Shown: one piece after another, positions 1 to 382 of the stretch
How the letters are laid out: each line of letters starts with the position of its first letter
Numbering within the stretch: the stretch's first letter is position 1
Assembly: GCF_003334385.1 (NCBI RefSeq)
Contig: NZ_QOWN01000186.1
DNA: 382 nucleotides
Source: Escherichia coli
GTDB taxonomy: Bacteria > Pseudomonadota > Gammaproteobacteria > Enterobacterales > Enterobacteriaceae
Reading direction: 5' to 3' (one strand)
Notes under the pieces: generated by a model
The model's database searches: none
The model's input: the letters and a program-made list of their open reading frames with translations, nothing else
Told to the model about the DNA's origin: nothing
Made by a program: the position numbers and the translations under genes

Positions 1-1
1 C

Positions 2-77
2 GGGTCGTTAGCTCAGTTGGTAGAGCAGTTGACTTTTAATCAATTGGTCGCAGGTTCGAATCCTGCACGACCCACCA
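2..77 (+). tRNA. lysW: tRNA-Lys, anticodon UUU (window 35-37), 76 nt with encoded CCA (75-77)
   Basis: Read directly: 7-bp acceptor stem GGGTCGT/ACGACCC, D-arm GCTC-AGTTGGTA-GAGC, anticodon arm GTTGA-CTTTTAA-TCAAT (one G-U pair), T-arm GCAGG-TTCGAAT-CCTGC, discriminator A, CCA. Matches the E. coli-type tRNA-Lys(UUU) from memory. The paralog symbol is a best guess from recalled K-12 spacer lengths; lysT is equally possible because the Lys copies are identical. Confidence 0.95.
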
Positions 78-80
78 GTT

Positions 81-103
81 TTAACATCGAAGACAGATGT
101 TAA
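81..103. other. Perfect interrupted palindrome TTAACATC-N7-GATGTTAA, a potential stem-loop 4 nt after the tRNA-Lys CCA
   Basis: 81-88 (TTAACATC) is the exact reverse complement of 96-103 (GATGTTAA), with a 7-nt loop GAAGACA (89-95). The sequence is directly visible; the function is unknown. Confidence 0.6.
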
Positions 104-157
104 GCGTGTAGGATAACGTTGCGTCAGCAGCGGCCCGTAGGGCGAGCGAAGCGAGTC

Positions 158-175
158 ATCCTGCACGACCCACCA
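158..175 (+). repeat. 18-nt perfect copy of the tRNA-Lys 3' end (ATCCTGCACGACCCACCA: T-arm 3' strand, acceptor 3' strand, discriminator, CCA) inside the Lys-Val spacer
   Basis: Window 158-175 is identical to window 60-77 and to 364-381. The two bases before it (156-157, TC) differ from the tRNA (58-59, GA). It is followed by CT (176-177), as the genuine tRNA-Val CCA is followed by CTC. Confidence 0.9.
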
Positions 176-190
176 CTAATGACGGTGGGT
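168..190 (+). other. Inverted repeat ACCCACC / GGTGGGT with a 9-nt loop, a potential hairpin that would sequester the CCA-containing tRNA-Lys 3' fragment
   Basis: 168-174 (ACCCACC) pairs with 184-190 (GGTGGGT); the loop is 175-183 (ACTAATGAC). A second GGTGG follows at 193-197. No U-tract follows, so it is not a typical intrinsic terminator. Confidence 0.4.
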
Positions 191-226
191 TCGGTGGAAG
201 TAGTTTGTAGTATCCAGCGCAGTATC

Positions 227-302
227 GGGTGATTAGCTCAGCTGGGAGAGCACCTCCCTTACAAGGAGGGGGTCGGCGGTTCGATCCCGTCATCACCCAC
301 CA
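227..302 (+). tRNA. valZ: tRNA-Val, anticodon UAC (window 260-262), 76 nt with encoded CCA (300-302)
   Basis: Read directly: acceptor stem GGGTGAT/ATCACCC, D-arm GCTC-AGCTGGGA-GAGC, anticodon arm CCTCC-CTTACAA-GGAGG, T-arm GGCGG-TTCGATC-CCGTC, discriminator A, CCA. Matches the E. coli-type tRNA-Val(UAC) from memory. The paralog symbol is tentative; valT is the alternative. Confidence 0.95.
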
Positions 303-305
303 CTC

Positions 306-381
306 GGGTCGTTAGCTCAGTTGGTAGAGCAGTTGACTTTTAATCAATTGGTCGCAGGTTCGAATCCTGCACGACCCACCA
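306..381 (+). tRNA. lysY: tRNA-Lys, anticodon UUU (window 339-341), 76 nt with encoded CCA (379-381)
   Basis: Identical in sequence to the tRNA-Lys at 2-77. It starts 3 nt (CTC) after the CCA of the tRNA-Val. The paralog symbol is tentative; lysW is the alternative. Confidence 0.95.
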
Positions 382-382
382 G

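Follow-up and report, generated by a model that had tools for sequence, protein, structure and literature searches.

A perfect inverted repeat lies just downstream of the CCA end of a tRNA-Lys gene in the 382-nucleotide stretch of Escherichia coli DNA analysed here (the window), and its position raises the question of whether it works as an RNA structure in the tRNA precursor, as a binding site in the DNA, or not at all. The earlier note on this DNA had entertained the first two readings side by side, a hairpin in the trailer of the tRNA-Lys precursor and a 23-bp dyad bound by a dimeric protein. Our findings argue with high confidence for the RNA structure, place the hairpin at the head of an RtT-like cassette that the note did not recognize, and lead us to a tentative proposal for its part in tRNA 3'-end processing.

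The window and its inverted repeat

By its sequence, the window is identified as the lysW-valZ-lysY portion of the E. coli lysT tRNA operon. ARAGORN finds three tRNA genes in it (Table 1), and their coordinates bear out the 149-nt distance that the earlier note had given from tRNA-Lys to tRNA-Val. This spacer agrees with the K-12 lysW-valZ spacer at 148 of 149 positions (99.3%), and no identical spacer occurs among the complete E. coli genomes in our collection, where the best match is likewise 99.3%. The sole difference from K-12 is G130, which is an A in K-12 and in all of the best-matching E. coli genomes, and which converts the U119-A130 pair of an inner core hairpin to U.G.

The repeat search returned the palindrome as it had been described, with 8-nt arms that are 100% complementary across 7 nt and that begin at the fourth base past the mature tRNA end, leaving GTT between the CCA and the repeat. 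In 5000 dinucleotide shuffles of the spacer, a perfect repeat of at least 8 bp with a loop of 3-10 nt arose in 0.8%, as the suspicion that the dyad is not accidental would have it, and in 1.8% when loops of 3-20 nt were allowed. A chance origin of the palindrome was ruled out by these shuffles together with the conservation described below. Folded as RNA, a check that the earlier note had proposed, positions 78-110 reach -8.2 kcal/mol (z = -2.5), a stability equalled by 5 of 200 shuffles, and a partition-function calculation on the full precursor gives the eight hairpin pairs probabilities of 0.8-1.0, with U80.G104 as a ninth, weaker pair (about 0.45). The spacer as a whole folds into four hairpins that abut one another (z = -4.3), and the only segments predicted to be unpaired in the full precursor are ACCAGU at 74-79 (unpaired probabilities 0.6-0.99) and the last seven bases before tRNA-Val, 220-226.

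A hairpin directly past a tRNA gene recalls the true lysQ terminator, and the element might accordingly be read as an intrinsic terminator or attenuator inside the operon. We regard this as extremely improbable, as the stem is followed by GCGUGUAGG in place of a U-run, two of its eight pairs are G-C, and the operon is transcribed as a single RNA of ~1100 nt (PMC4176162). A promoter/terminator scan found neither a promoter nor a terminator in the window.

Table 1. Features of the window (positions count from its first nucleotide)
Feature	Position	Strand	Basis
tRNA-Lys(UUU), equivalent of K-12 lysW	2..77	+	ARAGORN; Rfam tRNA, 79.2 bits; K-12 match
U-rich linker, G-U-U	78..80	+	Unpaired probabilities; class-A conservation
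Hairpin 5' arm, TTAACATC	81..88	+	Repeat search, fold, covariation
Hairpin loop, GAAGACA	89..95	+	Sequence unconserved; 5-9 nt in relatives
Hairpin 3' arm, GATGTTAA	96..103	+	Repeat search, folds, covariation
RtT-like core	105..157	+	Rfam RF00391; RNAalifold consensus of 21 cassettes; MFE structures
Core strand CGTGTAGGAT, predicted to pair with 158-167	105..114	+	RNAalifold, MFE
Small hairpins within the core, predicted	117-122/127-132; 133-136/140-143	+	RNAalifold, MFE
Pseudo 3' end, exact 18-nt tRNA-Lys copy; right boundary of the cassette	158..175	+	D2 repeat; cassette-less strains
Hairpin ACCCACC (168-174)/GGTGGGT (184-190), predicted to sequester the pseudo-CCA end	168..190	+	MFE structures
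tRNA-Val(UAC), equivalent of valZ	227..302	+	ARAGORN; K-12 comparison
tRNA-Lys(UUU), equivalent of lysY	306..381	+	ARAGORN; K-12 comparison

An RtT-like cassette around the hairpin

The hairpin of the earlier note stands, but the note overlooked its setting, an RtT-like cassette closed by a second copy of the tRNA 3' end. Positions 9-175 match the Rfam RtT family (RF00391) with 52.8 bits against a gathering score of 45 (E = 1.2e-9), a covariance-model score that admits the cassette to the family, though the palindrome itself lies outside the modelled part, in a 44-nt stretch that the model handles as an insertion. The 5' part of the model is aligned onto the real tRNA body with several non-canonical pairs. 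Besides tRNA and RtT, no Rfam family was found in the window, the remaining matches falling far under threshold. The architecture is also that of RtT, in that the end of the unit copies the 3' end of the upstream tRNA within a tRNA operon; the last 18 nt of tRNA-Lys (ATCCTGCACGACCCACCA, 60-77) recur exactly at the pseudo 3' end (direct repeat family D2). On these sequence grounds we assign the hairpin as the first module of a 98-nt RtT-like cassette, 78-175, which comprises the hairpin, a GC-rich core and the 18-nt copy of the tRNA-Lys 3' end. Within this cassette the hairpin counts as an accessory helix, one that the Rfam model does not include and that is specific to one positional class of lysine units.

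Alignment of the K-12 operon reveals that all four long spacers and the lysQ trailer are units of this kind, each with a variable segment of ~25 nt past the CCA, a conserved core (ACGTGAAGGATAACGTTGC..GCAACGGCCCGNAGGGCGAG..GAGTC) and then the copy of the tRNA 3' end, and it is in the variable segment that the palindrome lies. K-12 lysY is followed by a second cassette whose stem is identical and whose loop is different.

An invariant strand at 105-114, CGTG(A/T)AGGAT, complements ATCCTGCACG, which is present both in the real T-arm/acceptor and in the pseudo end, and the core strand could in principle pair with either copy of ATCCTGCACG, so that it may act as a switch or favor misfolding. In the place of the class-A hairpin, class B and C cassettes (defined below) have GGTGG, the complement of CCACC. 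In cassette-free strains, GGTGGGT is found 8 nt beyond the true CCA of lysW, where it might compete with the acceptor stem.

Positional classes of cassette

Relatives were collected by scanning a single genome from each species for pairs of tRNA-Lys 3' ends spaced 65-95 nt apart. The scan returned at least 120 loci, many of them plain tandem tRNA-Lys genes (Xenorhabdus, Photorhabdus, Providencia, Idiomarina and Moraxella), which were filtered out, and at least 68 matches with an RtT-like core. The variable segment falls into classes that track operon position. Among the matches listed, 20 of the 29 copies of class A, which has the TTAACATC-type hairpin, stand behind a tRNA-Lys that comes directly after a tRNA-Val; 17 of the 23 copies of class B (ATCGYT..GGTGG..) lie between the first tRNA-Lys and tRNA-Val; and class C lies between two tRNA-Lys genes. 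Hairpins at the class-A position are weak in class B and C cassettes. The cassette considered here is the one found behind tRNA-Lys genes that follow tRNA-Val in the lysT operon of Enterobacteriaceae, and since class A tracks operon position, comparisons within it are comparisons of orthologous spacers and of lysW/lysY paralogues. The occurrence of class-A cassettes after Val-Lys pairs only 2-3 nt apart suggests that the duplicated unit was Lys-cassette-Val. Such a gap, CC or CTC, separates tRNA-Val from the next tRNA-Lys at 303-305 of the window and at 1423-1424 of a second E. coli locus, L001.

Pairing is conserved on the transcribed strand

The evidence that bears most directly on whether the repeat is an RNA or a DNA element comes from the divergence of its two arms among class-A relatives. 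The set comprised 27 distinct class-A sequences from orthologous or paralogous spacers of about 12 enterobacterial genera (Escherichia, Enterobacter, Citrobacter, Kluyvera, Klebsiella, Raoultella, Pluralibacter, Silvania, Pseudescherichia, Superficieibacter and others) and extended a 22-sequence version. The earlier note had named uncompensated, pair-breaking changes in orthologous spacers as the outcome that would tell against a hairpin. Instead, 98.8% of the 243 cells of the 9-bp helix are paired in a set of which 21 sequences were chosen by the pattern of the 5' arm and six were added by hand after being seen to fold (a Superficieibacter copy, three E. coli variants, C. sedlakii and S. confinis), and four of the nine pairs carry compensated, double-sided changes (U-A to C-G twice, C-G to U-A, and A-U to G-C; 10 cells). 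When the partner was slid by 1-3 columns as a control, 33-45% of cells were paired. None of 500 shuffles reached the observed pairing, number of double-change cells or covariation score, although these statistics overstate independence because the sequences are related and some are paralogues open to gene conversion. RNAalifold, unprompted, recovers the helix from 21 cassettes. The compensatory and wobble pairs in excess of the controls are those of a conserved structured RNA element.

One-sided changes are equally telling. At the inner pairs all of them, in 25 cells, produce G.U, and there are no A.C cells, A.C being what a wobble pair of the opposite strand would look like. We estimate that these data represent at least five or six independent compensatory events and at least seven independent G.U events, and with that many G.U events and no A.C the asymmetry is unlikely under neutrality. 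Folds of the plus strand lie within -5.6 to -10.1 kcal/mol for all 28 variants, while those of the minus strand fall to -1.6 to -4.4 kcal/mol for 11 of the 28. The loop is free in both sequence and length (5-9 nt), as exemplified in K-12 by GAAGACA in lysW-valZ and AAACTCA in lysY-lysZ, and polymorphisms within E. coli conform to the same pattern, A84 to G yielding a G.U pair and a one-base insertion falling in the loop. Based on the paired cells, the compensatory changes, the G.U without A.C and the free loop, we infer with high confidence that pairing is selected on the transcribed strand and that the element is an RNA hairpin rather than a protein-binding DNA dyad. Folding and covariation together thus support the first of the two readings in the earlier note, the RNA-level hairpin in the trailer of the tRNA-Lys precursor.

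The second of those readings fared differently. In the window sequence alone the repeat does resemble a dyad operator, with perfectly symmetrical 8+8 half-sites about a 7-bp centre, as a dimeric DNA-binding protein might require. In its relatives, however, the arms covary and no half-site is fixed, the spacing between the arms ranges over 5-9 nt, and conservation is strand-asymmetric, with minus-strand pairing mostly lost in the 11 variants noted above; nor is there a promoter-like site nearby. We therefore rejected the DNA operator on covariation, variable spacing and strand asymmetry and consider it very improbable. The same three properties argue against simple homogenization of a palindrome and favor the transcript as the level at which the element is maintained.

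A more elaborate DNA-level account treats the palindrome as a by-product with no RNA function, whose perfection is maintained by template-switch correction of quasi-palindromes in combination with gene conversion among the repeated tRNA-Lys units. Template switching at quasi-palindromes can generate double changes that only appear compensatory, and the cassettes are repeated, are flanked by identical tRNA sequence, and do recombine, as seen in their variation in presence and copy number. This process yields Watson-Crick complements, however, and not many persistent G.U states. Neutral transitions predict A.C to be about as frequent as G.U, against the 25 and none observed over at least seven independent events, and the stems stay paired across genera while the loops diverge freely. 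On balance we judge this account distinctly improbable.

Natural strains with and without the cassette

E. coli ST540, CFSAN061770 and 23CRST009 lack precisely this cassette between lysW and valZ, and their CCA runs directly into CTAATTACGGTGGG... In strains PK12 and K-15KW01, which have the same seven tRNA genes with spacers of 35, 51, 48 and 33 nt, all four cassettes are missing. A 37-nt hairpin query found a match in 4093 of 5426 complete E. coli genomes, leaving about a quarter without one; matching genomes have 1-4 copies, almost always beside tRNA-Lys. From these comparisons the cassette appears to behave as an optional unit that is lost (or gained) by recombination between the 18-nt repeats. 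The existence of natural E. coli strains without cassettes means that the hairpin is dispensable and that its benefit, if any, is small or conditional. Furthermore, tRNA-Lys trailers that have a short spacer and lack a cassette show no structure (mean -2.1 kcal/mol, z +0.2, compared with -5.4 kcal/mol for trailers with a cassette), so the hairpin belongs to the cassette and not to tRNA-Lys as such, and a general need of tRNA-Lys trailers for such a hairpin was ruled out.

On a looser and improbable reading, the hairpin and its RtT unit would together propagate themselves as a cassette directed at tRNA 3' ends, and the hairpin would be required to keep the unit harmless. A mobile-element origin via plasmids or phages was rejected, as no true copies were found in either collection. 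The matches in the plasmid collection are megabase E. coli and Klebsiella records, i.e., mislabelled chromosomes, and those in the phage collection are two Salmonella chromosomal contigs; both represent misfiled chromosomal sequence.

The annotated 'RtT sRNA' unit past lysQ is present in 0, 1 or 2 copies depending on the E. coli strain (2235-2420 of locus L001; 1533-1845 of locus L125). Each of these copies ends in a tRNA-Lys 3' end, which is followed by its own copy of the terminator.

Processing of the tRNA-Lys trailer

Between the acceptor stem and the hairpin, the only stretch predicted to be unpaired is ACCA (74-77) with the G-U-U that follows. Here A76-G78↓U79-U80-U81 fits the RNase E motif RN↓WUU (PMC5222698), and RNase E is described in PMC2190699 as usually cutting 1-3 nt past the CCA. 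The linker, R-U-U/C-U, is kept in all 27 class-A spacers and the helix starts at a fixed 2-3 nt past the CCA; 26 of these spacers have A-R↓U-U-U, a candidate RNase E site that is predicted to be unpaired, and one has A-A↓U-C-U.

The processing of this operon has been studied directly (PMC4176162). Its tRNAs are separated by RNase P, and the lysine pre-tRNAs retain trailers of up to 150 nt, which the authors assume to be shortened by RNase II/PNPase and finished by RNase T. With RNase E inactivated, maturation of tRNA-Lys is almost normal (processed fraction 0.89 vs 0.95), and RNase E cleaves within the long spacers only if RNase P has been inactivated; the lysT-valT-lysW product of RNase E cutting does not hybridize to a lysW-valZ spacer probe (PMC4176162). 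One tRNA 3'-end sequencing paper gives no lysine-specific values; PMC3378859 pools tRNA-Lys. Taken together, the normal-like maturation without RNase E and the existence of strains without the hairpin indicate that a role in processing, if any, is non-essential, be it the block to RNase T or RNase PH or the positioning of RNase E that the earlier note had considered.

Another reading takes the hairpin for a mini-helix that RNase P would recognize and cut at its 5' base, 2-3 nt past the CCA, in the way that this enzyme is reported to remove the terminators behind lysV/lysQ and leuX. RNase P can remove the lysV hairpin by a cut between U and G at just this distance from the CCA, and processing in the operon is RNase P-dependent and RNase E-independent (PMC4176162). 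In our reading, the lysV-type U↓G cut coincides with the 5' base of a 13-bp extended terminator helix (L001 2235-2270), and the fixed start of the class-A helix fits as well. If true, a single ribozyme would be responsible for the cuts on either side of each tRNA-Lys of the lysT operon, 5' as well as 3', which would explain the dependence on RNase P and the slight dependence on RNase E in spite of structured spacers of 130-150 nt. The class-A helix, however, is AU-rich and only 8-9 bp long, position +1 is U in place of G, and no RCCA follows the 3' arm. We consider recognition by RNase P quite unlikely.

The hairpin might instead function after processing, as the 5'-terminal stem-loop of a released RtT-like spacer RNA generated by a cut just 3' of the CCA, in which one to three unpaired bases followed by a stem would shield the RNA from 5'-end-dependent RNase E and so lengthen the life of what would be a functional RtT-type RNA. 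A short linker followed by a stem is the geometry of protective 5' stem-loops such as that of the ompA 5' UTR, the hairpin travels with a cassette that scores as RtT, and tyrT RtT is described as an RNA released during tRNA processing. Spacer probes of the operon, on the other hand, led to no report of an abundant small spacer RNA in the wild type (PMC4176162), and neither the tyrT RtT units nor the class B and C lysine cassettes have a comparably strong hairpin. Protection of a released RNA is in our estimation unlikely.

A proposed role in 3'-end processing

We tentatively favor a model in which the hairpin serves as a structural delimiter or insulator for the 3'-end processing of tRNA-Lys and is carried on an RtT-like cassette. 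The hairpin would fold the first ~25 nt of the trailer onto themselves, and in doing so it would prevent this stretch from pairing into the tRNA or into the neighboring core, the 5' strand of which is complementary to both copies of the tRNA 3' end. The ACCA and the 2-3 U-rich bases after it would then be the sole unpaired window in which removal of the trailer must end. This could occur through an endonuclease cut one base past the CCA, where the sequence fits the RNase E motif, or through 3' exonucleases that stall at the hairpin and hand over to RNase T. Within the model, the hairpin probably has a role in shaping the 3' tail of the precursor.

Every E. coli genome has annotated RtT elements, which have been known since 1991, and a link of RtT to the stringent response has been drawn. 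The hairpin is the clearest covarying helix in the lysine-type units and therefore offers a defined, mutable handle on RtT, for which strains that naturally lack one or all of the cassettes provide isogenic-like controls. It also bears on the published lysT model, in which trailers of 130-150 nt made of stacked hairpins have to be removed and RNase E is not required. Should its effect prove unmeasurable, the hairpin would represent an RNA structure conserved for harmlessness and not for a positive function.

Comparison with known tRNA-linked elements

The leuX, lysV and lysQ Rho-independent terminators, which are removed by RNase P or PNPase, share with the window hairpin a stem-loop a few bases past the CCA, and according to PMC4176162 and PMC2811032 RNase T or PH can complete the end only once stem-loops of this type are gone. 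Unlike them, the window hairpin is operon-internal, AU-rich and 8-9 bp long, has no U-tract and does not terminate transcription. The terminator helix of the lysQ trailer (L001 2235-2270) has room for an extension to 13 bp (GUAAAAAAGCGCC/GGCGCUUUUUUGC); the extended helix begins at the G that follows the reported U↓G cut by RNase P and has the canonical -1 U/+1 G geometry.

Conserved non-tRNA sequence is also excised from polycistronic tRNA transcripts in the case of the sRNA sponges 3'ETS-leuZ, the 5' end of which is made by RNase E (PMC5222698), and the metZWV ITS. Those RNAs act via a conserved single-stranded pairing sequence and Hfq, whereas the window hairpin conserves only its pairing, its loop and linker being unconserved beyond U-richness.

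The closest relative remains RtT RNA itself (RF00391; rttR, the tyrT-linked 178-bp repeats of E. coli). Like the window cassette, it is found downstream of a tRNA gene with which it shares a transcript, has the GC-rich core AACGTTGC..GCAACGGCCCGNAGGGCGAG.., closes with a duplicate of the 3' end of that tRNA and occurs in tandem repeats. The lysine units differ from it in being shorter and in having no inner tRNA-like arm of the tyrT kind, and the tyrT units differ in having no equivalent strong hairpin right past the CCA; a search of the tyrT units for a class-A-like hairpin found a 6-bp stem past the first tRNA-Tyr and none of note past the second. The tyrTV locus (L129 4150-5085, minus strand) has four annotated RtT units about its two tRNA-Tyr genes, and the 6-bp hairpin, ACCACA-GCGA-TGTGGT, lies 7 nt past the CCA of the first.

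Follow-up and report, generated by a model that had tools for sequence, protein, structure and literature searches.

How does the 3' end of a tRNA come to stand, detached from the rest of the molecule, in the spacer between two intact tRNA genes, and what is its role there? The question is raised by a stretch of 382 nucleotides of Escherichia coli DNA (hereafter the window) that corresponds to lysW-valZ-lysY, part of the lysT operon. It encodes, all on the given strand, a tRNA-Lys(UUU) at positions 2-77 (lysW in the K-12 numbering; called by ARAGORN, present in the MG1655 annotation and scoring 79.2 bits with the Rfam tRNA model), a tRNA-Val(UAC) at 227-302 (valZ; ARAGORN, Rfam tRNA model and MG1655 annotation) and, at 306-381, a second tRNA-Lys(UUU) that is identical to the first (lysY; ARAGORN and MG1655 annotation). 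The last 18 nucleotides of the tRNA-Lys gene, ATCCTGCACGACCCACCA, occur exactly at three sites on this strand, namely at the end of lysW (60-77), at the end of lysY (364-381) and at 158-175, i.e. 80 nt beyond the lysW CCA and within the 149-nt Lys-Val spacer (78-226).

The copy in the spacer matches tRNA-Lys positions 59-76, from A59 in the T-loop to the CCA, and the identity with the tRNA breaks off at 158, where GAGTC (153-157) agrees with TTCGA (55-59) at none of the five positions. In 200 dinucleotide-preserving shuffles of the window the 18-mer was not matched once, although up to three mismatches were allowed. The first-pass annotation had pointed out both the exact copy and its sharp 5' edge, and was right in doing so; it had placed the fragment at 158-177, of which 158-175 is indeed the repeat and the CT at 176-177 belongs to the trailer that follows. 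No tRNA was called on either strand of 78-226 (ARAGORN, and the Rfam tRNA model at E <= 1), the scan of the window returned neither a consensus intrinsic terminator nor a sigma-70 promoter, and the 80-nt interval between the repeats holds no credible ORF. A megablast search matched the window in every complete E. coli genome (5,426 in all), with identities reaching 99.8%. The spacer found a perfect match in none of the genomes, the best being 99.3% identical and differing at base 130 (G here, A in K-12).

A short-form TLR behind lysW

The 18-mer had been taken for an orphan fragment. It proved to form the 3' terminus of a larger conserved element at about 105-175, of which the operon carries five. 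Positions 105-175 (78-175 when the leader hairpin is included) constitute a short-form tRNA-linked repeat (TLR; Rfam RtT, RF00391). The hallmark of the TLRs is that 18-19 bp of their 3' end are identical to the upstream tRNA or rRNA (Stenum et al. 2021, PMC8144298); the last 18 nt of the element agree with the 3' end of the upstream tRNA-Lys at 18 of 18 positions, CCA included. The 18-mer is the defining hallmark of the family, and the finding is as such already known in kind. According to the history given in PMC8144298, TLRs were first seen in 1978 (Egan & Landy) and catalogued in 1999 (Rudd), and the catalogue is summarised there as 22 copies at 10 K-12 loci, with one to five copies per locus. 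Given this maximum of five per locus and the five copies found here, the copy in the window is presumably on the 1999 list.

At the level of the Rfam model, the RtT match extends over positions 9-175 with 52.8 bits (gathering threshold 45; E = 1.2e-09), of which only a part reflects homology of the spacer: model positions 1-59 fall on the real tRNA-Lys (window positions 9 to about 113, with an insertion of 44 nt), and the true homology comprises about 114-175 (model positions of about 60-130). The 5' part of the model is placed over the real tRNA because the short form lacks the T-arm-like 5' domain of about 40 nt. In the K-12 operon there are five such RtT matches, one behind each of the five tRNA-Lys genes, and all end in the 18-mer. 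The family core in the window, AACGTTGC..GCAACGGCCCG(A/T)AGGGCGAG..CGAGT(C/A), aligns with its counterparts in the tyrT and tyrV copies. In the operon on which the family was defined, tyrT-tyrV, four copies each end in the last 19 nt of tRNA-Tyr and have the core AACGTTGCC..GGCAACG(G/A)CCCGAAGGG(C/T)GA.. in common.

A comparison with these type examples (rttR/rtT) shows a shared position in a tRNA operon directly 3' of a tRNA gene, a shared order of parts (hairpin, CGGCCCGNAGGGCGAG, hairpin, CGAGT), a 3' end in which the final 18-19 nt of the preceding tRNA are copied, and a 5' strand that is complementary to the element's own 3' end. With about 71 nt, the copy in the window is a short form that lacks the T-arm-like 5' domain; it further differs in that it ends as tRNA-Lys rather than tRNA-Tyr, is not accompanied by a tpr-like ORF and has no entry of its own in the MG1655 or PGAP annotation. 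The 5S-linked TLRs rrA, rrB and rrF belong to the same family and likewise end in 18 bp that repeat the 3' terminus of the stable RNA upstream of them; unlike the element studied here, they lie between two terminators after 5S rRNA and possess an extra 5' hairpin and GGA motifs (PMC8144298).

The anatomy of the element can be followed from its 5' end, which lies on the same strand as lysW and starts 1 nt past the lysW CCA. Directly after the CCA, at 80-104, a leader hairpin termed P0 pairs 80-88 with 96-104 (core TTAACATC / GATGTTAA; seen as an inverted repeat and in minimum free energy (MFE) folds) and abuts the helix P1. Comparable hairpins with other stem sequences occur in Pluralibacter (AACGTC/GACGTT), Pseudescherichia (AACAT/ATGTT) and RIT691 (GACATT/AATGTC). 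The 5' strand of P1, CGTGTAGGAT at 105-114, has its partner at 158-167, the first ten nucleotides of the 18-mer (MFE folds, RNAalifold and pair counts). Within P1 lie the hairpin P2 at 117-132 (CGTTGC at 117-122, loop GTCA, GCAGCG at 127-132), the hairpin P3 at 133-143 (GCCC at 133-136, loop GTA, GGGC at 140-143) and the segment 144-157, which consists of GAG, a minimal P4 (G146-C152 and C147-G151 around the loop GAA) and GAGTC; elsewhere P4 is a hairpin of variable length. The first ten nucleotides of the 18-mer thus close the element via P1, which encloses the conserved P2 and P3 and the variable P4. The remaining eight nucleotides, ACCCACCA at 168-175, form a tail, which in MFE folds contributes to a trailer hairpin at 168-190 (ACCCACC at 168-174 with GGTGGGT at 184-190, around the loop A175-C183, ACUAAUGAC).

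P1 was formed in all single-sequence MFE folds tried, including that of the whole Lys-spacer-Val precursor; in the fold of the precursor the acceptor and T stems of both tRNAs are retained, with P1 and the trailer hairpin absorbing the extra 18-mer. In most Lys-linked copies P1 contains an A-G mismatch, in place of which the copy in the window has a U-G, resulting in an uninterrupted helix of 10 bp. The base by which the spacer differs from its best match, G130, forms a G-U pair in P2; every matched E. coli genome has an A at this position.

Conservation of the element and pairing of its closing helix

Species-representative genomes were searched with a pattern derived from the core, GCNNCGRCCCGWAGGGYGAR. 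The search gave many chance matches in GC-rich genomes, and therefore we used just those matches that had a tRNA, 5S or ERIC context; the result should be read as a sample and not as a census. Beyond at least about 20 species of the Enterobacterales, genuine copies among the matches listed are present in Gilliamella, in Marinobacterium and in a Halieaceae MAG, the last two being genomes of marine gammaproteobacteria; Rfam RtT members have been reported in Pasteurellaceae. Again among the matches listed, the core is located some 50-120 nt behind tRNA-Tyr, tRNA-Lys, tRNA-Arg(ACG), tRNA-Arg(CCG), tRNA-Pro(UGG), tRNA-Pro(CGG) or 5S rRNA. The 18-19 nt that follow the core are those of the 3' end of the upstream tRNA in 33 out of the 42 usable copies ascertained in this way. 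The tRNA-like end has decayed in the other 9, all in other genomes, and its maintenance is hence not universal among these pattern-ascertained matches. Where species-specific variants of the tRNA exist, the 3' end of the element tracks them, as seen in five copies. The 18-mer did not differ once in 990 pairwise comparisons among the 11 Lys-linked short-form copies, a group drawn from several genera, as against a divergence of 11.5% in the remainder of the element. In the longer core the parts follow one another as CAAAAT-hairpin, GAACG, P2, the P3 motif, P4 and CGAGTAA, an order that was observed in five contexts.

The pairing was evaluated on an alignment (A1) of 20 short-form copies, 11 Lys-linked and 9 Arg-linked. 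In this alignment 95.5% of the cells of P1-P4 are paired, compared with at most 48% when the partners are slid by 1-3 columns; for P2 the figure is 99.2%. With the same 20 sequences, RNAalifold recovered P2 and P3 completely and 7 of the 10 pairs of P1. One pair of P1 is U-A in the Lys-linked copies, G-C in the Arg-linked copies and A-U in the Arg-linked copy of P. vulneris, the tRNA of which carries a C66 to U change, and the tyrT copies possess a corresponding P1 (GGGGAAGGAT/ATCCTTCCCC). In P4, represented by the A1 column pairs 45-54 and 46-53, G-C, A-U and C-G types are found at one pair. P3 is invariant in A1 as well as in the larger alignment mentioned below and for that reason displays no co-variation; its motif, which is shared with the tyrT repeats, is the most conserved of the family.

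Comparison of the sequences shows that the P1 helix co-varies with the type of tRNA (Lys, Arg, Tyr). Specific arguments for selection on P1 come only from the pairs on the acceptor side and from the P. vulneris change; the T-stem part could match by mere descent. A test of the longest contiguous helix gave 7.7 pairs with the cognate and 6.0 pairs with a non-cognate tRNA end (Wilcoxon p = 3e-7), a difference that is not separable from the effects of G-U pairs, of the A-G mismatch found in most Lys-linked copies and of the T-stem of the upstream tRNA itself, and the test was replaced by the fixed-column pair counts given above. In a MAFFT alignment of 34 cores (A2), P2 and P4 were misaligned between the short and the long forms; for this reason ERIC inserts and TLRs were compared by their architecture.

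Presence and absence of the 98-bp unit

As the first-pass annotation had proposed, homologous Lys-Val spacers were compared, and the fragment turned out to be variable: it is present in K-12 and absent in ATCC 25922 and O157:H7. The operon of ATCC 25922 contains the same seven tRNA genes, with spacers of 35, 51, 48 and 33 nt where those of K-12 measure 135, 149, 146 and 132 nt. Each of these differences amounts to one unit of 98-100 bp, with a single 18-mer kept, and the ATCC 25922 operon has no RtT match at all, nor a copy after lysQ. In the case of lysW-valZ, exactly 98 bp and one 18-mer are missing from both ATCC 25922 and O157:H7, and the 51-nt spacer that remains was located at 1519-1569 in both sequences. 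O157:H7, which has six tRNA genes in the operon, is empty at lysT-valT and lysW-valZ and filled at lysY-lysZ.

With identical flanks on both sides, the unit that is present or absent between strains can be written as 78-175 (98 nt), or equally well as 60-157, owing to the 18-bp direct repeat. What remains in strains without a TLR is the native lysW trailer together with the valZ leader, 176-226 in the window, which makes up the entire 51-nt spacer of ATCC 25922 and O157. In ATCC 25922 the lysW CCA runs straight into CTAATTACTGTGGGTTCGGTGGAAG.., which corresponds to 176-226 with two substitutions, so that the trailer that pairs with the repeat tail in the window there stands behind the genuine lysW 3' end. 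The CT after the repeat had been interpreted as the trace of a former tRNA-tRNA junction; it is instead the start of this native trailer (CTAAT...), as it directly follows lysW in the strains without a TLR.

Two 18-bp direct repeats thereby make the 98-bp unit a precise presence/absence polymorphism, and recombination between them is supported. A contiguous filled lysW-valZ spacer was found in 13 of 30 genomes that were sampled evenly along the ranking, which is a rough figure; the megablast counts of filled and empty genomes (2314 and 3024) are unreliable, as neighbouring spacers were joined and mismatches in the trailer block seeding. Occupancy of the equivalent spacers in other genera is patchy. 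Citrobacter werkmanii has a near-identical copy at the lysT-valT position, from which it follows that at least that copy predates the split of the genera. For the B2 and O157 strains, which lack it, deletion between the repeats is the simplest explanation, and the element would have been lost in this way. Since whole lineages lack the element (B2, and O157 at this spacer), any function of the TLR must be non-essential, and selection on it may be weak.

Role and origin of the element

The lysT operon is transcribed as a single transcript, from which RNase P separates the tRNAs and in the spacers of which RNase E cuts; a Northern study of the operon with probes in the lysW-valZ spacer reported no discrete spacer RNA (PMC4176162). 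The annotated RttR RNA starts 8 nt past the tyrV CCA, and its 3' end coincides exactly with the repeat's CCA. RrB ends 3 nt beyond its 5S-derived repeat, which according to the authors' proposal restores an RNase E site (PMC8144298). In Actinobacillus, Northern signals were obtained for RtT-family RNAs adjoining tRNA-Lys and tRNA-Asn genes. For the tRNA-linked TLRs, a 2021 paper gives no known function.

Apart from the Northern result on the lysT operon, which counts against it, these data point to the following scenario. The element would be transcribed within the operon precursor, and its end, a copy of the 3' strand of the T-stem, part of the 3' strand of the acceptor and the ACCA of tRNA-Lys, would be treated as a tRNA end by the enzymes of tRNA 3' maturation, i.e. 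by an RNase E cut just past the CCA and trimming by exonucleases. This would yield a separate spacer RNA, about 90-100 nt long and with its 3' end at about 175, after which the native lysW trailer (176-226) could be handled as in strains without a TLR. P1 may serve to present the 3' end in a helix that resembles that of T-stem and acceptor, and may at the same time sequester the extra 18-mer, preventing it from mispairing with the neighbouring tRNAs. Any mimicry is partial, in view of the 8-nt tail that P1 leaves versus the 4-nt NCCA of a tRNA minihelix. The identity with the tRNA probably owes its persistence to selection for P1 together with local conversion or recombination, and the element would be dispensable. 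The role that appears most likely is accordingly a modest one, namely that of a dispensable, co-transcribed spacer RNA with a tRNA-like end that would be processed as the 3' end of a tRNA. Taking all parts jointly, we consider it quite probable that we are dealing with a short-form TLR that is closed by P1, polymorphic, dispensable and co-transcribed, and that undergoes tRNA-like 3' processing.

A further reading concerns the origin and not the present role of the element, and is as such compatible with the foregoing. It holds that a TLR core of about 50-75 nt is a mobile module that inserts into loops of structured RNA genes and repeats, in which case the 18-mer would represent the distal half of a partly duplicated T-arm/acceptor end of tRNA-Lys, split between positions 58 and 59. 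The module is indeed found between the TTCGA and the ATCC of tRNA-Lys T-arm copies (two loci), within a duplicated 5S 3' end (two loci), just upstream of the 5S gene in Brenneria, and in the centre of repeats at seven loci of Dickeya oryzae and between dxs and yajO in E. coli 042. We take these latter repeats to be ERICs on the basis of the ERIC1R and ERIC2 primer sequences. In long-form TLRs the cognate GGTTCGA stands immediately 5' of the core, and the lysQ-distal TLRs of K-12 and Enterobacter sp. differ by an indel of the module alone, as read by eye in a comparison where global alignment had misplaced the gap. A MITE would possess terminal inverted repeats, a short and regular target-site duplication and copies dispersed over unrelated sites; in the element, P1 is an inverted repeat of 10 bp and the core recurs in ERIC and 5S contexts, whereas the 'duplication' measures 18-19 bp (55 bp at lysQ) and no link with a transposase was found.

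Several observations nonetheless weigh against mobility. The module was not found to be associated with a transposase, with terminal inverted repeats or with a target duplication of short and regular length, it is absent from phages and true plasmids, and the TTCGA half is missing from the short form in the window. Moreover, recombination at microhomology shared between T-loops could yield the same pattern, and the copies in Dickeya were found with a pattern derived from TLRs, which biases their ascertainment. All things considered, we regard the mobile module as possible but rather unlikely.

The ERIC context constitutes a lead rather than a result, in that the apparent homology between ERIC inserts and TLRs was judged by eye from their architecture rather than with a calibrated model. 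The insert of long-form ERICs (IRUs), about 70-75 bp in length, presents the same order of parts (hairpin, GAACG, P2, CGGCCC..GGG(C/T)GAG, P4, CGA(G/A)TAA); unlike the element in the window, a long-form ERIC is a palindrome between protein-coding genes and has no tRNA-derived end. A literature search, for which key ERIC papers were out of reach, found no link between the ERIC insert and TLRs. That TLRs and long-form ERICs represent one previously unconnected mobile or recombining module, with the tRNA T-loop at 58/59, the 5S 3' domain and the centre of ERICs as its sites, is a tentative idea that we think more probably wrong than right by a wide measure. If true, P1 may have been kept since it rebuilds a T-arm/acceptor-like helix that is recognised by tRNA-processing enzymes. 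The core inside ERIC repeats, the co-variation of the closing helix with the type of tRNA, and the natural filled and empty alleles of one spacer within E. coli all make the question of TLR function easier to test. A match to the ERIC insert was found in about 12% of the E. coli genomes.

Could the repeat be no more than the neutral scar of unequal crossing-over or slippage among tandem tRNA-Lys genes, i.e. sequence without a structure or role of its own? Unequal recombination between tandem tRNA genes had been one suggestion of the first-pass annotation, and part of this reading stands: the array is tandem and varies in copy number (six tRNA genes in O157 versus seven), the repeats precisely bound the 98-bp unit that is gained or lost, the block duplicated at lysQ extends over the terminator (18 + 37 bp), as is typical of a tandem duplication, and the dispensability of the element fits as well. 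What finds little support is the notion of a bare, structureless scar. A scar should decay, yet the 18-mer is invariant where the rest of the element has diverged, and it tracks variants of the tRNA. P1, P2 and P4 keep their pairing through changes on both sides; strict conservation of the 18-mer with compensatory pairing, both of which were observed, is the outcome that the first-pass annotation had named as pointing to a selected structure and not to a recombination scar. Also the core is conserved across the Enterobacterales, with Gilliamella and the two marine gammaproteobacterial genomes as outliers among the matches listed, and the members reported in Pasteurellaceae add to the argument. 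We therefore consider a neutral scar quite improbable.

Alternatively, the excised spacer might act in trans, as a small RNA, a sponge or a titrator of proteins, by analogy with RrA/B/F (Hfq, CsrA) and 3'ETS-leuZ. RrA/B/F are members of the family and RrB binds Hfq and CsrA in vitro (PMC8144298), RtT RNAs accumulate in Actinobacillus, and tRNA spacers can function as sponges, as exemplified by 3'ETS-leuZ (Lalaouna et al. 2015, as cited in PMC8144298). The internal spacers of metZWV and 3'ETS-leuZ would share with the element that they are RNAs released by RNase E from a polycistronic tRNA precursor; in contrast to it, they base-pair with small RNAs and carry no copy of a tRNA 3' end. In contrast to RrA/B/F, the tRNA-linked TLRs are predicted not to bind CsrA, all 19 having a CsrA-binding score below 0.01 (PMC8144298). 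The original claim that rtT acts in the stringent response was, as related in PMC8144298, retracted. For the trans-acting reading neither a target nor a partner is known, a literature search for a sponge or sRNA role of the lysT spacers found nothing, and the many E. coli lineages without the element argue against it, which makes a trans-acting RNA very improbable in our view.

The reading that the first-pass annotation had named first, in which a phage or island entered the att core between T-loop and 3' end of tRNA-Lys, duplicated 18 bp and decayed to 80 bp, was rejected as a scarcely credible one: the 80-nt interval is occupied by a structured and conserved module rather than decayed phage DNA, the core was not found in true phage genomes (the three 'phage' matches are mis-filed Salmonella WGS contigs of 0.5-0.7 Mb), and this one module occurs with the ends of at least five stable RNAs, including Tyr, Arg and Pro tRNAs and 5S rRNA, which a single integrase cannot explain. 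The plasmid matches are likewise of little help to it, as 19 out of 19 were typed as non-mobilizable and several of the records are chromosome-sized, and all five Lys genes of the one operon bear a TLR. What the element does have in common with the att duplications of tyrosine integrases (HP1, P4-type) is a direct repeat from T-loop to CCA that flanks extra DNA, a block that is typical of att identity, and the existence of filled and empty alleles, the latter with a single 18-mer, a feature that is not specific to integrases; the 3' part of tRNA-Lys moreover serves as attP in the phages HP1, HP2 and S2 and in Serratia BZS1. It differs from them in an interval that is merely 80 nt long and, as the annotation had correctly stated, encodes no integrase, and that consists of a conserved RNA module instead of phage-derived DNA.

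As to how such elements are recorded, RefSeq (PGAP) marks just the fifth of the five copies in the K-12 operon, as 'RtT sRNA', and MG1655 marks none. Because of this under-annotation, RtT copies will keep being rediscovered in genome scans as 'orphan tRNA ends'.

Module position in copied tRNA and rRNA ends

In some Lys-linked copies of the tRNA-linked repeat (TLR), recovered from other genomes and compared with the K-12 lysT operon (L001 2630-2755), the module lies precisely between GCAGGTTCGA and ATCCTGC (L080, minus strand, element end at 853; L014, 60-260, minus strand), which places it at position 58/59 of a copied tRNA-Lys T-arm. At the lysQ-distal TLR, K-12 reads GATTCGA|ACCTGC, and Enterobacter sp. 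Bisph1 carries an additional 77-nt module at the same point; read by eye, the difference between the two is a second indel, of the module only. The direct repeat at lysQ is far longer than elsewhere, since it comprises the 18-mer together with the entire intrinsic terminator (AATGTAAAAAAGCGCCCTAAAGGCGCTTTTTTGCTAT) and flanks the last TLR on both sides (L001 2597-2636 and 2753-2792); the resulting duplicated terminator resembles the two-terminator arrangement described for rrnB.

The 5S-linked copies (L025, about 100-225; L078) have the layout GAGAGTGGGA, module, (CA)ACTGCCAGGCAT, which gives the impression that the 3' end of 5S has been duplicated, with the module in between. In Brenneria roseae (L104, minus strand) the core is situated directly upstream of a 5S rRNA gene, at a distance of about 25 nt, whereas the other 5S-linked copies are found downstream.

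Operon variation and flanking hairpins

Comparison of O157:H7 (L125) with K-12 (L001) and the TLR-less ATCC 25922 (L124) revealed that the operon's tRNA gene count, six versus seven, varies independently of TLR occupancy and that any mixture of filled and empty adjacent spacers can occur within a single strain. The spacer of the window is matched at 100% in no genome because window position 130 is a G and not the A that is present in K-12 and in all best-matching E. coli genomes; this change turns an A-U pair of the conserved P2 hairpin into G-U, and the structure is preserved.

Immediately 3' of the lysW CCA there is a 9-bp hairpin, P0 (window 80-104), that is common to the lysW and lysY units, whereas the lysT and lysZ units have a different leader. 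Pluralibacter, Pseudescherichia and RIT691 have hairpins in the same position, with different stem sequences. A GGTGGGT motif in the lysW trailer is the complement of the 3'-terminal tRNA-Lys sequence ACCCACC (window 168-190; also L124 1511-1535), and in TLR-less strains the modelled trailer hairpin would compete with the acceptor end of the real tRNA. In K-12, GGTGG-like motifs also occur 3' of lysT and lysZ (L001 1586-1590 and 2410-2414).

TLR-like sequences in other contexts

Some entries of the phage collection searched are 0.5-0.7 Mb WGS contigs from Salmonella, and the plasmid collection includes records as large as chromosomes; matches in either need vetting before a mobile-element reading. 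Separately, ERIC/IRU repeats of Dickeya oryzae (e.g. L111 5296-5380; loci L107-L113) and of E. coli 042 (L126 301-384, dxs-yajO intergenic region) were seen to enclose an insert roughly 75-80 nt long. Judged by eye, its order of parts matches that of the TLR core (hairpin, GAACG, P2, CGGCCC..GGG(C/T)GAG, P4, CGA(G/A)TAA); a literature search found no connection between the two. The Dickeya insert was matched in 649 of 5,426 E. coli genomes.

Finally, a predicted arginine-rich ORF of 37 aa with a TTG start overlaps the TLR on the plus strand (window 119-232) and recalls the protamine-like 'tpr' ORF annotated within the tyrT repeat.

Follow-up and report, generated by a model that had tools for sequence, protein, structure and literature searches.

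A predicted stem-loop between a copied tRNA-Lys 3' terminus and the native lysW trailer in the lysT operon of Escherichia coli

Background

Does the spacer between lysW and valZ in the lysT operon of Escherichia coli form a hairpin around a stray copy of a tRNA-Lys 3' terminus, and is such a hairpin part of tRNA processing or a by-product of how the spacer was assembled? The question is raised by a 382-nt stretch of E. coli DNA, referred to below as the window, that comparison with a K-12-like locus identifies as the lysW-spacer-valZ-lysY segment of the operon. A first-pass annotation of its letters had noticed an 'orphan' tRNA-Lys end in the spacer, followed by GGTGG motifs complementary to it, and had proposed that these either fold the pseudo-3' end into a closed stem or compete for the authentic acceptor 3' strands.

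In K-12 the lysT operon is transcribed as one RNA of about 1100 nt, from which RNase P releases the tRNAs in 3'->5' order; the basis of this order is given as unknown (PMC4176162). RNase E cuts the long spacers only in the absence of RNase P, and RNase P itself cleaves poorly when a long 3' trailer is present; long 3' trailers of Lys pre-tRNAs are removed by RNase II and PNPase, after which RNase T trims the end (PMC4176162). Literature searches on the function of RtT, rttR or the lysW-valZ spacer gave only this paper and general remarks.

Anatomy of the locus

The features of the window are collected in Table 1. Besides the orphan, the 98-nt module that follows lysW holds, according to the folds, a local hairpin (81-88/96-103) and a long RtT stem (about 105-167). 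The 18 nt of the orphan are 100% identical to 60-77, the first copy of the direct repeat, and to 364-381.

Table 1. Features of the 382-nt window and the evidence for each
Feature	Coordinates	Strand	Evidence
tRNA-Lys(UUU), lysW	2..77	+	ARAGORN; Rfam tRNA, 79.2 bits; operon position from the K-12-like locus L001
RtT-like repeat module, 98 nt	78..175	+	Rfam RF00391 match 9-175; folds; allele comparison
'Orphan' tRNA-Lys 3' terminus ATCCTGCACGACCCACCA, direct-repeat copy 2	158..175	+	Repeat search
Hairpin 5' arm, ACCCACC	168..174	+	Sequence reading; inverted-repeat search; pair probabilities
Hairpin loop, 9 nt, ACTAATGAC	175..183	+	Sequence reading; E. coli allele alignment
51-nt unit, lysW 3' trailer + valZ 5' leader	176..226	+	Allele comparison; the entire lysW-valZ spacer in most E. 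coli
Hairpin 3' arm, GGTGGGT, within native lysW 3' trailer	184..190	+	Sequence reading; repeat search; allele comparison; pair probabilities
Second GGTGG, the better conserved copy	193..197	+	Pair probability 0.95; kept in 9/11 orthologous trailers
tRNA-Val(UAC), valZ	227..302	+	ARAGORN; Rfam; K-12-like locus
tRNA-Lys(UUU), lysY	306..381	+	ARAGORN; Rfam; K-12-like locus

The Rfam covariance model for RtT RNA (RF00391) scores 52.8 bits over positions 9-175 (E = 1.2e-9; gathering score 45), a score to which the genuine tRNA-Lys contributes through its alignment with the 5' portion of the model. Because the match is above threshold, the orphan is identified as the 3' boundary of an RtT-like repeat module. 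By score and by architecture the module is a member of the RtT family, and it ends, as such repeats do, with a duplicated host-tRNA 3' terminus of about 18-19 nt that includes the CCA (158-175 = 60-77). The hairpin at 168-190 lies partly outside the family model, which ends at CCACCA (position 175 of the window), leaves CCACCA unpaired in its consensus structure and does not extend to 184-190. In the K-12 lysT operon RF00391 has five matches, each long spacer having one and the remaining one lying beyond the terminator.

Other identities for this region were considered and rejected. The orphan is not a tRNA gene or pseudogene: it is merely the last 18 nt of tRNA-Lys, it has no cloverleaf, and ARAGORN and Rfam call tRNAs only at 2-77, 227-302 and 306-381. 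A coding role has no support, the region being overlapped only by short ORFs with non-ATG starts. One of these, at 119-232 on the plus strand (37 codons, TTG start, MRQQRPVGRAKRV...), covers the hairpin together with the RtT-like core. In some sources the tyrT RtT repeats carry an annotated small basic protein (tpr), a possible parallel. A Chi site (GCTGGTGG) is absent from the window, in which the nearest sequences are only ACGGTGG and TCGGTGG.

Several further observations concern the sequences around the hairpin. Directly 3' of the genuine lysW end, the local hairpin at 81-103 (TTAACATC-N7-GATGTTAA) belongs to a trailer family found in many genera, and the trailer alignment displays compensatory changes in it (ACATC/GATGT versus ACACC/GGTGT; AATGTC/GATATT). 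At the other end of the spacer, the leader before tRNA-Val at 204-226 (TTTGTAGTATCCAGCGCAGTATC; general form GTATCCAGCG[C/T]AGTATC) is nearly invariant across many genera of the Enterobacteriaceae, and stays so even where the remaining trailer differs or spans just 26 nt. The window itself has G at position 130 where K-12 and all matched genomes have A (cagcaGcgg versus cagcaAcgg), so that an A-U pair in the small hairpin of the RtT core becomes G-U. An identical spacer is found in 0 of 5426 genomes (best match 99.3%). A rare allele or an old difference in sequencing could explain G130.

The hairpin at 168-190

Reading of the sequence and a repeat search bear out the motif that had been noticed: 184-190 is the exact reverse complement of 168-174, giving a perfect 7-bp inverted repeat, and a second GGTGG follows at 193-197. 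The repeat search likewise confirms the complementarity to the CCCACC ends of tRNA-Lys and tRNA-Val, since GGTGGGT can also pair with 70-76, 295-301 and 374-380, the authentic ends of lysW, valZ and lysY. Which of these partners is chosen? Minimum-free-energy folding places the stem 168-174/184-190 in the whole window, in the spacer and in every sub-window tested that includes it, which supports the idea of a pseudo-3' end held in a closed stem. All its pairs have a probability of at least 0.9 in every context with the exception of the outermost, A168-U190, which falls to 0.79 in sub-window 150-226 and to 0.58 in sub-window 160-200. The idea of competition for authentic acceptor 3' strands is not supported for this allele: pairing of 184-190 to the lysW, valZ and lysY ends has a probability of at most 0.002. 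Folded alone, 165-193 gives -13.0 kcal/mol (z = -3.4).

The 7-bp complementarity exceeds chance modestly. With the orphan held fixed and the 51-nt trailer dinucleotide-shuffled, a complement of at least 7 nt with a loop of 3-14 nt arose in 1.2% of 5000 shuffles, and a perfect 7-bp hairpin at any position of the spacer arose in 3% of shuffles. GGTGG and CCACC together occur six times in the window against 0.94 expected, four of the six being tRNA ends.

For the second GGTGG the folds predict a partner in the valZ leader (helix 192-198/213-219, pair probability 0.95). Orthologous spacers display no compensatory changes in this helix, of which one strand is invariant. The whole 149-nt spacer is thereby predicted to be almost fully paired, as four helices in a row (81-103, the RtT stem at about 105-167, hairpin 168-190 and helix 192-219). 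On these folding results the hairpin is a real, stable and robustly predicted stem-loop in the lysW-valZ spacer RNA of the lysT operon. To our knowledge it has had no earlier description.

Alleles of the spacer in E. coli

Of 5426 complete E. coli genomes, 5339 contain the 48-nt block 168-215, which occurs there in two settings. The short allele, found in EDL933, BL21 (BL21-AI), ST131 (O25b:H4 strain) and strain 300709, has a 51-nt lysW-valZ spacer in which the genuine lysW 3' end is directly followed by CTAAT(G/T)ACGGTGGGTTCGGTGGAAG... The long allele, found in K-12, an O113:H21 strain and strain 504838, has a spacer of 149-150 nt with the block on the orphan; compared with the short allele it carries 98 additional nt (78-175), with the 18-nt direct repeat 60-77/158-175 at their boundaries. 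Among 40 evenly sampled matches the block overlaps an annotated tRNA-Lys in 27 and belongs to the long allele in 13. We relied on this sample for the allele share because a junction query for the long allele is confounded by the joining of pieces in BLAST, its count (2308 of 5426 genomes) being an upper bound only.

Because the block adjoins the genuine lysW end in short-allele strains, GGTGGGT is a native part of the lysW trailer. About two thirds of E. coli lack the RtT-like module at lysW-valZ, and the module, and hence the orphan pairing, is therefore dispensable; judged from the alleles, the pairing is a secondary consequence of a strain-variable repeat module. Among the E. coli alleles examined only two sites are polymorphic, both in the loop (179 A/G and 181 G/T), the arms being invariant.

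What does the trailer do in the majority of strains, where it stands directly 3' of the genuine lysW end? The folds predict that it masks the CCA of lysW. With the cloverleaf arms of lysW constrained in the fold and no constraint on its acceptor stem, that stem stayed closed and the short-allele trailer shifted register, pairing C74 C75 A76 C U with GGUGG (5-6 bp). C74 and C75 are paired to the trailer with P = 0.96-0.99 in three E. coli alleles, and the ST131 loop change A179G adds a sixth pair in the shifted register. The other Escherichia lineages keep the CCA end of the orthologous spacer paired by other means. In one, G184A replaces a U-G pair by U-A (CCACU/AGUGG); in another, a GGT insertion gives ACCACU/GGUGGU; E. 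albertii pairs CCAAUC with GAUUGG (P = 0.99 and 0.50 for its two copies); and a fourth lineage uses the distal UGGUGG (P = 0.80). The folds thus contain four different sequence solutions within Escherichia.

The presence or absence of modules is a general feature of this operon. Every RtT-like module of the lysT operon that was compared (window 78-175; L001 1212-1346 and 2027-2158; L003, L005 and L092) is present in some E. coli strains and absent from others, always exactly between a tRNA-Lys end and its trailer. In K-12 the lysT-valT spacer measures 135 nt and the lysZ-lysQ spacer 132 nt; the former is 35 nt in EDL933 and ST131, the latter 33 nt in the O113:H21 strain and ST131. The number of tRNA genes in the operon is 6-7 across strains. 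A further example of copy-number change among identical tRNA genes is the valU operon of a K-12-derived strain (L091, 6412-6689), which has two tRNA-Val genes plus lysV and not three; there an RtT-like element flanked by duplicated terminators lies 3' of lysV, as after lysQ.

The pseudo-ends in the other K-12 spacers have different predicted partners. That of the lysY-lysZ spacer pairs with a downstream AGAUUGG (P about 1.0), that of the lysZ-lysQ spacer with an upstream GGUGG across the module (P about 0.64), and that of the lysT-valT spacer is less well paired.

The modules of the tyrT and lysT operons have a common RtT core (ACGUUGC-N4-GCAACGG, CCCGNAGGG, CGAAGCGA; 115-157 of the window compared with the minus strand of the tyrT region in L090). 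Towards the 3' end each module invariably follows the sequence of its host tRNA, and the switch occurs at AAUCC, a T-loop/T-stem sequence common to both tRNAs, which suggests that the modules spread or were homogenised through recombination at this conserved tRNA sequence.

Conservation across the Enterobacterales

Species-representative genomes were scanned for a tRNA-Lys end, 25-55 nt and a tRNA-Val start, which yielded 83 loci in Enterobacterales and three in Oceanisphaera. The Lys->Val trailers at these loci are very diverse. The first-pass annotation had offered absence of the motif from orthologous spacers as evidence against the hairpin, and the outcome is divided: the 7-nt arm is absent outside E. 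coli and Kluyvera, but the GGTGG core persists in 9 of 11 aligned second Lys->Val spacers. In the two Kluyvera species concerned, the arm follows an orphan with a quite different loop. The three non-coli Escherichia lineages sampled each have a changed arm (AGTGGGT, GGTGGTGGT and GATGAGT), and E. albertii has ATCGTAAAGATTGG in its place. Because the arm is altered in these lineages and absent from most genera, selection on the 7-bp form is weak at best.

The spacers that keep the GGTGG core include those of E. coli, Kluyvera genomosp. 3 and Pseudocitrobacter; the core is GGCGG in K. georgiana and is missing in E. albertii. Pseudocitrobacter has only the distal GGTGG. In the window the two motifs form an imperfect 9-nt tandem at 183-191/192-200 (CGGTGGGTT / CGGTGGAAG), and this tandem, together with the occurrence of its second unit only in Pseudocitrobacter, suggests that the proximal arm arose by a small duplication.

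The annotation had also named covariation as a check on the stem. The 7-bp helix itself cannot covary because its 5' arm is invariant tRNA sequence; it is among the trailers of tRNA-Lys more generally that hairpins of the form CCA-NNN...N'N'N'-UGG do so.

Trailers that engage the CCA end

The hairpin can be placed in a class that we propose to call CCA-engaging trailer hairpins of enterobacterial tRNA-Lys, which is not a curated family and is defined by a trailer segment within about 20 nt that pairs C74/C75/A76, with or without adjacent nucleotides, of a genuine or copied Lys 3' end. Hairpin 168-190 belongs to it, with a probability of about 1.0 in the orphan register and of 0.96-0.99 in the register with genuine lysW.

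Is the class more than a chance collection? The following statistics on enrichment and covariation are drawn from related sequences and are not phylogenetically independent. Among 343 unique trailers of genuine and orphan ends at the 83 Enterobacterales and three Oceanisphaera loci, 54 have Watson-Crick complements of at least 5 nt to the Lys 3' end with a 3-14 nt loop, against 15.0 +/- 3.5 (maximum 26) in shuffles; complements of at least 6 nt number 19 against 3.1. In full tRNA context, C74/C75 are masked with P > 0.9 in 27.5% of 211 unique genuine trailers, compared with 14.3 +/- 1.8% (maximum 19%) of shuffled ones. The overall effect is modest, the mean masking probability being 0.45 against 0.39 in shuffles, and with ACCA plus trailer only and the acceptor closed it is not convincing (0.414 against 0.380 +/- 0.020); the signal is clear only at high-probability thresholds or with full tRNA context.

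Covariation was sought in trailers with TGG 7-18 nt downstream of the CCA. The 3 nt after the CCA are fully complementary to the 3 nt before the TGG in 18% of genuine ends (permutations 4 +/- 2%) and in 42% of orphan ends (permutations 8 +/- 5%), and the resulting CCA-NNN...N'N'N'-UGG hairpins have five distinct arm types. This pattern in the aligned trailers points to some real covariation, and it is the enrichment and covariation of CCA-including hairpins in enterobacterial tRNA-Lys trailers that is the more interesting generalisation. GGTGG/UGG-type complements lie 7-9 nt past the CCA in several trailer families that look unrelated, with varying loops. The valU trailer, which follows another tRNA ending in CCACCA, has no GGTGG.

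One family has a different arrangement. In ATCGYT..GGTGGAA..GCGAT trailers (L001 1212-1240 and homologues) the GGTGG lies inside the loop of a local stem that covaries (ATCGC/GCGAT, TCGTT/AACGA, TATC/GATA), and because of this position the motif may be displayed in the loop rather than paired to the CCA.

Possible roles of the hairpin

The reading we put first, and regard as evenly balanced between right and wrong, is that the native lysW trailer has been captured by the adjacent orphan to give a structural cap or an exonuclease barrier. The trailer contributes an arm, GGUGGGU, complementary to the tRNA-Lys 3' terminus. In the long allele the RtT-like module between lysW and the trailer brings its own copy of the last 18 nt of the tRNA and, because this copy is placed beside the trailer, the trailer is predicted to pair with it, as the nearest terminus, in the 7-bp register. 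The 7-bp helix stacks, in the folds, directly atop the long RtT helix, so that the pseudo-CCA end is closed and not free; without the module the trailer is predicted to pair with the genuine CCA end in the 5-6 bp register. Cleavage by RNase P at the valZ 5' end leaves the four-helix spacer as a 3' trailer for RNase II and PNPase to remove. The hairpin would stand in the way of these 3'->5' exonucleases, so that trimming is slowed and an RtT-like by-product could become more stable. Because RNase II and PNPase stall at stem-loops, we infer that a processing-related cap or barrier is the most likely role.

A serious rival, to our minds possible though rather less than probable, is that the hairpin is neutral: a GGTGG-type tandem happens to lie beside a tRNA ending in CCACC, recombination between 18-nt repeats has set an orphan next to it, and a hairpin that may well form has no consequence. 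The tandem can be read directly in the sequence and Pseudocitrobacter has just the one distal GGTGG; the proximal 7-nt arm has degenerated in each of the three other Escherichia lineages, and most genera lack it; and the coming and going of modules among strains leaves tRNA gene content unchanged. The invariance of the arms within E. coli says little where the overall identity is about 98%. Against neutrality, both common E. coli polymorphisms fall in the 9-nt loop, the four Escherichia solutions all keep the CCA paired, the complements recur at a similar distance from the CCA in families that look unrelated, and the extensions of the arms covary.

If the hairpin is functional, spacers would not be inert in a heavily used tRNA operon. 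By recognising the CCA of its own tRNA, a trailer could control the availability of that end to RNase P, to exonucleases and to aminoacylation, and RtT-like repeats could serve as decoy 3' ends; the hairpin would also offer a concrete way into the 3'->5' order of RNase P cleavage in this operon. If it has no function, the anatomy is still clarified, the orphan being the boundary of a strain-variable module and the complementarity an inheritance from the native lysW trailer.

Could the same pairing set the order in which the tRNAs are released? The CCA of the substrate is known to contact the GGU of the P15 loop in RNase P RNA. A trailer that pairs C74/C75 would block it, so that the upstream 5' cut awaits removal of the trailer and a 3'->5' order results; the orphan would be a decoy that frees the genuine CCA in the allele of the window. 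We consider this improbable. In its favour, the operon is processed 3'->5' and RNase P cleaves poorly before a long trailer (PMC4176162), masking is enriched among genuine Lys trailers, and the lysW CCA of the short allele, like that of other Escherichia, is predicted to be masked with P of at least 0.8, except in one E. albertii copy of two (0.50). In K-12, however, where the order was demonstrated, genuine Lys CCA ends with full spacers are predicted to be masked with a probability of just 0.005-0.38 and the valU trailer gives 0.12. In many genera, too, the Lys->Val trailers are short and lack structure (P = 0.007 for the Citrobacter type). Because the genuine Lys and Val CCA ends of K-12 are mostly predicted to be unmasked, CCA masking was rejected as a general cause of the RNase P order. 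The widest form of the idea, in which CCA-including trailer hairpins are cis-acting maturation timers or decoys that hide the CCA from the P15 loop and from 3' trimming until a cut downstream releases it, and in which strain-variable RtT pseudo-3' ends absorb the masking strand, setting how fast and in what order maturation proceeds in each strain, we hold to be decidedly improbable; if true, it would give a sequence-level basis for the 3'->5' processing of the lysT operon by RNase P.

A role at the level of transcription, in which pairing hides the C-rich, G-poor pseudo-terminus (CCUGCACGACCCACCAC) so that the untranslated 149-nt spacer offers Rho no loading site, is very improbable. The spacer is indeed predicted to be almost fully paired, and the RtT repeats downstream of tyrT reportedly host a Rho-dependent terminator, but the C-rich stretch is far below the typical length of a rut site and other RtT-like modules of the lysT operon leave their tail less well paired. 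An intrinsic terminator or attenuator between lysW and valZ is effectively refuted, as the annotation had anticipated: the 7-bp stem is GC-rich, but the sequence after it (UCGGUGGAAG) has no U-run, scans of the window returned 0 terminator-like sites and no promoter, and the operon is transcribed as one 1100-nt RNA (PMC4176162).

Comparison with known systems

How does the proposed cap or barrier compare with systems already described? The terminator hairpins after lysQ and lysV are GC-rich stem-loops close 3' of a tRNA-Lys CCA, as is hairpin 168-190, and the K-12-like locus has a true intrinsic terminator 3' of lysQ. Hairpin 168-190 has no U-tract, and it differs from them also in building its stem from the very tRNA sequence next to the CCA.

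In RNase P RNA (GGU of the P15 loop) and in the T-box antiterminator bulge (UGGN), a GGU/UGG strand likewise pairs with the ACCA end of a tRNA, a likeness in working principle only. Those motifs act in trans, within large folded RNAs, on mature or 5'-unprocessed tRNA, whereas the lysW trailer motif lies in cis, 8-9 nt downstream of the end that it pairs, which in the window allele is a pseudo-end.

The 3'ETS-leuZ RNA, reportedly an sRNA sponge, is likewise a strongly structured transcribed spacer of a polycistronic tRNA precursor, released by processing. The likeness is by structured spacer alone, since the only complementarity found for the lysW trailer is to the 3' end of its own tRNA.

Closest is the RtT RNA, with its RtT-like repeats, an element first described in the tyrT operon. 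The lysT module has the conserved core hairpins ACGUUGC..GCAACG and GCCC-GNA-GGGC, and in both operons the repeats end with a copy of the host tRNA 3' terminus including CCA, that of tRNA-Tyr in tyrT. The differences are that the 3' arm of the hairpin, 184-190, comes from the tRNA trailer and so lies outside the repeat, and that the repeat copies in tyrT precede other sequences.
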